This document shows, one piece after another, positions 1-64,000 of a stretch of 64,000 bases of DNA. Below the pieces are notes generated by a model. That model did no database searches. It saw only the letters and a program-made list of their open reading frames with translations, and was not told the DNA's origin. Position numbers and translations under genes: made by a program. Source of the stretch: Candidatus Latescibacterota bacterium. Its GTDB lineage: Bacteria > Latescibacterota > UBA2968 > UBA8231. Where the stretch lies: positions 1,024,001 through 1,088,000 of the forward strand of contig CBDCSU010000005.1 in assembly GCA_965221775.1 (NCBI GenBank). Direction: 5' to 3'. Position 1 is the first letter of the stretch. Each line of letters begins with the position of its first letter.

Positions 1-2432
1 TCGCCCGGGATGGCCTGGAGTCGCCCCGGGATGTCCCGGGCCTCGGTCCCGGGCAGGGGTCTCGACGGATCGGGCGGAACCGCCGTCGGACTCCCCGAAT
101 GGCTCTTTCGGTCAGCAGCGCCAGGCCCGGGAGTAGAGCGATCGCCAGAAACCGTCTGCGGGCGCACCACAACGCTTGTCCGGCCCACAGTAGAGGACCC
201 CCGCCTGGACGGATCTCCCGGGGCCGCCTCTGGCCGCTGGTCCGGAGCCCGCGCATCCAGGCCGGGCCTCGACGGATCTCCCGGGGTCGCCTCTGGCCGC
301 TGGTCCGGACCCCGCGCATCCAGGCCGAGCTCCTCGTGCCGCTCCAGCGCCCGGTCCAGCCGCCGGCGGGCGAGGCCCTCGTCCTCGGCCCGTACCAGGG
401 CGAGAACGTCCACCGAAGTCGTGCGCAGCAGCGCCTTCACGAAAGCCGCCCCGAGAGACCCCGTCGCGCCCGTCACCAGCACGGTCCGCGCCGGAGTCCG
501 GGGTTCGGCGCCAGGGGCTGGAGGAGCGTCGATCTCCAGCTCGGGCGGGGTCCATTTCGACGGCGGTTCCATGCCCTGCTGGTCCCGCAGGCAGCGGGCC
601 AGATCCACAGGAGTCGGGTGCCGGTAGAGGTCGGCGACCGCCACGCGGCGCCCGGTGGCCTGGTGCAGGAGCCCGCAGAGTCGGACCGCCCGGAGGGAGT
701 GGCCGCCGCTGGCCTCGAAGTCGTCCCGCGGGCCGATGGCGGGATCGTCGAGGGCCTGCCGGAAGGCGGCGAGGACCTGCCGCTGCAGAGGATCCGCCTC
801 GGAGCGCGGGTTCGGCGATACGCGAGAGTTCCGTGCCGTCAGGCGCAACCGGCGGCGGTCGACTTTCCCCGAGGGCAGGAGCGGCAGCTCGTCGACCGGG
901 ATGAAGCGGGCCGGCGCGGCCTGTGGCGGCAGCCGGGAAGCGACGTAGGGGCGCAGCTCGCGGTCGAGGTCCGCGGCCTCCGCGCCCTCCGGCCCCGGGA
1001 CGACGTAGGCCTCCAGCTCCGTCTCCCCCCGGTGGCCGGTCTCCGCCGTGACGCAGGCCCGGCGGACCAGCGGGTGTTCCTCCACGACCTGCTCGATGCG
1101 GGCGGGCTCCACCCACGAGCCGCGGATCTTGAGGCCGCTGTCGCAGCGCCCCAGGATCTCCAGCTCGCCGCCGGGGTGGAGCACCCCCAGGTCGCCGGTG
1201 TCGAAGACGCGCGCCGGGCGGAAGCTCCCGTCGGCCGCCGGCAGGTCCACCTCGAGAAAGCCGTCGCCCTCTTCCCCGCCGGAACCGTGACAGGCGCGGG
1301 CCAGGGCGCCGCCGCCCACCAGGATCCGTCCCGGGCTGCCCACGGGCACGAGGCGGGAGGGATCGTCCGGCTCGCAGAGGTGGACCTCGGCGAAGTCCGC
1401 CACCACGCCGCAGGTGATCTCCTTCCCCGGCCGCAACTCGCCCCCGGCGACATCGTGGCACTCCGCCGTCGAGTAGAGATTGCCGATCCGCACCGCCGGC
1501 AGCTCCTTCCAAGCGCGCTCCACGATGGCCGGCGCGGCGATCTCGCCGCACAGGACCAGCAGACGCAGGCGCCGCAGGGCCTCCACCCCTTCCCCGCAGT
1601 CGAGACAGGCTCCCAGCAGACTCGGCGTCATCATGATCCGCGTGATCCCGAAGCGCACGATGGCCGAGGCCAGGGCGAAGAGGTCCCGCATGGTCTCGTC
1701 GCGGACCAGCACTACCGGGACGCCACGGCACAGGGCCGGCACCACGTCCCAGATCCCGAAGATGTTGCAGCCCACCACGTCCCTCGCCGCGTCGAAGGGC
1801 CAGAGCCGGCCGCGCCAGGCGTGGGAGAGCATGGACCCCGCATGATCGGTGGCCACCATCCTGGGGATGCCCGTGCGGGTGCCGGAGGTGAAGGCGAGGT
1901 GCGCCGTGCGCCGCGGGTCGGGATCCGGGAAGACGGCGCCTGCGCTGTCAGGCAGCGGGTCCGCCTCGTCCTCGATCCAGATCCGGGGTACCCCTTCCGC
2001 CAGTGAACAGGGCAGGTCCGCGGCGATGCGCCGCGAGGTGACCAGCGCACCGAGGGGCGCCAGCCCCGGCACCTGCTCCGGGAGCACCCGCCGACCCGGC
2101 TGCAGCGGCACGTAGGGGAGGCCCGCCTTCAGGCAGGCGAAGTAGGTGATCACCCTGCCGGCGTCGTTCTCCAGCAGGACGCCGACACCCGGCTGCCCCG
2201 GGCGACCCTGGCAACGCTTCAGCAGGGCTACGGCAAGGGCGTCGACGGCGGAGCGTAGTTCCGCATAGGTCAAGTACCCGCTCTCGTCGACGAGGATGGC
2301 CCTGTCGGGGGTCCGGCCGGCCTGCCGCTCGAAGGCGGAGTGGATGCAGTCAGCGGCGGCGCTCGCCTCGGTGCGCGACGGGCGGATGTCCTGGTACCAG
2401 GGGAGGGCGGTGCTGGAGAGGGGCGGGGGCAT
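1..2432 (-). CDS. NRPS-like A-T-R protein (adenylation + carrier + thioester reductase), 3' end runs off the window
   Basis: Manual translation from ATG at 2432 (not in the ORF track because there is no stop in the window). Motifs: A1 LTYAEL, A3 AFTSGTRTGIPR, A7 FDTGDLG, A8 GRCDSGLKIRG, A10 SGKVDR, carrier GGHSL, reductase VLVTGATGSLG. Confidence 0.9.
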   Translation of the reverse strand, partial: MPPPLSSTALPWYQDIRPSRTEASAAADCIHSAFERQAGRTPDRAILVDESGYLTYAELRSAVDALAVALLKRCQGRPGQPGVGVLLENDAGRVITYFACLKAGLPYVPLQPGRRVLPEQVPGLAPLGALVTSRRIAADLPCSLAEGVPRIWIEDEADPLPDSAGAVFPDPDPRRTAHLAFTSGTRTGIPRMVATDHAGSMLSHAWRGRLWPFDAARDVVGCNIFGIWDVVPALCRGVPVVLVRDETMRDLFALASAIVRFGITRIMMTPSLLGACLDCGEGVEALRRLRLLVLCGEIAAPAIVERAWKELPAVRIGNLYSTAECHDVAGGELRPGKEITCGVVADFAEVHLCEPDDPSRLVPVGSPGRILVGGGALARACHGSGGEEGDGFLEVDLPAADGSFRPARVFDTGDLGVLHPGGELEILGRCDSGLKIRGSWVEPARIEQVVEEHPLVRRACVTAETGHRGETELEAYVVPGPEGAEAADLDRELRPYVASRLPPQAAPARFIPVDELPLLPSGKVDRRRLRLTARNSRVSPNPRSEADPLQRQVLAAFRQALDDPAIGPRDDFEASGGHSLRAVRLCGLLHQATGRRVAVADLYRHPTPVDLARCLRDQQGMEPPSKWTPPELEIDAPPAPGAEPRTPARTVLVTGATGSLGAAFVKALLRTTSVDVLALVRAEDEGLARRRLDRALERHEELGLDARGPDQRPEATPGDPSRPGLDARAPDQRPEAAPGDPSRRGSSTVGRTSVVVRPQTVSGDRSTPGPGAADRKSHSGSPTAVPPDPSRPLPGTEARDIPGRLQAIPG
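208..333. repeat. Tandem 63-bp in-frame repeat (2 copies) within the reductase domain
   Basis: 208-270 and 271-333 are near-identical and encode GLDARxPDQRPEAxPGDPSR twice. Confidence 0.9.
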
Positions 2433-2478
2433 CGTGGTGGGTGGGAGGTACGTCGGCCGGCCAGTCCCAGAGAGGGAC

Positions 2479-2805
2479 TCAGGCCTGCAAGAGGCGCCGC
2501 TGCAGCAACGTCTGCATGTCACGCCGCCCATCGGCGATCACGAGGACATGGACGTTCTCTTCCATCACCCGGTAGATGATGCGGTAGGGCCTGGAATGGA
2601 CCTCGCGGTATTCCCGGACCCCGACGTCCAGCAGTTCCCTCGGGTGATTGCCGCGCTCGGGATACTCGGAAAGACGGCCGAAAGCCTTCTCGATCTGCTC
2701 CAGCACATGATTCGCCCGACCCGGCGAGTCATGCCGATCGATGTAGTCGCAGATCTCCTCCAGGTCGTGCGCCGCGTCATCGGTCAAGTGGACCAGGAAA
2801 GACAT
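2479..2805 (-). CDS. ParE/RelE family type II toxin
   Basis: MSFLVHLTDDAAHDLEEICDYI...YRIIYRV...DGRRDMQTLL; start overlaps the antitoxin stop (TGATG). Confidence 0.9.
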   Translation of the reverse strand: MSFLVHLTDDAAHDLEEICDYIDRHDSPGRANHVLEQIEKAFGRLSEYPERGNHPRELLDVGVREYREVHSRPYRIIYRVMEENVHVLVIADGRRDMQTLLQRRLLQA

Positions 2806-3080
2806 CACCCGGCCTGTCGCTGCTCCCGGAGTCGAGCGATCACGTCGGCGGCCGGCTGCACCTGACCCGCTTCGATCTGGCGGTTCCCCAGCGCGAGGAT
2901 CTTGAGCAACGCCACGGTCTCCTGCATCCGCTCGTAGCTGTCGATGTCCTGCACCACCACCTTGGCTTCGCCACTCTGGGTGATGATCAGGGGTTCCTGC
3001 TGCTCCCCGAGGGTTCGCACGATCTCGGCAGCGTGCGCCTTGAGGTAACTGATCGGCTTGATCTGACTGGACAGCTTCAT
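2805..3080 (-). CDS. Phd/YefM family antitoxin
   Basis: IKPISYLKAHAAEIVR...PLIITQSGEAKVVVQ; AAGGAGG RBS upstream. Confidence 0.92.
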   Translation of the reverse strand: MKLSSQIKPISYLKAHAAEIVRTLGEQQEPLIITQSGEAKVVVQDIDSYERMQETVALLKILALGNRQIEAGQVQPAADVIARLREQRQAG

Positions 3081-3162
3081 GGGCCACCTCCTTGTCCGGA
3101 CCGAATATGGACCATCAACAGGTCAAGTCAAGGCCCGCCGGTCCCGAGAGCAAAGAAAGCAC

Positions 3163-3217
3163 TTGCCCAAACCCAGGCAGGTCAGTATCGTATCACTGTA
3201 TTATCTCACTAATACAG
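3163..3217 (+). promoter_or_regulatory. Sigma70-like promoter with palindromic GntR/YtrA-type operator
   Basis: TTGCCC(3163)-N17-TATCGT(3186), then perfect inverted repeat CTGTATTA-N6-TAATACAG at 3196-3217 upstream of the GntR gene. Confidence 0.75.
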
Positions 3218-3281
3218 CAATGCCGAAACCGCTACGGATCGTAACCGCGGAAGGACCTGATCATATGGGAGCGTCCCCATC

Positions 3282-3668
3282 CTGCACCTGACCCTGGACC
3301 CCTCCAGCGGGGTCCCCATCTACCTGCAGGTCATCGAGCAGGTCAAGTACCAGATCGCCACCCGGGTGCTCCGGCCGCACGACGAGCTCCCGTCGGTGCG
3401 CGCCCTGGCCGGGCAGTACCTGATCAACCCGAACACGGTGGCGCGGGCCTACCGCGAGCTGGAACACGGCGGGCTCATCTACAAGAAGCGGGGCATGGGC
3501 ACCTACGTGGCCGAGAGGAAGGTGACCATGAGCCGGAAGGAACGGTTCGCGATCGTGCGGCAACTGCTCGACAAGGCCCTGGTGCAGGCCGTCGAGCTGG
3601 GGATGAGCCCCGCGGAGATGCGCCAGGTCTTCCGTGAGCAACTGCACCAGTTCGGTGAAGAGAGATGA
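3282..3668 (+). CDS. GntR family (YtrA subfamily) transcriptional regulator
   Basis: LDPSSGVPIYLQVIEQVK...LPSVRALA...INPNTVARAYRELE. Family-like sequence extends upstream of the GTG at 3366 and the true start is uncertain (CTG 3282 or ATC 3279). Confidence 0.88.
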   Translation: MHLTLDPSSGVPIYLQVIEQVKYQIATRVLRPHDELPSVRALAGQYLINPNTVARAYRELEHGGLIYKKRGMGTYVAERKVTMSRKERFAIVRQLLDKALVQAVELGMSPAEMRQVFREQLHQFGEER

Positions 3669-4555
3669 CTGATGCCGCCATCGCCATGGATGGCCTGACC
3701 CACCGGTTCGGAAAGACCGCCGCCCTGGAGGATCTCGACCTCGAGGTTCCCACCGGAGCGGTCTGCGGCTTCTTGGGGCGCAACGGGGCCGGAAAGACCA
3801 CGGCCATCAGAATCCTGATGAACCAGCTCCGCCCAACGGCCGGACGGACGGAAGTGCTGGGACTGGACCCGGCGCGGGATTCGCTGGCGCTGCGGCGCCA
3901 GGTGGGGTACGTCTCCGAGAGTCCGGTCATGTACGGGTGGATGAAGGTGCGCGAGCTGGCCTGGTTCGCCGGGCAGTTCTACGACACCTGGGATTCGGCA
4001 AAGGTCGCGGGCATGATCGAACGCTTCGGCCTCGATCCGGAGCAGAAGGTCAAGCACCTCTCCCGCGGCATGAACGCCCAGCTCGCCCTCGCCCTGGCCC
4101 TGGGACACGACCCTCGCCTGCTGATCCTCGACGAGCCCGCCTCCGGGCTGGACGTGGTGGTCCGTCGCGACTTCCTGGAGGGCATCATCGGCCTCATCCA
4201 GGAGGAGGGGCGGACCGTCTTCATGTCGTCCCACCTGGTGCACGAAGTGGAACGCGTGGCCGACCGGGTCGCCATCATCGAGCGAGGCCGCCTGGTCGCC
4301 GAGGGGCCGGTGGACGAGGTGAAGGGCTCGGTCAAGCGTGTGTCGGTCCGCCTGCCGGAGGACGCGGGGCCATTGACCGGGATCCCCGGACTGGGGGAGG
4401 TGCGCGGAACGGGGGCGCACCAGCTGTTGACGGTGGTGGGCTACGGCGAGGAACAGGCCGCCCGCATCCAGGCCCAGGGCGGACGCATCGTCGAGGTGGA
4501 GGACCTGGGGCTGGAGGAGGCTTTCCTGGCCTACGCAAGGGCAGGTGGAGGATGA
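3665..4555 (+). CDS. ABC transporter ATP-binding protein (ABC-2/YtrB-like)
   Basis: Walker A GRNGAGKTT, signature LSRGM, Walker B LLILDEP. Confidence 0.95.
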   Translation: MTDAAIAMDGLTHRFGKTAALEDLDLEVPTGAVCGFLGRNGAGKTTAIRILMNQLRPTAGRTEVLGLDPARDSLALRRQVGYVSESPVMYGWMKVRELAWFAGQFYDTWDSAKVAGMIERFGLDPEQKVKHLSRGMNAQLALALALGHDPRLLILDEPASGLDVVVRRDFLEGIIGLIQEEGRTVFMSSHLVHEVERVADRVAIIERGRLVAEGPVDEVKGSVKRVSVRLPEDAGPLTGIPGLGEVRGTGAHQLLTVVGYGEEQAARIQAQGGRIVEVEDLGLEEAFLAYARAGGG

Positions 4556-6603
4556 GGGCCATGAGTCCGATAGGTGCTCTTCTGTGGAAGGAAGGACGGG
4601 CGGCAGCTGGCAGGGTAGCCGCCGTTGCCGGCCTGGCCCTGCTTGTCGGACTGGCCCATACCGACAGCGACTTCTCCCCCCAGGCGGGAGCCCAACTGGT
4701 AGGCGTCCTCGCCGCCCTTCTGATGAGCATGGACCTGGTGGCGGGTGAACGCAGCCGCGGGACCCTGCCCTTCCTGTCGAATCTGCCGGTGAGGACGGCC
4801 TGGGTGCTGGGGGGCAAGTACGCAGTCGGCGCCGCGGGGCTCCTTGTCGTTCTGGCCGCGTACTGGGCCGGGGTCTACCTCGGGATGTCCTACTGGGGGG
4901 ATTGGAGCCGTGGGCATCCCCTGCGACACCCACTCGCAAGGGAAGTCTTCACGGAGGTCGGGTACGGCCGGATTCTGTTGCTCTGGTTCCTGTTCTACCT
5001 GATCCCGTACTCGGGTGCGTTCCTCTCGTCCACATTGAGCAACCGCCCCCTCCAAGCCGCCGGGACCGGCTTGCTGACAGCTTTCGTCGGGGGGTTCCTC
5101 CTCAATCGCGCTAGAGACCTGTCTGATCCAGTGTCCCTTTACTTCGGGCAGATCCTGGAGAATGGCTTCTACGATGGCTTGATCCTGCGGCCGGCCTTCG
5201 ATCCAGCGCTGCTGCTTGCCAGGGCCGCAACGGCACTCCTGCTGGCAGGTTGCGTGGTGGGCTGGTCCTGCCGTGCCTTCCGAGGCCAGGGGAGCCGTCG
5301 CTTCCACTGGATCATGGGTGCCCTGGCCCTGATCTGCCTGATCGTCACGTACGGGTCGCGGTGGGTCCCTCCCGAGCCCGAACCGGCCGAACCTGCGGGC
5401 CGTCTCCCCCATCTTGTGGGCCTGGTTCCCTATCGAGCAGGCATCGTGGAACTGGTGGTGAGAGACAGAATGGCGATGGTGCTGCTGACATCGGGGCTGA
5501 GCATCGTGGACGTGTCGGACTCGCAGGCTCCGAGGGAAGTCGGGCGGGTGGAAATGGAAGGTTGGCGACTGCACAGTCTGGCCGTTTCAGCCTCCGCAGC
5601 GTATGTCTGGGGATGGACTGGGAAACAGGACAGTGCTGGGGTGGCCGTATTCGACCTGAGCCGGCCTGAGCGCCCCCGGCTGCGAGCTCAGCACCTGATC
5701 CATCCCGTCGAGCCGGGCCCCACCCGCTGGCTCAGGCAGACTCCCCGCCTGACGACCTGGACCGTCCGCGAGGGATACCTGTACGCCGGCCTGCTCGCCC
5801 GCGAGTTCCTCGAGCTGCACAGCTTCGACGTACGTGAAGGCGGCCTCCCTCGACCGGTCCAGGTGCTGCGGATCGAAGAGACGGCCAGGCATGTCTGGAA
5901 TGACGACTGGGAGATGCACCTGGAGGGCGAGAACGCCTTCCTGACCCTGGGCCACGACTTCGTGGTCCTCGATCTGACCGACCCCGCGGCCATGGGAGAG
6001 CTGGGCCGGACCTCCCTGCGCCGATTCGGCCGCTCCGCCAGGCAGTATGAAGAGCAGATGGAAGCACTCCACCTCCAGCTGGCTCAACTACAGCGGGCTC
6101 AACTGCCGGTCGAGACTGCCTTTGTGGTGAGAAGCCGTGGAGGGCCAGAGGTACACCTGGAGAACGAGGGTGCCCGCAGCCAGCGCACCCAATGGATTTA
6201 CGTGCCCCAGGCCTTGGGGACCGTCTCCCTGAAAGGAGACAAGGCATACGTCCTTCGCCACTGGCCCCGGGAGCTGGCCGTAATCGACATCGGCGATCCC
6301 CAACGACCGATGGAAGTCGACTACGTCCGGCTTCCACGGTGGATCGCGGAGACATCCTCTGGCCGGGCGTACCAACTGATCCAGGAAGAGACCGTCTCAA
6401 TGTCGATGACCATATCAGGGCGGGATGACGCGGGCCGGGGCTCCGTGCCCCGGACCTGGCTCCAGCTCGGGGGCCAGCGAGGGCAGGGGGAGCCTGTCAC
6501 CCTCAGCTTTCCCAAAGCCGAGGTCTTTCCGGTGGACGACCACCTGTGCACCATCCTGCACAACAACCTTGCCATCTTCGAGATGCCGCCGGCGGAGCCA
6601 TAG
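4552..6603 (+). CDS. ABC-2 type permease fused to a C-terminal LVIVD-repeat domain
   Basis: ATG at 4552 overlaps the ATPase stop. ALLWKE...AGERSRGTLPFL...KY permease pattern with several TM segments, then GLSIVDVSD, VAVFDLSRP, FVVLDLTDP, LAVIDIGDP repeats. Confidence 0.8.
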   Translation: MRAMSPIGALLWKEGRAAAGRVAAVAGLALLVGLAHTDSDFSPQAGAQLVGVLAALLMSMDLVAGERSRGTLPFLSNLPVRTAWVLGGKYAVGAAGLLVVLAAYWAGVYLGMSYWGDWSRGHPLRHPLAREVFTEVGYGRILLLWFLFYLIPYSGAFLSSTLSNRPLQAAGTGLLTAFVGGFLLNRARDLSDPVSLYFGQILENGFYDGLILRPAFDPALLLARAATALLLAGCVVGWSCRAFRGQGSRRFHWIMGALALICLIVTYGSRWVPPEPEPAEPAGRLPHLVGLVPYRAGIVELVVRDRMAMVLLTSGLSIVDVSDSQAPREVGRVEMEGWRLHSLAVSASAAYVWGWTGKQDSAGVAVFDLSRPERPRLRAQHLIHPVEPGPTRWLRQTPRLTTWTVREGYLYAGLLAREFLELHSFDVREGGLPRPVQVLRIEETARHVWNDDWEMHLEGENAFLTLGHDFVVLDLTDPAAMGELGRTSLRRFGRSARQYEEQMEALHLQLAQLQRAQLPVETAFVVRSRGGPEVHLENEGARSQRTQWIYVPQALGTVSLKGDKAYVLRHWPRELAVIDIGDPQRPMEVDYVRLPRWIAETSSGRAYQLIQEETVSMSMTISGRDDAGRGSVPRTWLQLGGQRGQGEPVTLSFPKAEVFPVDDHLCTILHNNLAIFEMPPAEP

Positions 6604-6632
6604 GAGCAGAAGGGCAGCCTCCGCGGGTCTCC

Positions 6633-7382
6633 TCAGGGCGTGGGCAGTACCACGGGCGCAGGACTGGTTAAGACCGACTCCGGCAACTCCTCAAAGACAG
6701 CCACACCCGTGTGCCCGCGCTCGCCGCGGCCGTCGGAGAGCAGGATCGATCCATACCGCTGCCAGTTGGTCCAAGGGCCGGTGAAGCGCGGCTCCGCGTC
6801 GGCCGCCTCCCGGTAGAAGGCCCACTGGGTCACCAGCCGTGACTCCTGGTCGATCCAGACGGCGTACTTGTTCTGCGGGGTGACGCCCACGTCCCTGAAG
6901 GTCAGCTCCACCACCTCGGCCGGGCGACCGTCCTCGATGGCCTCCAGTCCCCGGTAGCGCAGGGTGACTCCCGTGTCCTTGAGCTTGTAGGGCATGACCA
7001 GCCAGTACGAGTCGTTGATCCAGGCGCGGTAGCCCTGATCCAGCTTCGCCGCCAGGGTGTCGGGATCGCTGATCTCCACGCCGGCGGAGAAGGCGCGTCC
7101 CTCCTTGCTGTGGATGTTCATCAGCACCGTCAGGTCGTCGTGCTCGAAGCGGATGTCCCCGGTCCACCTGTCCCACACGTGAAGGCGGAAGCCGAAGAAG
7201 CGCCAGCTGATGTAGCGGGTGGCGTCCCAGTTGGCGCGTCCGCCCATGGCGGCCATGACCTCGTCGGCCAGGGCGATCGCCTTCGGGTCGGAACCGGCGG
7301 CGTCGAAGCCGGGGGCGGGAGGATTGTCGGCGGCGTGGGCGACGCCGATCCAGAGCAAGGAGGCGAGGAGTGAGCGCAACAT
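6633..7382 (-). CDS. Conserved secreted hypothetical protein
   Basis: Signal peptide MLRSLLASLLWIGVAHA; AMGG.ANW...WINDSYWLVMPYKL...GVTPQNKY pattern. Confidence 0.75.
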   Translation of the reverse strand: MLRSLLASLLWIGVAHAADNPPAPGFDAAGSDPKAIALADEVMAAMGGRANWDATRYISWRFFGFRLHVWDRWTGDIRFEHDDLTVLMNIHSKEGRAFSAGVEISDPDTLAAKLDQGYRAWINDSYWLVMPYKLKDTGVTLRYRGLEAIEDGRPAEVVELTFRDVGVTPQNKYAVWIDQESRLVTQWAFYREAADAEPRFTGPWTNWQRYGSILLSDGRGERGHTGVAVFEELPESVLTSPAPVVLPTP

Positions 7383-7432
7383 GAAGACTCCTTCGGCTGT
7401 GGTGATCTGGGTACGTGTCCGGTCGCGCAGAG

Positions 7433-8191
7433 TCAGTCGCGCGTGGCGCTCTGCGCGGGCGATAACAGTCCTTCCACCAGGGCGGGAACCCGCGGCCTGG
7501 TGCCTTGCGCCTGAAGATGCTCCGCCCATGCCTCGAGGTAGCTCTCGAACGTCTCATTTGCGGTCACATCCCAGCCGTTCAGCCAGCCACAGTCGCGCCA
7601 AAGCGAAGTGTCCTCGAGAAACCGACCCAGCAGGGCGACGGCCAGGGTTCCGTTGAGCTCGCGGATGAATGGGTCCTCTTCCAGTCTGCCCAGATTGCCT
7701 GCCAGCCAGGATCGGAGATCGCCCTCCCCGGGTTGTTCATACCCCTGCGCGATCTCCTCGGCGTACGTCTTGAAGTTCGGTGCGAACCCCTCTGCCTGGA
7801 AAACGCGAGGGGGCGGACGTTCCCTCCAGCGATCCGCAAGCCGATGCAGCACGAACAGCGACGCCAGCTCGCACAAGCTCTCTTCGAACCAGTTGTGCTT
7901 GTGTTCCCTGTGGCGGTCGAAATTGGTCATGACATGGCACAGCTCGTGCGAGAACTGGTACACGTACTGGCACCAGTATGTGTCCCGGGCGCTGATTCTC
8001 ATCTGGTAAGGTCTGCAGCCGTAGAAAACTCGAGGCGCCTCGTTCCACCAGGTGACCTGAATTGGGGCATCCGGAGGCCTGCCGAAGGCCTGGACGAGCA
8101 CCTCGTACGCGGACTCCAGGACCGCCTGAACGGCAGAGAGGCTCGCACCTCCCCAGTTGCCGTTCTCTATCGGCAGTCGTTCCTGTTCCAT
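7433..8191 (-). CDS. Hypothetical protein with HEXXH zinc-metallopeptidase motif
   Basis: YQFSHELCH...WFEESLCELAS; ATG at 8191 overlaps the stop of the upstream ATPase. Confidence 0.75.
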   Translation of the reverse strand: MEQERLPIENGNWGGASLSAVQAVLESAYEVLVQAFGRPPDAPIQVTWWNEAPRVFYGCRPYQMRISARDTYWCQYVYQFSHELCHVMTNFDRHREHKHNWFEESLCELASLFVLHRLADRWRERPPPRVFQAEGFAPNFKTYAEEIAQGYEQPGEGDLRSWLAGNLGRLEEDPFIRELNGTLAVALLGRFLEDTSLWRDCGWLNGWDVTANETFESYLEAWAEHLQAQGTRPRVPALVEGLLSPAQSATRD

Positions 8192-9756
8192 CACTCGGCC
8201 CCGCTGACCTTGGGGGATGCCGACCGCGCACCGTGGGGACCGCGTTCGCGCGGACCCAGCATGCTCCGAAAGTCGATCATGTCGTGGCAGACATAGTCCC
8301 CGGCTTCCAGATCGGCCCGCTGTTCGGGAGAGAACTGCACCGAATAGAGGGCGAACTCGCGGCGCCACCGCCGGAACCGGCTTCCGGGCTCCGACCCGAG
8401 AAACAGATCCACCTGCTCGCGGAAGTTGCCGACCGCCTGTGCATCGTGCCTTGCCGCATTCCGCTTGCACGAGCCGAAACGGACGACTCGATCCTCCTCG
8501 TTCCATGCGATGAGGTCGATATCCACCGACACGTTGGTCCGCCGCGGCCGGTTCCAGTAGCCTCTGACGCGATCCGAAACGGGGAAGTCGACACCCGCCC
8601 GTGACGCCGCCTCGGTCGCCTCCCGCACCATTCGTTCGAAGGCGAAGCCTTCAAGTGTCCTCAGTCGCGCAGTCAGACGCTTCGCCACTCTGGATACCGG
8701 CTCGATTCGGGCGGCCTGGCAGGCGGGGTGAATGACGCTCAGCCATGCGAGTAGAAACGGGTCTGAAACAGCGTACCGGGCACGGCGCCGTCGTTCTCCG
8801 AAGATGGGGTCCTGTCTCTCCACCAGCCGAAGTTCCTGTCCGAGGGTTTTGAGGTACGGTCCCAGGGAGAGCTCAGGCGCGGATTCCTGCAGTTCGGCAT
8901 GAGTGCAAGGCCCTCGCTCTGCGATCACGCGAAGGAGCGCGACATAGTGGCGGCGCAACTCCCGGCCCGGCAGACCCTCGCCCTCCTCGCGCAACGGCGA
9001 GTCGGAACGAAGGAACAGCCGCTCGCACACCTGCTGCGCCCAGGCTTCCCACTCGGGGATTCCGTGGAGATCGGCGCCCTGCTCGGCGTAGTGGCGCCAG
9101 TACTTCGGCACCCCGCCAAAGAGGGCCCACAAGGTCAGGCACCGCGCGGGGTCGGCTGCACCCTGTTCGCGGCAAACCTCGAACACCGTGGCCAGATCCC
9201 AGGGATCGAGGCAGATGTCGAAGGTCGTGCGCCCGAACAACGGCGCCCGCCGATCATTGAGCAGATCCTCCATCTCCGTCTGCACAGAGCCCAGGAGGAT
9301 CAGTCCACCGGCCGTGGCCAGGTCCTGGAGCCTGTCGGCCTCAGCCTGAAGCAAGGAGGGCAGCCCGCGGAGCGGACCGCCGTGGCAGGTCTGGAACTCG
9401 TCCAGAATGACCACCACGCCGGCCGAACAGAGGGAGCCCACGGCCCTGGCCACTCCTGGAAGACCTGGGGCCGCGCTCGACTCGTCCAGGTGGCCTTCGA
9501 GTCCGGCTTCCTGCACGGCGTTCCGGAACACGGTGGCCAGGTCCGCGGGGGTGCTGTCCGGAAACTGGACCAGAAGGCAGGGGACTCCGTCGGGCTCATC
9601 CTCCTCGAGGATCCTCAGGGCCTGCTGGACGAGGGCGGTCTTTCCGACCCTGCGACGGCCCCGGATGGTTCCGAAGAACCATCTCGGCTGGCGCAGCCGG
9701 GCCAGCAGACTGCCCAGCTCGTCGGTGCGTCCGTAGAAGGTCCATGACGTGGCCAC
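8191..9756 (-). CDS. AAA/archaeal-type ATPase with wHTH and C-terminal DUF234/PD-(D/E)XK-like domain
   Basis: FYGR..EL, Walker A GRRRVGKT, Walker B VILDEFQ, GGVPKY, C-terminal DIDLIA...GSCK. Confidence 0.88.
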   Translation of the reverse strand: MATSWTFYGRTDELGSLLARLRQPRWFFGTIRGRRRVGKTALVQQALRILEEDEPDGVPCLLVQFPDSTPADLATVFRNAVQEAGLEGHLDESSAAPGLPGVARAVGSLCSAGVVVILDEFQTCHGGPLRGLPSLLQAEADRLQDLATAGGLILLGSVQTEMEDLLNDRRAPLFGRTTFDICLDPWDLATVFEVCREQGAADPARCLTLWALFGGVPKYWRHYAEQGADLHGIPEWEAWAQQVCERLFLRSDSPLREEGEGLPGRELRRHYVALLRVIAERGPCTHAELQESAPELSLGPYLKTLGQELRLVERQDPIFGERRRRARYAVSDPFLLAWLSVIHPACQAARIEPVSRVAKRLTARLRTLEGFAFERMVREATEAASRAGVDFPVSDRVRGYWNRPRRTNVSVDIDLIAWNEEDRVVRFGSCKRNAARHDAQAVGNFREQVDLFLGSEPGSRFRRWRREFALYSVQFSPEQRADLEAGDYVCHDMIDFRSMLGPRERGPHGARSASPKVSGAE

Positions 9757-9759
9757 GGG

Positions 9760-9792
9760 GAGTAAGGTAATTATTGTTACTCAGTGGTCAAC
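9760..9792 (-). promoter_or_regulatory. Putative leaderless promoter with inverted-repeat operator
   Basis: Minus strand TTGACC-N16-TACCTT ends 7 nt before the GTG at 9756; GAGTAA-N11-TTACTC inverted repeat overlaps the -10. Confidence 0.5.
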
Positions 9793-9879
9793 GCTCAAGG
9801 AGATGGCTCTCCCCTGGTCTCCTTCCTCGTACGGCCCCTTGGCGACCTCCTATACTAAATCCGAGCTGGATCTGACCCC

Positions 9880-10132
9880 ATGAACTCTTTCCGCAACAAC
9901 CGCCTGCGCGATCATGAAATGCCGCTGAGCACGGTGTGGCTGCTCAACGACATCGCCGAGTCGAGGGGCAAACAGGAGCTGTTCACACACCAGTCGCCAC
10001 AGGCCCTCAAAGCGCTCCGCGACACCGCGCACCCTCTTGGCGGAACTGAAGAAATCAGGCGATGTAACCTGCAGCGGCCGGGGGCCGGGTGCGCGGTGGC
10101 GTTTCCTCGGGAATGAGGGTAGCAACCCTTGA
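9880..10132 (+). pseudogene. Internally deleted Fic family gene
   Basis: N-terminus MNSFR...WLLNDIAESRGKQELF...LKALRDTA is joined out of frame to a typical C-terminus RTLLAELKKSGDVTCSGRGPGARWR...*; no HPFxxGNGR motif. Confidence 0.7.
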
Positions 10133-10293
10133 GTAAGGGTAGTAATGGGGGCACTTGCTGAGATCTCCACCCTGGGCGGCGCCACGCCCTGAAGCACCGA
10201 CCGGCTCGGCCTCGATGCCGCCGGCGGTCGTCCAGCCCCAGACGGGCCGTTTGGCGGCGGGTGCGCGTCTTGTGAAGACCAGGGGGCCAATGC

Positions 10294-12636
10294 ATGGAGG
10301 CAACTGAGGGCCGCGGGGCCGAGAGGGCGTCCCCTCTCCGCGCCAGCGTGCCGCCGCGGGTCCGGCGCGAGTTGGCCGAATTCGTCGCTCCCGGCGAAGA
10401 GCTCCGTCTCGCCGTAACCACGGACATCCGCCTCGACGGCCGCTACGGCGAGGCCTGGCTGATGGCCACCGACGACCTGCTGGTGGCCTTCAGCCCCGAC
10501 AGCGGCGGACCGCCCGACCTGGTCTGCCTGCCCCTGGCCGAGATCCGGGGGGTGGAGGTCCGCGAGGACCTGGGGACGGCGGCCCTCAAGGTCCGCACCG
10601 GCGAGCGGGGCTCGACCATGGCGGTGTTCTCCAAGAGCCTGGTGCCGGCCCTGTCGGAGCTGCCCGAGCAGGTCGAGCGCCTGGTCAGGCAGGCCCGCTC
10701 GGAAGATTCCGACGGCCAGGTGCTCCACGGGCGGCTGGCCGGGGCCCGTGCCGGGCGCCAGCGCTGCGACCGCTGCGGCCAAGTCATCCCGCGCCGCTAC
10801 GGGGTATGCCCGGCCTGCCTGGAGAAGGGCAAGCTCCTCTTCCGGCTGCTGGGCTATGCCAGGCCGCACTGGCGGCTCATCGCCTTCAGCCTGTCCCTCA
10901 TGGTGGCGGCCACGGTCATCGGCTTGAGCCCGCCGCTGCTGCAGAGGGTGCTCATCGACGATGTCCTCAACGTCGACGCGCCTTCCTCCACGGCCCTCGA
11001 TGACCGCTTCGATCTGCTGGCTCTGCTGCCGGTCTCCAACGACGACCAGCTGTCGGCGCTGGCCTGGCTGGTGGGCCTGCTGACAGCCATCCACCTCACC
11101 GTCAGCGTCCTGTCGGCCCTGCGCGGCTACATCATGGCCCGCATCGGCCAGCGCGTCACCTACGGTCTGCGCAACGAGCTGTACTCCCATCTCCACGCGC
11201 TCTCCCTCAGTTACTACACCCGCAACGAGACCGGGCGCATCATGGCCAGCGTCACCCACGACGTGGGCCGCCTGCAGGACTTCATCAGCGACGGACTGCA
11301 GGAAGCGATCCGCGATGTGCTCACCCTGGCCATCATCTGCATCATCCTGTTCTGGCTCAATCCCGGGCTGGCGGCCCTGGTGCTCCTGCCGACGCCCCTG
11401 CTGGTGTGGGCGACGCTGCGCTTCGGCCGCAAGCTGCACGCCATCTACCGGCCCTTGTGGCGCCGCTGGGCCGGCTTGAGCGCCCTCCTCGCCGATACCA
11501 TCCCGGGGGTGCGCGTGGTCAAGGCCTTCGCCCAGGAGCGGCGGGAGGTGGGCAAGTTCAAGGGACGCAGCCTGGACCTGCTGCGGGGCGAGCTGCGGGT
11601 GGCGTGGATGCGCAGCCTCTTCGGCCCGGTCATGACCTTCGTCACCGCCATCGGCACGATCATCATCTGGTGGGTCGGGGGGCGCGACATCCTGGCCGGC
11701 GAGCTGACCCTGGGCGACTTCGTCGCCTTCACCATGTACATGTACCGCTTCTACGGGCCGGTGGAGAGCCTGTGCCGCCTCAACCACCGCTTCCAGCACG
11801 CCGCCACCTCCGCCGAGCGCGTCTTCGACGTCCTCGACACGCACCCGGAGATCATCGACCCGGCCGACGCCGCGGCCATGCCGCCCATCGAGGGCCGCGT
11901 CGAGTTCCGCGGCGTCCACTTCGGCTACGAGGAGGAGAAGCCCGTCCTCGAGGACCTGAGCTTCACCGTCGAGCCGGGCGAGATGATCGGCCTCGCCGGC
12001 CACAGCGGCGCCGGCAAGAGCACCCTCATCAACCTCATCTGCCGTTTCTACGAGCCCCAGGAAGGGGCGATCCTCATCGACGGCCGCGACACCCGCGGGG
12101 TGAACCTGCGATCGCTGCGCGAGCAGATCGGCGTGGTCCTGCAGGACCCCTTCCTCTTCAACGGCACGGTGGCCGACAATGTCGCCTACGGCCATCCCGG
12201 GGCCTCCCTCGAGGAGATCGTGGCCGCCGCCAAGGCCGCCAATGCCCACGACTTCGTCATGGACATGCCCGACGGGTACGACACCATGGTCGGCGAGCGC
12301 GGCCTCCGCGTCTCCGGGGGCGAGCGCCAGCGGCTGTCCATCGCCCGCGCGATCCTGCGGGACCCGCGCATCCTCATCCTCGACGAGGCGACATCCAACG
12401 TCGACACCCAGACCGAGTCGCAGATCCAGGAGGCCCTGGAGCGCCTGGTCCGGGGACGGACGACCTTTGCCATCGCCCATCGCCTGTCGACCCTGAAGAA
12501 CGCCCACCGGCTGCTCATCCTGGAGAAGGGCCGGCTCGCCGAGATCGGCACCCACGACGAGCTGACCGCGCGCGACGGCATCTACGCGAACCTGTGCCGC
12601 ATGCAGGCCGAGATGTCCCGGCTGAGGGCCTGGTAG
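10294..12636 (+). CDS. ABC exporter, fused permease/ATPase with N-terminal extension and Zn ribbon
   Basis: CDRC..CPAC, TM domain, GHSGAGKST, VSGGERQR, ILILDEATS. Confidence 0.93.
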   Translation: MEATEGRGAERASPLRASVPPRVRRELAEFVAPGEELRLAVTTDIRLDGRYGEAWLMATDDLLVAFSPDSGGPPDLVCLPLAEIRGVEVREDLGTAALKVRTGERGSTMAVFSKSLVPALSELPEQVERLVRQARSEDSDGQVLHGRLAGARAGRQRCDRCGQVIPRRYGVCPACLEKGKLLFRLLGYARPHWRLIAFSLSLMVAATVIGLSPPLLQRVLIDDVLNVDAPSSTALDDRFDLLALLPVSNDDQLSALAWLVGLLTAIHLTVSVLSALRGYIMARIGQRVTYGLRNELYSHLHALSLSYYTRNETGRIMASVTHDVGRLQDFISDGLQEAIRDVLTLAIICIILFWLNPGLAALVLLPTPLLVWATLRFGRKLHAIYRPLWRRWAGLSALLADTIPGVRVVKAFAQERREVGKFKGRSLDLLRGELRVAWMRSLFGPVMTFVTAIGTIIIWWVGGRDILAGELTLGDFVAFTMYMYRFYGPVESLCRLNHRFQHAATSAERVFDVLDTHPEIIDPADAAAMPPIEGRVEFRGVHFGYEEEKPVLEDLSFTVEPGEMIGLAGHSGAGKSTLINLICRFYEPQEGAILIDGRDTRGVNLRSLREQIGVVLQDPFLFNGTVADNVAYGHPGASLEEIVAAAKAANAHDFVMDMPDGYDTMVGERGLRVSGGERQRLSIARAILRDPRILILDEATSNVDTQTESQIQEALERLVRGRTTFAIAHRLSTLKNAHRLLILEKGRLAEIGTHDELTARDGIYANLCRMQAEMSRLRAW

Positions 12637-12638
12637 AG

Positions 12639-13151
12639 ATGGAGCAGCGCCACGACCTGGCCGCGGAGGTGACCTACCTCGACCCGGAGAAGGCGCGGTT
12701 CCACGTCGATGCCTTCGAGGATTTGAACCTGACGCTGGCCGGGGACCGGACCTACTCCAGGGTCCGCGTCAAGCGGGCCTTCCCGCTGACGCGGGACGAC
12801 TGCTTCATCGTCGTCCAGGACAGCGACGGGAAGGAGATCGGCTCGCTGGCCCGCCTCGACGCGCTGGATCCGGCCAGCCGCCAGGCCGTGGAAGAAGAGC
12901 TGAAACGCACCTACTTCACCCCGCGCATCGAGCGCATCGCCAAAGTGACGACAGCTCACCGGGTGCCGCGCTGGGAGGTGGAGACCGACCGCGGGCCCCG
13001 CGCCTTCGAGATCTACTCCAGCCGCCGCGACGTTCGCCTGCTCGACGGCGGCCGGGTGCTGGTGCAGGACGCCGACGGCAACCGCTACGAGATCCCCGAC
13101 TACCGGCGCCTGGACCCGGCCAGCCGCACCCTGGTGGAGGAGATGCTGTGA
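12639..13151 (+). CDS. DUF1854 domain protein
   Basis: RAFPLT...GKEIG...EEEL..YF.PRI..I...W.VETDRG...DADGNRYEIPD...LDPASR. Confidence 0.85.
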   Translation: MEQRHDLAAEVTYLDPEKARFHVDAFEDLNLTLAGDRTYSRVRVKRAFPLTRDDCFIVVQDSDGKEIGSLARLDALDPASRQAVEEELKRTYFTPRIERIAKVTTAHRVPRWEVETDRGPRAFEIYSSRRDVRLLDGGRVLVQDADGNRYEIPDYRRLDPASRTLVEEML

Positions 13152-15280
13152 TGGCAAATCGCATCGCATTGCCGGGCGCTCGGTGCCTTGCCGGAGCAAC
13201 CATTCGATCAGGCCTTCTCCTGATGTTGGCGGGGCCGGTGCCCTCCACGGCAACGGACCCGCCCGGAGCCTTCTTCGCCGGCGTCGACAGCACCGGCCGG
13301 GCACAGGCGCAAAGCAATGCGGACGGCTACGTGCTGATCGAGTCGCCGGAGTATCCTCGGGGACTGTGGCTGCGCCTGGTCGATTCCTCCGGCCTGGCCC
13401 TCGCTGGCCTCCAGGTCGATTACAGAGGCTTGCCCGACAGCCTGGTAGCTCTGCACTGTGTCGATCCGGCGGGGAAGGTGCGGGAAACGCTCCTCTGGAG
13501 CCGGCCATCGGGAAACGCTCTTCCCTTGACACTGAAGGCCCGGGAACCTGACGAAGAACTGCCGGCCGGATTGGTCCCCCTTGATTTGCAGATTGACCCG
13601 ACCGCTCCGTTGAAGTTGGAGTTGTCGGCCGAGACTCAGGTCACTGGCTGGGAGGAGGTGGAGTCTTTCCTGCGAGCCCATTGGGAAGGCCGAACTGGAC
13701 CCGTGGCTTTCCGATTCGACTTCAACGACAGCATCTCCTTGAGGATTTCACTGGATCAGCCCCATGTCATGGACCGGCTCTTTTCCTATCTCCAACAGTT
13801 GCATTCATGGGGAGATTCCCGCGAAAGGCCCTTCGGTCTCGAAGTGCACGATATCGATGATGTCTCCGGTTTTCAGGAGACGGTTGTCCTCTATACCTCT
13901 CCGATCCTCGACCCGAACCTGGAACGCGTGGTACAGAGAGCCATGGGCCATGATCCGCCAATCCCCCTCAGGAAAGAGGACCTCCACTCCCTGACCCGGA
14001 TCAGTGCCTGGGATGACAGTATCCGTACTCTGCAGGGCCTTGAGCATGCGATCAACCTGGAGGAGATCTCGCTGGTCAGGAATCAGATCGAGGACCTGAC
14101 GCCCCTGGCTGCCTTGAGCAATCAGACAACCCTGTCGCTGAACGAGAATCAGATCGAAGACGTGACACCGCTGGCCAACTTGAGCAACCTGACGTCCCTG
14201 TCGCTGGGCTTCAACGAGATCGAAGAGCTGACACCGCTGGCCGATCTGGACAACCTGACATCCCTGTCGCTGAGGAAGAACCAAGTCGAGGACCTGACAC
14301 CGCTGGCCAACCTGACGAATCTGGCATCGCTGTCCCTTGGGCAGAACCAGATAAGCGACCTGACGCCCCTCGCCGACTTGAACAACCTTGCAGCGTTATC
14401 ACTCTCGCAGAACCGGATCTACGATCTTGCGCCACTTGCCAATCTGAACAACCTGACATGGCTGTCGTTGCGGGAGAATCCGATAGACGACCTGACACCG
14501 CTGGCGAGGCTGAACAATCTGATATCCCTGGGGCTGGGAGGCAACCACTTTCTCGACGACCTGACTCCGCTGGCCAACCTGGAAAACCTGACATACCTGG
14601 AGCTGAATAACACCAAGGGTCTTGATTTGTCCCCCTTGGCCAGGATGGTCAACCTGACCAAGCTGCACTTATTCGGCAGCCGTATGACAGATATAAGCTC
14701 ACTCACAAAGCTGAAAAACCTGAAGGAGCTGGGTTTGGGATACAACCTACAAAGCGATCTCGAACCCCTGACCGCTCTCACCAATCTTGAAGTGCTTGAC
14801 CTGAGGGACAACCAGATAACGGATCTGTTGCCGCTGGCCAGCTTGAGCAACCTGACATCTATTCGACTGGGAGGCAACCGGATTCGGGATCTGACCCCGT
14901 TGGCCACTCTGAAGGGGCTGACATGGCTCTCACTGCACGGAAACCAGATCCAGGACCTGACTCCGTTGGCTGGCCTGGGCAACCTGCAGACACTATTGCT
15001 GGGCCGGAATCAAATAGCGGATTTGGCGCCGCTGGCCGCCTTGAGCAACCTGAGGGAGCTGAGTCTGAAGGATAACAAGATCGTTGATCTGGAGCCATTG
15101 AGATACATGGACAACCTGACCGGGGCAGATATGGTCAACAACCAGATCGTTGATGTGAGCTCTCTGACCACAATGGACCGCCTCAAATGGGTGTATTTGC
15201 GGAACAACCCACTCGGACCCCAAGCTCTGAACGTGCACATCCCCGCCCTTCGAGCAAAAGGCGTCTTCGTCACTTACTGA
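13148..15280 (+). CDS. Internalin-like leucine-rich repeat protein
   Basis: About 18 22-aa LRRs (LTxLSLxxNQIxDLTPLAxLxN), C-cap VYLRNNPL...IPALRAKGV, hydrophobic N-terminal signal-like segment, less GC-biased than neighbours. Confidence 0.93.
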   Translation: MMANRIALPGARCLAGATIRSGLLLMLAGPVPSTATDPPGAFFAGVDSTGRAQAQSNADGYVLIESPEYPRGLWLRLVDSSGLALAGLQVDYRGLPDSLVALHCVDPAGKVRETLLWSRPSGNALPLTLKAREPDEELPAGLVPLDLQIDPTAPLKLELSAETQVTGWEEVESFLRAHWEGRTGPVAFRFDFNDSISLRISLDQPHVMDRLFSYLQQLHSWGDSRERPFGLEVHDIDDVSGFQETVVLYTSPILDPNLERVVQRAMGHDPPIPLRKEDLHSLTRISAWDDSIRTLQGLEHAINLEEISLVRNQIEDLTPLAALSNQTTLSLNENQIEDVTPLANLSNLTSLSLGFNEIEELTPLADLDNLTSLSLRKNQVEDLTPLANLTNLASLSLGQNQISDLTPLADLNNLAALSLSQNRIYDLAPLANLNNLTWLSLRENPIDDLTPLARLNNLISLGLGGNHFLDDLTPLANLENLTYLELNNTKGLDLSPLARMVNLTKLHLFGSRMTDISSLTKLKNLKELGLGYNLQSDLEPLTALTNLEVLDLRDNQITDLLPLASLSNLTSIRLGGNRIRDLTPLATLKGLTWLSLHGNQIQDLTPLAGLGNLQTLLLGRNQIADLAPLAALSNLRELSLKDNKIVDLEPLRYMDNLTGADMVNNQIVDVSSLTTMDRLKWVYLRNNPLGPQALNVHIPALRAKGVFVTY
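14050..15210 (+). repeat. 66-bp periodic coding repeats (LRR)
   Basis: Recurrent GACCTGAC.CCGCTGGCCAAC.TG motifs at about 66-bp spacing. Confidence 0.85.
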
Positions 15281-15292
15281 CGCCACCCTGCG

Positions 15293-15838
15293 TCAGGGCT
15301 GGTAAGGGAACGAGGAGTGATGCAGGTTGATGCGCAGCCGGCCCTGACCGTCCCTGAAGTAGCCGAAGGTGAACTCCACTTTCGCTTCCTGTCCGGTATT
15401 CGCGTCGGTGAAGTAGTAGTTGCCCATGGCAAGGGCCGAGTCGCCGTCGATGACGAATCCGGCGTTCTCGAACCGGACCTTGCTCCAGGGCTGGATGGCG
15501 AACCCGTGGTCTTCGGGGACCGCCCCGGTCACGAAGTAGGAAACCGCCTCTTCCCTCGTTGAACGGAACTGCTCTGCCGACGCCTTCGTGGGCTTGAAGA
15601 GCACCGCCCCTTCGGCATATCCGTAGAGGGCGTCGACGGTCTCTTCCGCCACCGCCCGGTAGTCCTCTCCTGCCGCCTGCGCCTTGCCGATGGCGACGAT
15701 GGCGTCGCCCCACCTTCCCTGGGCCTCGAGGATCTCTCGCTTGGTGATCCTCCCCTCTTTTTCGCCGGCCTCCGAAAACCCCATCGCCGCCAACAGGATA
15801 CTGGCCAGCGCTACCGCGACCACCAAGGAAACACTCAT
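15293..15838 (-). CDS. Secreted COG4337-type (iota-class) carbonic anhydrase
   Basis: Signal peptide; AQ..WG.AIV.I, LY.Y..G.VLFKPTKA, EDHGFAIQPWSKVRFEN, AMGNYYFT, KVEFTFGY, LHHSSFPY. Confidence 0.82.
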   Translation of the reverse strand: MSVSLVVAVALASILLAAMGFSEAGEKEGRITKREILEAQGRWGDAIVAIGKAQAAGEDYRAVAEETVDALYGYAEGAVLFKPTKASAEQFRSTREEAVSYFVTGAVPEDHGFAIQPWSKVRFENAGFVIDGDSALAMGNYYFTDANTGQEAKVEFTFGYFRDGQGRLRINLHHSSFPYQP

Positions 15839-15861
15839 TCTTCCCTCCTTCTCCGGGTCAG

Positions 15862-16653
15862 CTACATGGGGATGGCGCGCATCTCGTCGGACCAGTCGCG
15901 CCACATGTCTTCCTGCGGCGGTTCCTGCTGAGTCTGGTCGATCTCCGTCTTCACGAAGTCGTAGAGCACGGCCTGGCGCAGCTGGCGCGAGGTGTTGGGG
16001 CTGGCCATGTGGCCGAGGCGGTGGTGCCAGAAGACGATGTCCCCCGCGCGGCCGTGGGTGTCGATGGGGGTGCGCTCGTTGAAGGCCGTGCGCACCTTCT
16101 CGTAGGCGGCCTCGTCGTTGTCGCGCAGGTATTGCGAGGTGAAAGTCGGGTAGAAGGCCCGGTGGCTCTCGGGCCAGACCATGAAGCTGCCCCCGCCGGG
16201 CGGCACGTCGTCGATGTAGCCCACCACGCCGAGGTGGAAGGGGTGGCCGTCGGTGTGACAGCCCAGGGCCTGGGGCGGGTGGTCGCCGTAGGGCAGGGTG
16301 CAGTAGATTCCGCGGATGCGCTCCGGCTGGACGAGCTGCCCCTCGCCGAGCATCTGCTCGGCCATGGCCCACACCCTGGGCTCGGTGGCCAGGAGGCGCA
16401 CCATCCACGGCTCGCCGCCGGGCTCGCGGAAGTTCCAGCGGAAGCCGCGGCGGTGGTTGTCGCTCTCGGGGTTCTCCTCCTCCTCGCGCCAAGGGCCGAC
16501 CCAGGTGTCGGGGTCGTCGCGGCGGCGGGCCGGGGGCGCGCCGTCCCACAGCCGGGCGCGGGCCCGCTCCATGAGGCCGGGGTCGAGCACGCCCCGCTTG
16601 ATGAGGTAGCCCTTGCGCTTGAAGAAGCGCATCTCGTCGGTCGTCAGCCGCAT
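15862..16653 (-). CDS. Phytanoyl-CoA dioxygenase (PhyH) family protein
   Basis: FFKRKGYLIKRGVL, HTD iron-binding motif, AGDIVFWHHRLGHMASPN. Confidence 0.85.
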   Translation of the reverse strand: MRLTTDEMRFFKRKGYLIKRGVLDPGLMERARARLWDGAPPARRRDDPDTWVGPWREEEENPESDNHRRGFRWNFREPGGEPWMVRLLATEPRVWAMAEQMLGEGQLVQPERIRGIYCTLPYGDHPPQALGCHTDGHPFHLGVVGYIDDVPPGGGSFMVWPESHRAFYPTFTSQYLRDNDEAAYEKVRTAFNERTPIDTHGRAGDIVFWHHRLGHMASPNTSRQLRQAVLYDFVKTEIDQTQQEPPQEDMWRDWSDEMRAIPM

Positions 16654-16731
16654 GGCGCGTTCCTTTCGGCCGAGAGTATAGCCCCGGGGCGCCCGCACCG
16701 GGAGGGCCTCGACCGGAGATACCGAGAGCAA

Positions 16732-17481
16732 ATGGAAACCCTGTTCCGCCCCTATGAGTTTGGCGCCGACGAGCGGGCCGTCCTCGACCGCGACGGACAC
16801 TTCGCGCTGCCCGGGATCCTGACCGACTCGGCCCGCACCCACCTGACCGCGGCCCTGGCCCGCATCCAGGCGATGCCGCGCGAGGACGAGGACCATCCCC
16901 CCCAGCGGTTCTCCGCCGAGTTCGATTTCTGCCTCGAGAGCCTGATCGGCCATCCGCAGTTGCTGGACCTCGTGCGCCGGGTGCTGGGGGCGGAGATCCG
17001 CTACGACCACTGCGTGGCCCTCAACCGCGAGGGCGGCAACCAGGGGAGCCGCTGGCACAGCCACGAGTACGCCGACGACGACCCGTCCCTGGGCTTCGTG
17101 CGCGTGTTCTTCTACGTCAACGGCTTCGCGGCCGACGACGGCGGCCTGAAGGTGGTTCCGGGGAGCCACCTGTATCGGGACCCGGCCATCACCGCCGACT
17201 CCGATGCCGCCCTGGAGCAGGGATGGATGGCGGGGAAGGCGCATCCGGCCAGCGGCCAACCACTCCGTATCGAGGAGCTCTCCGTGCCGCCGGGGACGGT
17301 GGTGCTCATGTGGACCCATGCGGCCCACGGAGTCAACCCGCGCAAGGATCAGAGCGACACCCGCTGGTGCGTGGTCTACGCGTACCGCAACCCGGGGCGG
17401 GAGTCGCGGGCGCGGTGGCTCACTCCGAGCTTCGAGAACAAGAAGATCAAGGGCGCGGAAGGGCTGATGAGCTTGTACTGA
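16732..17481 (+). CDS. Phytanoyl-CoA dioxygenase (PhyH) family protein
   Basis: LDRDGHFALPGIL, GGLKVVPGSH, PGTVVLMWTHAAHGVNP. Confidence 0.85.
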   Translation: METLFRPYEFGADERAVLDRDGHFALPGILTDSARTHLTAALARIQAMPREDEDHPPQRFSAEFDFCLESLIGHPQLLDLVRRVLGAEIRYDHCVALNREGGNQGSRWHSHEYADDDPSLGFVRVFFYVNGFAADDGGLKVVPGSHLYRDPAITADSDAALEQGWMAGKAHPASGQPLRIEELSVPPGTVVLMWTHAAHGVNPRKDQSDTRWCVVYAYRNPGRESRARWLTPSFENKKIKGAEGLMSLY

Positions 17482-17516
17482 GGAGGCAGGGCGCCAACTC
17501 CATACGGCGCCGCGGC

Positions 17517-18944
17517 TCAGGCGACGCCGGCCAGCGCCTCCCTCCCGAACCGCTCGACGGCCTCCAGGGTCTCGCGCACGTCCACCCAGGTGGTGGTGTG
17601 GTTGACGATGCACAGCCGGAGGGCAAAGGTCCCGTGAAGACTGGTCGATGAAATGAAGGCACGGTCGTCCCAGAACACGCGGGCCAGGACGGTCTTGTTG
17701 ACCTCGTTCAGCACCTCCTCATCGAGGTCGGTCTCCGCGGGCCTGACCCGGAAGCAGACGATCCCCAAAGACGCGGGATTCGCGATCTCCAGGTCCGGAC
17801 TCTCCCGGACGTAGCTCTCGGCCCGGGACGCGAGCTCCATCCCCCGGGAGACGGCGCTTCGGAAGGCGGCCATCCCGAAGGTCTGAATCGACACCCAGAC
17901 CTTCAGGGCGCGGACCGAGCGGCTCAGCTGCAGGCCGCGGTCGGAGAAGTTCGGGTGATTGGCGCCCCATACCGTGTCCTGCAGGACATCGTGCTTGACC
18001 GCGAAAGCCCGCTCCAGCGCGCCCAGTTCCTTCACCAGGAGGAGGCCCGCCTCGTAGGGCTGGAAGAACCACTTGTGGGCGTCGAGCCCGATCGAGTCGG
18101 CGCGCTCGATTCCGCGCAGAAGCCCCTTGCCTTCCTCCGTCACCATGGCGAAGCCCCCGTACGCGGCGTCCACGTGCAGCCAGACTCCCTCGGCCTCGCA
18201 GAAGTCGGCCATGGCTTCGAGGGGGTCGATCGCCCCGGTGCTGGCCGCACCGGCGTTGGCGCATACCGCGATGGGGTGGAACCCGGCCGTGCGATCGTCG
18301 GCGACAGCGCGCGCGAGGGCCTCCACGTCCAGGCGGAAGCGTCGGTCCACCGGGATCATTCGCACGCACTCCGGGCGAACGCCGACGATCCGCGCCGCGC
18401 GGAGGTGGGCGCTGTGGCTCTGGTCGCTCATGTACACGGTCGCGCCCTCGGGGTGGCCGGCCTCCTCCCGTGCCGCGACGAAGGCATCTACGCTGGCCGC
18501 CGATCCCCCGCTCGTGAAGAGCCCGCCCGCGGTCTCCGGGTAGCCGACCCAGCGCCGGACCCAGTCGAGGACGACCAGCTCGAGCTGACTCGGACCGCTG
18601 GAGGTCAGCCAGGTGCACTGGTTGACGTGATAGCCGGCGGCCATGAAGTCGGCCAGCACTCCCGGCCAGGTGGGCGATGAGGGGATGAACCCGAAGAACC
18701 GGGGGTGATCGATCCGCGCCGCGACCGGCAGGATCTGTCGGGCGGCGTGCTCCAGGACCTCCGCCGCGGGACGGCCGTTCTCGGGCGGGTCCTCCCCCAG
18801 TCGGGCCTCCAGCTCCTGGCGGAAGTCTCCCTCCCAGGCGCTCTCCTCGGGCAGGCTCTCGATGCGCTCCACGATGAGCTCGGCCGTCCGTTGGGCCAGT
18901 TCGAGCATCGCCTCGGGAGGCATTTGCAGACCGTCGTCTGACAC
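17517..18944 (-). CDS. Group II PLP-dependent (aromatic amino acid-type) decarboxylase
   Basis: HPRFFGFIP, TSGGS, WLHVDAAYGG, DAHKW PLP lysine. Confidence 0.93.
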   Translation of the reverse strand: MSDDGLQMPPEAMLELAQRTAELIVERIESLPEESAWEGDFRQELEARLGEDPPENGRPAAEVLEHAARQILPVAARIDHPRFFGFIPSSPTWPGVLADFMAAGYHVNQCTWLTSSGPSQLELVVLDWVRRWVGYPETAGGLFTSGGSAASVDAFVAAREEAGHPEGATVYMSDQSHSAHLRAARIVGVRPECVRMIPVDRRFRLDVEALARAVADDRTAGFHPIAVCANAGAASTGAIDPLEAMADFCEAEGVWLHVDAAYGGFAMVTEEGKGLLRGIERADSIGLDAHKWFFQPYEAGLLLVKELGALERAFAVKHDVLQDTVWGANHPNFSDRGLQLSRSVRALKVWVSIQTFGMAAFRSAVSRGMELASRAESYVRESPDLEIANPASLGIVCFRVRPAETDLDEEVLNEVNKTVLARVFWDDRAFISSTSLHGTFALRLCIVNHTTTWVDVRETLEAVERFGREALAGVA

Positions 18945-19127
18945 CAGCTGCTCCTCTTGGAACCGGCCGCGTCACTCCGGCGAGCGGTCCATCGAGGACC
19001 GGCATGCGCGCTCGTGCTCGGGACGGATACTTGGGGTGGAGCGGACAAGGTAGCGAATCCGGGGACATGGAGGCGAGGCTCCGATGTTTGCACCATGGCA
19101 TGAGATAGGGTACTATCGGCACTAGTC

Positions 19128-19823
19128 ATGAATATCATGAAAGGTGGCGCTATGGCCAGCCAGTACGAAAAACTCTCCTTTCTCCATCTCCGGTCCGACG
19201 AGGTCGAGGAGCTGCCGGCGGGGCTCAAGGAGAGGTTCGGAACCAGGTTCGAGTCGGCGGACGAGTGGATTCTCCTCGGCACCGCGGACCGACAGCTTGC
19301 CAGGCTGGCCGATCACGTGATCCGGGTCCTGGCAATGAAGGGGGCGGAAAGCGCCCGCGATCTCAGCGAGCGCAACATCGAGCAGTTGGTCGATTTCCTG
19401 CTGTCGCGTGCCCCTCATGCCGATGTCGAGACCGACCTCGATATCGACAACGTCCAGCTTCGTGCCGACTACCTGGAACGAACTTCGGTATTGACGGCGG
19501 CCGAAGTCCGTGCCGCGTCCGACCTCAGGCCGCGCAACAGGAGCGAACCGGCATCGCGCTGGAAACGGGAAGGCAGGATCTTCGCGGTGCGCTGCCAGGG
19601 CATCGACCGCTACCCCGCGTTTCAATTCCAGGACGGGGCGCCGCGTCCCGCGATCAAGGACATACTCGCCGCCCTTCCCAAAGGGACGACGGCATGGCAG
19701 ACGGCGCTGTGGTTCGCCTCCGGTAATGGCTGGCTCGACGGCGCCGAACCGCAGCAGCGACTGGATGACGGCGATCAGGTAGTCCAGGCCGCCAGACGAC
19801 TCGCCCAGCCCGCGTTCGGATAA
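19128..19823 (+). CDS. Xre/MbcA-like antitoxin
   Basis: ASRWKREGRIFAV...YPAFQF...WQTALWFAS.NGWLDG.P; immediately upstream of the RES gene; start may be 19152. Confidence 0.82.
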   Translation: MNIMKGGAMASQYEKLSFLHLRSDEVEELPAGLKERFGTRFESADEWILLGTADRQLARLADHVIRVLAMKGAESARDLSERNIEQLVDFLLSRAPHADVETDLDIDNVQLRADYLERTSVLTAAEVRAASDLRPRNRSEPASRWKREGRIFAVRCQGIDRYPAFQFQDGAPRPAIKDILAALPKGTTAWQTALWFASGNGWLDGAEPQQRLDDGDQVVQAARRLAQPAFG

Positions 19824-19832
19824 GGGCCGGCC

Positions 19833-20471
19833 GTGGAGTCTCTCCCAAGGCCCCCGGCCGTCCTGGCGAAACCCAATCTCACCCTGCTAGAGGCCGGGGC
19901 TCAGTTGCATCGTGTCCACGACCGGGGGCTCGCCCCGAATGCCTTCAACCCCTGCCAGGGCGGCCCCACACGCTTTGCCCCCATCCGGGACGGCAACGGG
20001 CGGTGCGTTCCATCCCTGTACGCCGGCAGGACACTCGTTTCGGCCATCTACGAGACGGTCTTCCATGACGTGCCGGCCGCGGTGGAGCACAAGACCGTGC
20101 CGAGATACCAGATCCACCGCCGGTCGCACGGCACGCTTCAACTGCGGCGCGCCATCCGCTTGGCCAATCTGCGCGCTGCAGACCTCAGGAAGTGGAACGT
20201 CACGCGAGCGGACCTGATAGCCAGCCCGCCGACCTGCTACGGCCGGACGGTAGAGTGGGCCCGGGCGATCCATGGTCGGTTCCCGGATGTAGAAGGGCTG
20301 ATCTGGACCTCGAACCAGTGCGACCCCGATGACGTTCTCGTTCTTTTCGGGGACCGTGTGGCCGAAGCGGACCTCGAAATCGCAGCGGTTCGGGACGGTG
20401 GTTCGGATGCGTCGTTCCTGGAGGACGTGCGCGTCGCCGGTGAACGGGCCGGGATCCGGATCACGGTCTGA
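19833..20471 (+). CDS. RES domain toxin (NAD+ phosphorylase family)
   Basis: LHRVH...FNP...RF.P...LYAG...AIYETVFHD...GLIWTS. Confidence 0.88.
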   Translation: MESLPRPPAVLAKPNLTLLEAGAQLHRVHDRGLAPNAFNPCQGGPTRFAPIRDGNGRCVPSLYAGRTLVSAIYETVFHDVPAAVEHKTVPRYQIHRRSHGTLQLRRAIRLANLRAADLRKWNVTRADLIASPPTCYGRTVEWARAIHGRFPDVEGLIWTSNQCDPDDVLVLFGDRVAEADLEIAAVRDGGSDASFLEDVRVAGERAGIRITV

Positions 20472-20512
20472 GGGGCCTTCGTGGCCATCTCCCCTCCGAT
20501 ATAGGAACTCCA

Positions 20513-21124
20513 ATGGACAAGACCGCCCGAACCTCCGAACCCATCCACGCCCTGCTGAGCCAGCGCTGGAGTCCCCGCGCCTTTGCCGACCGCCCGGTGG
20601 AGCCAGCCAGGCTGGTCGCTCTGCTCGAGGCGGCTCGCTGGGCTCCCTCCTCCTACAACGAGCAGCCCTGGCACTTCCTCCTCGCCCCCAGAGACGACAC
20701 CGAGGCCTTCGACCGGCTCGTGGGCTGCCTCTCACGCGGCAACGCCAGCTGGGCCGGCAAGGCCCCGGTGCTCATGCTGGCGGTGGCGCAGCTGGTCGAC
20801 GAAGACGGCGACCCCAACCGTCACGCCTTCTACGACGTGGGTCAGGCCGTGGCGCAGATGGCCCTCCAGGCCCTCGACCTGGGACTCTACATGCATCAGA
20901 TGGCCGGCTTCGACGTGGAGAAGGCCCGGCAGGTCTTCGCGATCCCGGCCCGGTTCGAGCCCGCCGCAGCGATCGCCCTCGGCTACCTCGGGGACCCGGC
21001 CGATCTGCCTGAGCGCTACCGCGAGGGAGAGGCACGGCCACGCAGCCGCAAGGCCTTGGCCGAGTTCGTCTTTGCCGGCCAATGGGGACAGACGACGTCG
21101 CTGGTCCAAGCGGAGTCGCGCTGA
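20513..21124 (+). CDS. Nitroreductase family protein
   Basis: RWSPRAF, EAARWAPSSYNEQPW, HQMAGFD. Confidence 0.95.
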   Translation: MDKTARTSEPIHALLSQRWSPRAFADRPVEPARLVALLEAARWAPSSYNEQPWHFLLAPRDDTEAFDRLVGCLSRGNASWAGKAPVLMLAVAQLVDEDGDPNRHAFYDVGQAVAQMALQALDLGLYMHQMAGFDVEKARQVFAIPARFEPAAAIALGYLGDPADLPERYREGEARPRSRKALAEFVFAGQWGQTTSLVQAESR

Positions 21125-21153
21125 GGATCGCCGTCGGCCGTCGGGATCGCGCG

Positions 21154-22053
21154 CTACAGGCGCTGGGCGACCTCCACGGGCAGGCCGTCCCCGGCGTCGA
21201 GGGTGATCGACCGGATGGGCACGCCGAGGGCCAGATCGCGCTCCGCCGGCGGTCCGGGGTGGCCCGTCTCCCTGGCCAGGGCGTCCACGTCATCGGTCCA
21301 GAGGCCGAAGGAGCCCACGAAACCGCGGCCCAGGCGGTCGGTGTTGGCGCCGTTCTTCGGAGCGCCCAGCTCCATGTCGCACATGCCGGCGGCGAAGACG
21401 TTCTGCTCGTGCGTGGCGCTCTCGGAGTGGTGGATGACGGGCAAGCCCAGCTGGTCGCCGTACAACTCCTTCCCCCTCGCCATGTCCGGACACTGCATGG
21501 CCATGTGGTCGAAGCCCTTGATGAGCCCGCCCGTGGAGAGGTTGGCGATCCTCTGCTTCTCCCTGCGCCGCTCCTGGTTGTGGAGGGTGGGATCGATGAT
21601 CTCGGATATCTGGATGGTGTATCCGTTGGGGTCGACGAACTCCAGCAGGCTCCTCTGCATGTAGGCGTGGTTCATCGGCTGCACGCTGGGCCCGTCCTTG
21701 GCGCCGGGAGACCAGGCGAAGCCGTCCTTCAGATGGGACCATGCGTGGAAGTTGCCCTCCACGTAGAAGGACCAGTGGCCGACGGAGCCCCAGGCCTCCT
21801 GCATCCTCTCTCCCTCGGGCGGCTTCATGGGCGCGGTCTCGTCCTCGCGCAGGACGAGGAAGGAGTCTCCCACCTGGAGGACGGCCTCGCGGTGGCCGCT
21901 CCCGGAAGCGGCGCTGTCGACCCACTCGCCCCTCTCGTTGAGCACCGCCGTCGTGTTCTGCAGCTCCGTCAGGCCGAGGTTCCTGCCGTAGACCTCCCTG
22001 CACTCCTCCAGGAGGCGCGTCCGCATCTCGATGTACGCAATGCCCGTTATCAT
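21154..22053 (-). CDS. VOC/glyoxalase family protein
   Basis: FVDPNGYTIQISE, GFDHMAM...LYGDQLGL; two-domain VOC pattern. Confidence 0.8.
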   Translation of the reverse strand: MITGIAYIEMRTRLLEECREVYGRNLGLTELQNTTAVLNERGEWVDSAASGSGHREAVLQVGDSFLVLREDETAPMKPPEGERMQEAWGSVGHWSFYVEGNFHAWSHLKDGFAWSPGAKDGPSVQPMNHAYMQRSLLEFVDPNGYTIQISEIIDPTLHNQERRREKQRIANLSTGGLIKGFDHMAMQCPDMARGKELYGDQLGLPVIHHSESATHEQNVFAAGMCDMELGAPKNGANTDRLGRGFVGSFGLWTDDVDALARETGHPGPPAERDLALGVPIRSITLDAGDGLPVEVAQRL

Positions 22054-22078
22054 TTTGTGGCCCCCGCGTTGACCGCGT

Positions 22079-22663
22079 CTACCATCGTCCTTTGAGCCGG
22101 CCCCAGGACTTTCCCGTCACCGCCGTGCCAGCGGATTCCGGGTAGAAACCGGAGACCACGACGACACCCTGGCCGAAGGCGGAGAAGGGGACGGCGTAAC
22201 CCACCTTGGGCGAGCCGGTCTCCTCGTCCCCCTCTATGGCGGGATTGTCGAAGAGATAGTCGACGTAACCGCCCCCCTTGGCCGCCGCGGCGAGCAGCTC
22301 CTGGATGAATTTGACCCCATTGCCGTACTCGAAGTCCCACAGGCTTACGCCCTCGAGAGCCTGATTCGCTCCGTGAAAGGCGATGGTGCCATCGGGAAGC
22401 AGGACATAGATGTAGATCTCCCCCTGCCTCCAGCGTCCCTCGACCCGGAACTCCTCCAGAATACCCAGGTACTCGGCCACGGTCGTGGCCTGCCCGGCGT
22501 ACGCCACCGCCGCGTGGACAAACTCCTTCAGGGTTTCCCGGTCCACCACGTCCGCCGCGGTAATCTCCGAGTCCTGGGCGGAGGCGGGATGGGCGGCCGG
22601 CCCGAGGGCGGCCAGCGCCAGGATGGCCAGCGCCAGGATGGTTGCTGCTGTCAGAGGCTTCAT
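22079..22663 (-). CDS. Secreted single Cache-domain protein, paralog 2
   Basis: Signal peptide; IYIYV...FHGAN...NGVKFIQELL...GGGYVDY...PKVGY...SGFY; tail SWGRLKGRW. Confidence 0.85.
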   Translation of the reverse strand: MKPLTAATILALAILALAALGPAAHPASAQDSEITAADVVDRETLKEFVHAAVAYAGQATTVAEYLGILEEFRVEGRWRQGEIYIYVLLPDGTIAFHGANQALEGVSLWDFEYGNGVKFIQELLAAAAKGGGYVDYLFDNPAIEGDEETGSPKVGYAVPFSAFGQGVVVVSGFYPESAGTAVTGKSWGRLKGRW

Positions 22664-22681
22664 GGCTTCTCCTCTCCTTGC

Positions 22682-23251
22682 CTACAGTCGTCCTTTGAGC
22701 TGTCCCCAGGACTGTCCCGTCACCGCCGTGCCGGGGGATTCCGGGTAGAAGCCGGAGCCAACGACGACATCCTGGCCGAAGGCGGAGAAGGGGACGACGT
22801 AGCTCACCTTCGGCGAGCCGCTCTCTTCGTCCCCCTCTATCGCGGGATTGTCGAAGAGATACTCGACGTAGCCGCCCCCCTCGGCCGCCGCGGCGAGCAG
22901 CTCCTGGGTATACTTGACGCCGTTGGCGTCCTCCGCGTCATAGATGTTCTGGCCGTCGAGATCGGGATTCGCTCCGTGGAAGAGAAGGGTGCCGTCAAGA
23001 AGCCCGACAAAGATGTAGATCGATCCGTGCTTCCAGCGTCCCTCGACTCGGAACTCCTGCAGGAGACCCATGTACTCGGCCACGGTCGTGGCTTGCTCGG
23101 CGTACGCCACCGCCGCGTGGACAAAGTCCCTCAGGGTTTCCCGGTCCACGACGTCCGCCGCGGTGATCTCCGAGTCCTGGGCGGAGGCGGGATGCGGGGC
23201 GGTCCAGAGGGCGGCCAGCGCCAGGATGGTTGCTGCTGTCAGAAGTCTCAT
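22682..23251 (-). CDS. Secreted single Cache-domain protein, paralog 1
   Basis: Near-duplicate of 22079-22663; tail SWGQLKGRL. Confidence 0.85.
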   Translation of the reverse strand: MRLLTAATILALAALWTAPHPASAQDSEITAADVVDRETLRDFVHAAVAYAEQATTVAEYMGLLQEFRVEGRWKHGSIYIFVGLLDGTLLFHGANPDLDGQNIYDAEDANGVKYTQELLAAAAEGGGYVEYLFDNPAIEGDEESGSPKVSYVVPFSAFGQDVVVGSGFYPESPGTAVTGQSWGQLKGRL

Positions 23252-23434
23252 GGTTTCTCCTTTCCTGCCAAGATGGTGTTCGACCTGTGAATCAGAGGGA
23301 CGGGGGGATTCCAGGCAAGGGGTGGAGGGCTCGGCATCCATCCACGGCCTGTCTCGGGGAGGGATGCCCTTCGCGGATTACCTGGACGGAATCAACGAGG
23401 TATACGGGAGAGATATGAGAGATCGGCCCTGTAC

Positions 23435-23629
23435 ATGACCATTCGGCTGAACTGGCGGATCATCCAGGCCCCGATGCGCCTGGTGGACTACGTGGTGGTC
23501 CACGAGTTGGTGCACCTGCGGCACCGTGGCCACGGGCGGGACTACTGGCAGGCCCTGGGGCGGATCATGCCGGACTATGAGCGCCGGCGGGAGGATCTGC
23601 GGCGGCAAGGGGTGGGGTTGGCGTGGTAG
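23435..23629 (+). pseudogene. C-terminal fragment of a YgjP/DUF45 (M48-like) metallopeptidase
   Basis: IRLNWRII.AP...DYVVVHELVHL...HG..YW..L..MPDY; the N-terminal part of the family protein is absent. Confidence 0.8.
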
Positions 23630-25253
23630 GGGAGTGGTTGGCCGGCACGATCGTCACGTCCACCTCGTCGACGACGATCGGGTCGGGGTCCGGCACCGCG
23701 CCGGCGTCCACCATGCCGGAAAACAGGAGCGTCAGCGTGAGATCGTTGTCGCCGGGCACCACCAGTCCGGGGGTCAGGTCGATGACGACGGTGGTGTGCG
23801 GCGGCAGCGGCCGGCCCGCCTCGGCCGGGCGCCCCTCGCGGTGGTACACGCGGCGGAGCTGATCGGCGGCAACCTCGGTCCCGTTGAGGTGGACGGCGAT
23901 CCGGTCGGCCGGTCCCAGGCCGACGGCGCGGAGGAACAGCGTGGCGCTGGCGGCATCCCCCACCTCCTCGAACAGCCGGAACCGGTAGCTCGCCGACGGA
24001 CGGCCCGGCTCGCGCGGCAGAACCAGCTTCCGGTCCTTCATCGTCCCGCAGACGTTGGTGCCGGATGGGCTGATGCCGTGGTAGCCGCCCCACATCGAGC
24101 GGTAGGTGTAGTGACGGACGCCGCCTGCCACGCGCTCGGGGTCGCGCGCCTCTCGCAGCAGGCGGAAGGCCATCGGCCAGCCGGTCTCGGCGCCGCGCCG
24201 GCCGGAACGGAACCCGCCCCAGTGTTTCTGGAAGTTGTAGACGGACATGCCGTCGGCGCCCTGCTGGCGCAGGGCATGGGCGAGGGCGCGGTAGTTCTCC
24301 GCCGTCGCCGGCGGGCCGAAGCTCTCGCGCGAGCAGCAGTACGGCTGCACGCCGGGGTAGAGCCGGCACGGTGTCCCGGCGGTGAGGGCACGGAACTCCT
24401 CGTAGTCGGCGTTGAAGTTCGTGAAGGCCGAGTCCATGGGGGCGACGAAGTCGACCAGCCCGCCGCCGATCCATGCAGGCACGTCCAGCCCGACGGCGTG
24501 ACAGTCCTCCAGGGTCTCCGGCACCAGCACGCCCAGCTCCAGCCGCCGCCCGCGCTCGCCGCCATGCTCGTCGAGCATGGCGCGCAGCCGCTCGATCAGG
24601 CCGGTCATGAGCGGCTGCCGCTCGCGGGCCAGGCTCCGGTCGCCGCCGGGGGCGGGGAAGTACAGGCCGTCGCGCATGGTGAGCAGGACGCCGTCCACGT
24701 CGAAGCGCGACACCACCTCCGCGACGACCGAGTACAGGTAGTCGCGCACCTCGGGGACCGTGAAGTCCATCCGGTTGCCCGGCAGGAAGGCGCCGCCGGG
24801 CGGCACGTCGGTGATCTTCCACTGCGGGTTGCGGTGCAGGAACATGCCGCCCTGGTCGGGCGCGCCGTGGTTGTCGTTGACCCGGAACCCGGCCACGAAG
24901 CGCATGCCGCGCTCCCGGCAGCGCTCCAGCATCACCCGCAGCGGCATGATGCCGTCGTCCATCATCGGCAGGAACCGCCGGTGCTGCGGGCGCGCGTCGT
25001 ACTCGAAGCCCTCGGAGCGGAAGTACATGGTCCAGCCGGCGTTGTAGACCTCCTGCACGAACACGTCGGCGGTGCTGGTGGCCACTCGGTCGATGAACGT
25101 TCGGAGCTCTTCCGGCTTGGCCGGGTGCGAGGTGATCAGCGGGCGGGCGTCGCCCGGGTCGAAGTCGTAGTTGGCCACGTTGGACGGATCGCTGACATAG
25201 ACCAGCTCCCAGTCCCGCGGCGGCCGGGTGTCGGGGGGCTTCGCGGCGGGCAT
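23565..25253 (-). CDS. Family 10 glycosyl hydrolase-like (GHL10) TIM-barrel protein
   Basis: AGFRVNDNH, MDFTVPEVRDY, FDVDGV, GLDVPAWI..GLVD, GADGMSVYNF. Confidence 0.75.
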   Translation of the reverse strand: MPAAKPPDTRPPRDWELVYVSDPSNVANYDFDPGDARPLITSHPAKPEELRTFIDRVATSTADVFVQEVYNAGWTMYFRSEGFEYDARPQHRRFLPMMDDGIMPLRVMLERCRERGMRFVAGFRVNDNHGAPDQGGMFLHRNPQWKITDVPPGGAFLPGNRMDFTVPEVRDYLYSVVAEVVSRFDVDGVLLTMRDGLYFPAPGGDRSLARERQPLMTGLIERLRAMLDEHGGERGRRLELGVLVPETLEDCHAVGLDVPAWIGGGLVDFVAPMDSAFTNFNADYEEFRALTAGTPCRLYPGVQPYCCSRESFGPPATAENYRALAHALRQQGADGMSVYNFQKHWGGFRSGRRGAETGWPMAFRLLREARDPERVAGGVRHYTYRSMWGGYHGISPSGTNVCGTMKDRKLVLPREPGRPSASYRFRLFEEVGDAASATLFLRAVGLGPADRIAVHLNGTEVAADQLRRVYHREGRPAEAGRPLPPHTTVVIDLTPGLVVPGDNDLTLTLLFSGMVDAGAVPDPDPIVVDEVDVTIVPANHSPTTPTPPLAAADPPAGAHSPA

Positions 25254-25258
25254 CGTCG

Positions 25259-27430
25259 TCACTCCGGCGTCCAGGTGGTGGCGTGGACGCCCTGGTCGCG
25301 GGCGCCGGCCCACAGGGTCAGCACGCGGCCGTCGCGCAGCAGCACCGAGCTGGTGCGCGCGTCCATGGTGTGGTAGGCGAGGATCCAGGGCTCCGGGTCC
25401 CACGTGCGTCCGCCGTCGGGGCTGACCAGGGCGCGGGGACCGCCGACGGCGTCCTTGTGGTCGTAGGTCAGCACGACGCGGCCGTCCGGCAGCCCCACGG
25501 CATCGGCGGAGACCATGTGCATGCGGGTGACCAGGAACGGGGTGGTCCAGTCGTAGCCGCCGTTGGCGGAGAGCATGATCGCCTCGTTCTTGTAGCGGCC
25601 CGGTCCGACCCGGTTGAGGGACGGGGCCGGCCAGGTCTCCTTGCCGCCGCCCTGCCCGGCGGGCGCGTCGAACAGGTCCGGGTGCAGGTACTCCCGCTGG
25701 AAGCGGGTCGCGCAGAGCAGCTCTCCCGACGGCAGCTCCAGCAGGTTCGACTCGCAGCTCCCGGGCGGCAGCACCGTCCAGTCGCCCCAGCTCCTGCCGT
25801 CGTCCTGCGAGCGCAGCAGGACGTCTCCCTCGTATCCGGCCTGGTGCGCGGCATCGTTCCAGGCGTTGCTGCAGAAACAGACCACGGTGCCGTCGGCGAG
25901 CTGCACGATGCGGCTGCCGTCGCCCTGGCCGCAGTAGCGCGTCGGCCGCGGCGCCAGCTCGGAGTCCGTCCACGTCCGCCCGCCGTCGTCGCTGCGCGCC
26001 ACGCGGGGCTCGCGCGTGGGCAACGTGCCGCGCTCCGGGTCGGCGTCATCGATGACCGCGGCGTAGCTCGCGAGGAAGGTGCCGGCGCCGGTCACCCCGA
26101 AGCCGAAGACCGCCGGGTCGCGTCCGGACAGCGGGATCTCGGCCACGAAGTCCCACGAGCGGCCCTCGTCGGTGGAGCGATGGATGCGGCAGTCGCGGCT
26201 GGAGTAGACCAGGCTGCCGTCGGGATGGCGGCAGACGACCACCCCCTTGGCGCCGGCGCCGGCGAAGTAGCGGTGCTCGGCCGGCACGCGCCGGCAGGCC
26301 GTCATCTCGAAGTTCTCGACGTAGTCGCCGCCCTCGTAGCGGTCATCTGGGCGCATGCGCACCATGCCGTTGTCCAGGTAGCCCCGTGCGTCGACCCGGT
26401 CGCTCCACAGGTTGGGGTAGACCAGCGGCGGTTTCTCCAGGCCCTCGGGGGTCCAGCGCACCACGCCGACCGCCGGCCGGCGGCCCCACTCGTCCATGCC
26501 GGGGCCGTAGATGGTGGGCGCATACGAGCCCAGCGCCGGGCCGCGGTGGAAGGCGGAGACGATGGCGCCGTCCGCGGTCACCGCCGTGGCGGCGCTCACG
26601 CCCGCACCGGCCAGCACCGGTCGCGCCTTCTCGCGGATGGCGTAGCGGCTGAGGGCGAGGACGTAGACCTCGTCGCCCCAGGAGGTGCCGGCGCCGTCCT
26701 CGGGGGCTGAACCGACGACCGCACGCGCGCCGTAGGGGAAGTGCGGCTGGCCGTAGCTGAGTACCAGGCGGCCGTCGGGAAGCTCCGCCAGCGGTGCGGA
26801 CAGCGGCGCGAATCCCTCCGGCACGTTCCAGGTGGCGCCGCCGTCATCGGACTCGCCCAGGGCGATCTCGCCGGCGGCGCCGCCGACGGGGGCGACCAGC
26901 CGGCCGGAGCCGAGCTGAAGCGGGTGGAGCGGCCCCCATCCGGCCGGAAGCCCGGCCGCCGGTTGCCACGCCGCGCCGCCGTCGGTCGAGCGCAGGATGC
27001 GGCCCGGCAGGCACAGCAGCAGCGCGCCGTCGGCCAGGGCGGTCAGGCAGGCGCGGGGCGGGTCGGACAGTTCCGCGTCCAGGGCGGCGATCACCTGCCA
27101 CGGTCCGGCGGGCTCGCCGGCGCTGACGATCAGCACGGCGCCGCTCCCCTGGATGGCGGCGAGGAGCGTCCCCTCCCGCCCGGCGGCCAGTGCAAGCACG
27201 ACGCCACCCGGCGCCGCGGGCGTTGCCAGGTCGGCGAGCTGCGACCACGTCACGCCGCCGTCGGCGCTGCGCGCCAGTGATCCGCCGCGGCCTGCGAGGA
27301 CGAGGTCGTCTCCCTGCCGGCAGAGCAGCGGATCGGCATCGCCGAAGAGCACTTCCTGGCGCTCGACGCGCAGCCGGCGGTAGCGCAGCACGTGGTCGTC
27401 GCCGTGATCGGACTCGAAGCATTCCTTCAT
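25259..27430 (-). CDS. BNR/Asp-box repeat (sialidase-like) protein
   Basis: Many S.DGG.TW Asp-boxes; ATG at 27430 overlaps the upstream stop. Confidence 0.85.
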   Translation of the reverse strand: MKECFESDHGDDHVLRYRRLRVERQEVLFGDADPLLCRQGDDLVLAGRGGSLARSADGGVTWSQLADLATPAAPGGVVLALAAGREGTLLAAIQGSGAVLIVSAGEPAGPWQVIAALDAELSDPPRACLTALADGALLLCLPGRILRSTDGGAAWQPAAGLPAGWGPLHPLQLGSGRLVAPVGGAAGEIALGESDDGGATWNVPEGFAPLSAPLAELPDGRLVLSYGQPHFPYGARAVVGSAPEDGAGTSWGDEVYVLALSRYAIREKARPVLAGAGVSAATAVTADGAIVSAFHRGPALGSYAPTIYGPGMDEWGRRPAVGVVRWTPEGLEKPPLVYPNLWSDRVDARGYLDNGMVRMRPDDRYEGGDYVENFEMTACRRVPAEHRYFAGAGAKGVVVCRHPDGSLVYSSRDCRIHRSTDEGRSWDFVAEIPLSGRDPAVFGFGVTGAGTFLASYAAVIDDADPERGTLPTREPRVARSDDGGRTWTDSELAPRPTRYCGQGDGSRIVQLADGTVVCFCSNAWNDAAHQAGYEGDVLLRSQDDGRSWGDWTVLPPGSCESNLLELPSGELLCATRFQREYLHPDLFDAPAGQGGGKETWPAPSLNRVGPGRYKNEAIMLSANGGYDWTTPFLVTRMHMVSADAVGLPDGRVVLTYDHKDAVGGPRALVSPDGGRTWDPEPWILAYHTMDARTSSVLLRDGRVLTLWAGARDQGVHATTWTPE

Positions 27431-28872
27431 CGCGGCCCGGCCAGATTCTGGTAGACCTTTCGCCCTTCGTTGAACAGGTGCATGACTTCCTCCCGCTGTG
27501 TACCGTTCGCAAACCGCCAATCCCGGTTCACGATCTCCATTGAAGTGTCGATCGAGCGGACGAAGAACGCCGCCGAACCTTGCGCCCTGTCGACGGGGAG
27601 ACCTGTACCGATATAGACGGGACTCGTGTGCGCATAGACCGGCTGCGCAAAGCTGTCACGGGCTTCCCCGAAGGCGCGTGCCGCGACCCAGCCATCGGAC
27701 TCGATCCGGAGGTCGAAGGCCCATTCCCCACCCTGTCTCAGCCCGTCGAGTGGCACCGTCTGGGCGACCACGCCGTTGTATACCAACTCGACGCGGCTGA
27801 GCGGGTAGTGCGATTGCCAGGTGATTCGCCCCGACGCCGTGCGAGGACACCCATTCGGCGATTCGAGGACTCCTCCGGGGGACTCCCCATCGAGATTCAG
27901 GAACAGTGCCGGTCCGTTCGTGATGAAGGTCCGTCCCGCCTGCAAGCCCTTCAACCAGTCTTCATAGGTGAATTCCCCATCGGTCTGGACATAGACGCGG
28001 TTGTTCGAACGGATGAACCAGTCCGTCCCCGTCGATGCGGGGAGCGGGATGCCGCAGTTGAGCAGGCGATACCAGATGTCGTATTCGAGATCTTTCCAGG
28101 AGGGATCGAAGAGGTTGAAGGCATCCAGCTTCCCCAAGGCAGCCGCCACCGGCGCCTCCATTCCCCTGCCGTTGTGACACCACAGCACAAGGCCCCCCTG
28201 GCGCCTGGCGTCGTCGCAGGCGTAACAGATCGGCGGGTAGTCGGGGTCGAGGTGGCTGACAAGATCACCCCGGCTGACCGGCTCTACCAGATTCTCGATG
28301 CGCAGGAACATGACATGTCCGGACCCGCCGCCGAATTGGGAGTTGTGGCGGTTCTCCTCACCGCAATCGACCAGATGGTGTGCGGTGGAATAGTCGGTCA
28401 TGAATCCGAGGGGATACTTGTTGCTGGCATAGGGCAGCTCGCCCCGCTGCAGGATGCTGATGACGGTTACGCTGAGGTCGTGGACTCTTGGATCGAGCCG
28501 CAAGCGGTCATCGGGCCGTGCCTCCGTCTCATTGTAGTGCAGATGGGTATTCCCCGGGTACCACCCCTGCGATGGCAGATCGGCCCATCGTTTGAGATGC
28601 AGCTCGACCTCGACGGCCCCCTTTGCGGGCATGGAAACGACCTTCCGAAGGGGTTCGTACTCCGTGCCGCGCTCAACCACGATGTCCGTTGAACCACGGG
28701 GCACGTCCACAACAAACTCCCCCGGACAGTAGAAGAACGGGTCCCCCGGACCAATCTTCAGGATACTGTCCGCCGGGTGGACAAAGTGGCCGCTGCTGGT
28801 CAGGACATGGACCTTCGCCTCGACGGAAGCACCTGAAACGCTGTCTCGAATTACGCCTCTGAGAGTTGCCAT
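27427..28872 (-). CDS. CehA/McbA family metallohydrolase
   Basis: WYPGNTHLH, GEENRH, WCHNG, WYRLLNCG, GTDW, GRTFITNGP, AHTSPVY. Confidence 0.88.
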   Translation of the reverse strand: MATLRGVIRDSVSGASVEAKVHVLTSSGHFVHPADSILKIGPGDPFFYCPGEFVVDVPRGSTDIVVERGTEYEPLRKVVSMPAKGAVEVELHLKRWADLPSQGWYPGNTHLHYNETEARPDDRLRLDPRVHDLSVTVISILQRGELPYASNKYPLGFMTDYSTAHHLVDCGEENRHNSQFGGGSGHVMFLRIENLVEPVSRGDLVSHLDPDYPPICYACDDARRQGGLVLWCHNGRGMEAPVAAALGKLDAFNLFDPSWKDLEYDIWYRLLNCGIPLPASTGTDWFIRSNNRVYVQTDGEFTYEDWLKGLQAGRTFITNGPALFLNLDGESPGGVLESPNGCPRTASGRITWQSHYPLSRVELVYNGVVAQTVPLDGLRQGGEWAFDLRIESDGWVAARAFGEARDSFAQPVYAHTSPVYIGTGLPVDRAQGSAAFFVRSIDTSMEIVNRDWRFANGTQREEVMHLFNEGRKVYQNLAGPR

Positions 28873-28889
28873 GAAGTGGGTCCTCTCTC

Positions 28890-29987
28890 CTACTGCCCCC
28901 AGACCTCTGCGAACACGCGCAGGTAGTTCTCGCCGAGGAACTTGCGGATCGTGTCGTCGCCGTGGCCCCGCCGCACGAGCTCCTCGGTGACCGCGGGGAC
29001 CTTGCCGATGTGTTCGAGGCCCTCGGGCGCGAGGTCGACGCCGTACTGGTCGCTGCCCAGGCCGACGTGGTCGGGGCCCATCACGTCGAGAGCGGTCTCG
29101 ATGTCGTCGACCACTTCGGACAGGTTGCGGTGGGTGATGTGAATCAGCCCCAGCACGCCGCCGTTGCGGGCGATCGCCTCGAGCATCTCCCGGTCGCGAG
29201 GGAGTTCGAGGCGTGCTCGCGGACTGCCTCCGGCCCGGCGCGAAGCCGGATCGCTGTTGGCGAACATGGTAGGCGTGGTGTGGGAGAGAATGACCGGACG
29301 GTCGGCCCGGTCGAGGATCTCCCAGAAGCCGCGCTCGCCGATGTGCACGAGGTCGACGACGATGCCGAGCTCTCCCATCCGGTCGATGAGTGCCTTGCCG
29401 GCAGCCGTCAGCCCGCCCTGGTCGTCGGCGGCCCTGCAGCCGTCCGCGTAGATGTTGCGGCGGGTGTGGGTCAGGCTCGCCACCCGCAGTCCGAGCTTGT
29501 GGTAGAGATCGAGGAAGCGCGGGTCGGCGCCCAGCGCCTCGCAGCCCTCGAAGGCGAAGACGAGGGCCACCCGCCCATCCTCCTTGGCCTGCCGGATCCC
29601 GGCCGCCGACGTGGCGAGCACCAGCCCGTCGAGGCGGTCGACCTCATGGTGCAGGTGCCAGGTCATCTCGAGGCCGCGGTGCAGCGGCCTGTTGAGCTGG
29701 TCGTCGTCGAGGTAGACCGCACAGAGTTGCGAAGTGATGCCGCCTTCACGCCACCGCGGCAGGTCGTACTGGCCCATGCACCCGAACCAGACGGTGTGGG
29801 CCGACATCCCGAACTGGGCGAAAGGGCCGGCGTCGAAACCGAGGGGCGGCTCCCAGCTCTCGGGGTCGGGGAGTTCCACCCGTTGATCGAGAGTCATCTT
29901 GCCGTCGCTCACCGGCATGAGGATGTCGCAGTGACCGTCGATCACGATCGACTCGCGGTGCAGGGCGTGGATATCGGCGAGCTTCAC
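28890..29987 (-). CDS. Membrane (renal) dipeptidase family M19
   Basis: IDGHCD, FEGCE, VVDLVH, ILSH, HVGLGSD, GENYLRVF. Confidence 0.92.
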   Translation of the reverse strand: MKLADIHALHRESIVIDGHCDILMPVSDGKMTLDQRVELPDPESWEPPLGFDAGPFAQFGMSAHTVWFGCMGQYDLPRWREGGITSQLCAVYLDDDQLNRPLHRGLEMTWHLHHEVDRLDGLVLATSAAGIRQAKEDGRVALVFAFEGCEALGADPRFLDLYHKLGLRVASLTHTRRNIYADGCRAADDQGGLTAAGKALIDRMGELGIVVDLVHIGERGFWEILDRADRPVILSHTTPTMFANSDPASRRAGGSPRARLELPRDREMLEAIARNGGVLGLIHITHRNLSEVVDDIETALDVMGPDHVGLGSDQYGVDLAPEGLEHIGKVPAVTEELVRRGHGDDTIRKFLGENYLRVFAEVWGQ

Positions 29988-30205
29988 AACAACCTCACGA
30001 ATTCCTCCACACCAAGGTTCGCCTGCCTGATGATCGCCCGAAGGGTGCCCCTGTCCAGCTCTTTGTGATCGGGAACAACGACCTGCGAGAACGGTCGATC
30101 ACGGCGCAGAATCATATGACTGCCGTGCTGCCGCTTCAGGTAGAATCCGACCTTGCCGAGCGCTTTGGCGCATGTTCTCCCCGAAATCCTGGGCAGACTG
30201 CTCAA
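29984..30205 (-). CDS. hicA: HicA family toxin
   Basis: GF...RQHGSHMIL...VVVPDHKEL.RGTLRAII. Confidence 0.93.
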   Translation of the reverse strand: MSSLPRISGRTCAKALGKVGFYLKRQHGSHMILRRDRPFSQVVVPDHKELDRGTLRAIIRQANLGVEEFVRLL

Positions 30206-30408
30206 ACAGCTACCACCATCGCCTCGAAGTGTTCATCAGGAACGGACAATCCGTCTTCCTCGAAAGACGCGATGTATCCTTCGATTGCTTCCTTGATGTT
30301 GGCAATGGCTTCCTGCTTTGTCTTGCCCTGACTGATGCAACCGGGCAGGCTGGGACACTCCGCAACCCAGTAACCATCCTCGCCAGGGAAAACAACGACT
30401 TGCCTCAT
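30202..30408 (-). CDS. hicB: HicB family antitoxin
   Basis: GYWVAECPSLPGCISQGKTKQEAIANIKEAI. Confidence 0.93.
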   Translation of the reverse strand: MRQVVVFPGEDGYWVAECPSLPGCISQGKTKQEAIANIKEAIEGYIASFEEDGLSVPDEHFEAMVVAV

Positions 30409-30552
30409 GATTCATCCTTCGTACGGTATGAGTTTGAAGCCGGCTCAATGATACATCCCTCTGCGGTGTACCCATAGCGCACAGGCGACCGTCGGCCCCT
30501 CCTGCGTTCCGGCGTTGTTATCACTCCCGCTCCGCGGACCGGCCGGAGCCGA

Positions 30553-32049
30553 TCACCGGTACTGGTCCATGGCGCCCCGGCGATGGTCGAAGGCCGGGTC
30601 GTGGCTCCAGGTATGGCCGTGCCGCTTCATGGTGTCCCTGATGAGCCGCCTGCGGTAGAGGCTGGCCAGGTTCTCCCGCGCCATGGCGTCCGGGTCGAAC
30701 CGGTCGAGGATATGGCCCCGAAGGCTCTCTGCCACCTGGCGGTGCGTGCCTTCGGCGGCGAGATCGTGCCACTCGCCCGGATCGTTCTCCAGGTCGAAGA
30801 GAGCAGGTTCGAAACCGTGAATGTGGAGGTACTTGTACCGCCCCTGCCGCGCCATGATGCACGGCATGCCCACCGCCTCGTGGGCCTGGGCGAAGACGAC
30901 GCGGTCGGCGTCGTTCCCGGCGGTCGGTGACAGGAGGCTGCGGCCGTCGTGGGGCAGGCGATCCTCGACCCCCGCGAGATCGCAGAACGTCGGCAGAAGG
31001 TCGATCAGTGAAACAGGGTGGGGACTGGTCGTACCCGCGCGCCAGCCGTCCGGATAGCGGACGATCAGGGGCACTCGGCAGGACCACTCGTAGAAACACC
31101 GCTTCTGCACCATGCCCCGCTCGCAGAGCATGTCGCCGTGGTCACTGGCGAAGACCACCACCGTGCTCTCCGCCAGTCCGGTCTCGTCGAGGGCGTCCAG
31201 CAGGCCGCCGACCTTGTCGTCCATGTAGCTCACCAGGCCGTAGTAGGCCCGCCGGAGCCGGTAGAGGCCTTCCTCGTCCCGCAGGTCGTACCGCCCCGTG
31301 CCGTGATAGGCGTTCAGGTTCCGGTCCATCATGGTGTAGTGATCGTCCAGATCCGCGGGAAAGGAAGGCAGGTCGATCTCGGCGTCTTCGTACCGGTTCC
31401 AGTAGTCCAGGGGCGGCCAGAAGGGTTCGTGGGGGTGGTGGTAGGACGCGCAGAGCAGGAAAGGAGCGTCACCTTCATCCTGCTCTCGGGCCCGCAGGTA
31501 CTCGACGGCCCGGAAGTGGGTCTCCTCGTCGTAGCTCAGGGCGTTGTGCCACACCCCGATCCGCACCCCGTCCCCGGTGTAGCCTCTCGCATTGTACATG
31601 GACCGGTTGCTCATCACCTCTTCGCAGTCCCGTCCCCCGGTCTCCTTGAGGCGGATCCACTCCGGCTTCACCCAGTTGAAGTCGGAGGAGTAGATGTCCG
31701 TGGTCAGACGCCTCCGGAATCCGTGCAGCTGGTCCGGGCCGATGAAGTGCATCTTGCCGGAGAGCACGGTATCGTAGCCCGCATCGGACAGGTAATGGGC
31801 GAAGGTCGGCTGGTCCGCCGCCAGCAGCGCGCCGTTGTCCCAGGCCCCGATCTCGGAGGCGTGCCGTCCCGTCATCAGGCATGCGCGGCCCGGTGCGCAG
31901 AGGGGAAAGGCGGTGTACGCCGCGTCGTAGCGCACGCCCTCCTCCACCAGCCTGTCCAGGTGGGGCGTCCGCACGACGGGATGGCCGTACGCCCCGGTCA
32001 GTGCGGCGACCATCTGGTCCGAAAGGACGAGCAGTATGTTGGGTCTCAC
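30553..32049 (-). CDS. betC: Choline-sulfatase-like sulfatase
   Basis: PNILLVLSDQ, LCAPGR (formylglycine motif), GKMHFIGPDQLHGF, SDHGDML; GTG start overlaps the aldo/keto reductase stop; substrate is inferred. Confidence 0.75.
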   Translation of the reverse strand: MRPNILLVLSDQMVAALTGAYGHPVVRTPHLDRLVEEGVRYDAAYTAFPLCAPGRACLMTGRHASEIGAWDNGALLAADQPTFAHYLSDAGYDTVLSGKMHFIGPDQLHGFRRRLTTDIYSSDFNWVKPEWIRLKETGGRDCEEVMSNRSMYNARGYTGDGVRIGVWHNALSYDEETHFRAVEYLRAREQDEGDAPFLLCASYHHPHEPFWPPLDYWNRYEDAEIDLPSFPADLDDHYTMMDRNLNAYHGTGRYDLRDEEGLYRLRRAYYGLVSYMDDKVGGLLDALDETGLAESTVVVFASDHGDMLCERGMVQKRCFYEWSCRVPLIVRYPDGWRAGTTSPHPVSLIDLLPTFCDLAGVEDRLPHDGRSLLSPTAGNDADRVVFAQAHEAVGMPCIMARQGRYKYLHIHGFEPALFDLENDPGEWHDLAAEGTHRQVAESLRGHILDRFDPDAMARENLASLYRRRLIRDTMKRHGHTWSHDPAFDHRRGAMDQYR

Positions 32050-33032
32050 GTTGCTCTCCCCTTGAACAGGTCGTCGTCGCGGTCGGTAGCCGGCGGCGGC
32101 GCGATCGACAGCGCCGACACCTCCTCGCGCATCTCGTCCGACATGGCGAAGTCGAGGGCGGCGAGGGACGGCTTGAGCTGATCCAGATCGCGCCCGCCGA
32201 CGATCGGCGCCGTCACGTCGGGATGCCCCATGGCCCACGCGACAGCCAGGGTCACCGGATGCACGCCCCGGTCGCCGGCATAGCGCACGAAGCGCTCGGC
32301 GACTTCGTAGAACACGGGGTTGGCGTAGCGCTTCATGTAGTTGTCCAGTTCCAGGAGACGACCCCGCGCCGGCCGCTTGTCGACTCCGTACTTGCCGGTC
32401 AGCAAGCCGCCCCCGAGGGGACTGTAGGTGATCACGCCCAGGCCCTCCGAGCGGGCCAGCGGCAGGACTTCCACCTCCACTTGCCGCTTGACCAGGCTGT
32501 ACATGGGCTGAATGCAGGCGAAGGAGGCCAGCCCCTCGCGGGCGCAGTGGCCAAGGGCCTTGGCGATCTGCCAGGCGGCCCAGTTGCTCACCGCCGGGTA
32601 GAGGATCTTGCCGCCGCGCACCAGGTCGTCGAGGGCGGCGAGGGCTTCCTCCATCGGCGTGTCTTCGTCGAAGTTGTGAACGAAGTACAGGTCGAGGCGG
32701 TCCGTCTGCAGCCGCCGGAGACTGGCCTCTACGGCCTGCACGATATGCCGACGCGACAGGCCCCGGTCGTTGGGGCCGTCACCGATCGCATTGCAGACCT
32801 TCGAAGTGATGACCAGCTCATCGCGCTCGCCCTGGATCAAGCGCCCCAGGATCTCCTCGGCGAGCCCCCTGGAATAGTTGTTGGCCGAGTCGAAGAAGTT
32901 GATCCCCAGGTCGCGGCAGTAGCGGTACATCTGCCCGGAGGCCGCCTCGTCCGCATCGCCGCCAAAGGCCATGGTTCCACAGCACAGGCGGGACACCTTG
33001 ACCCCCGTGCGGCCCAGAATCCTGTACTGCAT
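32046..33032 (-). CDS. Aldo/keto reductase
   Basis: LGRTGVKVSRL..GTM, FFDSANNY, SLRRLQTDRLDLY, YSPLGGGLLTGKY. Confidence 0.95.
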   Translation of the reverse strand: MQYRILGRTGVKVSRLCCGTMAFGGDADEAASGQMYRYCRDLGINFFDSANNYSRGLAEEILGRLIQGERDELVITSKVCNAIGDGPNDRGLSRRHIVQAVEASLRRLQTDRLDLYFVHNFDEDTPMEEALAALDDLVRGGKILYPAVSNWAAWQIAKALGHCAREGLASFACIQPMYSLVKRQVEVEVLPLARSEGLGVITYSPLGGGLLTGKYGVDKRPARGRLLELDNYMKRYANPVFYEVAERFVRYAGDRGVHPVTLAVAWAMGHPDVTAPIVGGRDLDQLKPSLAALDFAMSDEMREEVSALSIAPPPATDRDDDLFKGRAT

Positions 33033-33070
33033 CTATGGACTCTCCTTGCGATCCCCGCGCCTTGTCGTCG

Positions 33071-33691
33071 TTACACGTTCCCGGCTCGGGTGCTGATGCC
33101 GCATCGTTCCGCCACCGCTTCGGCCAGCGCGGCCACTCCGCGCCGCGGCACCATCAGCACCTTTGGGCCGCGCAGCACCGCAGTCGCCTTGTGCGGAATC
33201 TGGGTGGAGGCCCAGATCGCGGCGACGTCCGACCAGTCGAGCAGAGGCGCCACGGTCCGCCTGTTGGGGTTGGTCTCTGCGGTGACGAACCGGAGGTCGA
33301 TCCCATCGGCGCAGAGCCGTTCGAGCTCGCCGCGGGTGCCGGGAGATCCGCCTGCCACCAGGAGCTTCCTCCAGCCGACCTTCCGCATCGCCTTCAGCAT
33401 CCGCTCCACGGCGCGCCGGTTGTCGCTGCCGCCGCAGGTCTCGCAGTGCGCGGCCGCGACGATCACCGGATCGCGCCCTTCGCCGCGCACCGGCTCGCAC
33501 GCCGGTTTGTGGCAGTGCCGCACGAAGGCCGCGCCGAGCGCCCGCTTCACCGCCTCGATCTTGGTGGTGGCGATGCGGCTCTTGCCGGGCCGGGTCAGAC
33601 CTTCCCCGTAGAGCCGCTGCAGCGCCCGTTTGGCGCCCTCACCCTCGAAGCCAAGCGAGGACAGGAGCTCAGGTATGGCCAGGTCATCCAT
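33071..33691 (-). CDS. Hypothetical protein with Cys motifs and a DUF2325-like C-terminal domain
   Basis: CHKPAC, CETCGG, LLVAGGSP...WSDVAAIWASTQIPHK...RRG. Confidence 0.6.
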   Translation of the reverse strand: MDDLAIPELLSSLGFEGEGAKRALQRLYGEGLTRPGKSRIATTKIEAVKRALGAAFVRHCHKPACEPVRGEGRDPVIVAAAHCETCGGSDNRRAVERMLKAMRKVGWRKLLVAGGSPGTRGELERLCADGIDLRFVTAETNPNRRTVAPLLDWSDVAAIWASTQIPHKATAVLRGPKVLMVPRRGVAALAEAVAERCGISTRAGNV

Positions 33692-33698
33692 GCAGGTT

Positions 33699-33746
33699 TC
33701 ACGCCCGGTCGATATCCACCGGCAGGACGCGAGGATCAGGACGCAT
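33699..33746 (-). pseudogene. 15-codon remnant of a HEPN/DUF86 toxin
   Basis: MRPDPRVLPVDIDRA* overlaps the MNT 3' end, where the DUF86 partner (MxRDPRxxLxDI..A) normally starts. Confidence 0.6.
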
Positions 33747-34047
33747 AGACCAACTCACGGGAGCGTTCGATGGCTGCCCACAAATACGGGTTGTGGACGG
33801 AGCCGGACTCGACGAGATCGACGTGGCGCGCAAGGGTGCGGCGCAGGGCATCGACGAAGTCGAAATACTGGTCGAACGGGGCCAGTCCGCTGTGGGGATT
33901 GAATTCCACGAGAAAGTCGGCGTCGCTGGTCTCTGGATCGAAGTCCACGCCGCGCGCCGCCGAGCCGAAGACCTCAAGGCGAGCCACGCCGTAGCGCCGG
34001 CAGAGTTCCGCCAGTTCATCCTTCTTGTCAGCGATGGCGGCGTGCAT
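33736..34047 (-). CDS. Minimal nucleotidyltransferase (MNT) antitoxin
   Basis: LCRRYGV.RLEVFGSAARG.DF....SDADFLVEF...VDLV...NPY. Confidence 0.9.
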   Translation of the reverse strand: MHAAIADKKDELAELCRRYGVARLEVFGSAARGVDFDPETSDADFLVEFNPHSGLAPFDQYFDFVDALRRTLARHVDLVESGSVHNPYLWAAIERSRELVYAS

Positions 34048-34061
34048 GATCACCTTCCCCT

Positions 34062-35252
34062 TCACACCACCGCCACCGAATCCCGCTCCACCTGATCCCA
34101 GTCGAGCTCTTCGGGGACGCGGTCGTTCCAGGCGATGGACATGTACCCGTCCTCGATGCAGGCAGTACCCCGGCAGTCGATCTGGTCCTCCGGCGGCCGG
34201 GGACCCTGGCCCCCGGTCTCGAAGAGCGGATCGTTGGCCACCGCCAGAATCGCATGAGGATCGCCGCCGTGGACCTCGACGCCGAAGGCCTCGGCCAGCT
34301 GCGCCTGCTTGATCTGGCCGGTGATGCCGACGCCGCGCTGGCGGGCGATGTCCACCGCCTCCAGGGCCAGGTAGGGGGCGGTCTGGAAGGGCTGGCCGCC
34401 GAGGTGGCCGATCCACTCCAGGGCGAGCACCGGCAGGTCGAGGGTGGCGCACAGCTTCTTCAGTCCGAGCAGGTCGTAGTCCTGCAGAGGCTCCTCGATC
34501 CAGGTGTAGTTGCACTCCTCCAGCACCCGGCCGATCTGCACCGCCTCGTCGTACGTGTAGGACTCCACCGGGTCGTGGAGCAGGATGAAGTCGTCGCCGA
34601 GGGCGGCGCGCAGCTCGCGGGCCAGCTCGGCGTTGCCCTTTACACCGCGGTAGGAGTGGTCCTTGGCGCCCTTGAAGCCGTCCTCCTTCACCTTCACCGC
34701 ATTGGCCACCATCTCGTCGATGGTGTTCCCGCCGTAGTTTCGGTACGCCGGCACCTTCTCGCGGCAGGCGCCGAGGAGGCGGTACACCGGCTGCCGCGCG
34801 TGGCGGCTGGCCAGGTCCCATAACATTCGGTCCACCATGTCGACGACGCCGCGGCCGGTGTAGTAGAAGCGCTGCGTGTACCACAGGCGCTGCCAGATGT
34901 ACTCGCGGTCGAAGGCGTCGACCCCCAGCAGCAGCGGTCCGATCTCGACCTTGAAGCGCCGCGCCTGGTGGGTCAGGTCGTCGGGGTGGAAGCCGTTGCC
35001 GAAGGAGGTGTACGCGTCCAGCGGCCCGTCGGTGACAAGGCGCAGGGTGGCGGTCCAGGTGGGATGGACGGTGTCGTCCGTACATGCCTCGAGCCAGCCG
35101 GCGGGCAGCTCCGGCGGCGCCCCGAAGCCGGCGGCGTGGGTGAACAGCCCCGACAGGCCGGGAGGCGCCTTCTCCATGCCGCCGCGGTTTCCCACCGACC
35201 GCGCCTGCGGCTCCCCCGGCCGGATGTAGATGCGCACGTCCCGGATCCGCAT
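34062..35252 (-). CDS. Mandelate racemase/muconate lactonizing (enolase superfamily) enzyme
   Basis: LWDL..R....PVYRLLG, KDH, HDPV, WIEEPL, LEW. Confidence 0.88.
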   Translation of the reverse strand: MRIRDVRIYIRPGEPQARSVGNRGGMEKAPPGLSGLFTHAAGFGAPPELPAGWLEACTDDTVHPTWTATLRLVTDGPLDAYTSFGNGFHPDDLTHQARRFKVEIGPLLLGVDAFDREYIWQRLWYTQRFYYTGRGVVDMVDRMLWDLASRHARQPVYRLLGACREKVPAYRNYGGNTIDEMVANAVKVKEDGFKGAKDHSYRGVKGNAELARELRAALGDDFILLHDPVESYTYDEAVQIGRVLEECNYTWIEEPLQDYDLLGLKKLCATLDLPVLALEWIGHLGGQPFQTAPYLALEAVDIARQRGVGITGQIKQAQLAEAFGVEVHGGDPHAILAVANDPLFETGGQGPRPPEDQIDCRGTACIEDGYMSIAWNDRVPEELDWDQVERDSVAVV

Positions 35253-35256
35253 CGCT

Positions 35257-36291
35257 TCAGGCCCCCATGACGGTGGCGGTCTCGCGCTCCACGGCGGCCC
35301 AGTCCAGCTCCAGCCCGAGGCCGGGGGATTGCGGCACCGGGAGGTGTCCGTCGGTCAGTTGGAGGGGGTTGCGGATGAGGGGCTCGCCGCCCTGGGAGCC
35401 GGTGGCCGTGGCCTCGAACCAGGTGCAGTTGCGCAGGGCGCCGATGACGTGGGCGTGGACGAAGCCGAAGCCCACCCCCTTGGAGGTGATCTCGCAGTTG
35501 ACGCCGAAGCTCTCCGCCAGGCGGGCGATCTTGAGCATGTCGGTGATGCCGCCGCGCCAGGGCACGCTGGCGCGCACGATGTCGACGGCCTGCCGCGCCA
35601 GCATCTGCGAGGTGGAGAAGGCCGAGCCGGGCAGGTACTCGGCGGCGGCGATCGGCACGTCGAGGGCGTCGGCGAGCCGCTTCAGGCCCATCAGGTCGTA
35701 GTCGCGCAGGGGCTCCTCGAACCAGAAATACCGCTCCTCCTCCAGAACCCGCCCGACGCGCAGGGCCTGGGGATATGTGTAGGTCTGCACGGCGTCGTGC
35801 ATGAGGTGGAAGTCCGGCCCCACGGCGCGGCGGGCCTGGCGGGCGACCTCGATCATCGTCTCGGGGCCGTGGTAGCAGTGGTCCTTGTACCCGAAGAACC
35901 CCTCGTCGCGGGCGGTGACGGCGGCGTCGACGAAGTCGCCCACCGCCGGCAGGTTGGGCCCCATCTTGTAGGCCGGGAGGCGGTCGCGGAAACCGCCGAT
36001 GAGGCGGAAGACCGGCACGCCGCAGGCCTTGGCGGCCAGGTCCCACAGGGCCACGTCGAGAAAGCCGCGCACGGAGTGGGGCAGGTAGGCGAAGCGGTCG
36101 AGGCGGACCAACTCGTTCCACAGGCGCTCGCGCTCCATTGGGTCGGCGCCGACGACGGTGTCGCGGCAGGACTGGAGGATGTGGCGGGAACTGCTCTCGT
36201 CGACGCCGGGGCACCAGCCCTCCAGCTCGGTGTCGGTGCGCAGCCGCAGCAGGCCGCAGGGCTGGTGGATGTGGATTGCGGTGATGCGCAC
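35257..36291 (-). CDS. Mandelate racemase/muconate lactonizing (enolase superfamily) enzyme
   Basis: DVALWDLAAK..GVPVFRLIGG, KDH, MHDAV, WFEEPL, PGLGLELD; GTG start approximate. Confidence 0.9.
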   Translation of the reverse strand: MRITAIHIHQPCGLLRLRTDTELEGWCPGVDESSSRHILQSCRDTVVGADPMERERLWNELVRLDRFAYLPHSVRGFLDVALWDLAAKACGVPVFRLIGGFRDRLPAYKMGPNLPAVGDFVDAAVTARDEGFFGYKDHCYHGPETMIEVARQARRAVGPDFHLMHDAVQTYTYPQALRVGRVLEEERYFWFEEPLRDYDLMGLKRLADALDVPIAAAEYLPGSAFSTSQMLARQAVDIVRASVPWRGGITDMLKIARLAESFGVNCEITSKGVGFGFVHAHVIGALRNCTWFEATATGSQGGEPLIRNPLQLTDGHLPVPQSPGLGLELDWAAVERETATVMGA

Positions 36292-36305
36292 GAGGCCGGG
36301 TCCGC

Positions 36306-36947
36306 TCAGCTCTCCAGGGTTTCCAGCAGGGCCTGGGCGATGACGGTGTGGCCCGCGTGGTTCGGGTGCACGGGCTCGGGGCAGAAGCTCTCGGCATCGC
36401 GGTAGCGCAGCTGCTCCTGGAAGACGTCGTGGAGGCGCACCAGCAGCGTGCCGTACTTCTCGCTCATGCGCTCCACCACCTCGATGTACCGGGGAAGTAG
36501 GTCGAGCACCTGGGCCTGGAAGGCGTCGCCGCCTTCGTTCAGGGAGATGTAGAACGGCGAGATGAGGACCACCGGGCAGTCCAGCTCGCGCCGGGTGAGG
36601 TCGAGGATCTCGTCGTAGAGGGCCTCGAAGCGCTCCGGCGGCACGGCGTCGGGGGCACCGCCCAGGGCCGAGTGCAGGTCGTTGATGCCGATCTTCACCG
36701 ACAGCCGGTCGGGGCGGTGGGAGAGGACATCGTCGTGCCAGCGCCCGTGCAGGTCGGAGACCTTGTTGCCGCCGATGCCCTTGTTGATCCACTCGATGCG
36801 GCGCTCCGGCCAGCGCGCCGTCACCAGCTGGGTGAAGGTGCGCACGTAGCCGTTGCCCAACGGCGTCTCGGCGTCGCGGCGCCCGCAGTCGGTGATGCTG
36901 TCGCCGATGAAGAGGACGGTGGTGCCGTCCTGCAGCCAGTCGCTCAT
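36306..36947 (-). CDS. SGNH/GDSL hydrolase
   Basis: FIGDSITD, NKGIGGN, IGIND, EPVHPN. Confidence 0.93.
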   Translation of the reverse strand: MSDWLQDGTTVLFIGDSITDCGRRDAETPLGNGYVRTFTQLVTARWPERRIEWINKGIGGNKVSDLHGRWHDDVLSHRPDRLSVKIGINDLHSALGGAPDAVPPERFEALYDEILDLTRRELDCPVVLISPFYISLNEGGDAFQAQVLDLLPRYIEVVERMSEKYGTLLVRLHDVFQEQLRYRDAESFCPEPVHPNHAGHTVIAQALLETLES

Positions 36948-38293
36948 GCCTGGACTCCTCCGTAGGTGCAGACGATCTCGTGGATGACACGGGTGGCGAA
37001 GAGCAGCTCGTCGATCGAGGTGCGCTCGTCGTGGCCGTGGAGCAGGCCCAGCTCGCCGGAGCCGGCCTGCCGGCGGTAGGGCATGAACCCGTAGACCTGG
37101 GTCCCCGGCCGGCGCGGCACGATGTGCTTGGCGTCGGTGCCGCCCGTGGACAGGACGGGAACGAGGGGGGCCTCGGGCTCGTGGCGGGCCATGACCGACG
37201 CGATGACGTCCCAGAACTCCCCCGCCGCCTCCGCCTCGAGGGGCGGGCTGTACTGGTCGACCTCCAGCTCCAGGCCGTTGCCGACGACGGCCCGCAGCTC
37301 GGCGAGGAAGCTCTCCCGCGTCTGGCCCGGCGCCAGGCGGCCGTCGATCCAGGCGGTCGCCTCGGCGGGGATGATGTTGATCCCCGAGCCGGCGGCGAGC
37401 ATGGTCACCGAGGCGGTGTTGCGCAGCAGGGCGCTCCAGCCGGCGCGCTCGGCGTCGTCGAGGGGCAGCCGCCTCAGGGCCGCGTCGCTGCGCTCCCCGT
37501 CGAACAGGTCCAGCAGGTCGGCGCGCAGTTCCGGCCGGCCCTCGGAGACCGCCTCGAAGAAGGTGCGCAGGGTGGCGGAAGGGTGGACGGGCAGGGCGTG
37601 GTCCTTCAGCGGCGCCAGGGCCGCCGCCAGGGTGAGGACAGCGTTGTCGGCATGGGGCACCGAGCCGTGTCCGGGCCGGCCCCGGGCCGTGGCCCGCAGG
37701 CGGCAGATCCCCTTCTGGCCCACCTGGCAGGTGGTGAACCGGCGCCCGCCGAGGCGCACCTCGTGGCCGCCGCCCTCGGTGAGAATCACCGGCGCCTCGA
37801 TCCCCGCCGGGTGGTGGTCCAGGAGCCACCCCGGGCCGTGGCCGCCCTTGCCGGCCTCCTCGTCGGCGGTGGCGGCGAACATCACGTCGCGGTCGAGGCG
37901 CAGGCCCTGCCGCTTGAGCAGCAGCAGCACCATCAGCTCGGCGGCGACCATGTTCTTCATGTCGAGGGCGCCCCGGCCCCAGACGAAGCCGTCGTCGATC
38001 TGGCCGCCGAAGGGCGGGTGCGTCCAGGCGCCGGCGTCGGCGGCGACCACGTCGGTGTGGCCGAGCAGCAACAGCGGCGGCTCGCCGCCCCCCTCCCAGC
38101 GGGTGGTCACGTTGCCGCGCCCGGGCGCCGACTCGGTGATCTCCGCCTCGAAGCCCTCCCCCTCCAGCACCGAGGCGAGGTAGCGGGCGGCCTCGGTCTC
38201 GTTGCCCGGCGGGTTGGTGGTGTCGATGCGGATCAGGGCCTGCAGGTGGGCGGTCACCTCGGCGCGTACGGCGTTCCAGTCGATGCCTTGCAT
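36944..38293 (-). CDS. M20/M25/M40 family metallopeptidase
   Basis: GHTDVV, WGRGALDMK, ADEEAG, GHGS, GGTDAK, HGHDER. Confidence 0.93.
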   Translation of the reverse strand: MQGIDWNAVRAEVTAHLQALIRIDTTNPPGNETEAARYLASVLEGEGFEAEITESAPGRGNVTTRWEGGGEPPLLLLGHTDVVAADAGAWTHPPFGGQIDDGFVWGRGALDMKNMVAAELMVLLLLKRQGLRLDRDVMFAATADEEAGKGGHGPGWLLDHHPAGIEAPVILTEGGGHEVRLGGRRFTTCQVGQKGICRLRATARGRPGHGSVPHADNAVLTLAAALAPLKDHALPVHPSATLRTFFEAVSEGRPELRADLLDLFDGERSDAALRRLPLDDAERAGWSALLRNTASVTMLAAGSGINIIPAEATAWIDGRLAPGQTRESFLAELRAVVGNGLELEVDQYSPPLEAEAAGEFWDVIASVMARHEPEAPLVPVLSTGGTDAKHIVPRRPGTQVYGFMPYRRQAGSGELGLLHGHDERTSIDELLFATRVIHEIVCTYGGVQA

Positions 38294-38335
38294 GATGGCG
38301 GGTAAACAAGAGGTTTCGGCGTTACCTTCAAAGCC

Positions 38336-39193
38336 ATGGCCCGCCCCGCCCTCCTGCTGCTCGCCCTCGTCTGGCCGTCGGCCTGTTCCGCCTCCGACCC
38401 CGCCGACGGCGACGGTTCGCGCCGGGCGCCCCCGTCCTTCGCCGATGCCGTCCCCACCCACGGGTACCGCATCGTCAACGTCTTCCCCCACGACCCGCGG
38501 GCCTTCACCCAGGGCCTGGTCTACCACGGCGGTTTCCTCTACGAGAGCACGGGCGGCGGCGTGCAGCTGACCTCGCGCCCGTCCGTCCCCTCCAGCCTGC
38601 GCCAAGTGGAGATCGAGACCGGACGGGTGCTGCGGGAGCTCACCCTCGAGCCGCGGTTCTTCGGCGAGGGCCTGGCCCTGCTCGAGGGGCAGTTGTTCCA
38701 GCTGACCTGGAGGTCGCGCGTCGGGTTCGTGTACGCTCTCGACGATTTCGCCCGACAGCGGGAGTTCGGCTACGCCACCGAGGGCTGGGGCCTCACCCAC
38801 GACGGCTCCGCCCTGATCATGAGCGACGGCTCGGCGCGACTGTCCTGGCGGGACCCGGCCACCTTCGCCGAGACCGGCGGCGTCGAGGTCCGCCACGAGG
38901 GCGAGCCCGTGCGCCGGCTCAACGAGCTGGAGTGGGTCGACGGCGAGGTCTGGGCCAACGTGCTGGAGTCCAACCGCGTCGCCCGCATCGACCCGGAGAG
39001 CGGCGCCGTGGTCAGTTGGGTCGACCTGACGGGACTGCTGACCTCGCGGGAACGGCGCCAGGCGGACGTGCTCAACGGCATCGCCTTCGACGCCGCCGGG
39101 GGGCGCCTCTTCGTCACCGGCAAGCTGTGGCCCTGGATGTTCGAGATCGACGTCGAGGCCGCCGCGCCAAGGAGCGCGCCCGCCGGCCCCTGA
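38336..39193 (+). CDS. Glutaminyl-peptide cyclotransferase (plant/bacterial type)
   Basis: PHD..AFTQGL, ESTG, FGEGL, EGWGL, LNELE, VLNGIA, TGKLWP. Confidence 0.95.
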   Translation: MARPALLLLALVWPSACSASDPADGDGSRRAPPSFADAVPTHGYRIVNVFPHDPRAFTQGLVYHGGFLYESTGGGVQLTSRPSVPSSLRQVEIETGRVLRELTLEPRFFGEGLALLEGQLFQLTWRSRVGFVYALDDFARQREFGYATEGWGLTHDGSALIMSDGSARLSWRDPATFAETGGVEVRHEGEPVRRLNELEWVDGEVWANVLESNRVARIDPESGAVVSWVDLTGLLTSRERRQADVLNGIAFDAAGGRLFVTGKLWPWMFEIDVEAAAPRSAPAGP

Positions 39194-39284
39194 CCGCCGC
39201 GGCCCCGGTCAGGCCCGACGCGGCGGCTTGCCGCCCGGGGGTCCGGCGTCGATCGTTACCACCAACCCCTCCCGGAGACGCCCG

Positions 39285-41003
39285 ATGGACAGCATCCTCA
39301 TCGCCGTGGCCGCCTTCGTCGGCTACCTGGCGGCCTACCACACCTACGGCCGCTACCTGAGCCGCAAGGTCTTCGGCCTCAGCTCCGACAACGTCACGCC
39401 CTCCCGCGAGCAGAGCGACGGCGTCGATTTCGTGCCCACCCGCAAGCAGGTCATCTTCGGCCACCACTTCACCTCCATCGCCGGCACGGGCCCCATCGTC
39501 GGCCCCGCCATCGGCATCATCTGGGGCTGGGTGCCGGCCCTGCTCTGGGTCTTCCTCGGCTCGATCTTCATGGGCGCCGTCCACGACCTCGGCGCCCTGG
39601 TGATCTCCCTGCGCCACAAGGGCCACACCATGGCCGACATCACCGGCATGGTGATGAACCGGCACCTGAAGATCATGTTCTTCGTCATCGTCTTCCTCGC
39701 CCTGCTCATCGTCATCGCCATCTTCGGCCTGGTCATCGCCGTCCTCTTCGACCTGTATCCGCAGGCCGTCTTCCCCGTGTGGATGGAGATCCCCATCGCC
39801 ATCGCCCTGGGGCGGGCGATCCTCCGGGGCCGCATCAACCTCACCGCGGCCACGGCGCTGGCCGTCGTCTCCATGTACGTCACCGTCGTCATCGGCCACT
39901 ACATGCCGGTGAAGATGCCGGAGATCGCCGGGATCCCGGCCACCGGCGTGTGGACCCTGCTGCTGCTCGCCTACGCCTACATCGCCTCCACCCTGCCGGT
40001 GACCACCCTGCTGCAGCCGCGCGACTACATCAACGCCTGGCAGCTCTTCATCGCCCTGGGGCTGCTCGTGCTCGGGGTCTTCGCCGCCGCGCCGGAGATG
40101 GTCGCCCCCGCCTTCCACCTCTCCCCCGAGGGGGCGCCGCCGTGGATGCCCTTCCTCTTCATCACCATCGCCTGCGGCGCCATCTCCGGCTTCCACTGCC
40201 TGGTGTCGAGCGGCACCTCCTCCAAGCAGGTGGCCTCCGAGCCGGACGCGCGCTTCGTCGGCTACGGCTCCATGCTCACCGAGGGGTTCCTGGCGACGAT
40301 CGTCCTCATCGCCTGCGGCGCCGGCCTCGCCCTCGCCTACACCGCCGCCGACGGCACGGCCCTCACCGGCCCGGCGGCCTTCGCCGCCCACTACGGCACC
40401 TGGGAGGCCTCCAGCGGCCTCGGTTCCAAGGTGGCCGCCTTCGTCGTGGGGGCCGCCAACATGATCTCCGCCCTGGGCCTGCCCCGGGAGCTGGCCATCG
40501 TCGTCATGGGGGTCTTCGTCGCCTCCTTCGCCGGCACCACCCTCGACACGGCAACGCGCCTGCAGCGCTACGTCATCAGCGAGCTGGCCGCGGACCTGCG
40601 CATCGAGCCCCTGACGCGGCGCCACCCGGCGACCCTGCTGGCCGTGGTCAGCGCCGCGGCCCTGGCGTTCTACAACGGCGCCGGCGGCAAGGGGGCGCTG
40701 CTGCTGTGGCCGCTCTTCGGCAGCATGAACCAGCTGCTGGCCGGCCTCGCCCTGATCGTCGTCACCTGTTGGCTCAAGCAGCAGGCCCGCAACTACCTGG
40801 TCACCCTGCTGCCGTCGCTGGCGATCTTCGTGTGCACGGCGTGGGCCCTGACCCACACCCTGGGCAGCCTCTACGGCAGCGGCAACGTGCCGAGTCTGGT
40901 CATCGGCGGCGTCGCCCTGGCCCTGCAGATCTGGCTCACCGTCGAAGCCCTGGGTCTGCTGCTGCGGCGCGAGCCGGCCGCGGCGGCGGCGGCCGGCGGC
41001 TGA
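39285..41003 (+). CDS. cstA: Carbon starvation protein A transporter
   Basis: FGHHFTSIAGTGPIVGP, GAVHD, ACGAISGFH, TTLDTATRL. Confidence 0.95.
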   Translation: MDSILIAVAAFVGYLAAYHTYGRYLSRKVFGLSSDNVTPSREQSDGVDFVPTRKQVIFGHHFTSIAGTGPIVGPAIGIIWGWVPALLWVFLGSIFMGAVHDLGALVISLRHKGHTMADITGMVMNRHLKIMFFVIVFLALLIVIAIFGLVIAVLFDLYPQAVFPVWMEIPIAIALGRAILRGRINLTAATALAVVSMYVTVVIGHYMPVKMPEIAGIPATGVWTLLLLAYAYIASTLPVTTLLQPRDYINAWQLFIALGLLVLGVFAAAPEMVAPAFHLSPEGAPPWMPFLFITIACGAISGFHCLVSSGTSSKQVASEPDARFVGYGSMLTEGFLATIVLIACGAGLALAYTAADGTALTGPAAFAAHYGTWEASSGLGSKVAAFVVGAANMISALGLPRELAIVVMGVFVASFAGTTLDTATRLQRYVISELAADLRIEPLTRRHPATLLAVVSAAALAFYNGAGGKGALLLWPLFGSMNQLLAGLALIVVTCWLKQQARNYLVTLLPSLAIFVCTAWALTHTLGSLYGSGNVPSLVIGGVALALQIWLTVEALGLLLRREPAAAAAAGG

Positions 41004-41028
41004 ACCCGGGCGCCCCCTTCCCGCCCCC

Positions 41029-43059
41029 GTGACGCGGTTCCTCCAAGGCTGTCTCCTCGGGCTGCTTGGCGCCGGGACCGCCCTTGGCCAGTCCCTGGCC
41101 GGGGTCGAGTGGGACTCCCTGGACGACCTGCGACGCCTGGCCGCGGCGGCGACCCTGCGCCACGTCGCCCCGGGGATCGCCCTGGTCGACGCCGGACCCG
41201 CCGAGCTGGCGGCCCTGGGAGCGAAGGTTCGCTTCACGGACCGGGCCCGTCGGGGAGAGGCCTACTACCTCTCCGACCACGTGCACGACCGGCCGGCGGG
41301 CCCGCCCGTCACCACCGTCTACTGCGATCCGGGTGGCTGGGCCCTGCACCGGCTGCCCTCGCAGCGGCTGACCGAAGCCCTCGATCTCGAGCACTTCCTC
41401 TACCCCCTGCCCGAGCGCTACGCCACGCCGTCGCGGGCGAGGGCGCCGAGGGCCGCCCCGAAGCCGGCGCAGCGGCCCCCGTCGAGCCAGGTGCGCGGCC
41501 TCCTGGAGCAGGTCGACGTGGCGCGCATGCAGGCCGACCTCGACCGGCTGGTCTTCCACGACCCGGCCGCCGGCGCCGTGGCCGGCAACGTGCGCACCCG
41601 CCACGCCCGGCGTCCGGAGACCTTCGCCAGCACCACCTACCTGCGGCAGGAGCTGGCCGCCGTCCTGGGGGAGGAAGCCGTCCGGCTCGACACCTTCCAG
41701 GCCGTCCCCGGGGACTCGCTCATGTACAACGTCGTCGGCGAGCTGCGCGGCACCGATCCGGAGGCCGGCTACTGGGTCGTGTGCGCCCACTACGACGCCA
41801 TCGGCACCCTCTCCCGGCTCGCGGACATGGACCGCGTCGGCGAGGGCCGCACGGCCTGGGACTGGCGGCGGCACCCGGCGCCGGGGGCCGACGACAACGG
41901 CACGGGGGTGGTGCTCCTGCTCGAGACCGCCCGCATCCTCAGCGACCGGAGCTTCCCCTTCTCCATCCGCTTCATCGCCTTCTCCGGCGAGGAGCTGGGC
42001 CTGTGGGGCAGCCGCAGCTACGCGCGCCGGGCCGGGGCCCGCGGCGACCGCGTCCTCGGTGTGCTCAACTTCGACATGATCGGCTTCAACGACCTGGCCG
42101 AGCGCATCGAGCTGGTCACCAACCCGTCTTCGGCCTGGATCGTCGACCTCATGGTCGCCGCCGCGCAGCGCTACGACCTCGGCCTGCGCACCGACGTCCT
42201 CGAGGACCGCTTCGCCGGCCTCAGCGATCACGCCCCCTTCTGGGCCGAGGGCTACGACGCCATCCTCGCCATCGAGAACTACCTGCCCACGGACTCGACC
42301 TCGGCGGGCGTCGTGGACGGCGCCTACCGGATCAACACCCACTACCACACCGTGGCCGACCTGCCCGACTCGATCAACTGGGAACTGGTGACGGGCGTGA
42401 CCCGTCTGACGCTGGCGACGCTGGCCCAGTTCGGCGCCGAGGAGGGGCTGCCCAACCTCGCCGTCTTCGGCGGCGACCTGGCCGGCGACGGGGCGGGCGG
42501 CCTGCTGGCGCGGATCTCCAACCTCGGGCCGGTCCCGGCCGAGGGGCCCGTGGGCCTGCGCCTGCGCCGCTGCCGCAGCGACTCCAGCGGCTGCGAGGTG
42601 GTCTACGAGGGCGCCCACCCGGGGCCCGTCCCGCCGGGGGCCGCCGTCGAGGTGCGGGTGCCCTGGGGGCGCTACGGGGAGGCCCTGTTCCTCGTCGAGG
42701 TCGACCCCGGGGACCGGATCGCCGAGGAGGTGGAGACCGCCGACAACCGCGCCTTCGTCCACGTGCGTCTCGTACCCGACGAGGAGGTCCTCGTCTTCCC
42801 GAACCCCCTTCAGCGCTCCCGGGACGGCTTCGCCCGGTTCTTCGTGCCCGAGTTCTCCCGCCTGGACATCTACGACTCTCACGGGGTGCTGGTGTGGCAG
42901 GGGCGGGAGGAGTCGGGCAGCGTCGACCAGCGGGGCGAGATCCGCTGGACCGGCGTCAACGCCGCCGGGAACCTCCTCGGATCGGGGGTCTACTTCTACG
43001 AGGTGCGCAGCTTCGAGGGCGACTCGATCGAGGGCGGCAAGATCGCCGTGCTGAGATAG
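41029..43059 (+). CDS. Secreted M28 peptidase with CARDB and FlgD-Ig/sorting-like C-terminus
   Basis: CAHYD, GADDNGTG, SGEELGLWGS, NFDMIG, SDHAPFW, YHT, FPNP...W.G.N..G....SGVYFY. Confidence 0.9.
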   Translation: MTRFLQGCLLGLLGAGTALGQSLAGVEWDSLDDLRRLAAAATLRHVAPGIALVDAGPAELAALGAKVRFTDRARRGEAYYLSDHVHDRPAGPPVTTVYCDPGGWALHRLPSQRLTEALDLEHFLYPLPERYATPSRARAPRAAPKPAQRPPSSQVRGLLEQVDVARMQADLDRLVFHDPAAGAVAGNVRTRHARRPETFASTTYLRQELAAVLGEEAVRLDTFQAVPGDSLMYNVVGELRGTDPEAGYWVVCAHYDAIGTLSRLADMDRVGEGRTAWDWRRHPAPGADDNGTGVVLLLETARILSDRSFPFSIRFIAFSGEELGLWGSRSYARRAGARGDRVLGVLNFDMIGFNDLAERIELVTNPSSAWIVDLMVAAAQRYDLGLRTDVLEDRFAGLSDHAPFWAEGYDAILAIENYLPTDSTSAGVVDGAYRINTHYHTVADLPDSINWELVTGVTRLTLATLAQFGAEEGLPNLAVFGGDLAGDGAGGLLARISNLGPVPAEGPVGLRLRRCRSDSSGCEVVYEGAHPGPVPPGAAVEVRVPWGRYGEALFLVEVDPGDRIAEEVETADNRAFVHVRLVPDEEVLVFPNPLQRSRDGFARFFVPEFSRLDIYDSHGVLVWQGREESGSVDQRGEIRWTGVNAAGNLLGSGVYFYEVRSFEGDSIEGGKIAVLR

Positions 43060-43063
43060 GGGA

Positions 43064-44869
43064 ATGAGCGCGAGACGGAGGAGGAGACGGTTTGCCGGCG
43101 CCGCGGCGGCGGCCTGCCTCGGGTTGGCCGCCGCCGCCGCGGGCGAGACCAGCCGGATCAGCGCCGAGGCCGCCGCCGCCTACCAGCTGCTCGAGATCAG
43201 GGATCCGGAGGCCGTGCCCGCCGACTTCACGGGCGGCGGCCCGGCCCACTACTGCGCCACCCCCCTGGCGGTGGCCGCCGTGGAGGCCCTGGAGGGCGCC
43301 GACCCCTTCGCCGGCCGCCTGCTGGCCCGCGCCCTGCAGCCGCCGTCCCTGGCCCACCACGCGGTCTCGCCCTCCGGCCACTTCCGGTTCCACTACGACA
43401 CCGAGGGCCCTGACGCCGTCGGTGCCGCCGACGCCGACGGCAACGGCGTGCCCGACTACGTCGACCTGGCGATGACCCTGGCCGACAGCGCCTGGCACGT
43501 GCAGGTGGAGGTCCTCGGCTACCAGGAGCCGCCGGAGGACGGGGGCTTCGGCGGGGGGGACGAGATCGACATCTTCCTGACCGACGTGGGCCGCTCCCGG
43601 CGCTACGGCCTCACCTATCCCTTGTCGGGCGGCGACAGCGGCCCCAGCTATCTCGAGATCGACAACGACTTCGAGAACCCGGTCTTCGGCACCGCCGACG
43701 GCGTCTGCTCCGGCTACAGCGGCTCCCGCGGCCACGACGCCCTGCGCGTCACCCTGGCCCACGAGTTCTTCCACGCCGTGCAGTTCGGCTACTACCAGGG
43801 CTACGACGGCGCCTGGTGGCAGGAAGCCTCGGCCACGTGGATGGAAGACGTCCTCCACCCCGGGGTGAACGACTATCTCCAGTACGTGTGCATCTTCCTG
43901 GAGTCCCCGAAGAGCGCCCTCGACAGCGGCGACCCACGGGTCGACCTGCACGCCTACGGCAGCTCGATCTTCGCCTTCTTCCTCGACCAGCGTTACGGCC
44001 GCGAGACGATCCGCTTCACCTGGGAGGAGCACGCCCGGAGGCGCGCCGTCAGCCTCGACAACTTCGACCGCGCCCTGCGCGACTTCCACGGCGAGGCCGG
44101 GGTCAGCGGCCCCGAGGCCGGCCTCGACCGCGCGTTCTCCGACTTCGCGGTCTGGTCCTGGTTCGTCGGCGACCGCCACCGCGACGAGTTCTTCACCGAA
44201 GGGGACCGCTACCCCTCCCGGGAGGAGCCGGCCTTCCCGGTGAGCGCCGGCGCCGCCGCGGCCGACAGCGGCGCCATCGACCACATGGCCAGCCGCTACG
44301 TCCGCCTCGATCCGCGTCTGCTCCCGGGGGGCGCCACCCTGCGCATCGACCAGCCCGGGGGCCGCTGGCGCAACCGCCTCCTCCTGGCCTCGCCCGACAG
44401 CCTCGAGGAACGGGACCTGCGGGCGGGCGGCAGGGTGACCGTGCGGGGATGGGACGCCTGGGACGAGGTCGTCCTCGTCCTCAGCAACGTCGACCGCACC
44501 GGCATCGGCTACGACTACGGCGTGGTGGTGGAGTACGACCCGGGGCTGGTGGACGAGGTCGGGCCGCCGGCGGCGGCCAGCCTCGACCCCGTGTGGCCGA
44601 ACCCCTTCCGGCCCGCCGGGCATGGCGCCGCGCGGATCCCCTTCGCCCTGCACCTCCCCAGCGCCGCCGGGAGCCTGACCCTGTACGCCGCCGACGGCCG
44701 CCGGGTGCGCCAGTTCGACCTGGGGGCGCGCTCGGCCCGCCGCCACCTGGTGAGCTGGGACGGCACCAACGAGTCCGGCGAGCCCGTGGGTTCGGGGATC
44801 TACTACGCGGTGCTGGAGGCCGAGGGGGTGTCCCTGCGGCGGCCGCTGGCCGTGGTGCGCGACCGCTGA
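43064..44869 (+). CDS. Secreted HEXXH metalloprotease (MXAN_6640-like) with FlgD-Ig domain
   Basis: HFRFHY...DGNGVPDYVD, TLAHEFFHAVQFGY, EASATWME, WPNPF...WDGTN..G..VGSGIYY. Confidence 0.87.
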   Translation: MSARRRRRRFAGAAAAACLGLAAAAAGETSRISAEAAAAYQLLEIRDPEAVPADFTGGGPAHYCATPLAVAAVEALEGADPFAGRLLARALQPPSLAHHAVSPSGHFRFHYDTEGPDAVGAADADGNGVPDYVDLAMTLADSAWHVQVEVLGYQEPPEDGGFGGGDEIDIFLTDVGRSRRYGLTYPLSGGDSGPSYLEIDNDFENPVFGTADGVCSGYSGSRGHDALRVTLAHEFFHAVQFGYYQGYDGAWWQEASATWMEDVLHPGVNDYLQYVCIFLESPKSALDSGDPRVDLHAYGSSIFAFFLDQRYGRETIRFTWEEHARRRAVSLDNFDRALRDFHGEAGVSGPEAGLDRAFSDFAVWSWFVGDRHRDEFFTEGDRYPSREEPAFPVSAGAAAADSGAIDHMASRYVRLDPRLLPGGATLRIDQPGGRWRNRLLLASPDSLEERDLRAGGRVTVRGWDAWDEVVLVLSNVDRTGIGYDYGVVVEYDPGLVDEVGPPAAASLDPVWPNPFRPAGHGAARIPFALHLPSAAGSLTLYAADGRRVRQFDLGARSARRHLVSWDGTNESGEPVGSGIYYAVLEAEGVSLRRPLAVVRDR

Positions 44870-44873
44870 GGCG

Positions 44874-44910
44874 TCAGGCGGTCGGGTGGTCCTGCTCCCG
44901 GCGCTGAGCC
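44874..44910 (-). repeat. Degenerate copy of the 3' end of the SAF oxidoreductase gene
   Basis: GGTCCTGCTCCCG is exact at 44888 and 45858; the copy reads AQRREQDHPTA* against ALRREQDRILDP*. Confidence 0.65.
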
Positions 44911-44941
44911 GCCCTTCGCGAGGCGGCCGGCCGCTGCCGGC

Positions 44942-45823
44942 TCACTCTCCCGCGACCTCGATCCGCAGACGGCAGTGGTCGCTCGCGCCCCACTCTTCGA
45001 CCGAGTTCATGGCGCGCACGCTTACGCTTTCGTGAAAACCGCGGGAGGCGAAGGCGTAGTCGAGCTGGTTCTGCGCGGTCCCGGGGTTCCTTCCGCGCGT
45101 GTAGTAGGTGGGGACGTTCAGGGTGTCCGGCGGCAGGCCTGGCGGCGTGGGACTCGCCCGCCGGCCCGCGGGGTGCCGGGGCCCCAGGAACTCCATGCCG
45201 AGGGCGTCCATCCTGTCCGTGACGGTGCGGTCGCGAGCCGGCAGCGCCAGGCGATTGTCGTCGGTGGCTCCGTAGATCATGTTCAGATCGCCCGCGGCGA
45301 GTATGCGGTGCGTACCCGGGTCGGTGCTGCCGATGAAGGCGGACAGGTCCGAGATGATGCGGTGCGCCGAGCCGTCCGAGTAGCCCACGGGCCACTTGCT
45401 GTCGGCGCGCGGATGCGGTGTGGTCCAGCGCGCGTACATGGACACGGCGATGAAGGGCGGGGCGTCCTTCGGGATGATGCGGGCTGCCGCTGTCGTCCCG
45501 ATCCCGCTGACGGCTATCTCGTCTTCAGCCGTAGCGCATATCGGGCTGACCTGCTTGAACCACTCGACCTCGACCCGGTCTGACAGCTTCACCACCATCG
45601 CCCAACGGTCGTACAGATGCGGCCACCGGTCGCCATACCAACGCGAATTCCAGAGATGCGCGTCCCAGTGTTCCACAGGCCCCGTATCAATTCTGTCAGC
45701 CACGTCGGGCGGCGGTGGTTGGCCCGCCTCCTGCAGCAGGGCCACGTCGGCGTCCATCTCCAGGAGTTGACGCCAGGGTTCGTCGCGTTTGGCGATGTTC
45801 CAGCTCACTGCAACTACGGCCAC
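44942..45823 (-). CDS. Endonuclease/exonuclease/phosphatase (EEP) family protein
   Basis: SWNI, ALLQE, AGDLN, LDY, SDH catalytic motifs in the expected order. Confidence 0.82.
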   Translation of the reverse strand: MAVVAVSWNIAKRDEPWRQLLEMDADVALLQEAGQPPPPDVADRIDTGPVEHWDAHLWNSRWYGDRWPHLYDRWAMVVKLSDRVEVEWFKQVSPICATAEDEIAVSGIGTTAAARIIPKDAPPFIAVSMYARWTTPHPRADSKWPVGYSDGSAHRIISDLSAFIGSTDPGTHRILAAGDLNMIYGATDDNRLALPARDRTVTDRMDALGMEFLGPRHPAGRRASPTPPGLPPDTLNVPTYYTRGRNPGTAQNQLDYAFASRGFHESVSVRAMNSVEEWGASDHCRLRIEVAGE

Positions 45824-45840
45824 CCGTCCCTCCGCTGATC

Positions 45841-47196
45841 TCAGGGATCGAGGATGCGGTCCTGCTCCCGCCGCAGCGCCAGCAGAAAGCCCTCCTCCAG
45901 AGCCACATCCGCGTAGCGCACCACTTCGCCGGCGGCCACGGCTGACTTCAGCCTCGCGCCGGACGACAGGCCGAGGGGCAGGAGCCCTTCGGCCCGGGCC
46001 GCCGCCGCGGTCTCGATCACCCCGTTCACCGTGTAGCCGCCGCCGCCGTCGAGGACCTCGCCGGCGCGCAGGTCCCGCTTGGCCACGGTCACCGTGTCGG
46101 CCACCGGTCGCTCGAGAGGCGCCCCCGTGGGCCGCTGGTAGAGGGCGGCCCGGGCGATCGACAGGGGCGCCTCCACGGCCACGAGGTGATACGCCCGCCA
46201 GAGCAGGAAGTTGCGGCCGTCCCCGCCGGCGTGGCAGTGGTAGCCGGCCAGGTCCTCGCGGATGAAGGGGTGCTCGGCGCGGATGACGCAGAACACGCCG
46301 GTGCCCAGCGGGTCGGGCAGCATCGTGCGTCCGTCGGCGGCGACGCTGTTGGCCAGCTCGACGACGCCGGAGCGGCCCAGCAGGCCCCCCTCCTCGCGCA
46401 GGCTCAAACGGCGCGGGATCTCCTCCACGTTGACCGAGGGCTCGTGCATGCCGCGCACGTCGGGCGGCAGGCCGGTCATGTTGGCCAGGGCCGTCATCTC
46501 CACCTGCGCCTTGGTGCCGTCGCGGAAGGAGTTGAACATCCTCGTGTTGATCGTGCGCCGCTCCATGAGGTCGTCGTCGAAGCCGTAGCGGTCCTGCACC
46601 GAGTCGGGGGTGCCGGCCTCGTCGTCGGCGTAACGCACGGTGCCGCGGCCGGCGGCGACGATCTCGAAGCCGAGGGTGCGGGCCCACTCGACCATCTCCA
46701 TGATGCAGCCGGGCTGGTCGCCGTCGACGAGGGTGTAGACCACGCCGGCGGCGTCGGCCCGCCTCCGGAGCAGGGCGCCCACGGTGACGTCGGCCTCGAC
46801 GTTGACCATGACCACGTGGCGGCCGGCCTCGATCGCGGCCAGGGCGTGGCGGGCGCCGGCCTCGGGCACGCCGGTGGCCTCGACGACGACGTCGACCTCC
46901 GCGCAGCCCGCCGCCAGCAGCGGGTCCCCGGTCACCGCGCACCGGCCCGAGCGCACGGCGTCGGCCACGGCGCTCTCTGAATCCGCCGCGACCCCCCGCT
47001 CCTGCTGCCCGCAGGCGGCCAGCACCTGCCGGGCGCGCTCCGGGTCGACATCGGCGACGACGGCGGTCTCCATCCCCGGAGACTGGGCGAGCTGCACGAT
47101 CAGGCCGCCGCCGAACTTGCCGGCGCCGATGACGGCCGCGCGCACCGGACGCCCGCGGCGCTCGCGCTCGGCCAGCAGGTCGCTGTAGAGGCTCAC
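45841..47196 (-). CDS. NAD-dependent oxidoreductase with C-terminal SAF domain (COG4091-like)
   Basis: IGAGKFG, EATG.P, NVEADVTVG, GDQPG, DGTK, AKRDLRAGE.LDG.GG. Confidence 0.9.
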   Translation of the reverse strand: MSLYSDLLAERERRGRPVRAAVIGAGKFGGGLIVQLAQSPGMETAVVADVDPERARQVLAACGQQERGVAADSESAVADAVRSGRCAVTGDPLLAAGCAEVDVVVEATGVPEAGARHALAAIEAGRHVVMVNVEADVTVGALLRRRADAAGVVYTLVDGDQPGCIMEMVEWARTLGFEIVAAGRGTVRYADDEAGTPDSVQDRYGFDDDLMERRTINTRMFNSFRDGTKAQVEMTALANMTGLPPDVRGMHEPSVNVEEIPRRLSLREEGGLLGRSGVVELANSVAADGRTMLPDPLGTGVFCVIRAEHPFIREDLAGYHCHAGGDGRNFLLWRAYHLVAVEAPLSIARAALYQRPTGAPLERPVADTVTVAKRDLRAGEVLDGGGGYTVNGVIETAAAARAEGLLPLGLSSGARLKSAVAAGEVVRYADVALEEGFLLALRREQDRILDP

Positions 47197-48206
47197 AGGG
47201 TCACGGTCCGGCCCGTCTGTCCCGCCTCCAGAGCGGCCAGGCAGAGGGCCAGGGACTTGACCGCGTCGGCGTAGGAGGAGCGGATCCTCGAGCCGTCGCC
47301 GGCGGCCACCGCCTCGACGAAGACCTCGTCGATCCCCGGACCCGGGGCGGTGCGGGTCTCGGTGGCCATCTCCTCCCCCTCGCCCTCTTCCCTGGGGCGC
47401 CGCTGCCGGACGGCCACCCGCTCCCGCCCCCAGGTGAGCAGGCACTGGTCGTAGAGGACGTCGACGATGTTGGTCTCGCTCCAGTCGAGGTTGTCGTAGG
47501 CCCAGGTCGTGGTCAGGGTGCCGAGGGCGCCGGACTCGAACTCGAGGATCACGGCGTGGACGTCGGGGCAGTCGATGTGGGGGATCTGGCGGTTGGCGTG
47601 GCGCGCCGTCACCGCGCCGACCTCGCCCACGAGGAAGCGCATCATGTCGAGGGTGTGGGTCGCCTGCTCCACCAGCTGCCCCCCGGACTGGGCCAGGGTG
47701 GTGACCCAGCTCTTGCGGTCCGGCGCGATACGGCCCGAGCCGCTCCAGTAGCGGCCGCTGGCGAGACTGACGGCGGCGCCTTCCAGGGCTTGGCGGGCGA
47801 TGTCGGTGGAGCCGAGGTAGCGGAGCTGGTAGCCGACGCAGGTGATCAGGCCGGCGTCCTCGACGGCGGCCTCGATGCGCAGGGCCGGGTCGAGGTGGCG
47901 GGCCACCGGTTTCTCGACGAAGAACGGCAGCCCCCGGTCGATGACGGCCAGCTCCGGCTCGCCGTGGGCGAAGACGGGGAGGCTGAGGTAGACGGCGTCG
48001 AGATCGTCGCGCTCGAGCATGCGGCGGAAGTCGGTGAAGGCCTCGGCGCCGGTGAGTTCGGCCGCCTCCCGGGCCCGGGCCTCGTCGATGTCGCAGACCG
48101 CCGCCAGGCGAGCCCGCTCCATGCCGGCCAAGCGGTTCATGTGCCCCCGGGCGTTGCCGCCACAGCCGATGAACCCGATGTCGACGGTCTTCTCTGCCTC
48201 TGCCAC
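47193..48206 (-). CDS. Gfo/Idh/MocA family oxidoreductase
   Basis: IGFIGCGGNA, EKPVA, SGGQLVEQATH. Confidence 0.92.
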   Translation of the reverse strand: MAEAEKTVDIGFIGCGGNARGHMNRLAGMERARLAAVCDIDEARAREAAELTGAEAFTDFRRMLERDDLDAVYLSLPVFAHGEPELAVIDRGLPFFVEKPVARHLDPALRIEAAVEDAGLITCVGYQLRYLGSTDIARQALEGAAVSLASGRYWSGSGRIAPDRKSWVTTLAQSGGQLVEQATHTLDMMRFLVGEVGAVTARHANRQIPHIDCPDVHAVILEFESGALGTLTTTWAYDNLDWSETNIVDVLYDQCLLTWGRERVAVRQRRPREEGEGEEMATETRTAPGPGIDEVFVEAVAAGDGSRIRSSYADAVKSLALCLAALEAGQTGRTVTL

Positions 48207-48289
48207 GAGCGTCCCCTCCCTTTGCGGTCCGCGTCTGGCGTGAGCATAGCGGATGCCCGGAGCCGGAGAAAGGCGGACCCGGTTTTCTC

Positions 48290-48319
48290 TTGCCCGTCGA
48301 GCGAGGCCCTGGGTATACT
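48290..48319 (+). promoter_or_regulatory. Putative sigma70 promoter of the helicase gene
   Basis: TTGCCC-N18-TATACT in an AT-richer intergenic stretch. Confidence 0.5.
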
Positions 48320-48336
48320 TATGAACCAGTGCTTGT

Positions 48337-51300
48337 TTGAGCCTCATTCCATCCCCAGCCCCGGTCGATTCCCCCTTGATCCGCAGAGTGTCACCCGACG
48401 AAGGCCAGCCCGGGTCCCCGGCCGGTGCGGACCTCGCCGCCTACCTGCGCTACCTCGAAGAGACCGCCCTCTCCGACAGCATCGTCCACCGGGAGACCCT
48501 GCCGCCGCGGCCGGCGCGTCACTCCCGCGGCCTCTCCCACCTCGGCGAGGGTGTCGGCCGGGTCCTCGCCGCCGCTGGCATCGACCGGCTCTGGAGCCAC
48601 CAGGAGGAGGGCATCGGCCACCTGCAGGCAGGGCGCGACGTCGTGGTGGCCACGCCCACGGCCTCGGGCAAGACCCTGGTCTACAACGCCGCCGTCCTCG
48701 CCGATCTCCTGCGCCACCCCTCGGGCTTCGCCCTCTACGTCTTCCCACTCAAGGCCCTGGAGCAGGACCAGCTCGACGAGCTGCGGGGCCTGCTGACGGC
48801 GATGGCCTGCGGCCTCACCGCCGAGATCTACGACGGCGACACCAAACGCCACGTGCGCGACCGCATCCGCCGCCAGCCGCCGAACATCCTGATCACCACG
48901 CCGGACATGCTGCACTCCGGGTTCCTGGCTTTCCACGAGGCCTGGGAGGAGGTGTGGCGCAACCTGCGCTGGGTGGTGGTCGACGAGCTGCACACCTACA
49001 ACGGCATCTTCGGCTCCCACGTCCTGCACCTCTTCCGGCGCCTGAGCCGGCTGTGCGCCGCCAGCGGCTCCGAGCCGCGCTACGTCACTTGCTCGGCCAC
49101 CATCGGCAACCCCCGGCCGCTGGCCGAAGGGCTCTTCGGCCGGCCCTTCACCGCCGTGACCCGCTCCGGGGCGCCGGAGGCGGCGCGCCACTTCCTGATC
49201 GCCGATCCCGTGGAGAGTCCCAACACCGCCGCCGCCCGCCTGCTGAGGTCCGCCGTCCTGCGGCGGCTGCGGTCGATCGTCTTCACCCGCGCCCGCGTGA
49301 CCACGGAGCTGATCTACCGGTGGGCCACCGACCACCGTCCGGAGCTGCGCGAACGGATCAGCTCCTACCGGGCCGGATACCTGCCCGAGGAGCGCCGGCA
49401 GATCGAGTCGCGGCTGCTCTCCGGAGACCTGCTCGGCGTGGTCAGCACCTCGGCCCTGGAGCTCGGCATCGACATCGGCGGGCTGGACCTCTGCGTCCTC
49501 GTGGGCTACCCCGGGTCGATCGTCGGCACCTGGCAGCGCGCCGGACGCGTCGGCCGCCAGGGCCGCGAGTCCGTCGTCGTCCTGCTCGCCGGCCGCGACG
49601 CCCTCGACCAGTACTTCGCCCGGCACCCGGAGCAGCTCTTCGGCCGCCAGATCGAGGACGCCGTGGCCGACCCCTCCAACCGCTACGTCCTCGAGCAGCA
49701 CCTGCCCTGCGCCGCCCGCGAGCGGCCCCTGACCCGCGACGAGCCGGGATACGCCGAGCTGGCCGGATACGCGCCGGCCCTGGAGCGGTTGACCGAAGGC
49801 GGGGAGCTGCTGCAGAGCGCCGACGGCGACACCTGGTTCGCCTCGCGCAAGCGGCCCCACCGGCGGGTGAGCATGCGTTCCATCGGCGAGAGCTGGTCGA
49901 TCGTCGCCGGCGGGTCGGAGCGGCGTCGACATGAGGCTTCTGCCGGCAACGGGGCGGCCGGCGGGGCGGAGTCAGCGCCCGCCGGGCGAGGGCGCGCCAT
50001 CGGCACGGTCTCCGGCGGCCAGCTCCACGCCGAGTGCCACGAGGGCGCCGTCTACCTGCACCGGGGCCGACAGTATCTCATCGGCGGGCGCCACCCGGCG
50101 AAGCGGCAGATCGAGGCCCGTGTCGTCGACGTCCCCTACCACACCCGGCCCAAGAGGGAGAAGGAGACGGAGATCCTCGAGGAGCTGGCCTGCCGGCCGA
50201 TGCACGGCTACCAGGCCAAGCTCGGGCGCCTGCTCGTGCGCTCCCAGGTGACGGCCTTCGAGAAGGTCCGCGCCGGCGACCAGACGGTGATCTCCCGCCA
50301 CCCTCTTGAGTGCCCGGTGGAGACCTTCGAGACCGTCGGCTTCTGGCTCGAGATGGACGCGCCCTTCAAGAAGCAGCTCAAGCGCCGGGGGCATCACTAC
50401 ATGGGATCGCTCCACGCCGCCGAGCACGCCGCCAAGTCGATCTTCCCGCTGCTGGCCCTGAGCAAGAGCACCGACGTGGGCGGCATCTGCTATCCCATGC
50501 ACCCGCAGCTGCGCAAGGGGGCGATCTTCGTCTACGACCACTACCCCGGGGGGATCGGCCTGGCCGAGAAGGGCTTCGACATGCTCGACCGCCTTCTCGA
50601 GCTGACCCTCGGCCTGGTGGAGGCCTGCGACTGCGAGGAGGGCTGTCCCTCGTGCATCCACTTCCCCACCTGCGGCGCCGGCAACCACCCCCTCGACAAG
50701 GCCGGCTGCGTGCACCTGCTGGAGCTGCTCTCCGGCCGCGCCAGCCTCGACGAGGAGTCCCTGGAGGTCGACGGCCTCGAGGCCGAGCCGCCCCTCTTCG
50801 CCGACTGGGAGTCGGACGGCGGCGAGGACGGCCCCGGGGCGACGGAGCCGGAGGAGCGGCACATCGTCGTCTTCGACCTGGAGACCCAGCTCAGCGCCGC
50901 CGAGGTCGGCGGCTGGAACCGCACCTACCTGATGAGGGTGAGCTGCGGCATCCTCTGGGACAGCCGCGGCGACGAGTTCGTCACCTACTTCGAGGACGGC
51001 GTGCCCCGGCTCATCGAGCACCTGCGGTCGGCCGATCTCGTGGTCGGCTTCAACTGCATCGGCTTCGACTACTCGGTCCTGCGCGGCTACACCCGCTTCG
51101 ACTTCCGCGACCTCGACACCCTCGACATGCTGCGCGAGATCCGCGGTCAGCTGAACTTCCGCGTCAGCCTCAACAGCCTCGCCCAGGCCACCCTGGAGGA
51201 GGAGAAGTCCGCCGACGGCCTGCAGGCCCTGCGCTGGTGGAAGCAGGGGCGTCTCGACCTGATCGAGGAGTACTGCCGCAACGACGTGCGCATCACCCGC

Positions 51301-51411
51301 GACATCTGGCGCTTCGGCCGCGACCACGGCTACCTGCTCTTCGACCGCCGCGGCGAGGGGCGGATGCGGGTGCCCGTGGACTTCCGGGAGAAGGTGACGG
51401 CGTTGGACTGA
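48337..51411 (+). CDS. Hrq1/MrfA-like SF2 helicase with DUF1998 fused to a C-terminal RNase_H_2 exonuclease
   Basis: TPTASGKT, DELH, SAT, QRAGRVGR, CDCEEGCPSC...C; C-terminal VFDLET...GFN..FD...YC.ND. Confidence 0.92.
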   Translation: MSLIPSPAPVDSPLIRRVSPDEGQPGSPAGADLAAYLRYLEETALSDSIVHRETLPPRPARHSRGLSHLGEGVGRVLAAAGIDRLWSHQEEGIGHLQAGRDVVVATPTASGKTLVYNAAVLADLLRHPSGFALYVFPLKALEQDQLDELRGLLTAMACGLTAEIYDGDTKRHVRDRIRRQPPNILITTPDMLHSGFLAFHEAWEEVWRNLRWVVVDELHTYNGIFGSHVLHLFRRLSRLCAASGSEPRYVTCSATIGNPRPLAEGLFGRPFTAVTRSGAPEAARHFLIADPVESPNTAAARLLRSAVLRRLRSIVFTRARVTTELIYRWATDHRPELRERISSYRAGYLPEERRQIESRLLSGDLLGVVSTSALELGIDIGGLDLCVLVGYPGSIVGTWQRAGRVGRQGRESVVVLLAGRDALDQYFARHPEQLFGRQIEDAVADPSNRYVLEQHLPCAARERPLTRDEPGYAELAGYAPALERLTEGGELLQSADGDTWFASRKRPHRRVSMRSIGESWSIVAGGSERRRHEASAGNGAAGGAESAPAGRGRAIGTVSGGQLHAECHEGAVYLHRGRQYLIGGRHPAKRQIEARVVDVPYHTRPKREKETEILEELACRPMHGYQAKLGRLLVRSQVTAFEKVRAGDQTVISRHPLECPVETFETVGFWLEMDAPFKKQLKRRGHHYMGSLHAAEHAAKSIFPLLALSKSTDVGGICYPMHPQLRKGAIFVYDHYPGGIGLAEKGFDMLDRLLELTLGLVEACDCEEGCPSCIHFPTCGAGNHPLDKAGCVHLLELLSGRASLDEESLEVDGLEAEPPLFADWESDGGEDGPGATEPEERHIVVFDLETQLSAAEVGGWNRTYLMRVSCGILWDSRGDEFVTYFEDGVPRLIEHLRSADLVVGFNCIGFDYSVLRGYTRFDFRDLDTLDMLREIRGQLNFRVSLNSLAQATLEEEKSADGLQALRWWKQGRLDLIEEYCRNDVRITRDIWRFGRDHGYLLFDRRGEGRMRVPVDFREKVTALD

Positions 51412-51432
51412 GGCGGGCCGAGCCGGCCGGGG

Positions 51433-51807
51433 TCAGAGCTGGGCCAGGGCGGCGATCAGCGCCGTCTGGGCGCCGAAGAGGGTGACCATGATCCCGATGG
51501 TCCAGTAGAACCGGGTGTCCATGGTCCGGCGCAGCTCGTCGAGGCGGCGATCGACCTGGGCGAACCGCGCGTCTACCTGGGCGAAGCGTGCGTCCACCTG
51601 CGCCCGAAGCTCACCCAGTTCCGTGCGCAGGCCCTGGATGTCCCCGCGGACCTCCGTGCGCAGCTCACGGAGGTCGTGCCGGTGCTGCTCGCGATGGTCC
51701 CGGACCTCCAGCCGGAGATCCTTGATGTCCTCGCTGATATGGATGGCCCAGTGCATCTCTTCGGCCGGGGGTTCCTGCGGCGGTCCACCGCTCTCGGGCT
51801 GCGCCAT
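51433..51807 (-). CDS. Small coiled-coil membrane-anchored protein (DUF1640/CCDC90-like)
   Basis: Heptad repeats including AQVDARF x2-3, then RFYWTIGIMVTL TM anchor. Confidence 0.72.
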   Translation of the reverse strand: MAQPESGGPPQEPPAEEMHWAIHISEDIKDLRLEVRDHREQHRHDLRELRTEVRGDIQGLRTELGELRAQVDARFAQVDARFAQVDRRLDELRRTMDTRFYWTIGIMVTLFGAQTALIAALAQL

Positions 51808-52184
51808 GGCGTGATTCCGTGAAATGTAGGGGGCGGGCTGCACGCTTCACAGTGCAAAGGGGATGCCAGACCCGCCCTCTCCGGGACCCGCGGATTCGGC
51901 CCGCATCCGTGCTGCGGGGGCCTCGTCCGTGTGAGCCTCGGCACACGGGGGCGTGTGGGGCGCCGAGGATGCGCGGCGGTCGAGCCACGACGAGGGCGAA
52001 GGGTGTCGAGCTCGCAAGTGTCGCCCCCGGTGGGGATCGTGCGGCAGCACATCTGCCGGCCGGCCGCGATCGGCAGGGTCCCCGGGAGATCGATCCCGGT
52101 TGACCAGGGGCGACGGCGGCGGCAGATTCCGCGCGCCCCATCCCTTCGCCAGGACGGGGTGTCGCCGCCGCCCGGAGATGATCG

Positions 52185-53114
52185 ATGGCCATCGCCATGA
52201 CCCCCGCCCAGCAGCGGGACTTCGAGGAGAAGGGGTTCGTCGTCCTCGATGACTTCCTCGACGAGCCGGAGGTCGACCGCCTCCTCGCCGCCGTCGACGA
52301 GGTCGCCGCCCGGGTCAGGGACTCCTCGGGACTCGGCCCCGAAGAGCCCTTCGCCGTGCGCAACGCCCTCGCCCACCATGAGGCCTTCCTCGACCTCGTC
52401 GATCACCCCAAGGCCCTGCCTCTCGTCGTCGACGCCATCGGCTGGAACATCCAGATCCGCACCTCCCACCTCGACTACCGCCCTCCCTATCCCGAGGGGA
52501 TGCGCGCCGGCGCCGTCGGCCTCGGCGACGGGGAGGACCAGGAAGCCTATCGCAACGTCAACTGGCACCCCGACCTGGCCGGCAACTACCTCTTCGAGGC
52601 CCCCTCCCTCGACGGGCGGCTGCCCTTCATGGAGATCAAGATCTTCTACGCCCTCTCCGACCTCAGCGAGCCGAACCGCGGCAACCTGTGGATGATGCCG
52701 GGCAGCCACCTGCGTCCGGTGCGGGAGCTGAGGGAGGGCGGCGGGGTCGACATGGAGGGCGCCGTCGAGCTGAGAACCCCGCCCGGCACGGCGGTGCTTT
52801 GGCGCACGGCCACCTGGCACTGCGTGGGTCCCAACCTGTCGGACCGGACCCGCAAGATCATGCACGTGGGCTACCACTACCGCTGGCTGCGCCCCACCGA
52901 CTACGTGGAGCAGGACCACGCCCTGATCGCGCGCTCCTCCCCGACCCGCCGCCAGCTGCTGGGGGCCCTGAGTCCCGGGTCGCACCCGCTCGGGGAGGAA
53001 CCGGAGTTCCACCCCGCCTCCCAGTACTGGATCACCCGCAACTGGGACGACGTCCCCCTCAAGGCCTGGGCGGAAGCGCAGGCCGGAGCGGCGGCGGCGA
53101 CGGACCCGATGTAG
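52185..53114 (+). CDS. Phytanoyl-CoA dioxygenase (PhyH) family protein
   Basis: FEEKGFVVL, WHPD, MPGSH, WRTATWH..GPN. Confidence 0.9.
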   Translation: MAIAMTPAQQRDFEEKGFVVLDDFLDEPEVDRLLAAVDEVAARVRDSSGLGPEEPFAVRNALAHHEAFLDLVDHPKALPLVVDAIGWNIQIRTSHLDYRPPYPEGMRAGAVGLGDGEDQEAYRNVNWHPDLAGNYLFEAPSLDGRLPFMEIKIFYALSDLSEPNRGNLWMMPGSHLRPVRELREGGGVDMEGAVELRTPPGTAVLWRTATWHCVGPNLSDRTRKIMHVGYHYRWLRPTDYVEQDHALIARSSPTRRQLLGALSPGSHPLGEEPEFHPASQYWITRNWDDVPLKAWAEAQAGAAAATDPM

Positions 53115-53132
53115 CGTCGTCCCAAGGCAACC

Positions 53133-54311
53133 GTGGCTGCCACCGACTTCTCCATCTCCGGGCTGACCGCCTTCCACGTCGCTTTCAGCGACGAGCCGTC
53201 GTACTGGGAGGACTACAGGCGCGGCGTGGCCGCCGCCGCCGGCGCCCGCTTCGAGTTTCGCGACGGCTGGCGCACCGTCTACCCGCGCCTCGTGGAGAGC
53301 GTGATCGTGCGCGTCCAGCTCGCCGACGGATCCACGGGCTGGGGGGAGGCGAACTGCCCCATCGGCCCCGAGGTGGCGGCCCTAGTGGCCGAGAGCCTGG
53401 TCCTGCCCATGGCCACCGGCCGGGAGTTCGGCCACCCGGCGGAACTCTGGGAGTTCCTCTACGACGCCCAGCGGGGGCGCGGCTACGCCGCCGGGTACTG
53501 GCTCGATGCCATGGCCGCCGTCGACATCGCCCTGTACGACGCCATCGGCCGCCGGGAGGGCGTGCCCGCCGCCGCCCTCTTGTGCCAGGAGCCCCGGGCG
53601 CAGATCCCCGTGTACCTCTCCGGCCTGCGCCGGGCCTCGCCTGACGACCGCCTGGAGCACCTGCGCGCCTGGCTCGACACCGGCCTGCGCGGGGTCAAGC
53701 TGTTCTTCGACGGGGACCTCGACGCCGGTACGGCGGAAGTGGAGTTCCTGCAGTCCGGGGCGGCTATCGAGCAGTGGATGGTGGACACCCTGTGGATGGT
53801 GGCTCCCGAGCGCGCCGCCGAGGCCCGCAAGCGCTACGGCGACCTCGGCTGCCGCTGGCTAGAGTGCCCCCTGGAGCCGGAGGATCTCGACGGCCACCGC
53901 GAGCTGCTCCGCCACCCGGGGGCGCCGATCGCCCTGGGCGAGCACTTCCGCACCCACTGGCAGACGCAGGCCTGGTTCGACCCGCCGGCCCTGGAGGTCT
54001 TCCAGCCGGACGTGGGCCGCACCGGCCTCAGCGACGGCCTGCGCCAGCGCGACCAGGCGGCCGCCGCCGGGGTGCCGACGACGCCGCACATGGGCAACGG
54101 CCTCGGCCCCTTCCAGGCCGCCACCCTGCACTTCGCCGCCGCCTGCAGCGACGCCTGCCTGCAGGAGTTCCAGGCCGGCCTGGCGGAGCGCGCCGCCCTC
54201 GTGGGCACCACCGCCTGGGAGTACGCCGACGGCGGGTTCCGGCTCCCCGACGCGCCGGGTCTCGGCGTCGAGATGGACGAGGCCGCCCTGGCCCGCTACG
54301 CCGGCGCCTGA
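53133..54311 (+). CDS. Mandelate racemase/muconate lactonizing (enolase superfamily) enzyme
   Basis: GWGE, VDIALYD, MVD, LECPL, ALGEH, QPDVG, PGLGVE. Confidence 0.9.
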   Translation: MAATDFSISGLTAFHVAFSDEPSYWEDYRRGVAAAAGARFEFRDGWRTVYPRLVESVIVRVQLADGSTGWGEANCPIGPEVAALVAESLVLPMATGREFGHPAELWEFLYDAQRGRGYAAGYWLDAMAAVDIALYDAIGRREGVPAAALLCQEPRAQIPVYLSGLRRASPDDRLEHLRAWLDTGLRGVKLFFDGDLDAGTAEVEFLQSGAAIEQWMVDTLWMVAPERAAEARKRYGDLGCRWLECPLEPEDLDGHRELLRHPGAPIALGEHFRTHWQTQAWFDPPALEVFQPDVGRTGLSDGLRQRDQAAAAGVPTTPHMGNGLGPFQAATLHFAAACSDACLQEFQAGLAERAALVGTTAWEYADGGFRLPDAPGLGVEMDEAALARYAGA

Positions 54312-54353
54312 CCCCTGCCGGAGCCGCTCCCGCCGGGGGGACCGCGAATTGGT

Positions 54354-54386
54354 GAGGCGGCCCTGCTCCCGCTACGCCGGCCGCTG
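54354..54386 (+). repeat. Degenerate copy of the 3' end of the upstream enolase-superfamily gene
   Basis: GAGGCGGCCCTGCTCCCGCTACGCCGGC against GAGGCCGCCCTGGCCCGCTACGCCGGC at 54279; 14-nt exact core. Confidence 0.6.
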
Positions 54387-54623
54387 CGCAACCCTTCGCT
54401 GGCCCCGCAGCCCCGGATCGGCCATGAGGGCGGGCCTGAAGCGCAGGGGTCGCCAGCACCTCGCGCGCGTGCGCCGGCCGGGTAAGCGATCTTCGTTGCG
54501 ATTCTCGCGGGGGGCAGCTACAGCCTGCGCCCGGGGCGGGTGCTGCTCGAGTCCCGGCCCCCGCGGCCCAGCCCGGAGTCCGCCACTTGGGGAGGCGTCC
54601 TCTCCGCCGCTATCTTGCCGCCC

Positions 54624-55583
54624 ATGCCAGACCTCGACCGCGCCCTCCTCCTCGACCTCTACCGCACCCTCTGCACGATCCGCCGCTTCGAGGAGTCCTG
54701 CATCCACCTCTACCGCCAGGGCGGGATCCGCGGCTACCTGCACCCCTACCTCGGCGAGGAGGCGATCGCCGCAGGCGTCTGCGCCGCCCTCGGCCCCGAC
54801 GACTACATCGTCTCCACCCACCGGGGCCACGGCCACTGCCTGGCCCGCGGCGGCCGCCTCGACCGCATGTTCGCCGAGATCACCGGCAAGGCCACGGGCT
54901 ACTGCGGCGGCCTCGGCGGATCGATGCACATCGCCGACGTGGAGGCGGGGAACCTGGGGGCCAACGGCATCGTCGGCGCCGGCATCCCCATCGGGGTGGG
55001 CGCCGCCCTCGGGGCCACCATCCGCGGCGAGAGCCGCCTGTGCGTCGTGTTCTCCTCCGACGGCGCCGCCTGCCACGGGACCTTCGGCGAGGCCCTGAAC
55101 CTGGCGGCGATCTGGGACCTGCCGCTGCTGCTGGTCATCGAGAACAACCAGTTCGCCGTCTCCACCACCGTCGACAAGTCGAGCCGCCTCAGCGAGCTGC
55201 ACAAGCGCGGCCTCGGCTACGGCGTCGAGGGCACCCGCGTCGACGGCAACGACGTGGCCGCCGTGTACGAGCGCGCCGCCGAGGCCCGGGAACGCTGCCT
55301 CGCCGGCGACGGGCCGCTCCTGCTCGAGGCGATGACCTACCGCCACGCGGGGCACCACGTGAACGACCCCGGCGACTACATGCCCCGGGACCAGGTGGAG
55401 CACTACAAGTCCCGGGACCCCCTGATCCTCTGCCGGCGGCACCTGGCCGAAGCCGGAGCGCCGGAGAGCGAGGTGGACGCCGTCGACGCCGAGGTCGAAG
55501 CCGCCATCGAGGCGGCCCTCGAGTTCGCCCGCACCAGCCCCGAGCCGGACGTGGACGCCTTCGTCCACCAGCTGCCGCCGTGA
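54624..55583 (+). CDS. 2-oxoacid/acetoin dehydrogenase E1 alpha subunit
   Basis: G.LH...GEEA, HRGHGH, GGSMH, GANGIVG, SDGA...ENNQ TPP motif. Confidence 0.93.
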   Translation: MPDLDRALLLDLYRTLCTIRRFEESCIHLYRQGGIRGYLHPYLGEEAIAAGVCAALGPDDYIVSTHRGHGHCLARGGRLDRMFAEITGKATGYCGGLGGSMHIADVEAGNLGANGIVGAGIPIGVGAALGATIRGESRLCVVFSSDGAACHGTFGEALNLAAIWDLPLLLVIENNQFAVSTTVDKSSRLSELHKRGLGYGVEGTRVDGNDVAAVYERAAEARERCLAGDGPLLLEAMTYRHAGHHVNDPGDYMPRDQVEHYKSRDPLILCRRHLAEAGAPESEVDAVDAEVEAAIEAALEFARTSPEPDVDAFVHQLPP

Positions 55584-56590
55584 CCGCAGCCGCCCCTCCG
55601 CCCACGGAGCAGGGACGGACCCTGCTCTACCGGGACGCCGTGAACGAGGCCCTGCGCCAGGAGATGGCCCGCGACCCCTCGGTGTTCTGCATCGGCGTCG
55701 GCATCGGCGAGCGCGGCGGCTCCTACCAGATCACCAAGGGCCTGCACGCCGAGTTCGGACCGAAGCGCGTCATCGATACCCCCATCGCCGAGCCGAGCAT
55801 CGTCGGCGCCGGCGTCGGCGCGGCGATCACGGGCATGCGCCCGGTGGTGGAGGTCCTCTTCGTCGACTTCACCCTGCTCACCATGGACCAGGTCGTGAAC
55901 CAGGCGGCCAAGTTCCGGCTCATGTCCGGTGGCAAGGGCTCGGTGCCCCTGGTCCTGCGCACCCAGGGCGGGGTCGGCGACTCCGTCGCCGCCCAGCACT
56001 CGCAGAGCCTGGAGGCCCTGTTCTACCACATCCCCGGCCTCAAGGTGGCCATGCCGTCGACGCCGTACGACGCCAAGGGCCTGCTCACGAGCGCCATCCG
56101 CGACGACGATCCGGTGATCTTCATCGAGCACAAGCTGCTCTACATGACCGAGGGGCCGGTGCCGGAGGAGGAGTACGCCATCGACCTCGGCGTGGCCGAC
56201 GTCAGGCGGGCCGGCCGGGACTGCACCCTCGTCGCCTGGTCGAACATGGTGCCCCGGTCCCTGGAGGCGGCCGAGCGGCTAGCGGCCGAGGGCATCGAGG
56301 TGGAGGTCATCGATCCCCGCAGCCTGGTCCCCCTCGACCGCCACGCGATCCTGGAGTCGGTGCGCCGCACCGAGCACGTGGTCATCGTCCAGGAGGCCGT
56401 GCGCCGCGGCGGCGTCGCCTCGGACATGGCCTCCATCATCCAGGCCGAGGCCTTCGACTACCTCGACGCCCCGGTGGAGATCGTGGCCGGGCGCAACACG
56501 CCGATCCCCTTCAGCCGCGGCCTCGAGCAGGCCTGCATCCCGCAGGTGGACGATATCCTCGCCGCCGTGCGCCGCGCCGTGTACGCATGA
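55580..56590 (+). CDS. 2-oxoacid/acetoin dehydrogenase E1 beta subunit
   Basis: DTPIAE, GMRPVVE, AQHSQ, DAKGLL, FIEHK. Confidence 0.93.
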   Translation: MTAAAPPPTEQGRTLLYRDAVNEALRQEMARDPSVFCIGVGIGERGGSYQITKGLHAEFGPKRVIDTPIAEPSIVGAGVGAAITGMRPVVEVLFVDFTLLTMDQVVNQAAKFRLMSGGKGSVPLVLRTQGGVGDSVAAQHSQSLEALFYHIPGLKVAMPSTPYDAKGLLTSAIRDDDPVIFIEHKLLYMTEGPVPEEEYAIDLGVADVRRAGRDCTLVAWSNMVPRSLEAAERLAAEGIEVEVIDPRSLVPLDRHAILESVRRTEHVVIVQEAVRRGGVASDMASIIQAEAFDYLDAPVEIVAGRNTPIPFSRGLEQACIPQVDDILAAVRRAVYA

Positions 56591-58050
56591 GGCCCGTGCT
56601 CATGCCCCAGGTGGGCGAGAACCTGACCACCGGCGTGCTCCTGGAGTGGTGCAAGGCCGAGGGCGAGGCCGTGTCGCGGGGGGACGTGGTCGCCGTGGTC
56701 GAGTCGGAGAAGGCGGCCTTCGAGATCGTGGCCGAGGAGGACGGCGTGCTGCTGCGCCAGGACGTCGCCGCCGGCGACCAGGCCCGGGTGCTGGAGCCGA
56801 TCGCCTGGATCGGCGCGCCGGGGGAGGATCCGGACGACGCGGATTCCGCGGCCCGGCCGCCGCAGCGAGAGGCTGCCGCCGGGACGCCATCCGCCGCGAG
56901 TCCGTCGTCCGCCGCGCCGGGATCCGCGACCGGGACAGAAACGGCGGCGGAGTCCGCGGCGGGTCCCAGGGCGCCGGAGCGGGAAGCAGCCGGGGCTGCA
57001 GTGGACCCGCGGCCCTCGCCGGCACCGGAGGCCGCGGCGGCCCCGCCGCCTCGGGAGTCACGCACCGAGCCGGCAGCAACCCCTCGCGCTACTTCCGCAC
57101 CCGCCCCGCCGCGGGCGCATGCACCCGCGGTGACCGGCCTGGACCCGGGGCCCCGGAGCCGGGCCGCGGGCCCTGCCCCCGCGGGAGCCCCCGCCTCCCC
57201 CTCGGCCCGCCGGCTGGCGCGCCAGCTCCTCGTGGACCTGTCCTCGGTGCGCGGCTCGGGCCCGGGGGGCCGCGTGGTGCGCCGCGACGTGCTCACGGCG
57301 GCGCTGAACGACAGCGGCGGCCCCGTGCCCGCGGCGGCAGCGGTGCCCGCCGTGGTCGAGCAGGGCGACCGCCCGGCGCCGCACTCGCGGCTGCGGCGGG
57401 CCGTGGCCGAGCGCATGAGCGCCAGCGCCCGCCACATCCCCCACTTCCACCTCTTCGCCGACGTCGACGTCACCGAGGCCCAGGCCCTGCGCCGGGGGCT
57501 GGGAGGGGATCCGGCCGTCTCCCTCACCGACCTGCTGGTGGCCGCCGCGGCCCGGGCCCTGCGCCGTCACGAGCGCATCAACGCCCACGTCGGCGACAGC
57601 GGCCTCGTCCTCAAGGCGGGGTGTCACGTGGGACTGGCCGTCGCCGTCGACGAGGGGGTCCTCGTGCCGGCCCTGGCCGACGCCGACCGCAAGAGCCTGG
57701 CGGAGCTCGCCGAGGCCCGGGCCGCCCTCGTGGAGTCCGCCCGCCGCGGCCTGGTGCCGCCGGAACCGGCGCCGACCTTCACGGTGACCAACCTCGGCGG
57801 CCACGGGATCACCCGGTTCCTGCCCCTGATCAACCCCCCCGAGTGCGGCATCCTCGCCGCCGGCCGCAGCGAGGAGCGGGTCGTGGCCCGGGCGGGGGCC
57901 GCAGCGGTGCGCGAGGTGATCACCCTGGTCCTGGCCTGCGACCACCGGGCCGTGGACGGCGCCTACGCCGCCGGCTTCCTGGAGGATGTCCGGCAGGGCC
58001 TGGAGCAGCCCCGCGACCTCGCTGCAGGCGGAGGTCCCGCCGCCCCGTGA
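56587..58050 (+). CDS. Dihydrolipoamide acyltransferase E2
   Basis: Lipoyl ESEKA, long Ala/Pro linker, ASPSARRLA, GSGPGGRV, DHRAVDG. Confidence 0.93.
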   Translation: MRPVLMPQVGENLTTGVLLEWCKAEGEAVSRGDVVAVVESEKAAFEIVAEEDGVLLRQDVAAGDQARVLEPIAWIGAPGEDPDDADSAARPPQREAAAGTPSAASPSSAAPGSATGTETAAESAAGPRAPEREAAGAAVDPRPSPAPEAAAAPPPRESRTEPAATPRATSAPAPPRAHAPAVTGLDPGPRSRAAGPAPAGAPASPSARRLARQLLVDLSSVRGSGPGGRVVRRDVLTAALNDSGGPVPAAAAVPAVVEQGDRPAPHSRLRRAVAERMSASARHIPHFHLFADVDVTEAQALRRGLGGDPAVSLTDLLVAAAARALRRHERINAHVGDSGLVLKAGCHVGLAVAVDEGVLVPALADADRKSLAELAEARAALVESARRGLVPPEPAPTFTVTNLGGHGITRFLPLINPPECGILAAGRSEERVVARAGAAAVREVITLVLACDHRAVDGAYAAGFLEDVRQGLEQPRDLAAGGGPAAP

Positions 58051-59018
58051 GCCCCGCCGCCCCCCCCGGCGCCCCGGTCCTGTCCCTGGGCGAGGCCCTG
58101 GTGGAGTTCATGCCGGAGCCGGCGGGGCAGAGCATGCGCCGCGCCGTGAGCTGGAGGAAGTACGCCGGCGGCGGGCCGGCGACCTATGCCGCCGCGGTGG
58201 TGCGCTGCGGCCGGCCGGCGGCCCTGATCACGCGCCTCGGGGACGACGCCTTCAGCGACTTCCTGGTCGACGCCCTGGCGGAAGAAGGGGTCGACGTGTC
58301 GCGGGTCTTCCGCGTCCCCGGGCGCCAGGCCGGGATCTGCTTCCACGAGTGCATCGAGGGGCGTACCACCCTGGCCTTCCAGCGCCGCGACTCGGCGGCC
58401 ACCACCCTCGGCCCGGAGGACATCGACCCCGGGGCCATCGCCGGCGCCGCCGCCCTGCACGTGCCCGGCACCACCCTGCAGATCAGCGACGGCGCCCTCG
58501 AGGCGTCCCTGGCGGCCATCGCCTCGGCCCGGGACGCCGGGGTCCCCGTCTCCTTCGACCCGAACGTGCGCGCCCTCCCCGGCGCCGCCCGAACGGCCGC
58601 TGCCTTCGAGGAGGCCGTGGCCGCTGCCGACGTGGTCACCCCCACCCTGGAGGAGGCGGCGGCGATCACGGGTCGCGAGGATCCGGTGGAGGCTGGCCGC
58701 GAGCTGCTCGCCCGGGGTCCGCGGCTGGCGGTGGTGACCCTGGCCGCCGAGGGCTGCGTGGTCCTGGCCGAGGGCGCGGAACCCGTGCGCTGCCCCGGCT
58801 ATCCCGTGCCGGTGGTGGAGCCCACCGGCGCCGGCGACTGTCACGCCGCAGCGACGACGGTGGGCTTTCTCGAGGGCTGGGGGCCGGAGCGCATCGGCGC
58901 TTTCGCCAACGCCGCCGGCGCCATTGCCGTCACTGCCATGGGCCACTTCGGGCCGGCCCTGCCGACACCGGACCGCATCTCCGAGCTGATGGGCAGGGGC
59001 CCGGAGGCAGGGCGATGA
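58047..59018 (+). CDS. PfkB family carbohydrate kinase
   Basis: GEALVE, AGG, SFDPN.R, PTGAGD. Confidence 0.92.
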   Translation: MSPAAPPGAPVLSLGEALVEFMPEPAGQSMRRAVSWRKYAGGGPATYAAAVVRCGRPAALITRLGDDAFSDFLVDALAEEGVDVSRVFRVPGRQAGICFHECIEGRTTLAFQRRDSAATTLGPEDIDPGAIAGAAALHVPGTTLQISDGALEASLAAIASARDAGVPVSFDPNVRALPGAARTAAAFEEAVAAADVVTPTLEEAAAITGREDPVEAGRELLARGPRLAVVTLAAEGCVVLAEGAEPVRCPGYPVPVVEPTGAGDCHAAATTVGFLEGWGPERIGAFANAAGAIAVTAMGHFGPALPTPDRISELMGRGPEAGR

Positions 59019-59866
59019 CTCCGCTGCGCATCGCCCTCGCCCAGACGCGCCAGACCGCGGACCGGCAGGACAACCACCGCGCCATCGTGGAGGCGATCGA
59101 TCGCGCCGGGCAGCAGGACGCGCGCATCCTCTGCTTCCCCGAGGCCCAGACCTTCGGCTACCGGGTGGACATCGCCGAGCCGGCCGAGCCGACCCCCCTC
59201 GCCTGGCTCGAGGACCTCCACGCCGAGGTGGCCCACCGCTGCGCCCGCTTCGGCATGGCCTGCATCCTCGGCACCGAGGTGCCGTCGGCAGGCGGCCGGC
59301 CCTACAACTCGGCCCTGGTCATCGACGAGGACGGCGTCTTCCTGGGCGCCCACCACAAGACCATGCTCACGCCGCTGGACGCGCTCGCCTACGAACCCGG
59401 CACCGGCGCCCACACCTTCTCCCTCTTCGGGGTCACCGTGGGCGTGGTGATCTGCTTCGAGGGTCTGCGCTTCGCCGGCACCACGGCCGAGTGCGTGCGC
59501 CGCGGCGCCCAAGTCGTCTTCCACCCACAGAACAACACCACCCGCCCCAACGACTGGAAGATCCCCCTGCACCACGCCATGATCGTCACCCGCGCCGCCG
59601 AGAACACGGTCTGGTTCGCCTCGTGCAACGCCTGTCTGCCCCACCAGAACAGCCGCAGCCTCGTCGTGGCTCCCGACGGCCGCATCCACGCCCGCACGGA
59701 GCTGAAGCGCGAGGAGGTCCTGGTGGCCGACATCGACGTCAGTCAGGCGACGCGGGCCATGTTCCGCCTGGGCGAGCGGGGGGCGGCGGCGGGGGCCCTG
59801 GAGGACAGCGCGGGACTGCTGTTCGCGGACACGGTGAAGCGGGAGGAGTATGCCGAAGACGGCTGA
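59015..59866 (+). CDS. Carbon-nitrogen hydrolase (nitrilase family)
   Basis: FPE, HHK, ICFE catalytic triad, RAAEN. Confidence 0.92.
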   Translation: MTPLRIALAQTRQTADRQDNHRAIVEAIDRAGQQDARILCFPEAQTFGYRVDIAEPAEPTPLAWLEDLHAEVAHRCARFGMACILGTEVPSAGGRPYNSALVIDEDGVFLGAHHKTMLTPLDALAYEPGTGAHTFSLFGVTVGVVICFEGLRFAGTTAECVRRGAQVVFHPQNNTTRPNDWKIPLHHAMIVTRAAENTVWFASCNACLPHQNSRSLVVAPDGRIHARTELKREEVLVADIDVSQATRAMFRLGERGAAAGALEDSAGLLFADTVKREEYAEDG

Positions 59867-59888
59867 CTCTCAGATTGAAGGAGGAGAT

Positions 59889-60074
59889 ATGGGCCTCTTT
59901 GAGGGCGCTCAATTCCTGATAGTGATTCTCTGGTTCCTGCTATCGACAGCCTGGGCCGTATCGCTGTGGTGGGAGCTTCGCCGAGCTCGTCGGAGTGTGG
60001 AGGCGATTCAACGGGTTCTGGAGTGGGAAGGAGCAAAGGGCCGAATCCAGAACTGGCAGGAAGGGGGAGATTGA
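59889..60074 (+). CDS. Small membrane protein
   Basis: GGAGGAG RBS, one TM helix, 61 aa. Confidence 0.5.
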   Translation: MGLFEGAQFLIVILWFLLSTAWAVSLWWELRRARRSVEAIQRVLEWEGAKGRIQNWQEGGD

Positions 60075-60085
60075 GTCGCGCGAGC

Positions 60086-60138
60086 CCCGCCGCTCAGGGC
60101 AGATGCCAGCGTACCGGCTCCAGGCGCGTCTCCTCCGG
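60086..60138 (-). repeat. Degenerate copy of the 3' end of the BNR gene (60578-60630)
   Basis: 45/53 nt match by hand alignment; PEETRLEPVRWHLP* against PEQTRLELVRWRLP*. Confidence 0.85.
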
Positions 60139-60296
60139 CGCCGAGGCGGGAGCAGCGGTGCATGGCGAGCTCGAAAACGCTTGCGCGGGAACCGCTTGGA
60201 GAAGCCTTGACGCTTAGGGGGGCGATGCTCACCTTCGATTCAAGGTGAGCATCGCCGCTCTTCTGCTCACACCCCTGACCTCGGAGGGAACCGCCC

Positions 60297-60503
60297 ATGC
60301 GCGCAGATCAACAGCCAGCCACGAAGGCCGACCTTGAACAACTTGAGCGCAATCTGAGGACGGAGATCCGGTCTCTGACGACGATCGTGGAGAGAAAGTT
60401 CGCCACCCTCGACGAGCGGCTGACTCTGGCGGGTCAGGCCCTGGCCGGAGACACAGACAGCTGGCGCGAGAGGGTGGTCGAAGAGATGGCCGAACAGGAG
60501 TAG
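60297..60503 (+). CDS. Small coiled-coil protein (ATKADL motif, DUF1640-like), possibly truncated
   Basis: GGAGG RBS; PATKADLEQLERNLRTEI. Confidence 0.6.
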   Translation: MRADQQPATKADLEQLERNLRTEIRSLTTIVERKFATLDERLTLAGQALAGDTDSWRERVVEEMAEQE

Positions 60504-60534
60504 GGGTCGCCGGGCGCCGAGCCGGCGGCCTGCG

Positions 60535-60561
60535 GGGCTCAGCCGAAGTCCCGCTGAGCCC
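60535..60561. terminator. GC-rich hairpin between convergent genes
   Basis: GGGCTCAGC-N9-GCTGAGCCC perfect stem; no U-tract. Confidence 0.4.
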
Positions 60562-60585
60562 ACCCGTTTGGGATGGACCCGCCGC

Positions 60586-61725
60586 TCACGGCAGGCGCCA
60601 ACGCACCAGTTCCAGGCGCGTCTGCTCCGGAGACTCCCGGTACGAGTAGCAGGTCAGCAGCTCTTCATTCTCCAGCTCCACCGTGTTGCCGAACCCGCCT
60701 CCCTGGGCCAGGCCCCAGGGCGTGCGCCCCTCGATGGTGATCCGGTCCGCCGAGAAGTCCCAGGTCTCGCCGTCGTCGTGGCTGACCAGGGCCCGCAGGC
60801 CCAGAGGCTGGAAGGTGGACCGCTGGGTGTAGGTCAGTAGCACCCGCCCGTCCGCCAGCCGCAGGGCCCGCATGTAGTGCAAGCCGTAGTCCCCGAAGTC
60901 GCTCAGGCTCGACCAAGTGAGGCCGCCGTCGGCGGATCGGCACACCAAGGTCCGGTCGATGCCGTCGTCACCCGCGGGGACCGCGCGTCCGTCTTCCATG
61001 GGGAACATCGGGCTCGGGGGCCCGCAGCGGATCCAGTGGATGAGGTCGCCCCCGCGGGTCAGATAGTTGAAGTCCTCGCCGAAGAAGCCGTCGTAGTTGT
61101 CGTAGGGCCGCTCGCCGTAGTCGGGGATCGCCACCCGCCGGGTCTGGTCCCAGGTGACGCCTTCGTCCGTGGACCGCCACATCCAGGCCAAGGCCGAGTC
61201 CCCCAGGCTCACCCCGTAGAGCAGGGTCCCGTCGGGCCGCTCCACGACGTTGCGGCTGGTGTGCGTCCACTTCTCCTCCGGCTCGCCGCGGCGGGCCTCG
61301 CCCGTCAGCAGGAGCTTCGTCCGCTCCCAGGTGCGGCCGCCGTCGGTGGAGCGGTGCAGGTAGCTGTGGATGCTGCCGTCCTCGTTGCGGGCGTCCCTCT
61401 CCAGGATGTGGCTGCTGGAGAACAGAACGCCGGCGCTCGTGCAGGTCAGCCACTGCTCGCGGCCGATGACGTCATCGGCCACCTCGGGCTCCGTCCAGGT
61501 TCGGCCGCCGTCGACGGACCGCCGCAGGGGCATGGTCTCGGTCCAGGTGCCGGCCTCGGGGTCTCCCTTGTTGTCGAGGGAGACGAGGACCAGCTCGCCC
61601 CCGGGCAGGAGCGCCAAGCTCGGCTTGTACCCCTCCCCGAGGTCGAGGCGCTCGGCCTCGATCGTCCAGGTGCCCAGGCGGCGCGGGTGATCCACCCGGA
61701 TCGGCAGGTCGGTGGTCGGGTTCAT
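60586..61725 (-). CDS. BNR/Asp-box (sialidase-like) protein
   Basis: SVDGGRTW, STDGGRTW, STDEGVTW, SADGGLTW, SHDDGETW. Confidence 0.87.
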   Translation of the reverse strand: MNPTTDLPIRVDHPRRLGTWTIEAERLDLGEGYKPSLALLPGGELVLVSLDNKGDPEAGTWTETMPLRRSVDGGRTWTEPEVADDVIGREQWLTCTSAGVLFSSSHILERDARNEDGSIHSYLHRSTDGGRTWERTKLLLTGEARRGEPEEKWTHTSRNVVERPDGTLLYGVSLGDSALAWMWRSTDEGVTWDQTRRVAIPDYGERPYDNYDGFFGEDFNYLTRGGDLIHWIRCGPPSPMFPMEDGRAVPAGDDGIDRTLVCRSADGGLTWSSLSDFGDYGLHYMRALRLADGRVLLTYTQRSTFQPLGLRALVSHDDGETWDFSADRITIEGRTPWGLAQGGGFGNTVELENEELLTCYSYRESPEQTRLELVRWRLP

Positions 61726-61815
61726 CTGGGGTCTCCTCGGGATCGGTGCCCTTGTTGCGGCCGTGGTGCCCTGCGTCTGAGGTTAGGGAAACCAGTTGCG
61801 CGTGGCATAGTTGCA

Positions 61816-61967
61816 GAACCCGACGACGAGATCGTGCTGGAAGCGTTGCCAACGGCCAGGCCGACGCGCTGCTCACCCACAACGTCAGGCACTTCGCGCC
61901 GGCGGTCCGGCGCTTCGGCCTGGGCACCCTGACGCCGGGCCGGTTGCTGGCGGAGATACCCGGATGA
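61816..61967 (+). pseudogene. C-terminal, frameshifted remnant of a PIN-domain toxin
   Basis: EPDDEIVLEA /frameshift/ ANGQADALLTHNVRHF...RFGL..LTPG; the N-terminus is missing. Confidence 0.78.
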
Positions 61968-62209
61968 GCAACTCCGCATACCCCCTCAGGCTGCCCGCCT
62001 CCGTGAAGGCCGCGGCCCAGCGGCTCGCCAGCGAGGACGGGGTCTCCCTGAACCAGTGGATCGCATCGGCCGTGGCCCAGAAGATCGGCGCCGTCGAGAC
62101 CGCCGCGGAGTTCCTCCGGCGGCGCTCGGGCGATGCCGTGCCCGGGGACATGCTGCCCTTCCTCGAAACCGCGCCCGACGCCGCCCCGCCGCTGGAGGAC
62201 GAGCCCTGA
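61964..62209 (+). CDS. HicB-like/RHH antitoxin
   Basis: YPLRLPASVK..A..LA..DGVSLNQWIASAVAQK. Confidence 0.87.
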   Translation: MSNSAYPLRLPASVKAAAQRLASEDGVSLNQWIASAVAQKIGAVETAAEFLRRRSGDAVPGDMLPFLETAPDAAPPLEDEP

Positions 62210-63633
62210 CCCCCACCCGGCCGAACATCCTCCTCATCCTGATCGACGACCTGGGGTGGACCGACCTGGCCTGCTGCGGCAGCGAGTTCTACGAGACGCC
62301 CAACCTCGACCGGCTGTGCGGCGAGGGGATGCGCTTCTCCGACGCCTACGCCGCCGCGCCGGTCTGCTCGCCGACGCGGGCGAGCCTGCTCACCGGCAAG
62401 TACCCGGCCACCGTGGGCGTCACCGACTGGATCGACTGGCAGGGGCTGGTGCACCCGGCCCGGGGCGCCGTCGTCGACGTCCCCTACCTGAAGGACCTGC
62501 CCGCCTCCGAGCACTCCCTGGCCGCCGCCTTGTCCGACGCCGGGTACTCCACCTGGCACGTGGGCAAGTGGCACCTCGGAGGGCCGGGGCACCTGCCGGA
62601 GGATCACGGCTTCGAGGTCAACGTCGGCGGCGGCCACAGGGGCTCGCCCGGCGCCGGCGGCTACTTCAGCCCGTGGACGATCGAACCGCTCGCCGATGTC
62701 GACGTGCCCGAGGGCACCTACCTGACCGACTACCTCACCGACCGCGCCGTCGACCTGATCCGCCACGCCGGCGATCGGCCCTTCTTCCTCAACTTGTGGT
62801 ACTACAGCGTACACACGCCGATCCAGGCCAAGGCCGGGACGGTGGCGCGCTACGAGGACAAGGCGAAGGGCCTCGGTCTCGACCGCTTCGAGAGCTTCGC
62901 CGAGGGCGAGCCCTTCCCCTGCGAGCACAAGCGGAACCAGCGCGTACGCCGCCGGCTGCTGCACTCCGACGCGGTGTACGCCGCCATGATCGACGCCCTC
63001 GACGAGAACATCGGCCGCGTGCTCGACGCCCTCGACGAGACGGGCAAGGCCGGAGACACGCTGGTCATCTTCACCTCCGACAACGGCGGGCTGGCCACGT
63101 CGGAGGGCTCGCCGACCTGCAACGCCCCCCTGGCCGAGGGCAAGGGCTGGATGTACGAGGGCGGCACCCGCGAGCCCCTGATCGTGCGCTGGCCGGGGCG
63201 GCTCGCCGCCGGCAGCCGCTGCCGGGTGCCGGTGACCTCCCCCGACTTCTACCCGACGGTGCTCGACGCCGCCGGCCTGCCGCCGATCCCGGAGCAGCAC
63301 GTGGACGGCGTCAGCTTCCTGCCGCTCCTCGAAGGCGCCGGCGCCCTCGAACGGGAGGCGATCTTCTGGCACTACCCCCACTACGGCAACCAGGGAGGCA
63401 CCCCGGGCTCCTCGGTGCGCCGCGGGGACTGGAAGCTGATCGAGTTCTTCGAGGACGGACGGCGGGAGCTCTACAACCTGGCGGACGACTTGTCCGAGGA
63501 CCACGACCTGGCCGCGGAGAACCCCGACGTGGCGCGCGACCTGCACGAGGAACTGGCGGCCTGGCGGGAGACCGTGGCCGCGAAGATCCCGGCCCCCAAT
63601 CCCGGGCGGACGGGCAAGTCGAGGAAGGGATGA
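62206..63633 (+). CDS. Sulfatase (arylsulfatase A-like)
   Basis: PNILLILIDDLGW, CSPTRAS, VGKWHLG, SDNGG, GKG.MYEGG; the only nearby start is CTG at 62206. Confidence 0.92.
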   Translation: MTPTRPNILLILIDDLGWTDLACCGSEFYETPNLDRLCGEGMRFSDAYAAAPVCSPTRASLLTGKYPATVGVTDWIDWQGLVHPARGAVVDVPYLKDLPASEHSLAAALSDAGYSTWHVGKWHLGGPGHLPEDHGFEVNVGGGHRGSPGAGGYFSPWTIEPLADVDVPEGTYLTDYLTDRAVDLIRHAGDRPFFLNLWYYSVHTPIQAKAGTVARYEDKAKGLGLDRFESFAEGEPFPCEHKRNQRVRRRLLHSDAVYAAMIDALDENIGRVLDALDETGKAGDTLVIFTSDNGGLATSEGSPTCNAPLAEGKGWMYEGGTREPLIVRWPGRLAAGSRCRVPVTSPDFYPTVLDAAGLPPIPEQHVDGVSFLPLLEGAGALEREAIFWHYPHYGNQGGTPGSSVRRGDWKLIEFFEDGRRELYNLADDLSEDHDLAAENPDVARDLHEELAAWRETVAAKIPAPNPGRTGKSRKG

Positions 63634-64000
63634 CCATGGGCAAGGAGACGGGAGGAGGGACGCTGCGAGCCGGCGTCATCGGCTGCGGCGGCCGCGGCCA
63701 TGCCCACGCCGAGGGCTACGCGGAGGACGAGCGCGTCACGATCGCCGCCTGCGCCGACCCCTCCGAGGAGGCCCGGACCGCCCTCGCCGAACGCTTCGGG
63801 GTGGAGCGGACCTGGGCCGACTACGAGGAGATGCTGGACCGGGAGCGCCTCGACCTCGTCAGCGTCTGCACCTGGCCCCACCTGCACCGGCCGATGATCG
63901 AGGCGGCCGCCGGCGGCGGCGCCCGGGCGATCCACGCCGAGAAGCCGATGGCCCCCACCTGGGGGGACGCCCGGGCCCTGCACGCGGCCTGCGAGGAGCG
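63630..64000 (+). CDS. Gfo/Idh/MocA family oxidoreductase, 3' end runs off the window
   Basis: Manual translation: AGVIGCGGRG..HAEGY...LDLVSVCTWP.LH...EKPMA. Confidence 0.9.
   Translation, partial: MTMGKETGGGTLRAGVIGCGGRGHAHAEGYAEDERVTIAACADPSEEARTALAERFGVERTWADYEEMLDRERLDLVSVCTWPHLHRPMIEAAAGGGARAIHAEKPMAPTWGDARALHAACEE

Follow-up and report, generated by a model that had tools for sequence, protein, structure and literature searches.

The minus-strand gene at the left edge of the analysed DNA, a stretch of 64,000 nucleotides from a Candidatus Latescibacterota bacterium (hereafter the window; G000:C5:1024001-1088000), is confirmed, as far as its sequence can tell, as an intact gene for a stand-alone NRPS-like carboxylate reductase that consists of an adenylation (A), a carrier (T) and a single thioester-reductase (R) domain. 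The encoded protein is, by its conserved residues, a member of an uncharacterised family, designated "FGWD" after an invariant F-G-x-W-D. Searches, motifs and trees support the view that the adenylation domain of this family is the nearest relative found of the eukaryotic ATRR-type domain. ATRR is a fungal glycine betaine reductase of the NRPS-like type, described for Aspergillus nidulans AN5318 (Hai, Huang & Tang 2019; 10.1101/559534). Homologues occur in animals, nematodes and protists. With moderate confidence, we read the protein as an enzyme that reduces a cationic carboxylate of greater size than glycine betaine; the ATRR-related A domain would select it.

The gene and its domain organisation

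Most of the coding length of the A-T-R gene lies within positions 1-2432 of the window, the edge of which truncates it. According to the ORF listing, the minus-strand frame is open from position 2531 to the left edge (843 aa, 3' end open). Since the window starts in the middle of a contig (G000:C5:1024001), the gene runs on leftward, and the whole ORF in the contig covers L005:14085-17531(-), comprises 1148 aa and ends in its own stop. The true start is probably Met34, giving 1115 aa, because the homologue N-termini begin there and P0002 has 1115 aa. A start at Met34 corresponds to position 2432 of the window, the end coordinate given by the initial annotation. All strings that the annotation had quoted from a minus-strand ORF are present (GCNIFGIWDVVPALCRG, RIMMTPSLL, LCGE, NLYSTAECHDV, GGHSL and GATGSLG), and this match is confirmed as far above chance. 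The features of the gene are as follows (window coordinates; residues of P0001).

L005:14085-17432/17531 = window -915 to 2432 (2531 with the upstream ATG), minus: whole A-T-R gene (ORF lists, translation)
1..2432, minus: part of the A-T-R gene within the window (ORF lists, translation)
837..2354, minus: adenylation domain, residues 60-565, core motifs to the A10 lysine K556 (Pfam, alignment A1, pLDDT mostly 70-93)
1746..1769, minus: A4-region pocket motif CNIFGIWD, residues 255-262 (alignments, motif register)
1554..1556, minus: codon of Val326, the putative equivalent of AnATRR Trp270, two residues ahead of CGE (register, spacing)
1452..1481, minus: A5 variant NLYSTAECHD, residues 351-360 (domain counts)
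588..779, minus: carrier (thiolation) domain, residues 585-648 (Pfam PP-binding)
321..488, minus: N-terminal part of the thioester reductase with the GATGSLG nucleotide-binding loop, residues 682-737 (Pfam NAD_binding_4, pLDDT about 90)
27..320, minus: low-complexity insert of about 98 residues (738-835; pLDDT <50, no secondary structure)
203..327, no strand assigned: 63-bp tandem duplication in the insert, 2.0 copies, 95% matches (Tandem Repeats Finder)
1..26, minus: reductase domain resuming from residue 836 (translation, pLDDT 85-93)

In the 843-aa part within the window, Pfam detected AMP-binding (residues 67-412, E 2.6e-39), AMP-binding_C (479-556), PP-binding (585-648, E 2.8e-11) and the start only of NAD_binding_4 (residues 686-758, profile positions 1-75), and no condensation domain. 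Together with the translation, this bears out the proposed order of an A domain, a GGHSL carrier and a GATGSLG reductase in an enzyme that lacks a condensation domain. S612 of the GGHSL motif (codon 696-698) is the serine for phosphopantetheine attachment; it is invariant in alignment A1, as are T445-G446-D447, K468 and K556 of the A domain and G688, A689, G691 and G694 of the reductase loop. The remainder of the reductase lies left of the window (L005:14085-15000) and contains S909-S911, Y945, K949, the C-terminal subdomain and the stop codon. Across 14 aligned members, S612, the GxxGxxG loop, Y945/K949, K556 and TGD are invariant. The Pfam scan of the protein itself covered residues up to 843, and the best solved structures in the PDB for residues 835-1077 are thioester reductases, namely MxaA (4u7w, E 6.8e-29), a PKS reductase (8v1x, 5.1e-28) and Mycobacterium Nrp (4dqv, 2.7e-18). 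The protein has the SDR fold and the Tyr-Lys pair in common with all three; they terminate multi-module lines, whereas here only one loading module precedes the reductase, which contains a disordered insert of 98 residues. Thus, an A domain, a carrier serine and a reductase with its loop and Tyr-Lys pair were all found on one chain free of a condensation domain. The initial annotation had considered that a second SDR reductase might appear upon extension of the contig. The ORF in the contig instead stops after one R domain, and a YdfG-like SDR (R2) is absent from it. Judging from its matches, the A domain is of the NRPS amino-acid type and not of the CAR type: in the PDB search, CAR (5msc) was matched via the R domain only (residues 837-1004, E 2.1e-16), whereas NRPS A domains reached 4.9e-74. 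Moreover, the Lys2/alpha-aminoadipate reductase model (TIGR03443) scored 88 bits against an equivalog cut-off of 1030.1. Three matches to ACPS-family phosphopantetheinyl transferases above cut-off in the genome are candidates for loading the carrier.

The insert occupies a loop of the reductase domain ahead of the strand entering GDLSKPLMGL, and the region is missing or different in the homologues of alignment A1. It cuts off the match to Pfam NAD_binding_4 beyond profile position 75, and the 63-bp duplication within it is recent, with copies that are 94-95% identical and a third, partial and degenerate copy further on (repeat families D1 and D3 on L005). These observations could be taken to mean that the gene is decaying and that the insert and the duplication have inactivated the reductase, leaving a non-functional protein in this organism. 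However, the frame is uninterrupted over 1148 codons with a third-position G+C of 0.89, and every catalytic residue is retained. Furthermore, the insert preserves the reading frame, and the AF2 model (pTM 0.74) shows it as a disordered loop flanked on either side by well-folded parts with a pLDDT of about 90; outside the insert, only the termini are disordered. The nearest homologues P0008 and P0013 also bear inserts, of unlike sequence, at the equivalent spot. A pseudogene is thus highly improbable, and this reading was dropped.

The FGWD family and its kinship with ATRR-type domains

In the homologue search, 67 of the 167 matches had E-values of 1.1e-140 or lower and the next match followed at 1.3e-72; this gap sets the FGWD family apart as a discrete group. 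The family is rare, with 18 loci among 185,579 prokaryote species in addition to homologues encoded by eukaryotes. A metagenome scan with P0080 as query gave no match, and one with alignment A3 gave two contigs. The bacterial carriers belong to three phyla and include Latescibacterota, Opitutaceae and Gammaproteobacteria, and their proteins form one clade beside the eukaryotic members, which raises the possibility of a transfer between the domains of life. No bacterial relative of ATRR was found in the open-access literature searched, and the report on the fungal enzyme describes atrr as exclusive to eukaryotes (10.1101/559534), unlike the FGWD family.

Several lines of evidence link the FGWD adenylation domain to ATRR. 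When 1.84 billion representatives were searched with residues 200-400, A-T-R1-R2 proteins were among the best single-domain matches beyond the FGWD family, and these fall into the NCBI family "glycine betaine reductase ATRR-like", which includes the nematode ATRRs. A word-indexed search with residues 205-375 returned FGWD members, four weak NRPS matches and no ATRR; the full HMMER scan showed that this absence was due to the limit of the word index. With an HMM of the FGWD A domain, ATRR-type domains scored 349-390 bits, compared with 325.5 bits for the best NRPS domain. The motifs CN.F..W[DE], TPSLL, LCGE and NLYS..ECHD are common to FGWD and eukaryotic A-T-R1-R2 proteins. Moreover, Ser354 is present in 77/77 FGWD and 111/112 ATRR-type domains, whereas 551 of 566 other A domains have Gly at this position. 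Glu357 and Asp360 are each found in all 77 FGWD and all 112 ATRR-type domains, and His359 and Asp360 are further rare states that both groups share. The ATRR-like A4-A5 signature pointed out in the initial annotation is therefore, by search, motifs and trees, a specific match to ATRR-type proteins.

In the unrooted tree, all 24 NRPS domains were split from the rest (SH-aLRT 100), and the rooted tree joined the FGWD family with the ATRR-type domains (SH-aLRT 92). One clade (SH-aLRT 99) unites the ATRR-type domains with P0225 and P0246, and another (99) consists of the FGWD family. The two are neighbours, and in none of the trees did the FGWD A domain fall inside the ATRR clade. An alternative topology, in which FGWD stands next to the NRPS domains and ATRR outside, was not rejected by the AU test (delta lnL 9.39, p 0.196). 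An A-domain phylogeny as proposed in the initial annotation agrees with the suggested resemblance to ATRR as far as the joining of the two groups is concerned and leaves the AU alternative standing, both in trees built without fungal ATRR, Lys2, CAR and Ebony sequences.

The protein resembles fungal ATRR in having, ahead of a carrier and a thioester reductase, an NRPS-type A domain without Asp235, and CN[VI]F..W[DE], TPSLL, LCGE and NLYS..E[CT]HD occur in both. By contrast, ATRR has two reductases and the protein described here only one, without the YdfG-like SDR. In line with this difference, Pfam found adh_short in the ATRR-type proteins P0210, P0212 and P0250 and no match to it in five eukaryotic FGWD members that were scanned whole (P0150, P0152, P0161, P0164 and P0214).

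The substrate pocket

Ile257 occupies the position of Asp235 in PheA, according to a gapless register with FDxSxWE domains, and ATRR-type domains have Val there. Thus, the FD motif with its Asp is indeed lacking, as the initial annotation had stated, and so is the canonical NxYGPTE, because A5 reads NLYSTAE. In AnATRR, F201 and W204 are described as residues of a cation cage, W270 as the third cage residue and E304 as the anionic residue (10.1101/559534), and F202 is reported to pack on W204 and to shrink the pocket (PMC13194791). The putative equivalents are F258 (F201), G259 (F202), W261 (W204), V326 (W270) and D360 (E304); this correspondence was derived from motif register and the spacing of residues rather than from a structure or a fungal ATRR sequence, and the AnATRR numbering is that of the two reports (10.1101/559534; PMC13194791). 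The spacing between the third cage position and the acidic residue is 34 in all cases, be it W270-E304 in AnATRR and F285-E319 in PtNRPS1 (residue numbers of the papers) or W289-D323 in P0210 and V326-D360 here (sequences).

F258, W261 and D360 are kept in 77/77 FGWD domains. However, Phe at position 236 and Trp at position 239 also occur in 429/566 and 339/566 ordinary A domains, respectively, and thus are alone no mark of a cation cage. The two remaining positions differ from AnATRR: residue 259 is Gly in all 77 FGWD domains but Phe in 110 of 112 ATRR-type domains, and residue 326 is Val in 68 and Thr in 9 of the 77. The FGWD motif also ends in WD rather than WE. At the W270 position, the 112 ATRR-type domains have W (60), I (20), V (15), L (7) or H (5). 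His is present in the nematode ATRRs, which are tied to glycine betaine by yeast tolerance assays only (PMC11050029). The replacement of F202 by Gly and of W270 by Val or Thr suggests that the substrate is probably larger than glycine betaine.

Genomic context

Like fungal atrr, for which no conserved neighbourhood is described (10.1101/559534), the A-T-R gene lacks conserved neighbours. In the 19 loci, the three bacterial phyla have no conserved neighbour in common, tailoring or cluster genes do not accompany the A-T-R gene, and the conserved neighbours include no gene for betaine or choline. Next to it on the downstream side lies a gene for an ankyrin-repeat protein, which is shared only with the closest relative, L009. 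An SSF symporter lies directly upstream on the same strand in 4/4 Opitutaceae loci (three checked by Pfam), and in one gammaproteobacterial subclade a PnuC-family transporter lies directly downstream on the same strand in 3/3 loci that extend beyond the A-T-R gene. The adjoining transporters possibly indicate a link to uptake.

The initial annotation had also pointed to a BetC-like sulfatase as a hint of linkage. This gene is real (window 30553-32238, minus strand; 449 bits against a choline-sulfatase equivalog cut-off of 433). However, 28 kb separate it from the A-T-R gene, the genome has 30 sulfatase matches, this one included, and no match to betA or betB reaches cut-off there; the linkage was rejected. 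The genome contains no BCCT transporter and one OpuAC-type betaine/choline-binding protein.

Proposed function and alternatives

If the protein reduces a cationic carboxylate larger than glycine betaine, its A domain would adenylate a small carboxylic acid bearing a positive charge, which would be read by Phe258, Trp261 and Asp360 in place of the usual Asp235. The acyl group would then be passed to phosphopantetheine on Ser612, and the single R domain would use NAD(P)H to set it free as the aldehyde or, if a second hydride is added, as the alcohol. MxaA, to which the R domain was matched in the PDB, makes an alcohol. Candidate substrates would include betaine osmolytes other than glycine betaine, sulfonium osmolytes, pyridinium carboxylates and acids that bear an amine. 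The positive charge and the size of the substrate as well as the released product are what we infer from the protein sequence.

The initial annotation had proposed a reductase of betaine or of another non-alpha-amino carboxylate. The stand-alone bacterial A-T-R organisation with its ATRR-like signature agrees with this proposal, and glycine betaine itself is not specifically supported. A glycine betaine reductase would produce betaine aldehyde, which either a separate enzyme or a second hydride in the same R domain would convert to choline. The shared A-domain signature and the equivalents of F201, W204 and E304 in 77/77 members fit this route, as does the variation at the W270 position in ATRR-type proteins, the nematode enzymes included. 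The OpuAC-type protein and the choline-sulfatase equivalog 28 kb away could be listed in its favour as well. However, the R2 domain is missing, F202 is replaced by Gly throughout the family and W270 by Val or Thr, and AnATRR is described as strictly size-selective (10.1101/559534), which, given a wider pocket, points to a different substrate. Given in addition the genome without BCCT, the betA and betB matches below cut-off and the lack of a conserved betaine or choline neighbour, we regard glycine betaine as a distinctly unlikely substrate.

It is also unlikely, in our estimate, that the protein reduces an amino acid or an aryl acid in the manner of PtNRPS1 or fungal HqlA, with an amino aldehyde or alcohol as the product, which would act as a signal or be built into compounds such as pyrazines. 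Stand-alone bacterial A-T-R enzymes that make amino aldehydes exist, and the wider pocket with Gly259 and Val326 would suit a bulky side chain. PtNRPS1 of the diatom Phaeodactylum tricornutum is an A-T-R1-R2 enzyme that is reported to reduce tryptophan to tryptophanol and to act on salicylates (PMC13194791). Its A domain is of the ATRR type and lacks Asp235, and its placement in the stramenopile branch of the ATRR-type clade is judged from the diatom relative P0270. The pocket is reported to be wider than that of AnATRR and to bind tryptophan via Glu319, the counterpart of Asp360 (PMC13194791). Thus, membership of the clade predicts neither glycine betaine nor a non-alpha-amino substrate. Unlike the protein described here, however, PtNRPS1 has two reductase domains, Phe at the W270 position and an intact FF pair, and its assignment comes from a single study that used docking, binding assays and product detection (PMC13194791). 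The FGWD clade is moreover separate from the diatom sequences, and tailoring or cluster genes are missing from the 19 loci.

Starting again from a larger cationic carboxylate as the preferred substrate, a broader scenario may be drawn, which as a whole is rather speculative and unlikely to hold in every part. The FGWD family would be a sister of ATRR that has gone unrecognised and originated in eukaryotes; a single transfer from marine algae would have brought it to bacteria, where it would then have spread among Latescibacterota, Opitutaceae and Gammaproteobacteria. Feeders on algal detritus would thereby be able to reduce a cationic osmolyte that is abundant in algae and not accepted by ATRR, for example DMSP, an N-methylpyridinium carboxylate or a larger betaine, with uptake by the adjacent SSF or PnuC-type transporters.

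Significance

ATRR showed that the oxidation of choline to glycine betaine can be reversed. Whether marine microbes possess this pathway has been called unexplored, and the atrr-like transcripts described were mostly eukaryotic (Dinophyceae, Stramenopiles, Haptophyta and Amoebozoa) (PMC9321204). The bacterial FGWD family combines the unusual adenylation signature of ATRR with a putatively wider pocket and one reductase. If the substrate were an ordinary amino acid, the finding would reduce to another NRPS-like reductase. The natural pair of pocket changes from Phe to Gly and from Trp to Val lends itself to studying how substrate size is set in the clade. The family is a testable candidate for a bacterial reductive metabolism of betaine-like osmolytes and, if the broader scenario is true, would provide a new entry point into marine osmolyte turnover.

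Architecture of the A-T-R gene

The open frame of the A-T-R gene (window 1-2531, minus strand, 843 codons) runs off the left window edge and contains all motif strings that the initial annotation quoted for a minus-strand frame. Leftward extension of the contig (L005) gave the complete gene:

L005:14085-17531, minus strand: complete A-T-R ORF, 1148 codons plus stop

A Pfam analysis of the 843-codon frame revealed AMP-binding (residues 67-412, E 2.6e-39), AMP-binding_C (479-556), PP-binding (585-648) and NAD_binding_4 (686-758, covering the first 75 of 258 profile positions) domains and, as annotated before, no condensation domain. No NCBIfam model exceeded its cut-off for the protein; NRPS models scored best, and the Lys2 equivalog TIGR03443 reached 88 bits against a cut-off of 1030. 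Since the homologues begin at the equivalent of Met34 of the 1148-codon ORF and P0002, its copy in the database, is 1115 residues long, translation likely starts at window 2432, which is also the end coordinate of the initial annotation. The second reductase for which the contig was extended is absent, and the protein ends at residue 1148.

The reductase match stops at residue 758 after GATGSLG and picks up at about residue 836 (GDLSKPLMGL), followed by S909-S911, Y945 and K949. What fills the gap is an insert of low complexity that keeps the frame and contains a tandemly duplicated 63-bp unit (window 203-327, L005:15203-15328; copies 94-95% identical) and a third, degenerate and partial copy (L005:15057-15084). 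At the protein level, the copies give a PGDPSRP-like peptide repeat similar to the native GDLSKP segment that follows, so local slippage may account for the growth of the insert. In an AlphaFold2 model based on the family alignment A1 (mean pLDDT 74.1, pTM 0.74), residues 738-835 have a pLDDT below 50 and are devoid of secondary structure, while the flanking reductase parts reach about 90. Moreover, this site is occupied by different inserts in close homologues. The insert is a tolerated variable loop and not a break, and the gene encodes an intact stand-alone A-T-R carboxylate reductase.

Relationship to ATRR

Residues 200-400, which span the pocket region, were searched against 1.84 billion representatives. 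Multi-module NRPSs rank high in this search because the scores of their several domains add up. The single-domain matches outside the family include P0210, P0212 and P0250 (104-110 bits, 38-39% identity), for which Pfam gives an A-T-R1-R2 architecture ending in an adh_short domain. A profile built from the three retrieved 3848 proteins; among the matches listed are 'glycine betaine reductase ATRR-like [Haliotis rufescens]' and proteins from nematodes (Heterodera, Bursaphelenchus), a diatom and a labyrinthulomycete, and no fungal protein is found among the best 120 of the 3848. The A-T-R1-R2 proteins read CNVFFVWE ... TPSLL ... LCGE ... NLYS[VI]SE[CT]HD and the window protein reads CNIFGIWD ... 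TPSLL ... LCGE ... NLYSTAECHD. The ATRR signature given in the initial annotation was essentially right. On the family A-domain HMM, ATRR-type domains scored 349-390 bits versus 325.5 bits for the best NRPS domain.

An A-domain tree was calculated from 67 hand-chosen rows (18 bacterial and 8 eukaryotic family members, 14 ATRR-type domains, 3 further domains with the motif and 24 NRPS domains, the top scorers among them). The tree falls into three parts: the family (SH-aLRT 99), within which the bacterial members form one clade (99), the ATRR-type clade (99), and a group of all NRPS domains (100). For a rooted tree of 52 rows, 47 were kept (20 were dropped for speed) and five acyl-CoA-ligase-type proteins of the same genome were added. 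Here, the family and the ATRR-type clade are joined at 92 and the NRPS domains are grouped at 96. By contrast, the AU test does not reject the best tree in which the family groups with the NRPS domains and ATRR stays outside (delta lnL 9.39, p 0.196). The kinship of the family with ATRR is favoured, not proven, by likelihood. It is backed by rare states common to both: with the family defined as all domains above 400 bits on its HMM, the Gly of YGxTE, present in 551/566 other domains, has given way to Ser354 in 77/77 family and 111/112 ATRR-type domains, and His359 and Asp360 are likewise shared.

The 2491-aa protein P0224, a TE-A-T-KS-AT-KR hybrid synthase with a CNIFFAWE and NDYSIAECHD signature, branches beside the family (SH-aLRT 88). 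An ATRR-like A domain thus also serves as a loading module of a PKS line.

Distribution of the family

A search of 5.8 billion proteins gave 167 matches, of which 67 (P0002-P0068) have E values of at most 1.1e-140; the next one is an ordinary NRPS (E 1.3e-72). Few members are named, as 'AMP-binding protein' of a Gemmatimonadetes MAG, Lentimonas, Pelagicoccus and Opitutaceae. With one genome per species, 185,579 species hold 18 family loci, distributed over four Latescibacterota MAGs (60-78% identity), five Opitutaceae/Pelagicoccus and nine Gammaproteobacteria/Pseudomonadales. The gene occurs in 8 of the 168 genomes of the phylum, the window genome included, all belonging to one taxonomic family, and in one of nine other genomes of the same genus. 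The gene is accessory and patchy.

Eight further A-T-R proteins with the family motifs (P0080, P0088, P0100, P0150, P0152, P0161, P0164 and P0214) are absent from prokaryote genomes and also have a single reductase. The motifs of P0161, FGIWD and NLYSLSETHD, recur in an intact homologue of 1078 aa on the metagenome contig L042 (12.7 kb, 65.7% G+C):

L042:6277-9510 and 10881-12350: A-T-R homologue with neighbouring genes

This homologue adjoins a gene of the RabGAP-TBC family, which is not known outside eukaryotes, and the coding sequence of an NMT1/THI5-like gene on the contig is divided between two frames, as an intron would leave it. Both features point to a G+C-rich eukaryotic host. In the tree, the bacterial clade has eukaryotic sequences as neighbours, suggesting that the family was transferred between domains of life, in one direction or the other.

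Genomic context

No neighbour common to all clades of family loci was found, and a conserved neighbourhood is likewise described as absent for fungal atrr (10.1101/559534). In all four Opitutaceae loci, L010-L013, the gene immediately upstream is on the same strand and encodes an SSF sodium:solute symporter (Pfam-checked in three), and L013 has a sulfatase gene directly downstream. In one gammaproteobacterial subclade (L014, L015, L021), a gene for a PnuC-family (nicotinamide-riboside-type) transporter follows directly on the same strand, and the opposite strand upstream carries a cardiolipin-synthase-like PLD gene. In L019 and L022, the A-T-R gene comes after a pair of genes for an ECF sigma factor and a DUF3379 protein. 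In the window genome, the gene is flanked as follows:

window 2479-2808, minus strand: ParE toxin gene (PF05016, E 2.6e-18)
window 2805-3080, minus strand: Phd-family antitoxin gene (TIGR01552), overlapping the ParE gene; the pair is directly upstream of the A-T-R gene
L005:12802-13935, minus strand, just left of the window: ankyrin-repeat protein, 377 aa, directly downstream of the A-T-R gene

An ankyrin orthologue (87.5% identity) follows the A-T-R gene only in the closest relative, L009; L007 and L008 have ankyrin genes of different sequence about 3 kb upstream. Beyond the ankyrin gene lies a cytidine/deoxycytidylate-type deaminase-family gene (dCMP_cyt_deam_1). Window 3366-4555 (plus strand) encodes a small GntR-type regulator and an ABC ATPase, whose best NCBIfam models (PmtR/PmtA-like export) score well below cut-off. 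Window 10294-12636 encodes a 780-aa ABC exporter with a cyanophycin-associated ABC transporter as best model (657 versus 880 bits).

Substrate pocket and predicted substrate

In the A. nidulans enzyme AnATRR, F201, W204 and W270 are described as a cation-pi cage with E304 as counter-charge, and selection for glycine betaine by size is reported to be strict (10.1101/559534). F202 is described to stack on W204, thereby shrinking the pocket, and the A-T-R1-R2 relative PtNRPS1 of P. tricornutum to reduce tryptophan, bound through E319 in a wider pocket (PMC13194791). The pocket was mapped by the FFxW register and the constant 34-residue gap between the W270 position and the acid (W270-E304, F285-E319, W289-D323 in P0210 and V326-D360 in the window protein). 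From this register and spacing, we infer that F201, F202, W204, W270 and E304 correspond to F258, G259, W261, V326 and D360. F258, W261 and D360 are invariant in the 77 family domains. Position 259 is Gly in 77/77 family but Phe in 110/112 ATRR-type domains, and position 326 is Val (68) or Thr (9) in the family versus Trp in 60/112 ATRR-type domains. Two points call for caution: the W270 position varies within ATRR-type proteins, with His in the nematode ATRRs (described in PMC11050029), and F236 and W239 are frequent in ordinary A domains (429/566 and 339/566). We read this pattern as a putative retention of the counter-charge arrangement of the ATRR clade with loss of two pocket-tightening residues.

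The window genome (completeness 96.8%) encodes three ACPS-type transferases and one OpuAC protein; no BCCT and no betA or betB match over cut-off was found anywhere in it. The initial annotation also pointed to a BetC-like sulfatase 28 kb away:

window 30553-33032, minus strand: BetC-like sulfatase gene with an aldo-keto reductase gene (32046-33032) as its immediate upstream neighbour in the same orientation

The assignment is real: among the 30 sulfatase matches of the genome, this alone passes the choline-sulfatase equivalog (449 bits, cut-off 433). The distance of 28 kb and the number of sulfatase matches nevertheless speak against a link to the A-T-R gene.

Of the earlier proposal of a bacterial betaine reductase, the ATRR-like A-T-R carboxylate reductase stands. 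Unlike ATRR, the window protein has no R2 domain and lacks two ATRR pocket residues, and its family forms a separate clade, which makes glycine betaine itself an improbable substrate. A substrate of the kind reported for PtNRPS1, an amino or aryl acid, also seems unlikely. We consider it rather probable that the substrate is a carboxylate with a positive charge that exceeds glycine betaine in size. Searches of the open-access literature found no bacterial ATRR relative described. The family is a rare, undescribed group that appears most closely related to the ATRR-type adenylation domain and is not a member of ATRR.
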